From Hemiscyllium ocellatum (taxonomy: Eukaryota): DNA of 64,000 nucleotides. Each line of letters begins with the position of its first letter. Position 1 is the first letter of the stretch. The position numbers and the translations under genes are program-made. The stretch is from positions 18,062,341-18,126,340 of the forward strand of contig NC_083409.1 in the NCBI RefSeq assembly GCF_020745735.1. The letters run 5' to 3'. This document shows positions 1 through 64,000 of the stretch, in pieces. The notes beneath the pieces were generated by a model, which saw only the letters and a list, made by a program, of their open reading frames with translations, had not been told where the DNA came from and searched no databases.

Positions 1-295
1 GTGCAAGTTTGGATACAGGCTGCAGAATTTTGGATGAGCTGAAGGATACGGAGGGCAGTGGCTGTGATGTGCATCAGCCATTGGAATGGTCATGTTTGGA
101 GCCCCATAAACCTGGCTGAGATTTTCAGTGGCTGATCTTTGTGATATGAAAGATATGGGGCTTAGATGATTCTCAAACATGAGACCCAGTTTGTAAAGAG
201 TCTGGTTGAGCAGCAGATAGTGCTCAGGGGGAGGGATGGAGTTTATAACAGGATCTGAAGAGGATGGCTTTGATCTTCCCAATATGTTTCACAAT
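1..295 (-). mobile_element. Decayed L2-like LINE fragment, shared with the opposite arm of the duplication
   Basis: Reverse complement aligns to 53550-53850, whose + strand resembles the C-terminal part of an L2-type RT ORF. Confidence 0.5.
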
Positions 296-300
296 GAGCT

Positions 301-550
301 TGGCTCCTCAGTCCTGACTGCTCTTAGCTGCTGTGATTGTCACTGATCGTACACTTATTATTAGAGATTCTGACCACAGCAGAAAGCCCCAGTGTAAAAA
401 ATAACTGCAAAGACTGTCAGATCGCAAGGTTGAAACTTCACAAAAAAGAGGAAGTGAAAGAAGGAGCTCGGAGCAGCTGGGTGTTTGTTACTGAGACGGG
501 AGAAAACTGTGAACCATCTTCACTCCCTGGAATCTGACAGCACAGGAGGC
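301..550 (+). promoter_or_regulatory. Conserved upstream element of cluster A (candidate B-cell enhancer): Ets-IRF composite site plus E-box
   Basis: GGAAGTGAAA at 450-459 and CAGCTG at 474-479. About 93% identical by manual count to the reverse complement of ~53300-53550, clearly more than the adjacent shared LINE. Confidence 0.6.
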
Positions 551-869
551 TGGTTCTAGGATTTATTTTTTGCAGAAACAGCACAGTTTTGGAAAAGGTG
601 TCAGTCACTCTCTCACAAACACACACGCCTGCACTCGGAGATCAGAAACAGAATCCAGCAGCAGCTCTGTCTCCAAGCTGTGAAACCTGCACAGAATTGT
701 TCCCTCATTCAGTTTATAACTGGCAGGATAGACCAAGCAGGGGAGGCAACACAGTGGTGTGTACAGTCAGAAAGGAGTTGCCCTGGGAGTCCTCACCATT
801 AACTATGGAACCCATGAAGCCTCATGACAGCAGGTCAAACATGGGGAAGGAAACCTCCTGCTGATTACC

Positions 870-1200
870 ACATAGCACCGCCCTCCCCTCCAACCTCAAC
901 TGAGCAGTCAGTCCTCCTCCATGTTGAACAACACTTGGTGGGAGCACTGAGGGAGGGAATGATGCCGGATATACCCTGAGTAAGGGACTTCAAAGCCCAC
1001 CATCAAGAGCTGCTCAGAAGCATCACTACTGAGCAAGCTGGTCAAGTCCACCTGATTCAGATGCTCGACTGGACCTGGGACAGGGGGTGAGGCAACCAAC
1101 AAGAGGGAAAAACATACTCACTATCACCCTCACCAACCTGCCTGCTGTTGGTGTATCTGTCCATGACAGTATCAGTAAGAGTGACCGCCGCACAGTCCGT
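870..1200 (+). mobile_element. Non-LTR retrotransposon fragment (APE endonuclease region)
   Basis: Similar to repeat segments at ~51350-51700 and ~23810-23895 (ctcctccatgttgaacaacac...gcactgaggg). Confidence 0.45.
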
Positions 1201-2540
1201 GTGGAGACAAAATCCTGTCTTCCCTTTGAGATTATCTTACATTCTGTTGGGCAAGAGATATGGAATGTCAGAAAGAACTTTGATTTTAGCAGGAATTGGC
1301 AAAGTCTTGGAAATTAGTGCCCATTCAGGTGAGACAGGTGAAGACACTCAGTGATTGCAATGGCAGATTGGATGGGCTCTTGATGGAAATAAACCTGCAA
1401 GGCCCTGGGGGTCGAGTAGGGGAGGGGGTGGGACTGACTGGATTGCTCCATGAAATGACAGCATTTCCCTGACAGGCTGAATGTTCCCCCCTGTGCTGGA
1501 AATAGGTCTCACTCAATGAGGGATTCACAATTAGAGAGTTTGGATGCAGTAAATACAGGACAAATTGTTTCTCCAGGCAGGAGGGTCAGTAACCCAAGGG
1601 CACACATTTCAGAAAGAGTCGAAAGCACAAGAGAGAAGATAGGAACATTTTTTATCCAGCGAGTTCATGATGACTGTCTGCAAGGTGAGTGGAAGTGGAT
1701 TCAACAGCAACTTTGAAAAGGGCATTTGGAGAAATAGCTGAAAAGGAAATAATTGCAGGGTTATCCAGGAAGGGCTGGGGAAATGGGACTCATTGGACTC
1801 ATTTGACTAACAGTCACAATCAGCCCAGTGACCTCTGTCTGTGCTATTTTAGAGCTTACACACACTTAGACTCACCTTTACACAAAGACTGGGAGAAACA
1901 GACAACCCAGTTTACAGAAGAGTGTTTTCTCAAGGGAAACTCTCTTGAACCAACTCAAGGAACAGGCCAGACTAGATTTACTGATGAGGAAGAATTCAGC
2001 AAATCAATGGCAAGGGAACAGTGAACCAAAGTGATGGGATTGAACAGTATATTCAATAGCACAACCATTGAGAGGGGGAGGGATCAAGGGCAGGAGGTCA
2101 GAGAGCATGCTGTAGGGGTCTGAATGCTCTGCTGTCAATGGTGGGTTGGAGCAAGTAGCAATGGGCAGGAGACCAGAGACAGAAGATGAAAGGGGGAGGG
2201 AGGGAATGTGAGTCTGCAGCAGGACACAGATGGAGGGAGGGGGGAGGCCATGGAGGCAATTGGCTAGCAGTGAGGTCAGGGGTCATTCTGGAATGACAGA
2301 TGGATAAGACAGGGAAGGGCGCACTCCATATCAGACAAGTTGGAGTTTATGGAATATGGCTTTAGGAAGCTGGGACAGGACATTGGAATCATAGATTTAG
2401 GGGGCAGGACGAGCAGGAATTAGGGTTTCTGTGGTCAAGGGGCCGAGGTAACGCAGAGACAATGTTGTTGAGATTGAAATAAGAGACCTACATGATGGAG
2501 AGGATGTCGGAGTTGTAGCTCAGGTGCTGGCCAGTCCTGA

Positions 2541-2685
2541 GGGAAGGAGGACCATGTTTACTAGTCTCTTCTGGAGCATCCAATGGGAAGGAGGTCCCTG
2601 TTTATTGGTGTCTATTGGAGGTTCCAGTGGAAAGAGGTCCATGTTTACTGGTTCTATGGGAAAGTGTCCCATGTATATATCACCA
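2541..2685. repeat. ~44-bp minisatellite, first part
   Basis: About 3 degenerate copies of ggaaggaggtccatgtttactggtctctattggaggttccagt. Confidence 0.75.
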
Positions 2686-2689
2686 AAGA

Positions 2690-3910
2690 GTCATAGAGGT
2701 TTACAGCATGGGATCAGGCCGTTCAGCTCAAATCATCCATGCCGACCAAGTATCCAAAACTGAACTAGTCCCATTTGCATGTGTTTGGCCCAATTCTCTC
2801 TAATCTTTCCTATCCGTGTTCCTGTAAAAATGTCCTTGAAATGTAGTAATTGTACTCACCTCTACGAATTCTTCTGTCAGCTCATTACACATACACACTA
2901 ACCTCTGTGTGAAAATGTTGCCCCTCAGTTTCCTACTAATTCTTTCCCCTCTCAACTTAAACCTACTCCTTCTAGTACTGGACTCTCCTACCCTGGGGAA
3001 AAGACTTTGACTATTCACCTTATCTATGACCCTCCTAATTCCACAACCTCTATAAGGTCACCCCTCAATCTCCTGCATTCCCTGGAAAAACATCTTGGCC
3101 TATTCATCCTCATCTTGTAATTCAAATCCTCCAATCTTGATAACATCCCTGTTAATCTTTCTTTTATTCAAACCACTGTCATAACTTCCTTCCTATAGCA
3201 GGGTAAGCAGAAATATACTGTGTCCAAATGTGGCCTTCCCAATGCCTTGTACAGCTGTAACATGATGTCCCAGCTCCTGTACTCCCTGCTTTGACCAGTG
3301 AAGATGGTGTGCCAAATACCTTCTTCACCACCCTGTCTACCTGTGACACCACTTCCAAGGAACTATGTACCTGTACCCCTCAGTCTCTCTGTTCAACAAC
3401 ACTCCCCATGGCTCTACCATTAATTGTGTAATTTCTGCCCTGATTTGTCTTCCCAAAATGCAACTCCTTCCATTTATCAAAATTTCCATCTGGATTTGTT
3501 GATCCACTGGCCCAGTTGATCAAGATGACATTGCACTCTTGGATAACCTTCTTCCCTGTCCACTATGCCAACAATTTTAACATCAGCCACAAACTTACTG
3601 ACCATTCCTGCTATTTTCTCATCCAAATTGTTCACATAAAATATGAACAACAGTGGATCCATGATCGATTCTTGTGACAGACAGTTGGTCACTGGCCTCC
3701 AGTCTGAAGAACAACCCTCTCTCACCAGCCTCAGCCTCCTATCATCAGGCCAATTTCATATCCAATTGGTGAGCTGTCCCTGGATCCTATGTGATATAAT
3801 CTTACTGAGCAGTCTACCATAGGGAACCTTGTATTAACTCCATGTAGACAGAGTGTACTACTCTATCTTTACCTATCTTCTTGCTTCCTTCTTCAAAAAC
3901 TCAACCATCT
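2690..3910 (-). mobile_element. CR1/HER1-type LINE, 3' RT portion, decayed
   Basis: Minus-strand translations show CR1 RT motifs (DPLLFIFYVNNLD, SKFVADVKI) and the typical 3' end (FTQRLVCMCNEL). Confidence 0.8.
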
Positions 3911-3919
3911 ACTCATCTC

Positions 3920-4200
3920 CATTGGAAGTTCCAGTGATTAGGAGGCCCATATTTACTGGTCTGTCTTGGAGGATCCAGTCAGAAGGAGATCCATGGTTAC
4001 TGGTCTGTGTTGGAGGTTCCAGCAGGAAGGAGGTCCATGTTTACTGGTCTTTACTAGACGATCCAGTCCGAAAGAGGTACATGTTTACTGGTCTCCTTTG
4101 GAGAGTCCAGTCAGAAGGAGACCAATGTTTACTGGTCTCTAGTGGAGGCTCCTGCAGGAAGGAGGTCATGTTTACTGGATTCTGTAGGAGAGTCCAGTGC
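3920..4200. repeat. ~44-bp minisatellite, second part
   Basis: About 6 copies of the same unit as 2541-2685. Confidence 0.8.
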
Positions 4201-4715
4201 ATCATGGACTCCAAGGTGAGTGTGGGGTTCAGTTCCTTTCTGTTGTAACTGTATAATGGTTCAACCCGTATCCCAGTAAAACACCCTGACTCAGAGACTG
4301 ATCATGGAAAGGGAAGGAGAGGGGTAGGAGAGGGGAAGGGATTGGAAAATGTTGTGAATGGACATGCTGGATCAGGGGGTCAGATCTTGTGCTTTCCCTC
4401 CAGCTCACACTGATGGCCTGAGGATTTCCTCTCTCTGCTGGGCCTTCATGGAATGAGCTTTGTGTCCAAACCAGTCCCCAGTGAGAACAGGCCAACAGCA
4501 CAGAACTGCCCTTCATTTGACAAGAATCTAGCCATCTTTCTGAGAGAGGCCAAATCCAGGTCAATGTGGAAAATGGGGCCTTACTCCAGGAGAAAACATG
4601 CTTCTGGGGTCAAGGGCTACCATCCATGAGTGGGGCAGAGAGAGGGAGATTCATCCTGAATTCAACTGCCACAACCTGGGACACTGTGAGAAAGAGAGAG
4701 AAGTGAGTCAGAGAC

Positions 4716-5037
4716 GTGGGCGGCATGGTGGCACAGTGGGCGGCACGGTGGCACAGTGGTTAGCACTGCTGCCTCACAGCGCCTGAGACCCGGGTTCAAT
4801 TCCCGACTCAGGCGACTGACTGTGTGGAGTTTGCACGTTCTCCCCGTGTCTGCGTGAGTTTCCTCCGGGTGCTCCGGTTTCCTCCCACAGTCACAAAGAT
4901 GTGCGGGTCAGGTGAATTGGCCATGCTAAAATTGCCCGTAGTGTTAGGTAAGGGGTAAATGTAGGGGTATGGGTGGGTTGCGCTTCGGCGGGTCGGTGTG
5001 GACTTGTTGGGCCGAAGGGCCTGTTTCCACACTGTAA
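4716..5037 (+). mobile_element. HE1 SINE (tRNA-derived) with a duplicated 20-bp 5' head
   Basis: gggcggcacggtggcacagtggttagcactgc (A box) ... gggttcaattcccg (B box) ... gggcctgtttccacactgtaa matches the elasmobranch HE1 layout. It ends at the gap. Confidence 0.9.
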
Positions 5038-5165
5038 NNNNNNNNNNNNNNNNNNNNNNNNNNNNNNNNNNNNNNNNNNNNNNNNNNNNNNNNNNNNNNN
5101 NNNNNNNNNNNNNNNNNNNNNNNNNNNNNNNNNNNNNNNNNNNNNNNNNNNNNNNNNNNNNNNNN
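5038..5165. other. Assembly gap (128 N)
   Basis: Run of N. Confidence 1.
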
Positions 5166-5479
5166 AAAACAGAATGACAGAGAGGGAGGGAGTACGATTG
5201 TAGATTTGGGAATACAGAGAGGGAGGGAGAGAGACAGAGGGAGGTATGGAGAGGAGAGATAACAGAGGATCTAAATTGAAGCGAGAGAGGGAAGGAGTTA
5301 TGGAGACAGTGAGAGATGGAAAAATAAAGATTATGAGATGGAGTGAGAAAGCATAAGTGAATTGGGGAGAGTGGCTATGAGACAGAGTGAGAGAGAGCGA
5401 GAACATGAAAGAGATTAATAGTAGGAGAGAGAGGGATAGAGAGTAAGAAGTGGCAGATGTGAGACAGAGAGAGAGAGAG

Positions 5480-6360
5480 GTGGATAGGTCCTGGTCACCA
5501 CATTCTGAGAAGGATGTGATTGTACTTGAGAGGGTGCAGAGATTTACCAAGATGCTGCCTGGGATGGAGGGTCAGCTGTGGATAAATCTTGGAAAGGTTG
5601 GGATTGTTTCCTTGAAGCAGTGAAGGCTGAGAGGGGACATGATAGAGGGGGATAAGATTATTTGGGGCAGTGATACCGTGGGTAAGAAGGCACTTTATAT
5701 ATCAGTAAAGGACTCAATAACCTGTGTCCCAGGTAACACAGACATGGACACATAGAAGCTCGGAACTGGAGTAGGCCTTTTGGCCCTTTGAGTCTGCTCT
5801 GTCATTCATTATGATCATGGCTGATCCTCTCTCTCAAAACCATATTCCTGCTTTCTCCCCATTCCCTTCATGCTGTTAAAATGCAAAACAATTATCTCTC
5901 TCTTTTTCTTGAATTTATTCAGTTCCTTGGGTTCCACAGTTGTCCTACCCTTTGAGTGAAGAAATGTTTCCTCATCTCAGTCCAAAATGGTCTACCCTGT
6001 ATCCCCCTGAGACTGGGTCCCCTGATTCCAGACTTCCCAACCAGGGGAAACCTCCTCTCTGCCCAGCCCTGTTAGAATTTTATACATCTCAATCAGATTC
6101 CCTCTCATCCTTCTTAACTTGAGTGAGTCCAGGCCCAGTCAAATTGGAGTGAGAGGAGAATTGAGGAGAAATGTTTTCACCCAGAGGGTGGTGGGAGTCT
6201 GGAACTCACTGCCTGAAAGGCTGGTTGAGTCACAAACTCTCGTGACATTGGAGCAGTGTTTAGATATTCCCTTGTGTTGCTGTAGCCTCCAGGGTGATGG
6301 GCCAAGAGCTGGAGAATGGGATTAGTGTCATCAGATCTTTGTTTACTCACACGGACACAA
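5480..6360. mobile_element. Nested CR1-type LINE 3' fragments in both orientations
   Basis: Motifs such as FTQRVVGVWNSLPERLVE. Partly mirrored at ~48360-49330. Confidence 0.65.
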
Positions 6361-6441
6361 TGGGCCAAATGGCCTCATTCAATGTTGTTCACATCAATGA
6401 TTCTCAGAGAGAGAGAGAGAGCGAGAGAGGGAGAGAGAGAA

Positions 6442-6538
6442 GAGGAAGTGTGAGGGGCTGACGTGGCTCTCTCTGCCTGATGCCATTTACATACTGAGGA
6501 ACACCCAGTCAGACTCTCACAGGCTGCAGCTTTATAAA
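6442..6538 (+). promoter_or_regulatory. IgL V promoter of cluster A
   Basis: GAGGAAGT (Ets/PU box) 6442-6449, TGACGT 6459-6464, octamer variant ATTTACAT 6485-6492, TATAAA 6533-6538, ATG at 6599. Confidence 0.75.
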
Positions 6539-6598
6539 GCAGAGCCCAGTGAAGGGAGAGTTTATCAGGAACCAGGCACAGGGACAGGAGCACACATC

Positions 6599-6647
6599 AT
6601 GATTTCACACATCCAGTTAATTTGGCCCCTGGCATTCTGTGTTGCAG
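6599..6647 (+). pseudogene. IGKV: Ig kappa-type leader exon, cluster A (MISHIQLIWPLAFCVA, phase-1 GT donor)
   Basis: 49-nt exon followed by GTACAAA. Paralogous to 48093-48141. Confidence 0.9.
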
Positions 6648-6833
6648 GTACAAATCTCTCTCCTTCCACCTTGAATCTTTAGCTTCTCCCCATTCCACTC
6701 CAATTCCACTGACTTGTGATTGAAGGGAAAATGCTGAAACCAGAAGAATGCTCTGTGTCTCCAACAATCTCTCATTTGACAGGCTCTTTCTGTGACAGTT
6801 CTGACTTCACTGTGTTTCTCTCTGACCCCTCAG

Positions 6834-7129
6834 TTATCAGTGGGGACATCATCATGTCCGAGTCTCCCCGGGTGCTGTTAATGGGACTGGGCCAGACTGC
6901 AACCACCACCTGGATGACCAGTCAAAGCATTAGCAGCTACCTTGCTTGGTACCAGCAGTGAGAAGTTCAGAAACCCTCTCTCCTTATCTATGATGGAACA
7001 AATCGATTCACAGGAGTCTCCGATCGATTCACCGGCAGTGGATCAGGGACCAGTTTCACCCTGACAATCAGCAACGTTCAGAATGAAGATGTCGCTGAAT
7101 ATTATTGTCAGCAGTATAGCAGCAGACTT
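6834..7129 (+). pseudogene. IGKV: Ig kappa-type V segment, pseudogene
   Basis: DIIMSESP...[14 protein letters not shown]...[34 protein letters not shown]. First cysteine replaced by TGG (6911-6913) and in-frame TGA at 6959-6961 (CGA in cluster B). Confidence 0.95.
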
Positions 7130-7157
7130 TACAGTGATACAGTGCCATACAAAAACC
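7130..7157 (+). other. 12-bp-spacer RSS with a non-canonical heptamer
   Basis: TACAGTG (7130-7136) + atacagtgccat (12 nt) + ACAAAAACC (7149-7157). Confidence 0.95.
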
Positions 7158-7601
7158 TCAACACGCACAACACCACCTTCTGTACTGACACATCCAACAG
7201 TTATATGAAATGTATAATAATGGACAAACAGTCCCATCTCCTGCACTGACACATCCATAGTTATATATAAAGTAAATTGAGCAAATTACCCCATGCTGGG
7301 TTTGTCACTGTCCACTACACACTCCAGTCCCTGTGGTGTCCACCGCTCACTGAAGGCCTCAAGTTTCCCTCTTACACTCCATGGCCACATGTGAAGAACA
7401 CCTGCAAAATTTAACAATGAAAACTCAATTTCACAAACCCCCGAGAGTAGCTGGACACAACCCCGGAAGACAGAGAGAGAAAGACACATGAATGAGGGAG
7501 AGACAGAGAGGGGTAGGGAGTGAATGAGATTGACCAAGAATAGACAGAGACAGAGAGAGACAGGGAGAGGTTGAGAGTGACAGGGGGAAGCAGAGAGCAG
7601 A

Positions 7602-7640
7602 GGTTTTTATACAGCCTCTGCACTGGGAGCTCTCACTGTG
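7602..7640 (-). other. 23-bp-spacer RSS of J
   Basis: GGTTTTTAT (7602-7610) + 23 nt + CACTGTG (7634-7640). Confidence 0.95.
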
Positions 7641-7675
7641 GTACACGTTTGGTAAAGGAACCAAACTCAGACTGA
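7641..7675 (+). pseudogene. IGKJ: J segment of cluster A ([11 protein letters not shown]) with GC splice donor
   Basis: FGxG motif. The donor position fixed by the paralog (ctga|GTAAGT) reads ctga|GCAAGT here. Confidence 0.92.
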
Positions 7676-8110
7676 GCAAGTAAACCTCAATTGTCTATTA
7701 TTAAACCTGTCAATACTGAAACACACTTTCTAAAACACAAATGCTGAATTGTTGAAGGTGTTAGTGGGGAGCTGCAGTGAATGAAATGGTTGATTGAGTA
7801 GCACTGTGTCGAACAGGGTGTCCAGCTGTATTTCTTTCGTTCCATTGCCCCGCTTAAGCAGCAAGACAGAAGTCAGTAAGTTTTACTCACTGTGTGGAGG
7901 AGCTCTGTCCATTTGCAGCCTGTGGTCCCATTCCTGCAGCATGGAGTGAAATCAGTGAGCAGCCTCCTGCCAGTCTCAGTGTGACAGACACAGGCAGATT
8001 TTGATGTGAGCTCTGGCTCCCTGTCCCAGTCTCTGATCTCACTGACCTCATCATCAGCAGCAGCAGCAGCAGCAGCAGCACAGTGAGACACCGAGCTCCC
8101 ACCTCCCCAG
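7676..8110 (+). promoter_or_regulatory. Conserved J-C intronic block, candidate intronic enhancer
   Basis: Highly similar to ~47140-47582 reversed. CAGCTG 7823-7828, TGTGGT 7921-7926, (CAG)8 8055-8078. Confidence 0.45.
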
Positions 8111-8139
8111 CTTTAACTCTGCTCAATCACACAATCACA

Positions 8140-10200
8140 GAATTGTTACAGTGCACAAGGTGGCCATTCCACCCATCCTGTCTGGACCGGCTCTCTGAAT
8201 GAGCAATTGACTGAGTGTCATTCTCCTGCCTTCTCCCTGTCCCCCTGCACATTGTTCCTTTTCAAATAACAGCCTCATCCCTTCGGAATGTTTTAATTGA
8301 AGCTGCCTCCACCACACTCTCAGGCAGTGCATTCCACACCTTAACCACCCACTGGCTGAAAATGTTGCTCCCCATTTCAATTTTGTTCCTTTTCCCAATT
8401 ACTTTCAATCTGTGGTCTCTTGGTCTGAATCCTTTCTTAATTGGGAACATTTTCTCCCTATTTACTCTGTCCAGGCCCTTCCTGATTTTGAATTCCTTGA
8501 ACAAATCTCCTCTCAGCCTTCTCCAAAGAAGACAGTCCCAAATTCTCCAATCAAACTTCATAACTGATGTTCCTCATCCCTGGAATTATCTTTGAGAACA
8601 ATTTTTGCCATCGCTACAAAACATTCGCCTCCTTCCAGAATTCTTCACATTATCTATGTCCCTCATGATTTTCCAAACCTCTACAAGGTCACTCCTCAGA
8701 ACCTTCCACTTCAGGGTAAGAAGTCTCAGCTTTTCCAGCCGCTCATAGTCATGGAGTCATACAGCGTGGAAACAGACCTTTCAGTCCAACTTGTCCATGC
8801 TAACCAAATATCCTAAACTGACCTCATCCCATTTGCCAGCATTTGGCTTACACCTCTCAAAACCCAACCTATTCATGTACCCATACCAATGTGTTTTAAA
8901 TGCTGTAACTGTATCTGCCTCCAACACTTTCTCTGGCAGCTCAATCCATGACACGCACCACCCTCTGTGTGACAAGTTACCCCTCAGGTCCCTTTTGAAT
9001 CTTTTGCCTCTCACCTTAAAATTATGTCCTCTTGTTCTGGAATCCCTTTCCCACGGAAAAGACCTTGAATATACACCCAGTCCATGCCCGTCATGGTTTT
9101 ATAAACATCTATAACGTCACCCCGAGGCCTTAGATGCTGCAGGGAATATAGCCCCAGTTTCTTCAGCCTTTCCCTGTCGCTCGAACCCTCCAAATCCTGG
9201 CCACATCCTTGTAAGTCTTTTCTGCAGCTTTTTAAGTTTAACAACATCCTTCCTATCTCAGGATAATAGGATTGTTCACATCATTCCCAAAGTGGCCTCA
9301 CCAATCTCCTGTACTGCTGCAACATGATGGTCCAACTCCTGGACTCAATGCAGTGATGAACAAAAGCAAGCAAACCAAACACCTTCTTCATCACCCTGTC
9401 TACCTGTGACCCACTTTCAAGGAATAATGTACCTGCATCTTCACCCCTAGGCCTGTTATTCAGCAACACTCCACAGGGCCCTCCCATTAACTGTATAACT
9501 CCTGCCCTGGTTTGCCTTTCCAAAATGCAACATCTCACATTTATCTAAACTGAACTCCATTTGCCACTCTTCTGCCCATTGCCCCATCTGATCAAGGTCC
9601 TGCTGTACCCTGAGATAATCTTCTTCACTATCCACTGTCCCACCAATTTTGGTGTCATTTACAAACTTACCATAACTCCTATATTCCCATCCAAATCATT
9701 TCTTTAAATGAGGAAAAGCATTTGTGAACTCAGTACCAATCCTTGCGGCACACAACTATTCACAGATCTCCAGTCTGAAAAGCAACCTTTTACCACCACT
9801 CTCTGTCTCCTATCTTCAAGCCAATTTTTTGACTCCAATGGCTCACTCCCCCTGGATCCCATGTGGTCTAGCCTTACTAACCAGTCTATCATGTGGAACC
9901 TTGTCATGTGAAGCCCATATTGACAATGTCTTACTGTTCTGTCTTCATCAATACTTTTTGTCACCTCCTGAATCAAATTCAGGAGACGTGAGTTCCCATG
10001 CACAAAGCCACACTGATTATCCAAACGATGTAAATCCTGTCCCACAGAATCCACTCCAACATCTTACCCAGCACTGACATCAGGCTCACTGGTCTATCGT
10101 TCCCTTGCTTTTCCTTACAGCCTTTCTGAAATAAGGGCATAATCTTAGCCAATCTCTCTGTTTTTCCAGCACCTTATCCATGGTTGCCGATGATACATAT
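8140..10200 (-). mobile_element. Stacked CR1/HER1 LINE fragments, shared with cluster B intron
   Basis: Translations include FSQWVVKVWNALPE, RRLVRPLW and RQRVVVKGCFSDWRSV. Mirror copies at ~44400-47130. Confidence 0.8.
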
Positions 10201-10544
10201 ATCTCAGCAAGGGTCCCAAAAATCTCTTCCCCAGTTGCCACAATGTTCTGGGATACACCTGATCAGGTACTAGGGTTTATCTGTGTTTTAAGATCTTTAG
10301 CGTCTCCTCATTTATATGTGTTCTCTTTTCAAGACATCACTATTTTTCCAAATTCCCTAGCTTTCCCCACAATATATACTGACCTAAAATATTTGTTCAG
10401 GATCTCACCCATCTCTTGTGTCTTACCAAAATATAGCACTCACATTTATCTGAATTAAACTCCATCTGCCATTCCTCAGCCCACTTGCCCAGTTGGTCAA
10501 GATTCCATTGTATTCTTAGATAGCCTTCTTCACTGCCAATGATT

Positions 10545-11180
10545 AGATTAGATTCTCCACAGTGTGGAAACAGGCCCTTCGGCCCAACAAGTCCACACCG
10601 ATCCTCCGAAGAGTAACCCACCCAGACCCATTTCCCTCTCAGTAATGCATCAAACACTATGTTTGATGCATTACTGAGAGGGAAATCTCAGTCGATTCCC
10701 TTGAACTCAGCACCGCCCTCCTAACCTGCAATCTTCTTCCTGACCTCTCTGCCCCCACCCCACTCCGGCCTATCACCCTCACCTTGACCTCCTTCCACCT
10801 ATCACATCTCCATCGCCCCTCCCCCAAGTCCCTCCTCCCTACCTTTTATCTTAGCATGCCTGGCACCCTCTCCTCATTCCCGATGAAGGGCTCTGGCCCG
10901 AAACTTCGAATTTCCTGTTCCTTGGCTGCTGCCTGACCTGCTGTGCTTTAACCAGCAACACATTTTCAGCATCAAACATTATGGATAATTTAGCATGGCC
11001 AATTCACCTGACCTGCACATCTTTGGACTGTGGAAGGAAACCAGAGCACCCGGAGGAAAAACACGCAGACACAGGGAGAATGCGCAAACTCCACACAGAC
11101 AGTCACCCAAGGCTGGAATCGAACCTGGGGCCCTGGTACTATAAGGCTGCAGTGCTAACCACTGAGCCACCGTGCTGACC
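10545..11180 (-). mobile_element. HE1 SINE interrupted by a Penelope-like 3' terminal fragment (~10700-10975)
   Basis: HE1 tail (gattagattag) and 3' part at 10545-10660, HE1 body and head at ~10980-11180. Between them is a Penelope-type end with degenerate ccgatgaagggctctggcccgaaac. Confidence 0.75.
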
Positions 11181-11479
11181 CCCACCCCTGAGCCACCACG
11201 AAGCCACCAATGCCACCTGAAAATTCACCAAAACACACTCTTGCCACTCTGGTCACTATATTCAGAAATTAAAGACCCCCCTCTCCCCCATTTATAACGG
11301 CTCTATCATATTTGCAGGTCTCTGTAAATTCCTTGCATTTGTATTTCTCCACATCCTTCCCACTGGGTGGTGACTTATTGACTACTCTGAGGATTCTGTG
11401 GTCCTTGGTGTTCCTCTCTGATATTTGCCCCTGGCTCCCACAGCCCTGCCAAGTTAGTTTAAACTCTCTCTAACAGTAG

Positions 11480-12720
11480 TAAACCACCTCACAAAAATCT
11501 AAAGCCCTCCCTCATGGATCCTCTTTCCAGCCCAGCAATCACCTGTGTTCACCTCCTGATTCTATTCTCACTTGTGTGGGGTGCTGCAAATGTGTTGCTG
11601 GAAAAGCGCAGCAGGTCAGGCAGCATCCAAGGAGCAGGAGAGTCGATGTTTCGGGCCTGAGCCCTTCTTCACTTGCGTGGGGCACTGGGAGTAATCTGGA
11701 GATTCCTACCTTTGAGTTCCTGCTACTGATTAGCAGCAGGAAATCAAAAGTAGGAAGCTCCACACTACTTAAAAGTAGGAAGCTCCAAAACTTCTGACTG
11801 CAGGACCACATCCCTTTCCTTCCTCTGTCACTGGGACTGATGTGGACCACGATTGCTGCCTGTTCCCCCTCTCCCCTCAGGGTGGTCTGCAGTCGCTCAG
11901 TGATATCCTTGACGCTGGCACCAGGGAGACAACACACCATCCTGGATTCCCATCTGCAGCTGCAGAAACATCTATCGACTGCCCTCACTCTCCAATCTCC
12001 TCTCACTATCACTCTTCCAGTCTTCCTTGTGCCCCCCTGTACAGCTGCCCCCCCACTCCCCTTCCAATCAACTCTGGCCAGCTCCTTCCTCACGTCTTTG
12101 TCGTTCCCTTTACTCAATTGAAATACTGTTCCATCTGATTGCAGCTTCTGCCTCTCAAACTGCAGGGGGAATTCTATCGTATTATGGTCATTTATCCAGA
12201 GGGACACTTTCATCTTCAGCTCACTGACCAAGTTTGCCTCATTACACATCACTGAATCCAGAACTGCCTGTTCCAAACCGCAAGCTGCTTCAAAAACCAT
12301 CTTATAGACATTCCATGAAATCTTTTTGTTGAGACGTGCTACCCAATCCACCTCTCCATTGAAGTCTGCCCTGACATTTTTTTTATGACTTTTCTGTCTC
12401 CTGATTGATTTCCTTCCCCACACCCTGTTTACTGCTTGGAGACCTGAACTTGCATCAGATACTTTATTTCTTGGGTTCCTCAACACTCCCCACACAGATT
12501 CTAAACCTTCTGACTGTACAACAAGCTTATTGTGTATATCTTGTGCATTTAAGTAGAACACCCTCAGTCCTACATTGACTGCCCTCCTTCTCATCATTGT
12601 CCTCTTATCTGCTGTGCTTGACATTTGATTCCTGATCCCTTCCATGCTCTCAGTCCAATGACATCTTCTAGAATCTTAGCTAACCTCTCCTAAGCCCTCC
12701 TCCACTTTAACTAGTTTAAA
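11480..12720 (-). mobile_element. Chimeric CR1 remnant (ORF1 esterase piece fused to an ORF2 piece)
   Basis: VCCLPGASVKDITERLQ...VVHI (SGNH-like). Collinear with 43080-43370 followed by 39640-40500. Confidence 0.7.
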
Positions 12721-13249
12721 TTTCTTGGAAACTCAATTTACCTCGATTTGGGGCATCACTTTGTCTCCCTGACTCGGAATGCTTCGTGAACTTAGACACA
12801 AAATCTTTAAGTTTGATCTATTATTGATTTTCCCTGCACTTTTATGGTTCATTTGATGTTCAAAAATTCCATCTCTTCCTTTTATTTACTTGTAACAATC
12901 AATCCCATCACTAACCAGCAATCCTACCTTCTCCTTTAGTTTCTATTTTCTCAGTTTCCATTCAACTGAACCAAATTACTTTGTCTTTGGGTTGAGTTCA
13001 GGCCAATAGTTATCATTGAGCCAACATCATTATTGCTCTTTGAGGTCATTGCTTCCAGTGGGATCTTGCTGTGCAGAAATTGGCTGCCCCTTTCCTGAAA
13101 TTGCAACAGTGACTGGTTTTCAAGCAAAGTGTAACTGTCTTTGGGAGAGCCTGAGGTGCTGAGGGCTTGATTGAAACACAATTAGTGTCAGGGAGATGCA
13201 CAGCATGGAAACAGACTCTTCGATCTGACTCATCCATGTCAACCACAGA

Positions 13250-13870
13250 GACATAGAGTCATAGTGTCAGAGAGATGTACAGCACAGAAATAGATCCTTC
13301 TGTGTAACTCGTCCATGCCGACCAGATAACCTAAATTAATCTAGTCCCATTTGTCAGTATTTGGCCCATATCCTTCCAAACGCTTCCTATTCATATACTC
13401 ACCCAAATGCCTTTTAAATGTTATCATACCAGCCTCCACCACTTCCTCTGGCAGCTCATTCCAAAAATGTACCACTCTCTGCAGTAAAACATTATGCCTT
13501 AGTTCCCGTTTAAATCATTCTCCTGATACTTTCCACCTGTGCCCTTTAGTTCTGGACTCCTTCACTCTGACCAAAATATCTTCTCTATTCACTTGATCAA
13601 TGTCCCTCATTATGTTAGAAACCTCGATATGGTCACCCCTCAGCCTCCAGCCATCCAGGGAAAAAAGCCTCAGCCTATTCAGCCTCTCCCGATCGCTCCA
13701 ACCCTCCAACTTGGCACATCCTTGGAAATATTTTCTGAATCATTTCAAGGTTCCCAACATTTTTCCTACAGCAGGGAGGCCAGAATTCCACACAGTATTC
13801 CAAAAGGGGCCAAACTAATGTCCTGTACAGGTGCATCAGCTCCTAACTCCAAAACTAAATGCGTTGCCCA
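13250..13870 (-). mobile_element. HER1/CR1 LINE 3' fragment
   Basis: ERLNRLRLFSLD...RLRGDHIEV motif. Mirror of 38450-39185. Confidence 0.8.
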
Positions 13871-14504
13871 ATAACGGAAATCATGCTAAATGACTTTGTC
13901 ACCCGCCTACCTACCTGCAACTCCACTTTCAAGGAACTAATCTTTTTTGGGTTGAACTGAGAGTCTTTCAGTTGTGCTTTTTAAATCACCCTTCTTGCTT
14001 TCACTCGCAACTGAAAATAGGATAAAGGAGGTGATGATTTAATGGTACTATTGCTGAGCTGTTCATCCAGATATCCAGATTAATGTTCTGGGGGCCAGGG
14101 TTAGAATCCTGCTGCAGCAGATGGTGGAATGTGAATTCCATAAAACAATCTACAATTAAGTGTCGAATGATGACCATGAAACAATTATTGATTGTCAGGA
14201 AAAAGCCATCTGATTCCCTGATGTCCTTTAGGGAAGGAAGCTGTCATCCTTACCATGTGACTCCAGACCCACAGCAATGTGGTTGACTCTAAACTGCCCT
14301 CTGGGTGATGAGGGATGGGCAATAAATGCTGATCCTAGCAGTGACACTCACATCCAAGAAGCAATTTGAACAATGCCTGTTTATTTCTGGGCTTTGTTAG
14401 GTATTGGCTACAAATGTTCAAATGGATTGTTTTGCCAGTGAATGTTCAGAGAGTTAAAATCCCTTCGAATAAAAGGGATTAAAATTGTTTCTCTTGTCTT
14501 TCAG

Positions 14505-14832
14505 GCCGTGAGAACTCTCAGCCCAAGCTGACCCTGCTGCCCCCTCCCCGGAGCAGGTCAATGCCAAGGGCACTGCCACCCTGGTGTGTCTTGCCAATCA
14601 CTTCTATCCCGATGAGCTGGAGGTGCAGTGGAAGAAGGATGGTGCAGTCATTTCGGACGGGGTTCAGACCAGCAACTACCTGCGAGCTTTGGACAGCACC
14701 TACAGTGTCAGCAGCATGCTGACCCTCTCTGGGTCTGACTGGGAGTCTGACGCTCGCTTCTCCTGTGCCCTCACCCACGTGACCCTCCCCTCTCCCCTCA
14801 TCAAGAGCATCAGGAGATCAGAATGCATGTAG
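14505..14832 (+). pseudogene. IGKC: Ig kappa-type C exon of cluster A, frameshifted
   Basis: Acceptor tttcag|gc. The exon is 328 nt versus 329 nt for the paralog, with a 1-nt deletion in the C-run at ~14540-14550. The downstream frame gives VCLANHFYPDELEVQWKKDG...FSCALTH...SECM*. Confidence 0.9.
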
Positions 14833-15358
14833 TGTGTTCAAGACAGTCCACAGAGGAGGCACAACTTTAAATAGAACAGGGCTGAGCTGGCAGGACAAAG
14901 GTCATTGTCAGAACTGAATTTCAACTCTCTTCCTTCTCAGGACCAGCTCAGAGACATTTCTGAGGATCAGGGGTTAAGGCAGGTCATTGGGACACTGTAG
15001 ATAGAGCTTTACGCTGTGTCAAACCCCATGCTGTCCCTGTTCTGGGAGTGTTTGGCGGGGGCAGAGTTGACTTGTGATGCCAAGTAAAATCTCTTGAAGT
15101 TGCTAAAGACTGTCAGCTGTACAAAACAATGTGAACCTCAGAAGTCTCTGTTTCAGTAAACCAGATCTCCTTCCTGCTCGGCCGTCAGTTCCAATTTAAG
15201 GTTTTGTCACTGTTTAAAGGGACAGGATTCTCGTGCTATTGAGAAAACCTCCACAAGTGTTTTCCTCAAGCTCCATTGTGGCTGTGAATTTGTGCAGCTT
15301 CCTCTGTCTGGGCTGTTAATTGCAGTCTGTTTTCTGTCAATGTCAATCTGGAAAGGGG

Positions 15359-15364
15359 AATAAA
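15359..15364 (+). terminator. Polyadenylation signal of cluster A
   Basis: AATAAA followed by a GT-rich tract, at the same position in all three C copies. Confidence 0.75.
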
Positions 15365-15569
15365 GATGAAGAAGATTCAGTCTCTGTCTCTGTGTGTGCT
15401 TTGGAAATTGACCAGTCCATTCAGCTGATTGGCTACATTTCAGCATGGCATTGTCACAATTGGCTCATTGGCCTGTCAATCAATGACACATCCGTTGTAG
15501 AGGATACTGACAGCCAATCATCAATCACTTTCAAATGATCCCTTTGATCTGGAATCATTTGAGGTTACA

Positions 15570-16975
15570 AGATTCCAAACAGATTTCCATTAATGACCAC
15601 CTGGGCCATCTCTGACACCTCCCTCCCCTTCCTGGACCACTCCATCTTCATTAATGATGACCGACTTGACACTGACATTTGATACAAATCTACTGACACC
15701 AAGGATTACACCTCATCCCAACCTACCTCTTGCAAAAATGTCATCCCATATTCCCAATTCCTCCGCCTCCGCCATATCTGCTCCTAGGAGGACCTGTTCC
15801 ACCAAAGAACACACCAGATGGCCTCCTTATTTAGAGACTGCAATTTCTCTTCCCACGTGTTCAAAGATGCGCTCCAACGCAGTTCGTCCACATCCCACCC
15901 CTCCGCCCTCAAACCCCACCCCTCCAACCGTAACAAGGTCAGAATCCCCCTTTTGCTCACCTTCCACCCTACCAACCTTCGCATAAACCACATCATCCGA
16001 CGACATTTCCGCCACCTCCAAACGGACTCCACCACCAGGGATATATTTCCTCCCCACCTATTCCTGCTTTCCGCAAAGACCATTCCCTCCGTGACTACCT
16101 GGTCAGGTCCACGTCCCCCAACAACCCACCCTCCCTACCTGGCACCCTCCCCTGCCACCGCAGGAATTGCAAAACCTGCGCCCACACCTCCTCCCTCATC
16201 TCCATCTAAGGCCCCAAAAGAGCCTTCCACATCCATCAAATTTTTATCTGCACATCCACCAATATCATTTATTGTATCCGTTGCACCCGATGCAGTCTCC
16301 TCTATATTGGGGAGACTGGGCGCCTCCTTGAATAGTACTTTTGGGAACATCTCAGGGACAAGCACACCAATCAACCCCACTGCCCTGTGGCCCAACATTT
16401 CAACTCCCCCTCCCACCTTGTCGAGGACATGCAAGTCCTAGGCCTCCTCCACCGCCGCACCCTCACCACCCGACGCCTGGAGGAAGAACGCCTCATCTTC
16501 CGCCTCCGAACACTTCAATCCCATGGCATCAATGTGGATTTCACCAGCTTCCTCATTTCACCTTCCCACACCTCACCCCAGCTCCAACGTTCCAGCCTCA
16601 GCACCATCCTCATGACCTGTCCTACCTGCTTATCTACCTTTCCACCTGTCCACTCCACCCTCCTCTCTGACCTATCATCTCCATCCCCACCTGAATTCAC
16701 CTATTGTACTCTTTGCTACCTTCCCCCACCCTCCTCTCTGACCTATCACCTTGGTCCCCACCCCATTCACCTATTGTACTCTATGCTACTTTCTCCCCAA
16801 TCCCCTCATATTTATCTCTCCACTCTGCACCACCCTACTTCTATTCCTGATGAAGGGATTTTGCCCGAAACATTGATTTTCCTTCTCCATGGATGCTGCC
16901 CGACCTGCTGTGCTTCTCCAGCACCACTCTGATCTAGCCTCTGGTTTCCAGCATCTGCGGTCCTTGTTTTTACCG
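15570..16975 (+). mobile_element. Penelope-like element 3' portion (end of RT, GIY-YIG endonuclease, terminal repeat with hammerhead motif)
   Basis: CTSTNIIYCIRCTRCSLLYIGETGRLL near 16250-16330. CTGATGA-agggattttgccc-GAAAC at 16847-16871. Confidence 0.85.
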
Positions 16976-18589
16976 AGAAACAGAAAGCTGTTAGGACTCA
17001 ATAATTACAATCTTCGACATTCCCTCTTCACTCTGTGGTCCAGGCTCAGGTGCTGGGATTGCACTCTGCACTCTTTGCTGCATGCTGAGTTGTACCTGAA
17101 GTGATCTTAGGCCAATCACTAACACTGCAGGCTGTGTGTTCCTCTGAGTGCGAGTATACTACATAATGATGCCTGTAGGTGCCACTTTGAGTGTGGGTGT
17201 GATATTCAACGAGTCAACCGAGAAGGAAATGAACAGCAGAGTTTGTTTTCTCTGTTGATTAAATTCACCTTGTTTGCTCCTCTGAGCACCTGAATAAGGG
17301 GCGAGGCTTGTGTCTTATAATAAACCTATTGGATTATAACCTGGTGTCGTATGATTTTTGACCTTGTCCTCTGATCACTTTCAGGTTATTCCCACGAGCA
17401 CTGCATGTTCTTGCCTCTCCAGGCCAAGAGGCGGCGATCTTGACAATGGATTTGACAATGGTCTCCATCAGAGAGGACCCACAAATCAGGGACAGCGATC
17501 AGAGATTACAGGCCCCGCTCTTGCTCCTCAGTCCCAGACCCGAGCACAACGGGCCCCCTGGGGTCCCGTTGTTGTGTCCCGGGTCCTGTACATAATACAA
17601 ATGGGGCAACAAATCCTTCTGATGTTTCCCAACCTCACCAGGTATCCACAGTCACAGAGATTATTTAAAGGCAGCCTTTGCCGATTAAGGACCCTGACAG
17701 AAGGGAAACAGACTGAAATGGGTCAATAATACAGTATTGGGGAGTTACAGATGCAGATTGCAAAGTAGAAATCTGATGCTGTGGCTCTAACAGAGATCGG
17801 GCGGGACTGGGAATTCCTGGATACAAGGTGTTCAGTAAAGATAGGAAAGAAGGAAAACTACGGGAAGTGGTGGGATTGTTCTGGAGCCAGACAGTACTGA
17901 CCAACCTTAGGCTCTGAGATATGATGGAGATGAAGGTGAACTCTACTGAGTTTTAACTCACTGTTACCAGAGTAAAACAGGGATTACCCATTTCACAAGA
18001 GAGTAAGTGGAACTAACAAACCAGGTGCATGTGAAACACCCACCCCGTCCCTGAGAAAGGGGCACAAGAACAGGGACATTCTCAGACAGAAAGGTTGCTA
18101 AAAATGGTATCACCTCGAGAGTGAAGGGTGGGGTGGAGACAGTTACAGCGATTCCCCCCAGAGAGTGGGGAAAGCAACACTGACACATTTAAAACTGTAT
18201 TATCATAAGTGAGAATTCAAACAGCCACCCACTCCATCACACGGTGTTGAAGATGCACTGTCCTCATCATAACACGTTTGAAAACTTCTTCATAACACGT
18301 AAGGGGAGAGAAACATTGAAAACTGTATTGTCACGAGTGAGGATCCATTGAATTCTCAGACCATGATATTAAATGTTCCCAGCCGTAAACAACACTGGTG
18401 TATTGACGTCATTCCCTTATTAAACAATATTAAAACCTCGGTCAAACATTTTCCTGCAGACAGTGTATTTAAAATATCAAGAGGCTTCCCAATTTGTTGG
18501 TTTGATCAGTGACGTAGCAAAGAAGCAGCAGCTGCCCCATGAACTCCAACAAAAGAATGAGAACAGGCTCTTCATACGGAGCTGGCTCC

Positions 18590-19720
18590 CGAGAATCCAA
18601 TTCAACAGCAGGGATCAAAGAACAAGGCACAATACAGCACAGGAACAGGCCCTTCGGCCCGCCCAGCCTCTGCTGACACATTTTGCCCTTCCTCACTGAA
18701 ACTGTATTCACCTACAGGATTCATATCCCTCTATTCCCTTCCTATTCATGCATTAGTGCAGGTATTTCTTGAATACTTCTATTGTGTCTGCTTCCACCAC
18801 CTCCTCTGGCAGTGTGTTCCAGGTACTCAACTTCATTTGTGTGAAATACTTGCCTCGCACATCTCTTTTATATTCTCCCTTCCCCCCTCCCCCCGCACTT
18901 TGAAGCTCTGTCCCCGAGTAAGTGATCCCTCCATCCTGGGAAAAAGCTTCATATTTTCCACTCGACCAATGCCATTCAAAACTTAATAAACTTCTTTGAG
19001 GTCACACCTCATTTTCCCTCATTCTGGTGAAAACAAACCCAGTCTCTCCAACCTTTCTTCAGAACTAAAATCCCCCCCATACCAGACAATATCCTGGTGA
19101 ACATTTTCTGCACCATCTTCAAAACATCCACATCCTTCTGGTAGTGTGGTGACCAGAACTGTGTGCACTATTCCAAGTGTGGCCAAACTAAAGTTCTATA
19201 AAGCTGCAGCATAACTTGTCTGTCCTTATACTCAATGCCCCTTCCAATGAAGGCAAGCAGGCCATAAGCCTTTTTCACAACCTTACTTCCCTGTGCTGCC
19301 ACCTTCAGTGATCTGTCAACATACACACCCAGATCCCTCTGCATATCAATACCCCAAAGGATTCTGCCATTCACTGTATAATTCCCACCTGTACATCACC
19401 TTTCAAAATGCATCACCTCACATTTGTCTGGATTAAACTACATCTGCCATTTTTCTGTCCATGCATTCAACTGATCTCTATCCTGCTGTATCCTCTGACA
19501 ATCCCTCTCATTATCTGTAACTCTACCAATCTTTGTATCAACTGTTAACTTTTTAATTAGACCAGCTACACCTTCCTCCAAATCATTTATGCAGACCATG
19601 AACAGCAGAGTTCCCACCACTGAACCCTGTAAAACACCACTAGCCCTCCATTCTGAAAACCATCCTCCCATCACTGCCCTCTGTCGCCTCCAACACAGCC
19701 AATTCTGTATCCAATGCTGG
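18590..19720 (-). mobile_element. CR1-type LINE RT 3' fragment
   Basis: RRQRAVMGGWFSEWR...SVVGTLLFMVCINDLE and RTLVWPHLE motifs. Confidence 0.8.
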
Positions 19721-21454
19721 GAACATTTTAGACAAGACACCTTGTTGCCAGATCCTTACTGCAACTTGATTCAGTTCATTCAGAAAGAGAAAAAGGACAA
19801 TGTGCAGATTGTTGAACAGGCCCCTACACCTGGGCCTGAGGGAGGGGCCCAAGCTCCAACACACTGGCCTCACTTCACACCAACCTTCACACAGTGCGGG
19901 GTCATGAACTCCGACCATCAATCCCTCTGGGACCGGGACGGAGTGAGGGAACAGGGACAATTGTAGAAGAGTCAATAAGGAGTAAAGCAAGATGGAGAGA
20001 GTGTGTTGGAAAGGGGTTAGAGAAGGAAATATACTTTGTCCCTCTCAATACTGATATTGTCTACGTGTATCACAGAATGAACAAAACAGCACACTGTGAA
20101 GATAATCATATCACAGGAGACATTTTCATTGGGCTGTGATAAGTATCCTAGTACAAAAGCTGTTTTTCCTCCCTCCCCCTGAAGAGGAGAGAGGCATGGG
20201 AAAAGAGAACTGACAATTCAAAATAAAAGCTCTTCACATATTGCCATCATTTAATATATTAATGTGAGAGGATTAGAGACCCTTACCAGCGAGAGTGTGG
20301 TGGCTCAGAGGATAAAAGGCAGACAGCAAAGAGCAGCATTATTCCTTCTCAGGGTGTTAATGTCATTGGCAAGCCTCATATTTATTGCCCATCTCCAGCA
20401 GTTCAGACTGAGTTCTTTGCTGAGCTAGATCATGGGGCCGTGAAGAATGAGTCATATCACTGTGGGACTGGAGTCACAGTCTGGGTGATGACTGGATTCC
20501 CTTGCCTAAAGAACATACATAAAATGACATTGAGTTTCATGGTTTTTACTTGGACACATGCCAGCGCCGTCCTTCCCAGATATTAAATTGCTCACCACCG
20601 CCCTCTCCAGGACAATTAGGGAAGGGCAACCAATAGCAGACACATCAACGCTTGCCCCATCCCAGGAGAAATCAAAATAAATGAGGGACAATTCAAATAA
20701 TAACCTGGGGGAGGCTTGAATTAATCTCTTTGAAAGACTGGAGCTTGCTTTTTTCAGATTACAAGGTGGAGTGCCCCAACGACTGGCACTGGGATCAGGC
20801 ACAATATGAATTGCAAAGGTCTAACAAACGGGTACAAAGACAATATCACTAAACTGCAAAAAAAGATAATCAGGAAGAACGCAAGAGATGACAGAAAGCC
20901 ATTAGTGGGTGTAAGACTGTAATGCAGATGTTGTTGAATACACCAGAAATACAATTAAAGCGATTGGGATAGAGCAGGGCAATGGGATTAACTGAGTTTC
21001 TCTACTGAGAGTTGGCAAGAAGCTTTCCTGCTTGTAATGACTCAGAACAATAAATGCTGAAGTGCAGCTCATATTGTAAACAATGTACTGCAGCGGGTAA
21101 GAAAGGATGGCCAGTGACATAAATGCTTAAAATTGGGAAAATTTTCAGAATAAGACATGGGAAAGGCCAATGGGATTTTGGAATGAATATTGAGAGTGAG
21201 GAGATGGAGGGGAGAGTGGCCAGGACAGCTGTACTGAAGAATGGTTAGGTCACATCTGGGATATGGTGGACAGTTAGGGGCTTCTATGAGGTGCAATGCA
21301 GAATGGGACAGGGATAGGGGATCTAGGTTACAAGGAAACACCAGAACAGGATCTCGAGGAGGGAGGGAGGGAATTCTGATATTCAAAATTCCTTAATGAA
21401 ATCAACACAGTAAATGTAGATTTTCTGTCAATGATGGCAAACTGAAAGGCAAAA

Positions 21455-21729
21455 TTAGGTTAGATTAGATTAGATTAGACTTACAGTGTGGAAACAGGCC
21501 CTTCGGCCCAACAAGTCCACACCGACCCTCTGAAGCGCAACCCACCCAGACCCCTACCTAACACTACGGGCAATTTAGCATGGCCAACTCACCTGACCCG
21601 CACATCTTTGGACTGTGGGAGGAAACCGGAGCACCCGGAGGAAACCCACGCAGACACGGGGAGAACGTGCAAACTCCACACAGTCAGTCGCCTGAGTCGG
21701 GAATTGAACCCGGGTCTCAGGCGCTGTGA
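21455..21729 (-). mobile_element. HE1 SINE, young and 5'-truncated
   Basis: (gatta)n tail, near-identical in body to the 4736-5037 copy. Confidence 0.9.
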
Positions 21730-23607
21730 TGACACAGTCTGTAGTCAAACACCAGGTACAGGAAGGAGATCAGGAAAAATATTTTGATGCAGAGATTGGA
21801 ATTTAGTGAATGCTGATGAACTGAGACCTCCATTCAAAATGGGACAGAATTACTCCTTGGAAATTGAACAGTCTGAAGCAAAAGAGTAAATTACGATCAA
21901 ATAATTATTTGAGAATATTGTGGAAGCTTTTTGTTTTTCCCTCATCAGGGCAATTGCAAAAATCCAATCGAAAGAGAAAAAAACAACATTTATATTGCAT
22001 GAGAGGAAAGTGCTGACAAATTGAGGTGTTGTCACGATGAACACACCAGTTTAAATATTGTTTCCCTTTGCTGTGGCATTTCTTGCAAATTGTCCTGATG
22101 CATGCAAGACAAAAAGCTCCAAGAAAATGTTTTGTTTTTCAGCAACACTCAAATTAGGATCAGTTTGGAGAGAAAGTTAACCATGAAAACTGATCTGAAT
22201 TCAGCAGAGACCACCTTAAGTTCACCTTGAACTTAATACAGCAATTATCAGGTGAAATTTAATCACGGATCCACTCCATCTTCCACCAATTTGATCATTT
22301 GAATTCTATATCCTTTATTTTGATTTCTCTTGGGATGGGGAATGTATTGACCTGTCTGCTATTTATTACCCTTCTCCAATTGCCCAGGAGAGGGCAGTGG
22401 TGAGCCATGAGTTTCTTGAAGAGGATCTGACAGTGGGACAAGACCATGTGCTGGGCCTGAGTATGGTCAACTCTCAGGAGAATGAGCTATGGCACAAGGG
22501 AAAACCTGGGAGTGATGGAAAGGCACAGGCAGCCTGACTAGGCTGCGGAGGGGCAGGACCAATTTTGATGAATTAGCTGATATCCTTCCAAGCTGAGATG
22601 CAGACTCAGGCTTTCAGGGCAGCACAGTTTTTATTTTTTTTTCTTTTCTATAACCCCACACAGCTGCCTAACAATGGTGGTGCATAATTTTTCCCCAGCA
22701 CCCACACTGTATGTGTGCAAGTGTGAGACACAGTGAAAAATGACAAGTGCAGAAGTCTTTATTCATTTTCCACCTCCAGGAAGAAAGGAAATACCCGAGT
22801 GGCCAGTGACAAGCAGTGTCCTTCACAGCAAAGGCCAATGCTTCGTGATCAAACAGTGAAGGGGAGGGCAGGGAGTGAATCAAAGTAGAGTCGGCGGAGG
22901 GGGGGGGGGGAATAAAACACTCCACACTCCACAGTGCCCACCTCTTGGCCGCACAGCTTACACTGTTACTGACCATAGATCCATGATTGATGAGACCTGC
23001 CCCAGGAGAACATCCACAGAAAGCTGCCTCCTGTGTGTCTGATGTGTCTGTGTGTCTCTCGGACGTGACTGAGCAGGCAGCAAGAGTTTCAGCAGCAACA
23101 AAGGATTTACTTTAGTGCCCCTCCCTCTTTCACCCATCAACTTACAAACTCCTTCCGAGGAAAGGGCTCAGCACCGGCCATCGCCTGCTTCAATGTGTCC
23201 TACACCCCACCTCAAGACAACAGACCCCACTGCCCCCTGCCCCTATCATCTACTCTCCATCTCTCTCCTGAAGGCACTATCTCTGGCTGGGAAACATCTC
23301 GAATAGCTCATTCCTCCAAGTGTGGGCTGGGATTGGGAAGCAAGGCAGGCTATTGGACCGGGAGGTGTCAGCCTGGTCTCAGTGGGGAGCACTGTCCCTT
23401 CACACTCACAATGTTGCAGACTGGGTGGATGAGCCATTGGGAAATGCAGGGTTACAGGGATAGTGCAGTGGTTTGGATCTGGGTGGAATGTTCTTCGGAG
23501 GATTGGTGTGAACACATTGGGGCGAATGGCCTGCTTCAACATTGTACAGATTCCATCATTACGTGATTCTATCACTGAAGCAAATTATCCAGGCTGAGAG
23601 TGCAGTG

Positions 23608-23805
23608 CAGCGCTGAGGGAGTGCAGCACTGTCAGGGGGTCAGTACTGAGGGAGTGCAGCACTGTCAGAAGGACAGTACTGAGGGAGTGCCACACTATTG
23701 AAGGGTCAGTACTGATGGAGTGTTGCACTAATGATGGGTCAGTACTGAGACAGTGCCACACTGTCAGAGGGTTCGTACTGAGGGAATGCCGCTCTGTCAG
23801 AAAGT
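23608..23805. repeat. 33-bp minisatellite, about 6 copies
   Basis: Unit cagtactgagggagtgcagcactgtcagaagga, starting at 23641, 23674, 23707, 23740 and 23773, with a degenerate first unit at ~23608. Confidence 0.9.
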
Positions 23806-23972
23806 CAGTCTCTCCTCCATGTTGAACAGCAATTAGCGGAAGCTCTGAGGGTGGTGAGGGCACAGAATGTACTCTGGGTGGGGGACTTCAGTGTCCACAA
23901 TCAAAAAGGAATTTAAAAATACATTGGGTTTGTTAGGTGTACGATACAAATATTCAAACTGATACTTCTGCC

Positions 23973-24770
23973 AGTCCAACGCTCGCTTCTCCTGTGCCCT
24001 CACCCACGTGACGCTCCCCTCCCCACTCAGCAAGAGCATCAGGAGATCAGAATGTGTGTAGAGTGTTGGAGACAGTCCACAGAGGAGACACAACTTTAAA
24101 TAGAACAGGGCTGAGCTGGCAGGACAAAGGTCATTGTCAGCACTGAATTTCAACTCTCTTCCTTCTTGAGACTGGCCTCTGGGAGACTCTGAGGTTCAGG
24201 GGTTAAGGCAGGTTATCGTGACACTATAGAGAGAGATTCACTCTGTTCCCAACCAGTGCTGTCCCTGTCCTGGGAGTGTTTGACGAGGTCAGTGTGGAGA
24301 CAGCTTTATTCTGTTTCTTATCGTGTCCCTGTCCTGGGTGTCTTTGGTGGGAACAGTACGGAAAGAGCTTTACTCTGTATCTGACCCTATTCTGTCCCTG
24401 TCCAGGAGACTGTTTGTTGGGGACAGTGTTGAGTTGTAATAACAAGCATAACCTTTCAAAGATATTGAAAACTGTGAGCTGTATAAAAACAATGTGAACC
24501 TCAGAAGTCTCTGCTTCAGTAAACCAGATCTCCTTCCTGCTCAGCCACCAGTTCCAGTTTAAGGTTTAGTCACTGTTTAAAGGGACAGGATTCTCAGGTT
24601 ATTGAGAAAATCTCCACAAGTGTTTTCCTCAAGCTCCATTGTGGCTGTGAATTTGTGCAGCTTCCTCTGTCTGGGCTGATAATTGCAGTCTGTTTTCTGT
24701 CAATGTCAATCTGGAAAAGTGAATAAAGATGAAGAAGATTCAGTCTCTGTCTCGTGTGTGCTTTGGAAAT
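23973..24770 (+). pseudogene. IGKC: Orphan 3' fragment of an Ig kappa C exon (23973-24061) plus full 3' UTR
   Basis: Encodes SNARFSCALTHVTLPSPLSKSIRRSECV*. The 3' UTR aligns to those of both other C exons, with AATAAA at 24722-24727. Confidence 0.92.
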
Positions 24771-26329
24771 GGCCTGAGCTGAAGCCTCAGGGAAAGGGTG
24801 TGTTAACCTCCACCCTCAAGGTACGGAACACGAGGGGGAGAATAGAGAGGGCAATGGGGTCTCGGGAGCAGGAGGGCAATACTACAGTTAGGGACAGAAG
24901 GGGCACTTTCAGCAGGAATGCCGGGCCCTGAGAAAATCATCCCCAATAAATGGAGGAAAGAAGGAAGGTGTGTTGGAGTTCAGAAAGATTGAAGAATCAT
25001 GTTGAGAGTGAGCTGAACTCAGAGTGTAGATGGGGAAGGTCCAAACCCAGAGTGGGGAGGGTACCTTTCACTCCATAACCCTCCATCCACCATGGTGGTG
25101 CTCTGAAGGGGCAGTACCCATCCTGAATACCTGTGTCTGATGGTGTACGATGAATGGAGAAGAGCCTGTGTCCATACGTGTGTGGGTGGGGAATAGGGAA
25201 CATATTGAGTTATATATCATTATATCTCACCCACAGATGCATCCATCAAAACCACTGAGACCAGCCCCCTCCAGTGGAGAACGAACTGAAGGGGTTCACG
25301 GGGGGACTCTGTGATGGGAGGGTTATCAAAACCAGAGAGTGGAAGGGTGGGCTCCCTGGGCACTCAATAGCAGTGTATCTGAACATAATGGAGTGAGCTC
25401 ACTCAGGGAGTGTTCAGAGCAGATTGGCTCATTGCTGTCGGACTGGCAGTGGGTCATTACACAGTTGGTCATTTTGAACATGTTCTGGTCCATATCGGGT
25501 CAGGGAGGGCTGAGGACCAGGACAGGTTCACCATCTTGTTTAAAGACCAACAATATTGATGGAGCTGTCTGCCCCAAGGACTCCCCAATAGTCCCTCCAT
25601 CTTCCAGCAGAGCATGGCACAGGGCTGTGAGAGTTCAGGTCAGCTCCCCCAAACAGTTTGCACAGTGTGTGGCTGACTTGCTGCTGGTTGTGGGAACTGA
25701 AGAGGAGGACGTGTCCCTTTGGGATGACAGAACTCCCAGGAGTTGCTTGGAGGGATCCCGATGTTGATCCCTTCCTTGGAATAGCAGGTGAAAAACTGCT
25801 GCATTGCTCAGGCCTTGATGTCAAGTGCTGTCACTCTGCCCTCACCTCACTCACATGGTCAGGGGGAGCTCAGTCCACTGACTCACATTTATCTGAATGA
25901 ATTCCACTTGTTACTGATCAGCCCATCTGACCCTCCCAGCCCGTCTATATCCTCATGTCGTCTTGTACTGCTTCGGGACACCCCCATTCGGGAAGGTCAA
26001 TAAATGGAAAGCACTAAAACTTTAATTCAGATACTGAAGACAATTACTGGTTTAATAGAGGAATGGGTATCTTTCATTTGTAAATGGGATCAACATTTCT
26101 TTATTGAGTTAAAGTGACTCAGGTTAAATACATCTGTAGTGAATGTATAAATCTACAACAACTCCCACACAGAGTGTTTGGACTGGAGGTTGAGTTGAAA
26201 GTATTGGTGACACGTCAGGGAGGTGCAGAGATACCTGGAGACCTTGTCCCAGAAGGATGTTATAATCCTCAGGACCAGGCTGTCCCATTCCATGTGTAGG
26301 AAGGGGCAGGAGGGTATGACAATGAGGAG

Positions 26330-27260
26330 GGTAGGTAAGGATTTGGAGCGCACTGTAGGACAGGAAACCCCACCCCCCTTGCTGTAGATGTGGGTATGCT
26401 CACCGAGCTGGGAAGTTGATTTGTAAACATTTTGTCCCCTGTCTCGGTGACATCTTCAGAGCTTTGGAGCTTCCTGTGAAGTGCTGTTGTGCTGTGTCTT
26501 CTGGAACTTATTTGGTTCCATTCCTGCTGTTTACAGTTATTGGTTCCTGATGTTCGTTGCAGTGGTTGGTATACTGGGTCTAGGTCAATGTGTTTATTGA
26601 TGGATCCCATGGATAAGTGTCATGCCTCTAGAAATTCTCTGGCTGTCCTCTGTTGAGCTTGTCCTATGATCATAGTGTTGGTCCAGTTGAATTTGTGGTC
26701 CTTGTCATCTGTGTGTATAGCTACTCGGGACAGCTGCTCATGGGGTTTAGTGGCTCATTGGTGTTCATGGACGTGCATGGCTAGTTGTCTGCCTGTTTGT
26801 CCGAGGTGTTTTGTGCAAACGTTGCATGGATTCTTGTAAATTACATCTGTCTTTCACACGGTAGGTATGGGCCTTTTGTTCTCGTGGGTTGTCTGAGCGT
26901 CGCTGTCAGTTTCTGGGCAGTTTATGAGTGGTTGGAGTACTGTGATGTTTTTATATAAGGTAGTGTGGCTAGTGAGTTAGGTCGTGGCATACCCTCATCG
27001 CGTTGTTTGTCTGTTATGCATCTGTGGATGAAGTTGCGGGAATATCTGTTCTTGGCAAAGTCTTTGTAGAAGTGTTCTTCTCTTTGCAGTTCGGGAGTGC
27101 TGCAGTGGGTTGTAGCCCTTTAGAACAGGTTCCTAATGCAACTTCTCCTTTGTGTGGGGAAGGATCAGGCAGAGAGGAAGAGTCAGTGCAGCCATTGTGC
27201 AGCATCCATTGTCGAGTTGCCCCATTTCCAATCCCACTGCAATGTCATTGTCTGCCCTGA
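26330..27260 (-). mobile_element. Penelope-like element of a second family (GIY-YIG region)
   Basis: Minus strand gives TDVIYKNPCNVCTKHLGQTGRQLAMHVHEHQ and INKHIDLDPVYQPL. Confidence 0.8.
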
Positions 27261-29859
27261 CACCAAGCAGATGCTCCCATCACAAGAGGCTCCATGGCCC
27301 TGAGGACTGTGAGAGTGAGCCCTGTCCATTCAGCTCGATCATCAAGCTCCAGCCTTCCTGATGTGGTGGCAGCCAGGAGAACCCTGCCCATGGGAGATTC
27401 CACACACACTCCCTCCCTCCAGACAGGGAAAGATGATTCCATGGCCCTGCTTTCTCTCCAAACTGATCCAAATTCAAGTGATGCTGAAAAAAAGAGACAT
27501 TTTGTCAAAGCTTTTGTCTTTCACACAACAAGACATTTTGTAAGAAATCGCACAGCAAAACTCTGGAGATCCCAGCGGGTCAGGCAGCATCCATGGAGAG
27601 AAAGCAAGGCAAAATGAAATGCTTTCACAAGAAGAGCTTTGTCTCACTCAAGTATTATATTCTCAAATGACTTTGATCCTGATTTCCTCTTTTGCTTCAG
27701 GCCTGTTGAAATTCTAAAAAGCAATTCTGTCTTTTTTTGAATGGAGCACTCTGTTTATCATCATTCATCATTAAGTTCCAATAATTGCATCAAAATATTT
27801 TTCCTGATCTATTTTCTGTACCTGGTATATGACTGGAGAATAAGTCATTTTGCCTTTCAGTTTGTCTGCAGTGACGATAAATCTACATTTACTGTGTTTA
27901 TTTGTTTGAGAATTTTTGAACATCAGAATACCCTCCATCCACTGTTGAGATCCTGTTCTGGCCTTCATAGAATCACAGAATCGAGGAATTCCTACAGAGT
28001 GGAAGCAGGCCACACAGTCCAGCAAGCTCATACAGACCCTTTGAAGGTCACCCCACTCCGACCCACACCTACCCGACCTATCCCTGTAATCCTGCATTTT
28101 CCATGGCATTTTCCATTTGCTATCCTGCACATCTCTGGTGACCCTAGATCCCCTGTCCATGTCCCACTATGTATTGTCCCTCAAAGCAGCCTCTAACTGT
28201 GCACCATATTCTAGCCATGACCAAACCATTCTTCAGGACAGCTGCCATGGTCACTCTCCCCTCCATCTCCTCACTCTCAATATTCAATCCAAAATCACAT
28301 TGACCTTTATTTCTGATATTGTTTCCAATTTAGAGGAGATCTGTCTCTCCCCATCCTTTCTTGCGCGCTGCAGTATTGTCTATAAAATAAACAGCCCTTC
28401 AAGCTTTATCATTCTCAGAGGAGTTACAACCGAGAAAACCTCTTCCAGCTCTCAGTGGAGAAATTCAGTTATTCCTGTTTCCCTGCTCTATCCCAATAGC
28501 TTCCCTTTCTGTGTGACTGTGTTTCTGGTGTGTTCTACAATATCTGACACTTGCCTGCCGAAAGCACTTACACCCACTGATACCTGTTGAGGTCTCCCAG
28601 ATAAATTGCTGCTCTTTGCACTTTGGTGACCCGCTTTGATAGATGTTTATTCGCTATTTGAGTGTAATTCATTTTGTGTCTGATCCCAGTTTCAATCCAA
28701 AGGACACTCCACCTTTCAGTCTGACAAACCAGGTTCACCCATGTCATGGCTGTATTTCTCGCCGAGGCTCCAGTTTTTCAAAGAGATGAATTCAAGCCTC
28801 ACCAGTTTGATCATTTGAAGTGTATCTCATTTATTTTGATTTCTCCTGGGATGGGCGGGCACAAAAATGGCTGCTATTTGTTGCACTTCCCTAATTGTCC
28901 TGGAGAGGGCATTGGTGAGCCGTGTAACATCTGGGAAGGAAGGCGCTGGGGTCTGAACAAAAAAACCCAAGAAACTCAATGTCATGTTCATGAATGTAGT
29001 TTGGACAAGGGGACCCAGTCATCACCCGGTCTGTGACTCCAGTCCCACACAGTGACGCGATTCATTCTTAACGGCCCCATGATCTGGCTCAGAACTCAGT
29101 CCGAGCAACTGGAGATGGGCAATAAATTTGAGGCTTGATTTAAAATAGTTTATAAAATAGTTCATTCTAAAAATTATTTAAAATATTTAAATCTGAGTGC
29201 ACAAGGCATGGTTTCAAAATTTGCTGATGGTATGAAACTTGGATCTACTGCGACTCATGAAAAAGATAGTGTGGAACTTCAAAAAGGGTATAGATAATGG
29301 AATGAACAAATGGTCGCAGGTAGAATTTAATAGAAAGAGATGTCACTGATTCATTTTGGAAGGAAAAGGTGGAGAGACAAAACAAACTAAAGGGTACAAG
29401 TATGGGTGGGTGTAGGGGCAGTAGGACCTGGATGTTTATGTGCATCAGTCATTGAAGGTGGCAGGATAGGCTGCTGTTCTCATGGGAGAGCAGCTGATTA
29501 AAGCAGATGTCATATCAGCAAGAGCATAGAATACAGCGTGGATGTGAAAAGAATGCTTTCTTTTCAGGGAGAATATAAAACTAAAATAAGTTCCCTCATT
29601 TAAGACCTAGATGAGCAGGGTTTTGATTTCTTACAAAGGTCATAGGTCTTTGGAATTGAAATTGAAACGTCTGAATTCTTGTAGTGAAGAAGTAGACAGT
29701 CATTGCTGATCAAAAATCTGTCAGAGTAAGGTAAGAAGGTGAATAATCAGGTCAGCCATGGGGAGCAGGCTGAAGAGGATGAATCTCCTTCATTTGTCCC
29801 TAATTCGTATGACCGTGCGTCCAGTTCCACCGTTGAAAGAACAGCGCCTTGAAAGCTTG

Positions 29860-29980
29860 TGGTTTTCAATAAAGCAGCTGAAGTGGCTGCTGGTGTGTGT
29901 GGGCGCGAATGGAAGGGGACTTTACCCATAATCCTCAGCAGCCGTGCAAGCGCTCTCTCGCCACTAGAGGGCAGCTGCTT
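29860..29980 (+). promoter_or_regulatory. CpG-retaining island with CTCF motif, kB-like site and E-boxes
   Basis: CCACTAGAGGGCAG 29961-29974, GGGGACTTTACC 29915-29926, two CAGCTG, and one TGTGGTT near 29858. Confidence 0.5.
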
Positions 29981-32904
29981 CACTGTCCCTGATCAGTAAT
30001 GTGGGACTCTGCTTGGAGCGAACAGGCTCAATCTGGAGAGACCCAGAGAGAGAGTGTACAGCTTCAGAAGCAGGTTACTTACCACACTACAAGGAAAATG
30101 TCCCCTGTGATAAGAAAAGTACTTTGATGTGACTTTTGTTTGTTCATTCTGTGATACACGTAGATGATGTCTGTACTGAGTGGCACAAAGTATATTTCCT
30201 CCTCTAACCCCTTTCCAACACACCCTCTCCATCTTGCTTTACTCCTTATTGACTCTTCTACAATTGTCCCTTTTCCCTCACTCCGTCCCGGTCCCAGAGG
30301 GATTGATGGCCGGAGTTCATGACCCCGCACTGTGTGAAGGTTGGTGTGAAGTGAGGCCAGTGTGTTGGAGCTTGGGCTCCTGCCTCAGGCCCAGGTGTAG
30401 GGGCCTGTTCAACAATCTGCACATTGTCCTTTTTCTCTTTCTGACCGTACTGGAGTTTTCAAGCTGCAGTAACTTGCTGGCAACAAGGTGTCTTGTCTAA
30501 AATGCTCCCAGCTCTGGACAGATTTCTGCTGTTGATTTTTCTCTCTCTCTCAGGGGCCTGCTCTGTATTCAGTCCCTGTTATCATTAGTTTGTTGAAGTT
30601 CATATATCAGCTGCTGCTTCCTTGCTATAATCCTGAAAAAAAGTCATCAATGCCTCTTGAGATTTAAATATTCCTTCTTCATGAAAGTGGTTGGCAAACT
30701 TTTTAACATCATTTAACAAACTAATGATGTGAATGCATCAGTGTTGTTTATGGCTGGGAGCATTTAACCTCATGATCCTAGTTTTTAATGGATCCTCACT
30801 CATGGTAATATAGTTTGCAATGTTTCGCTCTCCTTCCATGTTTTAAGAGGCTTTCAAATGTGTTATGATGAGAACACCGTGTGATGGAGTGGGTGGTTGT
30901 TTGAATTCTCATCTCATTATCGTCCAGCTTTCAATGAAAATGATGTAGTCTTTGTAATGAGATTGCACTCAATTTTTACATGTATTGTTTTTGGAATGCC
31001 AATTTTCGTAAAAAGTCCTGTTCAGTTTTGTAACTCAGTAGTTGTGCTTGTTCCCTGAGATACTGAGCGTTTACACTACACTCCATTTGCCTGTGACCCA
31101 GTTGTTGGGTGAAGCCTCTGGTTGTTCGGTGAGTCCAAGCCATTGTCTTGCTCTCTGCAGTTATACCATCAACTTGGTTTCTCAGTGTGAGCCAGGAGAT
31201 CACTGCATGGTGACTTCCTGTTCCAGCATCAGTGTAAAGGCAAGTGGGAACTGTCGTGATTAATCCCATCATGAATATCAGAACATTATATTCAGCTGGA
31301 ATTACATCCACTAACTAATTTCTTTGGCCGCAATTACAGTATAAACAAATCTTTCCCTTTGCCAGCACAAAGAGAAGGTGTCTGTCAGATTCCCTCGTGT
31401 GTGATGGTTTAGCCCAATAGGGGCAGCACTGGTAGACCATACTGCATCAGCCTGGACAGAAACCTGGGCAACCTCCAAATGAAAGGATGACCTTCAGTAG
31501 ATCTGCTGCCACACAAAATATGGAATTGGAATCATTGTTACCAAATCACCTCATCAAACCTAAATACAATTGAGAAAATATAAACCAAACCCATTTCCCA
31601 ACGACATATGTCACAACACGAAAGTGGGGAGCAGACAGATACTGTTTGCCTGTCTCTGGGGAGTGTCATGCTTCCTGTCCTCTCTCTCTCTCTCTGTGGG
31701 GTACCATTTTTACCATCCTTTCTCTCTGAGAACATTACTGTTCCTGTCCCCACTCTCTTGGGGACAGCGTGGGGGTGTCACGCCTACCCAGTTTATTAGT
31801 TCCATTTACTCTCGCAAAATGGGGAATCCCTGCTTCACTATGTGTGTGAGCCAGGTGTGAAAGCCCTGCACAGCTAACCCTTCATCTCAATCAGATCACA
31901 GTGTCTGAGGTTGGTCTGTACTGTCTCTACCCAGAACAATAACACTGACTGACTCAGACCAACTCAGATCAAGTCACAATGAGACTGCTATTGACCTTCG
32001 CCCACAAAGCCCACTGAGGAAGTGGTCATTAATCCCAGTGTTGTCATAGATTAAGCTCTCCCAGAGATTCATGATTAATTCTGGACTTGACTCAAGTGTA
32101 GAATGTTGTTAGGTAATAGATGGGAAGGCATGGAGATAAAATATAAAGAGAGAGAGAATTATGTTTCTGTTATACTGTCCTTGAACATAAGATGTTTGAA
32201 AATGTTTTGCAGCCAATGGAATACTTCTGATATTGTTGTAACGTGGGAACTGTGACAGTCTGGGCAAGGCAGATCATTTGGCAGCACCACCCAGAGACTG
32301 GAGGCTGTTACTGCAGGCAGGCTCCAACCAGCTCTGATGTGAGGGAAGGACACTGGAGCACACAAAGACATGAGAAATAGGAGCAGGAGGGAGACTCCAA
32401 TGGCTGTCCATCTTTTCTTAAATACAGGGACCAAAATTGCACACAATAATCCAAATGCAGGCTCACTAACACACTGTACAGTTTTAACAAGACTTCTCTA
32501 CTTTTAAATTCCAACCCCCAGCAATAAAGGTGAAAATTCCATTTGCCTTCTCAATTCCTTGCTGTACCTGCACTAACTTTCAGTGTCCCATGCACAAGAA
32601 CACCCAGATCACTCTGTACTGTACTTTGTTGGAATCTCTCCCAATTTAAATAATAGTCGGCCTTTAGATTATTCTGACCAAAGTGCATGGTCTCACATTT
32701 TCTGATATTAAATTCGATCCACTGTGTCTGAATGTTTCATTTCCAGTTTGGTTTTCTCTTTGTGAATGACCACCTCAATGCATCTATCTGTTTCATGTCC
32801 CATTTGTTTATGGCCCTGATACTTGATTGTTCAGCCCTTTCCTGCTGTTTACATTCAATGTAGACAGGGAGGAGGCTGGAGGAACACAGCAAGCCAGGCA
32901 GCGG

Positions 32905-33226
32905 AGTAGATTAGATTAGATTCCCGACAGTATGGAAACAGGCCCTTCAGCCCAACCAGTCCACACTGACCCCAAACAGTAACCCACACAGACCCATTTC
33001 CCCTCTGGCTAATGCACCTAACACGATGGGCAATTTATCATGGTCAATTCACCTGATCTGCACATCTTTGAATTGTGGAAGGAAACCAGAGCACCCGGAG
33101 AAAACCCATGCAGACACAGCGAGAATGTGCAAAATCCACACAGACAGTCGTCCAAGGCTGGAATCAAACCTGGGCCCCTGGTGCTGTGAGGCAGCAGTGC
33201 TAACCACTGAGCCACCGTGCCGCCTT
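32905..33226 (-). mobile_element. HE1 SINE
   Basis: gattagattag tail and gcagtgctaaccactgagccaccgtgccgcc head in reverse orientation. Confidence 0.88.
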
Positions 33227-33239
33227 AGTTGACATTTCG

Positions 33240-34400
33240 GTGTGTAACTCTTTTTCAAGAATGGGGGGCGGGGGGGGGGTGTAGGGAGAGCTAAGATAAA
33301 GGGGGTGGCAGGAACAGGATGATGAAGTGGGGATTGGTGATGACAGGTAGAGGTTATGACCTGGTTGGTCAATGGGAGGAATGAATGCGGTAGCTGGCAG
33401 GAAGGAGTGGAAGGGAGGGAGAGAGATTTGGAAGGGAGACAGGGGAGTGGGAAGGGTGGTTATATGAAATTGAAGAACTCAATGTTGAGTCCTCTGGGCT
33501 GTCAGCCGCCCAGGCGTAATATGGGGTGTTGTTCCTCCAATTTGCAGTTTGGTTTGTTGTGCCAATGGAGGAGGCCAAGGATGGTCATTTCAGAAAGGGA
33601 GTGGGAAGGGGAATTAAAATAGATAGTGACTGGGAGTCAAGTCAGCCCCTCCGGTCCCAGCTAAGATGCTCGGTGAACCATTCCCTAAGTTTATGTTTGG
33701 TCTTCCCGATGTAGAGAAGACTACATCGGGAGCACCTGGTGCAGTGAATTAGGTTGGAGGAGAGGCAGGTGAATCTCTGTCTCACCTGGAGGACTGCTTG
33801 GGGCCCTGGATGGAGGTGAGGGATTAGAGTACCAGCAGGCTTTGCATCGTTTTGAGTAGCAGGGAAGGTACCTGGGATTCGGGAGGGTAGGTGGGAGAGT
33901 GACGCAAACCAAGAATTGTCAAAGAGAATGGTCCTTATGGAAGGCATTCAGTGGTGGGGAGAGGAAGATGTATTTGGTGGTGTGGTCTAGTTGGAGTTAG
34001 CAGAAGTGTTTAGGGATGATGTTTTGGATACGGAGATTGGTGGGCTGATAGGTGAGGACAGTGGGGACTCTGTTTTAATTGTGTTTGGAGGGGGCTGGAT
34101 TTAGAGCAGTGGAGTGGGAAAGGGAGGAGTGCGTTGGATGACAGAAGGAGGAAAAGCACGTTGTTCGTAATAGGTGGACATCTATGATCAGTGGAAGGTC
34201 TCCTCATCTGAGCAGATGGGGCAGAGGCAGAGGAATTGGAAGAATGGGATGGAGTTCTTGCAGGATACTGAATGGGAGGAGGTGTGGTCCAGTTAGATAT
34301 GGGAATCTGTGACTTTGTAGTAAATGTGTGGCTGGTTAAAGCGCAGCAGGTCAGGCAGCATCCAAGGAACAGGAAATTCGATGTTTCGGGCACAAGCCTG
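33240..34400 (-). mobile_element. Penelope-like element 3' portion (GIY-YIG)
   Basis: FTCLSSNLIHCTRCSRCSLLYIGKTKHKLREWFTEHL. Confidence 0.82.
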
Positions 34401-34500
34401 AACTGTTTTTCATTCATGATTTGAGAAGATTAAAGCCTAATCTTCAATCCCCAGCACAAAGCCCATTCTCAATCTATCGCTCGGAGACACAGACCTCGGA

Positions 34501-34629
34501 GAGACACCTACAGGCAGCACAGAGTAACACACTCACACTGAGAGAGACACCTACAGGCAGCACTAAGTAACACACTCACACTGAGAGAGACACCTACAGG
34601 CTGCACTAAGTAACACACTCACACTGAGA
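34501..34629. repeat. 43-bp minisatellite, 3 copies
   Basis: gagacacctacaggcagcac(ag/ta)agtaacacactcacactgaga at 34501, 34544 and 34587. Confidence 0.9.
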
Positions 34630-35107
34630 GAGAGAGCAGCACTGCTCACACTCCATGCTCCCTGCAGGAGTCTCCGAATGTGGGTGTTGTTGCTCAGTGC
34701 TATCTGTGGGTGTCTCACTGAGTGACACACCCACACTCAGAGACCTACAGGCAACATTAAATTAAACAATCACGCTCAGAGACACACATAAGGCCGACAA
34801 TGTTGGTGAATGGCAGGAGATTGTTTCAGCAGCTTACCAACATGTAGCAGAGATTGCACAGTACAATCCCATCAGCTGGGCCTGGACCAACAAAGTGAAG
34901 AGGGAATGCATCAGATTGTACTTATTGAGTCCTAACAGCTTTCAGTTTCTGTTATTTTTGGAATGATTAATGATTGATGATTGTAATTGATTGACAGGCC
35001 AACCAGCCAATCTTGACAATGACCTGCTGAAATGCAGCCAATCAACTGAGGTGGGGGGAGGTCATCTATTTCCAAAGCATTCACCAGACAGAGACTGAAT
35101 CTTCACC

Positions 35108-35113
35108 TTTATT
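35108..35113 (-). terminator. Polyadenylation signal of cluster B
   Basis: TTTATT on the + strand, position equivalent to 15359. Confidence 0.8.
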
Positions 35114-35643
35114 CCCTTTTCCAGATTTACATTGACAGAAAAAAAACAACTGCAATTAACAGCCCAGACAGAGGAAGCTGCACAAATTCACAGCCACATT
35201 GGAGCTTGAGAAAAACACTTGTGGAGATTTTCTCAATAACACGATAATCCTGTCCCTTTAAACAGTGACAAAACCTTAAATTGGAACTGACAGCTGAGCA
35301 GGAAGGAGATCTGGTTTATTGAAGCAGAGAATTCTGAGGTTCACATTGTTTTGTACAGCTGACAGTCTTCAGCAACTTCAAGAGATTTTACTTGGCATCA
35401 CAAGTCAACCATGTCCCCATCAAACACTCCCAGGACAAGGTACAGCATGGGGTTTGACACAGCGTAAAGCTCTCTTGACACTGTCACAATGATTTGCTTT
35501 AACATCCAAACCTCAGAAGGTTCTCTGAGCCAGTCCTGAGAAGGAAGAGAGTTGAAATTCAGTGCTGACAATGACCTTTGTCCTGCCAGCTCAGCCCTGT
35601 TCTATTTAAAGTTGTGTCTCCTCTGTGGATTGTCTCAAACACT

Positions 35644-35972
35644 CTACACACATTCTGATCTCCTGATGCTCTTGCTGAGGGGAGAGGGGAGGGTCACGTG
35701 GGTGAGGGCACAGGAGAAGCGAGCGTTGGACTCCCAGTCAGACCCAGAGAGGGTCAGCAGGCTGCTGACACTGTAGGTGCTGTCCGAAGCTCGCAGGTAG
35801 TTGCTGGTCTGAACCCCGTCCGAAATGACTGCACCGTCTTTCTTCCACTGCACCTCCAGCTCATCGGGATAGAAGTGATTGGCAAGGCACACCAGGGTAA
35901 CAGTGCCCTTAACATTGACCTGCTCCAGGGAGGGAGGCAGCAGGGTCAGCTTGGGCTGAGAGTTGTCACGGC
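35644..35972 (-). CDS. IGKC: Ig kappa-type light-chain C exon, intact (exon 3 of cluster B)
   Basis: Acceptor tttcag|gc. (S)RDNSQPKLTLLPPSLEQVNVKGTVTLVCLANHFYPDELEVQWKKDG...YSVSSLLTL...FSCALTHVTLPSPLSKSIRRSECV*, with both domain cysteines, the tryptophan and the penultimate cysteine. Confidence 0.96.
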
Positions 35973-48295: not shown

Positions 48296-49951
48296 CTCTT
48301 TCTTTCTATCTCACTCTCTCTGTCTCAGAGTCATTGATGTGAACAGCACTGAATGAGGCCATTTGGCCCATTGTGTCTGTGCTGGTAAACAAAGATCTGA
48401 TGACACTAATCCCATCCTCCAGCTCTTGGCCCATTACCCTGGAGGCTACAGCAACACAAGGGAATATCTAAACACTGCTCCAATTGTCACGAGAGTTTCT
48501 GACTCAACCAGCCTTTCAGGCAGTGAGGTTCAGACTCTCACCACCCTCTGGGTGAAAATATTTCTTCTCAACTCTCCTCCCACTCTCCAACTCGCCTGGC
48601 CATGGAGTCACTCGTGTTCAGAACGATGAGAGGGGATCTGATTAAAACATATAAAATTGTAACTGGGCTGGGCAGGGAGGAGGTTTCCCCTGGTTGGGAG
48701 TCTGGAACCAGGGGACACAGGCTCAGGGGGATACAGGGTTGACCATTTCGGACTGAGATGAGGAAACATTTCTTCACTCAGAGGGTGGTCAACCTGTGGA
48801 ATTCTCTACCACTGAAGGCTGTGGAGGACAAGGAACTGAATACATTCAAGTAAAAGAGAGAGATAATTGTTTTGCATTTTAACAGCTTGAAGAGAATGGG
48901 GAGAAGGCAGGAATATGGCTTTGAGAGAGAGGATCAGACATAGATCTTAGAATGCCTACAGTGTGGAAACAGGCCATTTGGCCCGACTAGTCCACACCGA
49001 CCCTCAAAAAAATGATGACATTCAAAACTTGATACAGCCATGATCATACTGAATGACAGAGCAGAATCAAAGGGCCGAATGGCCTACTGCTGCTCCAAGT
49101 TTCTACGTGTCCATGTCTGTGTTACCTTAATCTCTGTACCAGATTATGAAGTCCTTTACTGATGTAAAATGTGCCATCCTACCCACCCTATCACTGTCCT
49201 GAATAATCTTATCCCTCTCTATCAGGTCCCTTTTGAGCCTTCACTGCTCAAAGCTCACATTCAGGCAGCATCCTGGAAAATCTCCCCTGTACCCTCTCAG
49301 GTACCATCACATTCTTCCCAGAGTGTGGTGACCAGGACTTGTCCCTCTCTCTCTGACTCACATCTGCCATTTCTTTCTCTCTACCTCTATCTCTCTCTCC
49401 TAATGTTAATCTCTTTCATGTTCTCTCCCTCTCTCTCTCACACACACACACACGCGCTCTGTCTCATAGCCACATTCTCCAACTCACTGATGCTTTCTGA
49501 CTACATCTTATCATCTGTTTCGCCATCTCTCACTGTCTCTGTTACTCGCTCCCTCTCTCACTCAGCCTCCAATTGTTACCTGTCACTCTCTATTCCTCCC
49601 TCTTTCTCTCTCCCTCCCTCTCTATCTTCCAATTTACAGTCTCTCTCCCCCTCTCTCTGTCATTATAAATCTACCCATACTCATCTCTCTTTCTCTCACA
49701 ATCAACCCTACCCTCCCTCTCAACTCTCTTCATGCTTAGTCTCACACCCATCCTGTCTCTTTCTCTCTCTCTCTCCTTGTCTCTTTGTCTCTCTCCATCC
49801 CTCTCAGTCACACTGTCTCACATCTTGTTTTTCTCTCTCTATCCCTCAACCTCACCATTTCTACCTCCCTCTACCCCTCTCTTGGTCCCCTCACATATCT
49901 TACACCGTATCAGATGCTCGTCCCTCTATCTCTCTCTCTCACTTTCTTTCT

Positions 49952-49957
<6 letters not shown>

Positions 49958-50015
<58 letters not shown>
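49958..50015. repeat. (CA)29 microsatellite within a CT-rich low-complexity tract (~49330-50060)
   Basis: Direct reading of the sequence. Confidence 0.95.
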
Positions 50016-50017
<2 letters not shown>

Positions 50018-50869
50018 TTTTCCCTCCATCTCTCTCTGTCTCACTGCTCTCTCTTTCTGACAGTGTCCTGGGTGGTGACAGTTGAATGCAGGATAAATCT
50101 CCCTCTGCTTTGCCCCACTAATGGATGTTAACCTTTGACCCCTGTCTTCTCCTTGAGTAAGACCCTATTTCCACGTTGACCAGGGTTTGGCCTCTCTCAC
50201 GAAGATGGACAGATTCTGGTCAAATGAAGGGCAGTTCTGTGCTGTTCTGTGCTGTTGGCCTATTCTCACTGGGGACTGATTTGGACACAAACCTCATTCC
50301 ATGAAGGCCTAGCAGAGAGAGGAGATCCTCAGGCCATCAGTGTGAGTTGGAGGCACAGGACAGGCTCTGACCACTGACCCATCCTGTCCATTCACAACAT
50401 GTTCCAATCCCTTCCCCTCTCCTTCCCCTTCCATGGTCAGTCTTTTCTGAAATGGAGTGGTCCCTTCCCTGTCTCACACCAAGGAGGAGATGGACAGATA
50501 TTTAATGGGTAATGGGTTAAAGGATGATGGAGAGTGGGCAGGAAAGTGGAGTTGAGTCTGAGATGTGATCAGCCATGATTGTATTAAATGGTGGAGTGGG
50601 CTCGAGGGGCTGAATTGCCTGCTCCTGCTCCTAGTTCTTATGTTCCTCCACCCCCTCCCCCATCCCTCTTACTGCAACTTTGTGAACATTCTTGGAATGT
50701 TTGGACATCGAAGGAGTTATGTGAATTCAGGATTTGTGTGGATTTAATGTGGGGACAGAATTGCACACGGGCTGTGATAGCTCCTGCGGTTGAATATCCT
50801 GCTGGCAGGCTTCCGCCTTCCATATACAGATGGGGAAGTGGGGGAGGTCGGAATGTACTGCCGGGGTAC

Positions 50870-52980
50870 ACGGCACTGTCCTCTAGCAATGTGGTTGACT
50901 CTCTAGTGCCCTCTGAAATGGCCGCGCAAGGCTCTCAGTTGTATCAATTATGACAATGTTCCAACAAAGAAATGAGACCGGACGGACCACAGGCATCGAT
51001 CTAGACACCGAAAAGACAATGACAGAAACAGCCCTGTCTACCCTGCTCCATCCTCCTTACTGACATCTGGGAGCTAGGGCCAAATTCAGGAGAGCTGTCT
51101 CACAGATGACTCAAGCAACAGCCTGACACTGTCATACTCACAGAACCATACAGACAATGTCCCAGACACTGCCATCACTGTCCCTGCATGTGTCCTGTCC
51201 CACCAGAAAGGCAGACCCAGCAGAGCTGATGACACAGTGGTCTACAGCCAGAAGGGAGTTACCCTGGGAAGTCTCAAAGTTGGCTCTGGACCTCATGACA
51301 CCAGGTTAAACATGGGCGTGGAAACCTCCTGGTGATTACAAGGTATCTTGCTCCCTCAGCTGATGAATCAGTCTCTCCTGGATGTTGAACAACATTTAGA
51401 GGAAGCACTGAGGGTGATGACAGCAGAGAGTGTACTCTGGATGGGGGGTTTCAATGTCCACCACTGAGAGTGGCTCGGCAGCAGCATTACTGATCGAGCT
51501 GGTTGGTTCCTCATGGATGTAGCTGAGGGACTGGCTGTGCAGCTGGAACCAAAAATGATGGATAAAGATGCTTGACCCCATCCTCACCAATCTTGTGGCT
51601 GTAGGTGCATCTATCCTTGACAGTATTGGTAAGAGTGACCAGCACACAGTCCTTGTGGAAACAAAGTCTGACCTTCACATTGAGAATCCCCTCCATTGTG
51701 TTGTGTGGTACTATCACAGTGCTAAATAGGACAGACTCCGAACAGATATTGCAACTCAAGGCAAACTTGTAAATGGGGATGATTGCCAAAGATTGCATAA
51801 TGCTCAGCACTCTTCTCAACTCCACAGATACTGAAGCAGTCCACATGCAAATGCAACAATATCTGGACAATATCCAGGTTTTGTCTGAGAAGTGACATTT
51901 CCCATTGGTGCCATGCAAATGCCAGCCAATCACCATCACCAATAAGAGACAAACTTAACATCGCCCCTTGACAATCCATGCTATTACCATCACTGAATCC
52001 CCACGATCAACATTCTTGAGGTGCCATTGACCAGAAACACAACTGGATTCACCAAAGAAACACAGTGGTTACAAGAGCAAGTTAGAGGCTAGGAATACTG
52101 CATCCAGTAATTCACCTCCTGATCCCCCAAAGCCTGTCATCAATCAGAAGTGTGAGCAAATACTCCCCACTTGCCTGGACAGGTGCAGCTCCAACAACAT
52201 TCATAGATTGATAGTGTCACAGAGTCATACAGCACAGAAACAAACCCTTAAGCCAAACTTTTACATGCTGACCAGGTTTTCTGAAGTGAAATCATCTTAT
52301 TTGCCTGCATTTCACACATATCCCTTGAAACCTTTCCTATCTATGTCGATTGTATCCTATGTCTTTCTTATCCACTCAAAAAGCTTGATACCATCCAGAG
52401 CAAAGCAAACTCCTTGATTGGCATCGCATTCTCAAAGCATCCAAACTCACCGTCACTGACACTCCATAGCAGCAGTGTGTATTATTGATAAGACGCACTG
52501 CAGAAATTCATCACTGATCTTCAGATAGCACCTTCCAAACCCATGGACAAAAATAGAAATTGCAGGAAAAGCTTAGCAGGTCTGGCAGCATCTTGGAGAG
52601 AAATCAGAATTTACATTTCGGGTTGAGCATGAAATATTAACTCTGATTTCTCTTCACAGATGCTGCCAGACCTGCTGAGCTTTTCCAGCACTTTCTATTT
52701 TTGTCTCAGATTTAGAGCATCTGCAGTTCTTTTGGTTTCCCTCCAAACCCACGTTCACTTCCATTTAGAACAAGAGCAGCAGATACATGGGAACACTGTG
52801 ACTGCAAGTGCCCCTCGAAAAAGCTTAGCATCCGGACTTGGAAATATGTCGCTGATCCCTCAGACTTGCTGGGTTAAAATGCTGGCATTCTCTCCCCAAC
52901 AGCATTGTGGGTCAACTTACGTCTTGTGGACTATAGTCAAAAAGTCAGGTTCCCACCGCCTTCTCCAGGGTAACTAGGGA
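50870..52980 (+). mobile_element. Decayed non-LTR retrotransposon (APE and RT pieces)
   Basis: VLWMGGFNVHH-like endonuclease motif near 51430-51470 and RT 3' fragments. Same family as 870-1200. Confidence 0.6.
52544..52741. mobile_element. 198-bp fold-back Penelope-end insertion (third variant), hammerhead core lost
   Basis: TSD TCCAAACCCA (52534-52543 and 52742-52751). Inverted arms 52546-52705. Confidence 0.7.
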
Positions 52981-53299
52981 CAGGGTAAAAAATGTTGGCC
53001 CAGCCGGTGATGCCCACTTCCCACAAGTGAATATGCAAAACCAAATGAAGTGTTCCTCAGGAGGGGAGAGGGAATGTTCAGGATCCTGAACTCCATTTCC
53101 CAGCCCAGGCAGTTTGTCTCCCAATGAATGAATGAGATGCCAATTTGAAGCCCAGGTTCAGGGCAGTCTCACTCTGTGGACATGAGGTCTATAAGAGAGA
53201 ATTGGAGATTGAGCTGTAAAGGAAAGATTTGCTGGGTTATGGGGAGAGAGAGGGGAGCAGTGGGATTCACTGGGTCATTCAAAGGCATGATGGGCTGAA

Positions 53300-53550
53300 T
53301 TGCCTCCTCCTGTGTTGTCAGATTCCAGGGAGTGCAGACAGTTTACAGTTTTCTCCCGTCTCAGTAACAAACACCCAGCTGCTCCGAGCTCCTTCTTTCA
53401 CTTCCTCTCTTGGTGAAGTTTCAACCTTACGATCTGACAGTCTTTGCGTTTATTATTAACATTGGGGCTTTCTACTGTGGTCAGAATCTCTAATAATAAG
53501 TGTCCAATCAGTGACAATCACAGCAGCTAAGAGCAGTCAGGACTGAGGAG
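53300..53550 (-). promoter_or_regulatory. Conserved upstream element of cluster B with Ets-IRF composite site
   Basis: TTTCACTTCC at 53396-53405 (reverse of GGAAGTGAAA) and CAGCTG at 53376-53381. Paralog of 301-550. Confidence 0.6.
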
Positions 53551-53559
53551 CCAGGCTCA

Positions 53560-54240
53560 CTGGGAAACACATTGGCAGAATCAAAGCCATCCTCTTCAGC
53601 TCCTGATACAAGCTCCATCCCTCTCCCTGAGTACTATCTGCTGCTCAACCAGACTCTTCACAACTTTGGCCTCATCTTTGGGGCTGATTTGAGGCCCAAA
53701 TCCTACACATCACAATTATCAGCCACTGAAAATCTCAACCATGTTTTTGTGACCATTCCAATGTTGTCCAGGCCCACATCACAGCCACTGGCTTCCTTAA
53801 ACATCAGCTCATCCCAAACTCTGCTGTCTGTGTTCAAACTCACACCAAGTCCACCCCATACCCCTGCCCACGCATCCCCACCCCACCATGACCATCACAA
53901 TCCTCACTGACTGACATAAGCTCCTGGTCCAGCAACACCTCGATTTTCAAATTCTCGTCCTTGTTCTCAATCTGCTCCCTGTTCTTCCACCCTCCCGATC
54001 TCTGTGACCTCCTCCAAGCTGCCTCACTCAGTGTGATCAATAATCTTGGATATATGGCCCTCTGTTTCTTCATCCAAGTCATTGAGAAATATCGTGAAAA
54101 GCTGAGGTCCCAGCACAGATCCCTGGGAATACCACTACTCACATCTGGCTCATTGGAACACATGCACATTATCCTTCCTCTCTGTCTCCTAGACAGACCC
54201 ATTCCTGACCCAAGGCAAATGCATTTCTCAAATTCCATCC
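53560..54240 (+). mobile_element. Decayed L2-like LINE fragment(s)
   Basis: LNQTLHNFGLIFGADLRP resembles the L2 RT C-terminal LGVIFD motif. Confidence 0.5.
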
Positions 54241-54799
54241 AATTCCATGATTTGGAGATGCCGGTGTTGGACTGTCGTGTAAATGTTAAAAATCACAGAA
54301 CACCAGCTTCTAATGCAACAGGTTTGTTTGGAAGCATTAGCGTTTGGAGCGCTGGTCCTTCATCAGATGGTTGTGGAGTGTAAGATCTGAATCAATGTTT
54401 CTTTTGTGGAACATTCTTAAATGTCTTTTGGAATTCCCTATTGACAATAGCCATCGACATTCCCTTATATCCCACATTAGTGAGCTCCTAGCAAAGTGTA
54501 ACCCGGTTAGTTAAAGATGTCTGAACCTTTGTCAATCCATGCTGATTCTCTCGGACCAGTTCATATTTGTCCGTTATTCTGTCTCTAAAAACAGACTCAA
54601 TCACTTCCTGACAACAGACATTCAATGGAGATGTTCATTGTCATTGAGGCTTGTAAACAGCTAGCATTGACACGAGGAGCTGAACAGCCTCCTCCTGTGC
54701 TGGCACCTTCTCTGTCTCCTGGACGGAAATATTTTACAGATTAAAAACTAAAGACCAGCAGCAAATTTTAAAATATAAATTAAAATCTCCTCAAATAAT

Positions 54800-57650
54800 T
54801 CCCACATACAGGGCCGGGCGATGTGTAGTAATTGCACGATGGGGAAGGTGGTGGAGCCCATTGTAGCTCAGAGTGACCACATCTACAGCAAGTGTTGGTT
54901 GCTCAAGGCACTCCAGCTCCGAGTTGATGAGCTGGAATCTGATCTTCAAACACTGCGACACATCAGGGAGGGGGAGAGTTACCTGGAAACTGTGTTTGGG
55001 GAGACAGTCACACCTTGTAGGTTAAATACTTCAAATTATAGCCAGTGGTCAGGGACAGGAGGGTGTGACAAAAAGTGAACATGCCGATGCAGCCTGGATT
55101 TAGCCTTACAGGTGCCTCAGCTCCTTGTCCAACAGGAATGAGGGACTTGCTCCCTGTGTCAATGAGGAAAAGGATTGTCGAGAGAATGGGCAAATGTCGT
55201 TTGAGGATTTTGGTGATAGTGACCATAACTCTGTAAGTTTCAAAGTCATGATATAAAAAGATAAAGATAGAGCAGAAATTATAATGTCTAAACTGGGGAA
55301 AATGTAGGGATGTGTAGGTTAGGTGCATTAGCCATGGGATAAGCAGATTTACAGGGATAAGGTAGGGAGACAAGTCTGGGTGGGATGCTCTTCAGAATGT
55401 TGGTGTGGACTCATTGGTCTGAATGGCCTGTTTCACACGGTATGGATTCTATGATTCGATGACTCCTAAGGGCAGTCATTGCTGGCTTGGCCAGAGATGT
55501 CCATTTCCTATGAATGAATGAAGGAAACCACTGCACCATGGTCCAGGAGGCCACTCAGATTGGGGGAGCACAAAGAAAAGAGGGGTCTTGATAATGAGGG
55601 GAACTGATAGCATCCTTTGTGAGCAGGATTGAGAGCCCCACATGGTGTGTTGCCTGCCTGGTTTCAAGGTAAGGGCATCTCGAGCTGGGCTTTTAAGTAT
55701 AACAGACATGGGGGGGCGTGGGGGGGGGGGTGCTGGGGGTTGGGGGAGGACATGGTGTTGAGGATCCAGTTGTTGTTGTATGTGTTGGGACCAACAACAT
55801 CAACAAAAATCGGCAAAAGGTCCTATTTGGGCAATATCAGGAAAGCTATCAGAAGGATATTGATTAAACAGATGGAGAGAAATAAGAAAGAGATGAATAC
55901 AGCATCAGTGCTGAGGAACAGAGTCCAGTGAATGGACCAAATAAGATTTCTATATCCGAATGCACGGAGTGTAAGGAATAAATACAATAATCTGCAGGCA
56001 CAAATTCACATTTAAGATTGTGGTATCGGATCAATTACTGAGCCATAGTTGCAGAATCATTCAGATTGGGAACGATATCTATCGGGTTAGAAGGTTCACA
56101 GGATGGATATAGGGAAATGGCAGAAGAGGTGGAGCAGCTTTATTGATGAGGGAAAAAATGGCTTCAATGGTGAGGGAGGTCATAATGAGGAGAAAACATT
56201 CAGTGGGACTGAGGAGCAGGAAATGATCTAAAACTGTAGTAGATGTTGGATACAGACCCCCCTGACAGCAGCTCTGAGGTGCTGGATTATATAAATGGAG
56301 GAACTAGACAAGTGTGGAGCAAAGCCAGTGTATTATTAATGGTGAAGTTTAACTTTAACTTAGATTGGGAGACAGACAAGCCCTCTGTCAGAAAGGTAGT
56401 GAATTGCTGCTGTGTGTCCAGAATAGTTTCCAACAGCAATAGGTCCTGGATACAACAAGGGGACAAGCAATATTGGAATTAGTAACGAATAATGAGCCAG
56501 ATTTAGTTCGTAACTATTTGTGCATGAACATTTATCAAATAGTGATCATAACATGATCGAGTTCAGTCTCGCATTTGAAAGTAAAAAGCATGAATCAGCT
56601 GCTAGAATTTGAGATTAAGGTAAGGGTCGACTTTAACGAGATGCGACAGAGACTGTCCACAGTAAACTGGGAAACTCTACTCATGGGGAGTAGTTGAATC
56701 TGGTTTTAGAGACAGAATGTCTGACAAATATGAGCAGATCAGAGTAAGTCAGCATGGATTTAAAAAGGGTCAGATATCTTTAATTAACCTGGTTACATGT
56801 TTTAACGAGGTCACTAATGTGTGACATAAGGGAATGTGTTGTTTATATGGACGTCCAGATGACATTCAAGGAAGTTCCACACAAGTGTTATAATGTTATC
56901 GTTGGAACAAAGAGATGACAGATAAACATATTCTGGATCTTTCTGCTCAAATGAATTCTCAAATAAATCTCAGACATGTTGGTGAACTTGGAGTTTTATC
57001 AGAGGAAGGAGCGGAAGGAAGTCAGTTGTTGGGGGAAAATGTTTCTGGGAAAACTAAAGTGTGTTAAATCAGCAGGGCCAAATAATCTATTTTCAGGAGT
57101 GCTTCAGGAAGTGGTTGTAAAATATTAGAAACATTGATGGTTATCTGTTTCTCAACTGTGGAATAGATCCTACAGAGTGGAGGGAGTTAATTTAACAAAT
57201 TATTGAAAGAGAGAGAGAGAGAGAGGGAAAATAAGAAATTTTAGACCAATTAGCCAGAAATCAGCAGTGGAGAAAATGCCCAAGTTCATTATAAAATATT
57301 TTATAGCTTAGCACTTTGTAAACAGTGACAGAACTGGACAGAGTCAGCATGGATTGTCGAAAGGGAAATCGACTGGAATTGTGTGAGGATGTAGCAAGTG
57401 GATTTGATAAGGGGGGCCCATGGATATGGTTTGTTTGGACTTTGTAAGGGGAGTAGATCGGCGGTTCTGTGGTCAAAAACGAGACTCACGAATAGCATGT
57501 TGCCTCCCAGTTATACGGCTCAGGGATGTCTCAGATCGGCTGCAGGATATTCTGAGGGCAGAGGTGAACAGCTAGCTGTGATGGTTCATGTAGGAATGAT
57601 ATTGGTAATAAATGGAATGAGGTCCTACAAACAGAATTTAGGGAGTTAGG
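54800..57650 (+). mobile_element. Decayed CR1 fragments (ORF1 zinc-finger/coiled coil, esterase, endonuclease pieces)
   Basis: CSNCTM...CWLLKALQLRVDELESDLQTLRHIREGESYL. Confidence 0.65.
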
Positions 57651-57659
57651 AACCATATT

Positions 57660-59320
57660 AAAATTCCTGAATAAAGGAAGTCAGGGGTCTGAGTTGAGTA
57701 TGGTTGCCATTACAAAAGCGATAGTGCTAGAAAAGCTAAAAAGTCTTAAAATTGATAAATCTCCTGGCCCCGATGGGATACATCCTAGAGGTCTGAGAGA
57801 GGTGGCTGAGGAAATAGAAGAGGCATTGGTTGAGATCTTTTAAGAGTCACTGGAGTCAGGGAAAGTCCCGGATGATTGGAATATTGCTGTAGTAACCCAC
57901 TTGTTCAAGAAAGGATCAAGACAAAAGATGGAAAATTATAGGCCAATTAGCCTAACCTCAGTTGTTGGTAAAATTCTAGAATCCATCATTAAGGATGAGG
58001 TTTCTAAATTCTTAGAAGAGCAGAGTCTGATTAGAACAAGTCAACGAGGATTCAGTAAGCAGAGGTCATGCCTGACAAACCTGTTGGAATTCTTTGAAGA
58101 GGAGACAAGTAGGTTAGACCAGGGAAACCCAGTGGATGTGGTCTATCTAGACTTCCAAAAGGCCTTTGATAAGGTGCCACACGAGAGGCTGCTGAGCAAG
58201 GTGAGGGCTCATGGTGTTCGAGGTGAGCTACTGGGATGGATTGAGGATTGGCTGTCTGACAGAAGGCAGAGAGTTGGGATAAAAGGTTCTTTTTCGGAAT
58301 GGCAGCCGGTGACAAGCGGTGTCCCATAGGGTTCAGTGTTGGGGCCACAGCTGTTTGCATTATATATATTAATGATCTGGATGAAGGGACTGGGGGCATT
58401 ATAACGAAGTTTGCAGATGATACGAAGTTAGGTGAACAGGCAGATAGTACTGAGGAAGTGGGGAGGCTACAGAAGGATCTAGACAGTTTGGGAGAGTGGT
58501 CCAGGAAATGGCTGATGGAATTCAACATGAGCAAATGCGAGGTCTTGCAGGTTGGCAAAAAAAAAGCATAGGCTACTTTCTAAATGGTGAGAAAATTCGT
58601 AAAGCCAAAGTACAAAGGGATCTGGGATTGCTAGTCGAGGATTCTCTAAAGGTAAATATGCAGGTTGAGTCCGTGATTAAGAAAGTGAATGCAATGTTGT
58701 CACTTACCTCAAGAGGGTTGGAATATAAAAACACCGTTGTGCTACTGAGACTTTATAAAGCTCTGGTTAGCCCCATTTGGAGTACTGTGTCCAGTTTTGG
58801 TCCCCACACTTCAGGAAGAACATACTGGCACTGGAACGTGTCCAGTGGAGATTCACACGGATGATCCCTTGAATGGTAGATCTAACATATGAGGAACGGC
58901 TGAGGATCCTGGGATTGTATTCAGGGGAGATTTAATAGAGACATACAAGATAATACATGGCTTGGAAAGGGTGGAGGCAAGGAAATTGTTTCCGTTAGGA
59001 GAGGAGATTAGGACCCGTGGACGCAGCCTTAAAATTAGAGGGGGTAAATTCAGAACAGAAATGCGGAGACATTTCTTCAGCCAGAGAGTGGTGGGCCTGT
59101 GGAATTCATTGCCGCAGAGTGCAGTGGAGGCCGGGACACTAAATGTCTTCAAGGCAGAGATCGATCGATTCTTGTTGTCTCGAGGAATTAAGGGCTACGG
59201 GGAGAATGCGGGTAAGTGGAGTTGAAATGCCCATCCGCCATGATTGAATGGCAGAGTGGACTCGATGGGCTGAATGGCCTTACTTCCACTCCTATGTCTT
59301 ATGGTCTTTTGGTCTTATGG
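57660..59320 (+). mobile_element. Relatively young CR1 LINE, 3' RT half with (cttatggt)-like tail
   Basis: NYRPISLTSVVGKILESII...VDVVYLDFQKAFDKVPHERLL...KFADDTKL, with few disruptions. Confidence 0.9.
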
Positions 59321-62300
59321 TAGGATCTCAGAGGTAGTAATCTCAGGATTGCTCCCAGTGCCATGTGCTAGTCAGAGTCGAAATGAAAATATTGGCAGGA
59401 TGAATGCGTGGCTTGAGAGATGGTGCAGGAGGGAGGGGTTCAGATTTTTGGGACATTGGGACTGGTTCCTGGGGAGGTGGGACAATTACAAATCGAGTGG
59501 TCTACACCTGGGCAGGACTGGAACCAATGTCCTGAGGGATGTGTTTGATCACGCTCTTGGGGAGGGTTCAAAATAGTGTAGCAGAGGGATGGGAACCAAA
59601 TGAGGAGGTTAGTGGGCAATAATGAGGGAGTAACTAAAGCCTGTCAGGAACTAGATATTGAAGTCAGCGTGACTAAGGTTAAGAGTAGGTAGGGAGCAGA
59701 TGATGAACGCAAAGGAACAAATGGTCTTAGGCACATTTGTTTTAATGTGAGAAGCGTAGTAGGTAAGGCAGAGGAATTTAGGGCTTGGATTAGTATCTGG
59801 GAGTATGATGTTATTGCTATTACTGAGACGTGGTTGAGGGAATGGCAAGATTGGCAATTAAATATCCCAGGATACAGATGTATCAGATGGGTTCGAGAGG
59901 GAGGTAAAAGGGATGGAGGAGTTGCATTACTGGTCAGAGAGGATAGAGAGGATATCACAGGTGTGCTGAAGGAGGGCACTATGGAGGACTCGAGCAGTGG
60001 GGCAATATGGGCAGAGCTCAGAAACAGGAAGGGTGCAGTAACAATGTTGGTGCTATCCTACAAGCCTCCTAACAGTGAACGTGAGATAGAGGTACAAATA
60101 TGTAAACAGATTATGGAAAGATGTAGGAGTAACAAGGTGGTGGTGATGGAAGATTTTAATTTTCCCAACATTGACTGGGATTGACTTCATGTTAGAAGTT
60201 AAAATGGAGCAGAATTTGTAAGGAGCATCCAGGAGGATTTTACAGAGTAATGTGGAAATAGTCTAACTCAGGAAGGGGCCATACCGGACCTGGTGTAAGG
60301 GAATGAGCCCGGCCAGGTGGTTGAAATTTCAGTAGGGGATTATTTTGGTAACAGTGACCACAGTTCCATAAGTTTTAGAATGCTCATGGACAAAGACGAG
60401 AGCGGTCTGAAAGGAAGGCGGCTAAACTGGGGGAAGGCCAACTATAGAAAAATTTGGCAGGAGCTGGGGAATGTGGATTGGGAGCAGCTGTTTAAAGGGA
60501 AATCCACATTTAGACCATAAACCATAAGACATAGGAGTGGAAGTAAGGCCATTCGGCCCATTGAGTCCATTCCGCCATTCAATCGTGGCTGATGGGCATT
60601 TCAACTCCACTTACCCACATTCTTCCCATAGCCCTTAATTCCTTGTGACATCAAGAATTTATCAATATCTGCCTTGAAGACATTTAGTGTCCCGGCCTCC
60701 ACTGCACTCTGCGGCAATGAATTTCACAGGCCCACCACTCTCTGGCTGAAGAAAAGTCTCTGCATTTCTGTTCTGAAATTTGATATGTGGGAGGCTTTTA
60801 AAGAGAGGTTGACTAGAGTCAGGACAGACATGTCAATAAGGGATTGAAATGGCAGGATTAGGAAACGCTGGATGACAGATGAAATTGTGAGACTAGCTAA
60901 GAGGAGAAGGGATGCATACATAAGGTCTAGGTAGCTGAAAACAGACAAAGCTTTGGAAGAATATCGTGAAAGTAGGACCAATCTGAAGTGAGGAATTAAA
61001 AGGGCTAAAAGGGGTCACAAAATATCATTCACAAACAGGATTAAGGAAAATCCCAAATCCTTTTATTCATATATAAGGAGCAAGAGAGTGACTAAAGAAA
61101 GAGTTGGCCCACTCAAGGACAAAGGAGGAAAGTTATGTGTGGAGTCAGAGAAAATGGATGAAATTCTTAATGAGTGATTTACGTTGGTATTCACCAAGGA
61201 GAGGGAAATGACAGATGTTGAAATTGGGGATAGATGTTTGATTACTCAGGTTCAAGTCGGTTTAAGGAAGGAGGAAATGTTGGGTATTTTAAAAGGCATC
61301 AAGGTGCACAAGTCCCCAGGTCAGGATGGGATCGATCCCAGCTTACTGAGGGAAGCAAGAGAGGAAATAACTGGGGCCTTAATCGATATCTTTGTAGCAA
61401 CCTTGAACATGGATGAGGTCCCAGAGGACTGGAGAATTACTGATGTTTAAGAAGGGTAGCCAAGATAATCCAGGTATGAACCAGTGAGCCTGATGTAGTG
61501 GTAGGGAAGCTGCTGGAGAAGATACTGAGGGATAAGATTTATTTACATTTGGACGAAAATTGATTTATCAGTTATAGGGTGCATGAAGTTGTGCAGGGAA
61601 TGTCATGTCTTACCAACTTTATAGAATCTTTTGAAAAAGTGATGAAGTTGATTGATGAGGGAAGGGCTGTGGATGTCATACACATGGATTTCAGGAATGT
61701 GTTTGATAAAGTTCCCCATGGCAGCCTGATAAAGAAATTTAAGTCGCATGGGGTCCAGAGTGTACTCACTAGATGGATAGAGAACAGGCTGGGCAACAGG
61801 AGACAGACAGTAGTAGTGGAAGGAGTTTCTCAGAATGGAGAACAGGAATCTGTGCTGGTACCGCTCTTGTTTTGATATACATAAATGATCTGGAGGAAGG
61901 TATAGGTGGTCTGAGTCACAAGTTTGCAGATGACACTAATATTGGTGCAGTAGCAGATAGTGAAGGGGACTGTCAGAGAATGTAGCAGAATATAGATAGA
62001 TTGGACAGTTGGGCAGAGAAACGGACGGATGGAGTTCAAATCAGGCAAATGCGATCTGATGAATTTTGGAAGATCCAAATCTGGAGTAAACTGTACGGTG
62101 AATGGAACACCCTGGGGAAAATTGATGCCCAGAGAGACCTAGGTGTTCAGGTCCATTGTACCCTGGAGGTGACAACACAGGTCGATAGAGTGGTCAAGAA
62201 GGTACATGGCATACCTTCCTTCACCAGACGTGGTATTCAGTACAAGAGTTGGAAGGTCATGTTAGAATTATATCAGACTTTGGCTTGGCCACATTTGGAA

Positions 62301-62820
62301 TACTGTGTACAGTTCTGGTTGCCACATTACCAGAAAGATGTGGATGCTTTGGAGAGGGTGCAGAGGAGGTTCACCAGGATTGCCTGGTGTGGAGGGTGCT
62401 AGCTATGAAGAGATGCTTAGTAGATTAGGATTATTCTCATTACAAAGTCGAACGTTGAGGGGGGACCTGATTGGGGTCTACAAAATCATGAGAGATATAG
62501 ACAGGGTGGATAGCAAGAAGCTTTTTCCCAGAGTGGGGGACTCAATTACTCTGGGTTATGAGTTCAAAGTGAGAATGGAAACATTTAAAGGAGATATGTA
62601 TGGAAAGTTTTTCACACAGAGGGTGATTGATCCTGGAGCATGTTGCCAGTGGAGGTGGTAGAGGCAGGCACAATAACATCATTTAAGATATATCTAGATA
62701 CAAACATGGATGGGCAGGGAGCAAAGGGAGACAGACCATTGGAAAATTGACGATAGGTTTCAGTGGATGATATGGACCAGTGCAGGCTAGTAGGGCCAAA
62801 GGGCCAGTTCTTGTGCTATA
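59320..62820 (+). mobile_element. CR1/HER1 ORF2 remnant (endonuclease to RT)
   Basis: YDVIAITETWL, GGVALLV, VMEDFNFPNIDW, KFADDT and PHLEYCVQFW motifs. Confidence 0.85.
60515..60780 (-). mobile_element. 5'-truncated CR1 3' end nested in the opposite orientation
   Basis: Near-identical reverse copy of ~59050-59310, flanked by ATTT on both sides. Confidence 0.8.
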
Positions 62821-62829
62821 ATTTTCATT

Positions 62830-64000
62830 GCTCTTTGTTCTTTGAACTGAGGAAGCTCAAAGGAACAGAGTGATCTTGGGTGCTTCTCCATTGATCAATG
62901 AATGTGGCAAGACAGGTTAACAGAGCAGTTAAGAAGGCATAGGGGACACTTGGCTTTGTCATGTCAGGTATCGGTTATAAAAGCAGGAGGAGATGTTGCA
63001 GTTAAGCAGAACATTGGTGAGGCCACAGCTGGAGCACTGTGTGCAGTTCAGGTCACCACACTGTAGGAAAGATGTGATTGCACTGGATGGGGTGCAGAGG
63101 GGAATCACCAGGATGTTGTGTGGGATGGAACCTCTCAGTGATGAAGAGAAATTGGATCATCTCGGGTTGTTTTCTTCAGAGCAGAGAAGGTGGAGGGGCA
63201 CCTGATCGAAGTGTATAAGGTGATGAGGGGAATGGACAGGGAGGAGAGAAAGCAGCTGTTCTCCTTCTTGGGAGGGTCAATAACAAGTTGGTTCACATTC
63301 AATGTCAAAGATAGGAGGTTTCAAGATGTTTTGAGGAAAGTGTTTTTGACCCAGAGGATGGTGGGTGGTCTGGAATACACAGTCTGGGAAAGTAGTTGAG
63401 GTGGGAAACCTCACAAACTTTAAAAAGTACTTGGGTGAGCAGTTGAAATATCATAACATTCAAGCTATGTGCCGCATGTTGGAAAGTGGGACTGGTGTAG
63501 GTTTAGTGTAGTTTGGCTGGTACACAGTTAATGGGCTGAAGGGCCTCTTCTATACTGTGTGATTTTATGATTCTGTCGTGGGTAGTTTCGGGCTCCTTAT
63601 CTGAAGAAGGATGTTCTGGCTGTGGAAGGAGGGCAGCGAAGGTTTACCAGACTGATTCCTGGGAGGACAGCATTTAGATCTGATGAGAAACTGGATTTGT
63701 TAGGATTATATTCACTGGAGTTCAGAAATTTGAGAGGAAACACATTGAAACCTGTAAAATCCTAACAGGACAAGACCGGTAAGCACGGGAATTGTGTTCC
63801 TGATGACTGGAAAGTCCAGAACCAGGAATCACATTTTAAAGAAAAGGGAAAGGCCATTTCAGACTGAGATGAGGAGACATTTCTTTAGCCAGAGAGTGGG
63901 AAGCTAGTGGAATATTTTGTCACAGAAAGCAATTGAGCCCAAAATATTAAATGTTTTCAAGAAGGCGAAAGGGATTAAAGGTTATGGAGAAAAAGTGGGA
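62830..64000 (+). mobile_element. Additional CR1 3' fragments
   Basis: LVRPQLEHCVQFRSPH motif and related 3' ends. Confidence 0.7.

What the first reader, a model, noticed from the sequence alone, without database searches (positions are those of the whole stretch)
301..550. Constrained upstream element with a perfect Ets-IRF composite site (EICE) 5-6 kb 5' of both V promoters
Seen: this ~250-bp block is ~93% identical (manual count) to ~53300-53550 reversed. It includes a 64-bp perfectly identical core with retained CpGs, whereas the directly adjacent shared L2 fragment is visibly more diverged (roughly 75-80%). The core contains AGAGGAAGTGAAAG followed by CAGCTG. Known: GGAAnnGAAA is the PU.1/Spi-B plus IRF4/8 site of the mammalian kappa 3' and lambda enhancers, where it works with E2A E-boxes. 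Inference: each shark IgL minicluster may carry its own upstream EICE enhancer. I am not aware of this element being described.
Basis: partly seen in the sequence, partly recalled or inferred. Interest (0 to 1): 0.7.

Follow-up and report, generated by a model that had tools for sequence, protein, structure and literature searches.

The report
Conserved upstream module of shark kappa clusters
A 250-350 base non-coding block a few kilobases upstream of each shark kappa light-chain mini-gene is kept as well as the promoter and exons in three shark species and carries a PU.1/IRF-type site next to an E-box, so it is a credible but untested candidate for each cluster's own enhancer.

Summary
Window 301-549 matches 53553-53306 (minus strand) at 93.2%, with a 64-bp perfect run at 447-510. 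The flank 6-300 is 77.7% identical.

The window is a ~22-kb inverted duplication of two kappa V-J-C clusters. Arm A is a split pseudogene and arm B is a germline-joined VJ. On its own, 93% is not exceptional: 11% of 250-bp windows between the arms reach it.

The block recurs in the same orientation 2.3-6.3 kb upstream of the V promoter in 5 of 6 kappa clusters I could inspect. These come from this genome, Chiloscyllium punctatum and Stegostoma tigrinum. In every comparison it diverges at the rate of the promoter/leader and C exon, while the spacers decay.

- GGAAGTGAAA is kept in 5 of 6 copies.
- CAGCTG is kept in 6 of 6 copies, always 14 bp downstream.
- A RUNX-like GACCACA is kept in 5 of 6 copies.

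Three caveats apply. The EICE pattern occurs at chance frequency in the window. The core CpGs decay in diverged copies. The best-conserved 10-mers are not the EICE.

Read depth shows many copies. This fits one per cluster but could not be calibrated. Enhancer activity is inferred, not shown.

The scan has already flagged this same module at several other kappa loci of this genome. No paper describing it was found.

The parts
195..549 (+).
   Evidence: 93.2% to arm B over 301-549. Homology to C. punctatum L002 (92.9%) and S. tigrinum L006 (86.2%) spans 195/196-544/549.
53306..53660 (-). The same module in arm B
   Evidence: It is followed by a different 3' junction ('type 2'), shared with L001a, L006 and, after an insertion, L002.
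450..459 (+). Ets-IRF composite motif GGAAGTGAAA (arm B copy at 53396-53405, minus strand)
   Evidence: Kept in 5 of 6 copies. The same 10-mer occurs in the lambda-B probe of PMC4872103.
474..479 (+). E-box CAGCTG (arm B copy at 53376-53381)
   Evidence: Kept in 6 of 6 copies, and 14 bp after the EICE in all 5 copies that have one.
372..378 (+). RUNX-like GACCACA inside the well-kept stretch TAGAGATTCTGACCACAG (arm B copy at 53476-53482)
   Evidence: Kept in 5 of 6 copies. The 10-mer at 364-373 shows 1 deviation across 6 sequences.
483..497 (+). GTTTGTTACTGAGAC, the best-conserved sub-element; forkhead-like, factor unknown (arm B copy at 53358-53372)
   Evidence: The 10-mer at 485-494 shows 1 deviation across 6 sequences.
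6525..6654 (+). TATA-like box and leader exon of the arm A V gene, the presumed target promoter. This V is a pseudogene: TGA at 6959-6961, Cys23 lost, heptamer TACAGTG.
48086..48215 (-). TATA-like box and leader exon of the arm B germline-joined VJ gene (VJ ORF 47575-48024)

Best explanation
The block is a cis-regulatory module that belongs to each kappa light-chain minilocus. It is about 250-350 bp of non-coding DNA, 2-6 kb upstream of the V promoter and in a fixed orientation. It was duplicated together with the cluster and has been held under purifying selection. The most likely mode of action is a B-lineage enhancer. An Ets factor (PU.1/Spi-B) and IRF4/8 would bind GGAAGTGAAA. An E-protein would bind CAGCTG 14 bp away. 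RUNX-type and forkhead-type factors would bind two further invariant stretches. The assembled complex would loop to the V promoter to drive transcription, and probably also RAG accessibility and/or hypermutation, for that cluster alone. Shown: position, copy-per-cluster pattern, conservation and motif retention. Inferred: every step involving protein binding and activity.
For: The block is found in the same orientation upstream of V in arm A, arm B, C. punctatum L001 and L002, and S. tigrinum L006, at 2,293-6,312 bp. A further inverted copy belongs to a neighbouring cluster in L001.

Identity to arm A, in the order arm B / L002 / L006 / L001:
- block: 93.2 / 94.3 / 88.7 / 81.9
- promoter-leader: 94.4 / 92.4 / 91.2 / 83.2
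- C exon: 93.8 / - / 83.5 / 84.5
- spacer 4320-4595: 86.0 / 88.4 / none / 74.4

In the S. tigrinum upstream 9.9 kb, only the block and the promoter still align to arm A over a long collinear stretch. Pairwise identities of the block track those of the promoter-leader and the intron island (r = 0.93 for each), so it co-evolves with its cluster. The two most diverged copies, L001a and L001b, are 68.5% identical in the block against 53.5% in the flank. The EICE is kept in 5 of 6 copies, the E-box in 6 of 6, and the spacing is fixed at 14 bp. Block against other noncoding parts, arm A to L002: 14/244 differences against about 120/693, my rounded tally from the identities (Fisher p = 2e-6). The block's 31-mers are held by DNA runs of four organism labels at shares of 0.40-0.60, at least as high as the shares for the C exon.
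Against: There are no functional data of any kind. The EICE pattern is at chance frequency in the window (5 against 3.9), and with six copies its retention is not statistically distinguishable from that of the rest of the block. The most conserved 10-mers are not the EICE. In the orthologous-like comparison of arm A with L005, 4.6% of 250-bp windows reach 94%, including LINE-derived DNA, so the excess conservation is moderate: roughly half the neutral rate by my estimate. Arm A is a pseudogene, yet by my count from alignment A2 its block has about as many private changes as arm B's (about 9 each). L005, the closest relative of arm A, shows no block in its assembled upstream sequence, although that sequence has N gaps and a TE at the junction. 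Known mammalian light-chain enhancers lie in the J-C intron or 3' of C, not 5' of V.
Confidence: 0.5

Rival explanations
1. The block is constrained and cluster-linked but is not a classical enhancer. It could be an upstream promoter of a sterile or germline transcript, a boundary or anchor element between densely packed miniloci, a silencer, or a hypermutation-targeting element.
For: The conservation evidence fits any cis function. The most invariant stretches (364-373 and 485-494) are not the EICE or the E-box. The orientation relative to V is constant in all five clusters. A run guessed to be RNA (X15) holds contigs over 113-423 and 447-546.
Against: The X15 signal scales with copy number, as it does for the neighbouring LINE fragment, and the run may contain DNA. 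Two runs guessed to be RNA from the same sample as X1 hold next to none of the block's words. I saw no CTCF-like core or TATA/Inr by eye. Constant orientation follows trivially from whole-unit duplication.
Confidence: 0.2
2. The block has no function. Its high identity would come from concerted evolution (gene-conversion patches within a large multigene array), or from a locally low mutation rate.
For: The arm-to-arm alignment is a mosaic running from 73% to 97.6%, and 11% of windows reach 93%. Arm A and arm B are more alike (93%) than either is to the same-junction-type copy in C. punctatum. The core CpGs decay in diverged copies. The pseudogene arm keeps the block as well as the intact arm does.
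Against: Conversion cannot act between species. Yet the block is the top or near-top conserved segment against C. punctatum and S. tigrinum copies, and it is the only upstream spacer piece still alignable over a long collinear stretch in S. tigrinum. The same boundaries (about 195 to 549) recur in independent comparisons. The islands coincide with exons and the promoter, which is the pattern selection produces.
Confidence: 0.15
3. The block is a member of a dispersed interspersed repeat family, such as a SINE or the tail of a LINE. On this view it merely happened to sit in the ancestral cluster, and most of its copies are unrelated to Ig genes.
For: Summed contig depth over 255-508 is 20-100 times that over 1271-2667. 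It equals the depth of the adjacent LINE fragment in three DNA runs. The edges are sharp near 195-255 and 549. A LINE RT fragment lies upstream of the arm B copy.
Against: Depth could not be calibrated. It is compatible with one copy per cluster in an array of about 60 genes (nurse shark, PMC5192425) to about 200 genes (scan note s1-228448, untested). Few distinct contigs carry the depth (9-29 per site against at least 64 for the LINE). Rfam finds no tRNA, 7SL or 5S head. The RT homology stops about 180 bp before the shared region begins, with no coding continuity. Identity between copies follows cluster relatedness (r = 0.93), which would not be expected for independent insertions. There is no extra copy in the 64-kb window or in about 120 kb of fetched loci beyond the cluster-linked ones.
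Confidence: 0.1

Closest known systems
Mouse Ig lambda enhancers (lambda-B site of E-lambda 2-4 / 3-1) and the Ig kappa 3' enhancer core
   Same: Located in a light-chain locus. The Ets-IRF composite has exactly the 10-mer GGAAGTGAAA of the lambda-B probe (PMC4872103; the same core is used for IRF4/PU.1 binding work). An E-box lies close by. That PU.1 plus IRF4 cooperate with E2A at these enhancers is my own knowledge of the literature and was not re-read here.
   Different: It lies 2-6 kb 5' of V instead of in the J-C intron or 3' of C. There is one copy per V-J-C minilocus rather than one or two per translocon locus. No sequence homology beyond the motifs was shown, and no activity or binding data exist. 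An earlier scan note says the EICE-to-E-box spacing equals that of a mammalian kappa enhancer. I did not verify that.
Conserved non-coding elements of multigene families, found by phylogenetic footprinting
   Same: Conserved above flanking spacers in paralogues and across species. It carries a 1-bp and an 8-bp indel, so it is not coding. It co-diverges with the gene it accompanies.
   Different: It is embedded in a rapidly duplicating Ig minilocus array where gene conversion can mimic constraint. The conservation excess is moderate, at about half the neutral rate by my estimate.
Hypermutation-targeting elements (DIVAC) that overlap Ig enhancers in chicken and mammals
   Same: The motif set is similar: E-box plus Ets-IRF composite. 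This rests on my own knowledge and was not checked here. Shark light chains are known to hypermutate.
   Different: No MEF2-type site was noted, the position differs, and nothing was tested.

Membership tests
Ets-IRF composite element (EICE) | 5'-GGAA-NN-GAAA-3' with a 2-bp spacer | tested here: met
   450-459 (+) and 53396-53405 (-)
Ets-IRF composite element (EICE) | Both half-sites kept in related copies | tested here: met
   Kept in 5 of 6 copies; L001b reads GGAAATGAAG. With six copies this is not significantly better than the block average.
Ets-IRF composite element (EICE) | Occurrence above chance | tested here: not met
   5 matches in the window against 3.91 expected; 36 of 100 shuffles reach 5
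Ets-IRF composite element (EICE) | Cooperative binding of PU.1/Spi-B with IRF4/8 | not testable with these tools
   Needs EMSA or ChIP with shark proteins
Ig light-chain enhancer (kappa 3' / lambda type) | Lies within an Ig light-chain locus | tested here: met
   Upstream of kappa V-J-C clusters
Ig light-chain enhancer (kappa 3' / lambda type) | Position in the J-C intron or 3' of C | tested here: not met
   2.3-6.3 kb 5' of the V promoter
Ig light-chain enhancer (kappa 3' / lambda type) | EICE adjacent to an E-protein E-box | tested here: met
   CAGCTG lies 14 bp 3' of the EICE in 5 of 5 copies
Ig light-chain enhancer (kappa 3' / lambda type) | B-cell-specific, orientation-independent activation of a promoter | not testable with these tools
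   Needs reporter assays or chromatin profiling
Constrained non-coding element | More conserved than flanking spacer, in paralogues and across species | tested here: met
   Against the orthologous-like background it sits at about the 95th percentile.
Constrained non-coding element | Co-divergence with the linked gene | tested here: met
   r = 0.93 with the promoter-leader and with the intron island over 10 pairs
Dispersed repeat (SINE / LINE tail) | Many copies in the genome | tested here: inconclusive
   High summed contig depth. Single-copy depth is unknown, and the signal is compatible with one copy per kappa cluster.
Dispersed repeat (SINE / LINE tail) | Pol III head or coding continuity with a LINE | tested here: not met
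   Rfam gives only sub-threshold miRNA hits. RT homology ends near 54020.
Dispersed repeat (SINE / LINE tail) | Copies at sites unrelated to Ig genes | not testable with these tools
   No tool here searches the shark genome by DNA

The most novel reading that the evidence does not exclude
Each of the many shark kappa miniloci carries its own upstream enhancer. That enhancer is built on the same PU.1/IRF4-E2A (plus RUNX) logic as mammalian light-chain enhancers. On this reading the regulatory grammar of light-chain genes predates the split of cartilaginous and bony vertebrates. Stochastic activation of one module among dozens to hundreds could then underlie light-chain exclusion, and perhaps hypermutation targeting, in the cluster organisation.
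Probability: 0.35. Interest if true: 0.8.

Novelty: new variant of a known kind. Interest (0 to 1): 0.58.

Why it matters
No transcriptional enhancer of a cartilaginous-fish Ig gene turned up in the literature I could search. The 2016 review 'Fish Immunoglobulins' does not use the word enhancer and says promoters appear only at V segments. How dozens to hundreds of autonomous Ig miniloci are switched on one at a time is an open question. Malecek et al. 2008 propose that a promoter-enhancer holocomplex forms only rarely (PMC2435157). A defined 250-350-bp candidate with mutable sites makes that question testable by ATAC/ChIP and reporter assays. It would also date the Ets-IRF plus E-box design of light-chain enhancers to the base of jawed vertebrates.

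Tried and rejected
- **RSS-like reading of the core:** GGTGTTTGT ... ACTGTG has a spacer of 16-17 bp, not 12 or 23, so I rejected it by eye.
- **Structured RNA:** Rfam gives only sub-threshold miRNA matches (18 bits against a gathering score of 80).
- **LINE 3' end:** an RT fragment lies upstream of the arm B copy, but its homology ends near 54020 with no reading-frame continuity into the shared region.
- **SINE:** I found no A/B-box arrangement by eye and no tRNA-like hit.
- **Copy number from reads:** summed Logan contig depth is high over 255-508, but single-copy depth could be anywhere from about 3 to about 100, giving estimates from tens to thousands. I use it only as 'multi-copy'.
- **Transcription:** X15 (RNA by guess only) covers the block at a depth proportional to its copy number, and it also holds C-exon words. 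This is inconclusive.
- **Other species:** look-ups for Cetorhinus, Hemiscyllium, the new C. punctatum assembly and S. torazame returned no DNA because the files were too large. L003 and L004 have too little upstream sequence.
- **CpG retention as evidence of constraint:** rejected. CTCGG becomes CTCAG, and GACGG becomes GATGA, GATAG or GACAG in diverged copies.
- **Search of the scan's notes by sequence:** blank.

Full report
**1. Observation.** Window 6-549 aligns with 53840-53306 on the minus strand. Within it, 301-549 is 232/249 = 93.2% identical. It contains perfect runs of 47, 29 and 64 bp, the last at 447-510. The flank 6-300 is 77.7% identical. The core holds GGAAGTGAAA (450-459) and CAGCTG (474-479), plus two CpGs, all identical in both copies. 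Homology stops abruptly at 549/53306.

**2. Context.** A self-comparison shows one large inverted duplication: about 6-22170 on the plus strand against about 53840-27450 on the minus strand. Overall identity is 83%.

Each arm is a kappa-type light-chain cluster.
- Arm A has a leader at about 6600 and a V exon ending at about 7120. The V RSS has a mutated heptamer (TACAGTG), followed by 12 bp and then ACAAAAACC.
- Arm A's J lies at about 7640 behind a 23-bp RSS, and its C exon at about 14530-14850.
- Arm A's V is a pseudogene, with TGA at 6959-6961 and Cys23 lost.
- Arm B carries an intact germline-joined VJ (ORF 47575-48024, minus strand).

The arms are tail to tail, so both blocks face outward and lie upstream of their V genes. 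The distance to the TATA/leader is 5,976 bp in arm A (including the 128-N gap, which I left untouched) and 5,091 bp in arm B. The closest proteins are kappa chains of Chiloscyllium punctatum, Cetorhinus, Hemiscyllium and nurse shark.

**3. Is 93% more than background?** Not by itself. The arm-to-arm alignment is a mosaic running from 73% to 97.6%, and 11% of 250-bp windows reach 93%. Islands that equal or beat the block are listed below.
- 19790-20039 (97.6%)
- the C exon, 14583-14832 (96%)
- 15075-15324
- the J-C intron, 7861-8357 (93-96%)
- the promoter/leader, 6156-6723 (93-95%)

The 64-bp run is the fourth longest. The pair in this window alone cannot separate selection from gene-conversion patches.

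**4. Other copies.** Protein look-ups gave DNA for four further kappa loci: C. punctatum L001, L002 and L005 (GCA_003427335.1) and Stegostoma tigrinum L006.

The block is present in the same orientation as V in three of them.
- L001 5063-5296, 4,631 bp before the TATA/leader
- L002 3373-3615, 6,312 bp before
- L006 7398-7634, 2,293 bp before

L001 holds a second, inverted copy at 1242-991. That copy is collinear with window 22-1509 and evidently belongs to a head-to-head neighbour cluster.

Neither the window nor the roughly 120 kb of fetched loci has any further copy.

L005 is the exception. It is the closest relative of arm A, at 86% over 11 kb, and is itself a V pseudogene disabled by different mutations. 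It shows no block in its assembled upstream sequence. That region has an 884-N gap and a TE exactly at the point where homology to arm A begins, at 661. Absence there is therefore not proven.

Two old junction types follow the block. Arm A and L001b share one. Arm B, L001a, L006 and (after an insertion) L002 share the other. The two-type arrangement therefore predates the species splits.

**5. Conservation.** Identity to arm A, in the order arm B / L002 / L006 / L001:

| Segment | arm B | L002 | L006 | L001 |
|---|---|---|---|---|
| block 301-549 | 93.2 | 94.3 | 88.7 | 81.9 |
| core 447-510 | 100 | 96.9 | 92.2 | 85.9 |
| promoter/leader | 94.4 | 92.4 | 91.2 | 83.2 |
| J-C intron island | 94.4 | 92.5 | 87.6 | 77.8 |
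| C exon | 93.8 | - | 83.5 | 84.5 |
| V exon | 87.5 | 83.3 | 77.4 | 78.0 |
| spacer 4320-4595 | 86.0 | 88.4 | none | 74.4 |

In sliding windows the block ranks as follows.
- second against L002
- first against L006
- third in L002 against L001
- sixth against L001, behind the C exon and its 3' region, the V exon and the intron island

In the 9.9 kb upstream of the S. tigrinum gene, only the block and the promoter-proximal region still align to arm A over a long collinear stretch. The two most diverged copies (L001a and L001b) are 68.5% identical in the block, 80% in the core and 53.5% in the flank. Over ten cluster pairs, block identity tracks promoter/leader identity and intron-island identity (r = 0.93 for each). 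The block was therefore inherited with the cluster and evolves at the rate of the cluster's functional parts. It was not inserted independently.

The excess is real but moderate. In the orthologous-like comparison of arm A with L005, the median 250-bp window is 87.6% identical, and 4.6% of windows reach 94%, including LINE-derived DNA. By my count from alignment A2, arm A, arm B and L002 each carry about nine private changes in the block. That is about 3.7% per branch, against roughly 6.7% expected neutrally. The pseudogene arm is not faster than the intact one.

**6. Motifs.** In a six-copy alignment:
- GGAAGTGAAA is intact in five copies; L001b has GGAAATGAAG.
- CAGCTG is intact in all six copies.
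- The spacing between them is 14 bp wherever both exist.
- GACCACA (RUNX-like) is intact in five copies.

The least variable 10-mers are GAGATTCTGA (364-373) and TTGTTACTGA (485-494), not the EICE. GGAANNGAAA occurs five times in the window against 3.9 expected, so the motif draws weight only from its conservation and context. The same 10-mer is the core of the mouse lambda-B PU.1 site (PMC4872103), and the same core is used for IRF4/PU.1 binding work. They decay to CpA or TpG in S. tigrinum and in L001.

**7. Copy number and expression.** The block's 31-mers are held by DNA runs of four organism labels at shares of 0.40-0.60. Those shares are at least as high as the shares for the C exon.

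I laid contigs of four runs on window 1-3800.
- Summed depth over 255-508 is 20-100 times that over 1271-2667, and equals that of the neighbouring LINE fragment.
- That depth is carried by few distinct contigs (9-29 per site, against at least 64 for the LINE).
- Nearly all copies read T and G at 348 and 350, as in arm B.
- Organisms C and D read A at 481, as do the three C. punctatum copies (the aligner splits this spot for L001a).

The element is therefore multi-copy and homogeneous within species. I could not calibrate single-copy depth. The data fit one copy per cluster in an array of about 60 genes (nurse shark, PMC5192425) to about 200 genes (scan note s1-228448, untested by me). They do not exclude additional non-Ig copies. 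The one possible RNA holder (X15) covers the block at a depth proportional to copy number, so transcription is undecided.

**8. Rivals.**
- A structured RNA, an RSS and a SINE head were not supported.
- LINE continuity was not supported.
- Pure gene conversion cannot explain the cross-species pattern.
- A dispersed repeat is unlikely given the co-divergence, but it needs a whole-genome count.
- A different cis function (upstream promoter, boundary, hypermutation targeting) remains open.

**9. Literature and earlier notes.** Full-text searches found no description of an enhancer in a shark Ig cluster. The 2016 review lacks the word. Malecek et al. 2008 invoke an unidentified promoter-enhancer holocomplex. 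Within this scan, the same module has been flagged and followed up on several other windows of this genome. My independent tests agree with those notes.

**10. Verdict.** I am about 85% confident that this is a constrained, cluster-linked non-coding module. I am about 50% confident that it acts as a B-lineage enhancer through the Ets-IRF and E-box sites. It is a new positional and organisational variant of a known kind of element, and it is untested.

Noticed in passing
window 47575-48024 (-) and 6590-7160 (+): Arm B carries an intact germline-joined VJ exon. Arm A is the split form and is a pseudogene: TGA at 6959-6961, Cys23 codon lost, V heptamer TACAGTG. L005, its closest C. punctatum relative, is a pseudogene disabled by different mutations (a 22-bp deletion and 1-bp insertions).
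   Followed up: partly
window 7861-8360 (arm B about 47400-46900): A second non-coding island lies 0.2-0.7 kb 3' of J in the J-C intron. It is as conserved as the upstream block (94.4% between arms, 92.5% to L002, 87.6% to L006). It has RUNX-like sites but no EICE or CAGCTG, and sits where the mammalian intronic kappa enhancer would be.
   Followed up: partly
window 19780-20039 (arm B about 30450-30180): This is the most conserved island of the whole duplication (97.6%, with perfect runs of 62, 67 and 47 bp). It lies about 5 kb 3' of the C exon and has one CAGGTG/CACCTG-type E-box at 19827. It was not found in L001. It is probably the '3' element' of scan note s1-213641.
   Followed up: no
window 6431-6840: The promoter, leader exon and leader intron are more conserved than the V coding exon. 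Identity is 94-96% between arms and to L005, with a 116-bp perfect run at 6463-6578. The leader intron is almost invariant across four copies.
   Followed up: partly
window 23973-24770: A third, orphan partial copy of the C-exon 3' part and its downstream region (86-88% to 14744-15408) sits at the centre of the inverted duplication.
   Followed up: no
window 550-1509 vs L001 990-29 (-): The sequence 3' of the block in arm A, including a LINE endonuclease-like fragment at 730-1270, is collinear with the inverted C. punctatum copy. It is therefore ancestral and not a recent insertion. Arm B, L001a, L006 and L002 share a different 3' junction beginning AGGCAATTCAGCCC.
   Followed up: partly
L005 1-8327: This C. 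punctatum kappa cluster has no detectable upstream module in its assembled sequence. A TE lies at 7655-8319, exactly at the break of homology, and N gaps lie at 1-84 and 3286-4169.
   Followed up: partly
window 54020-54420 (-): A truncated LINE reverse-transcriptase fragment (motifs around ...GSVLGPQLFTIFLNDLDE...) lies just outside the shared region of arm B.
   Followed up: partly
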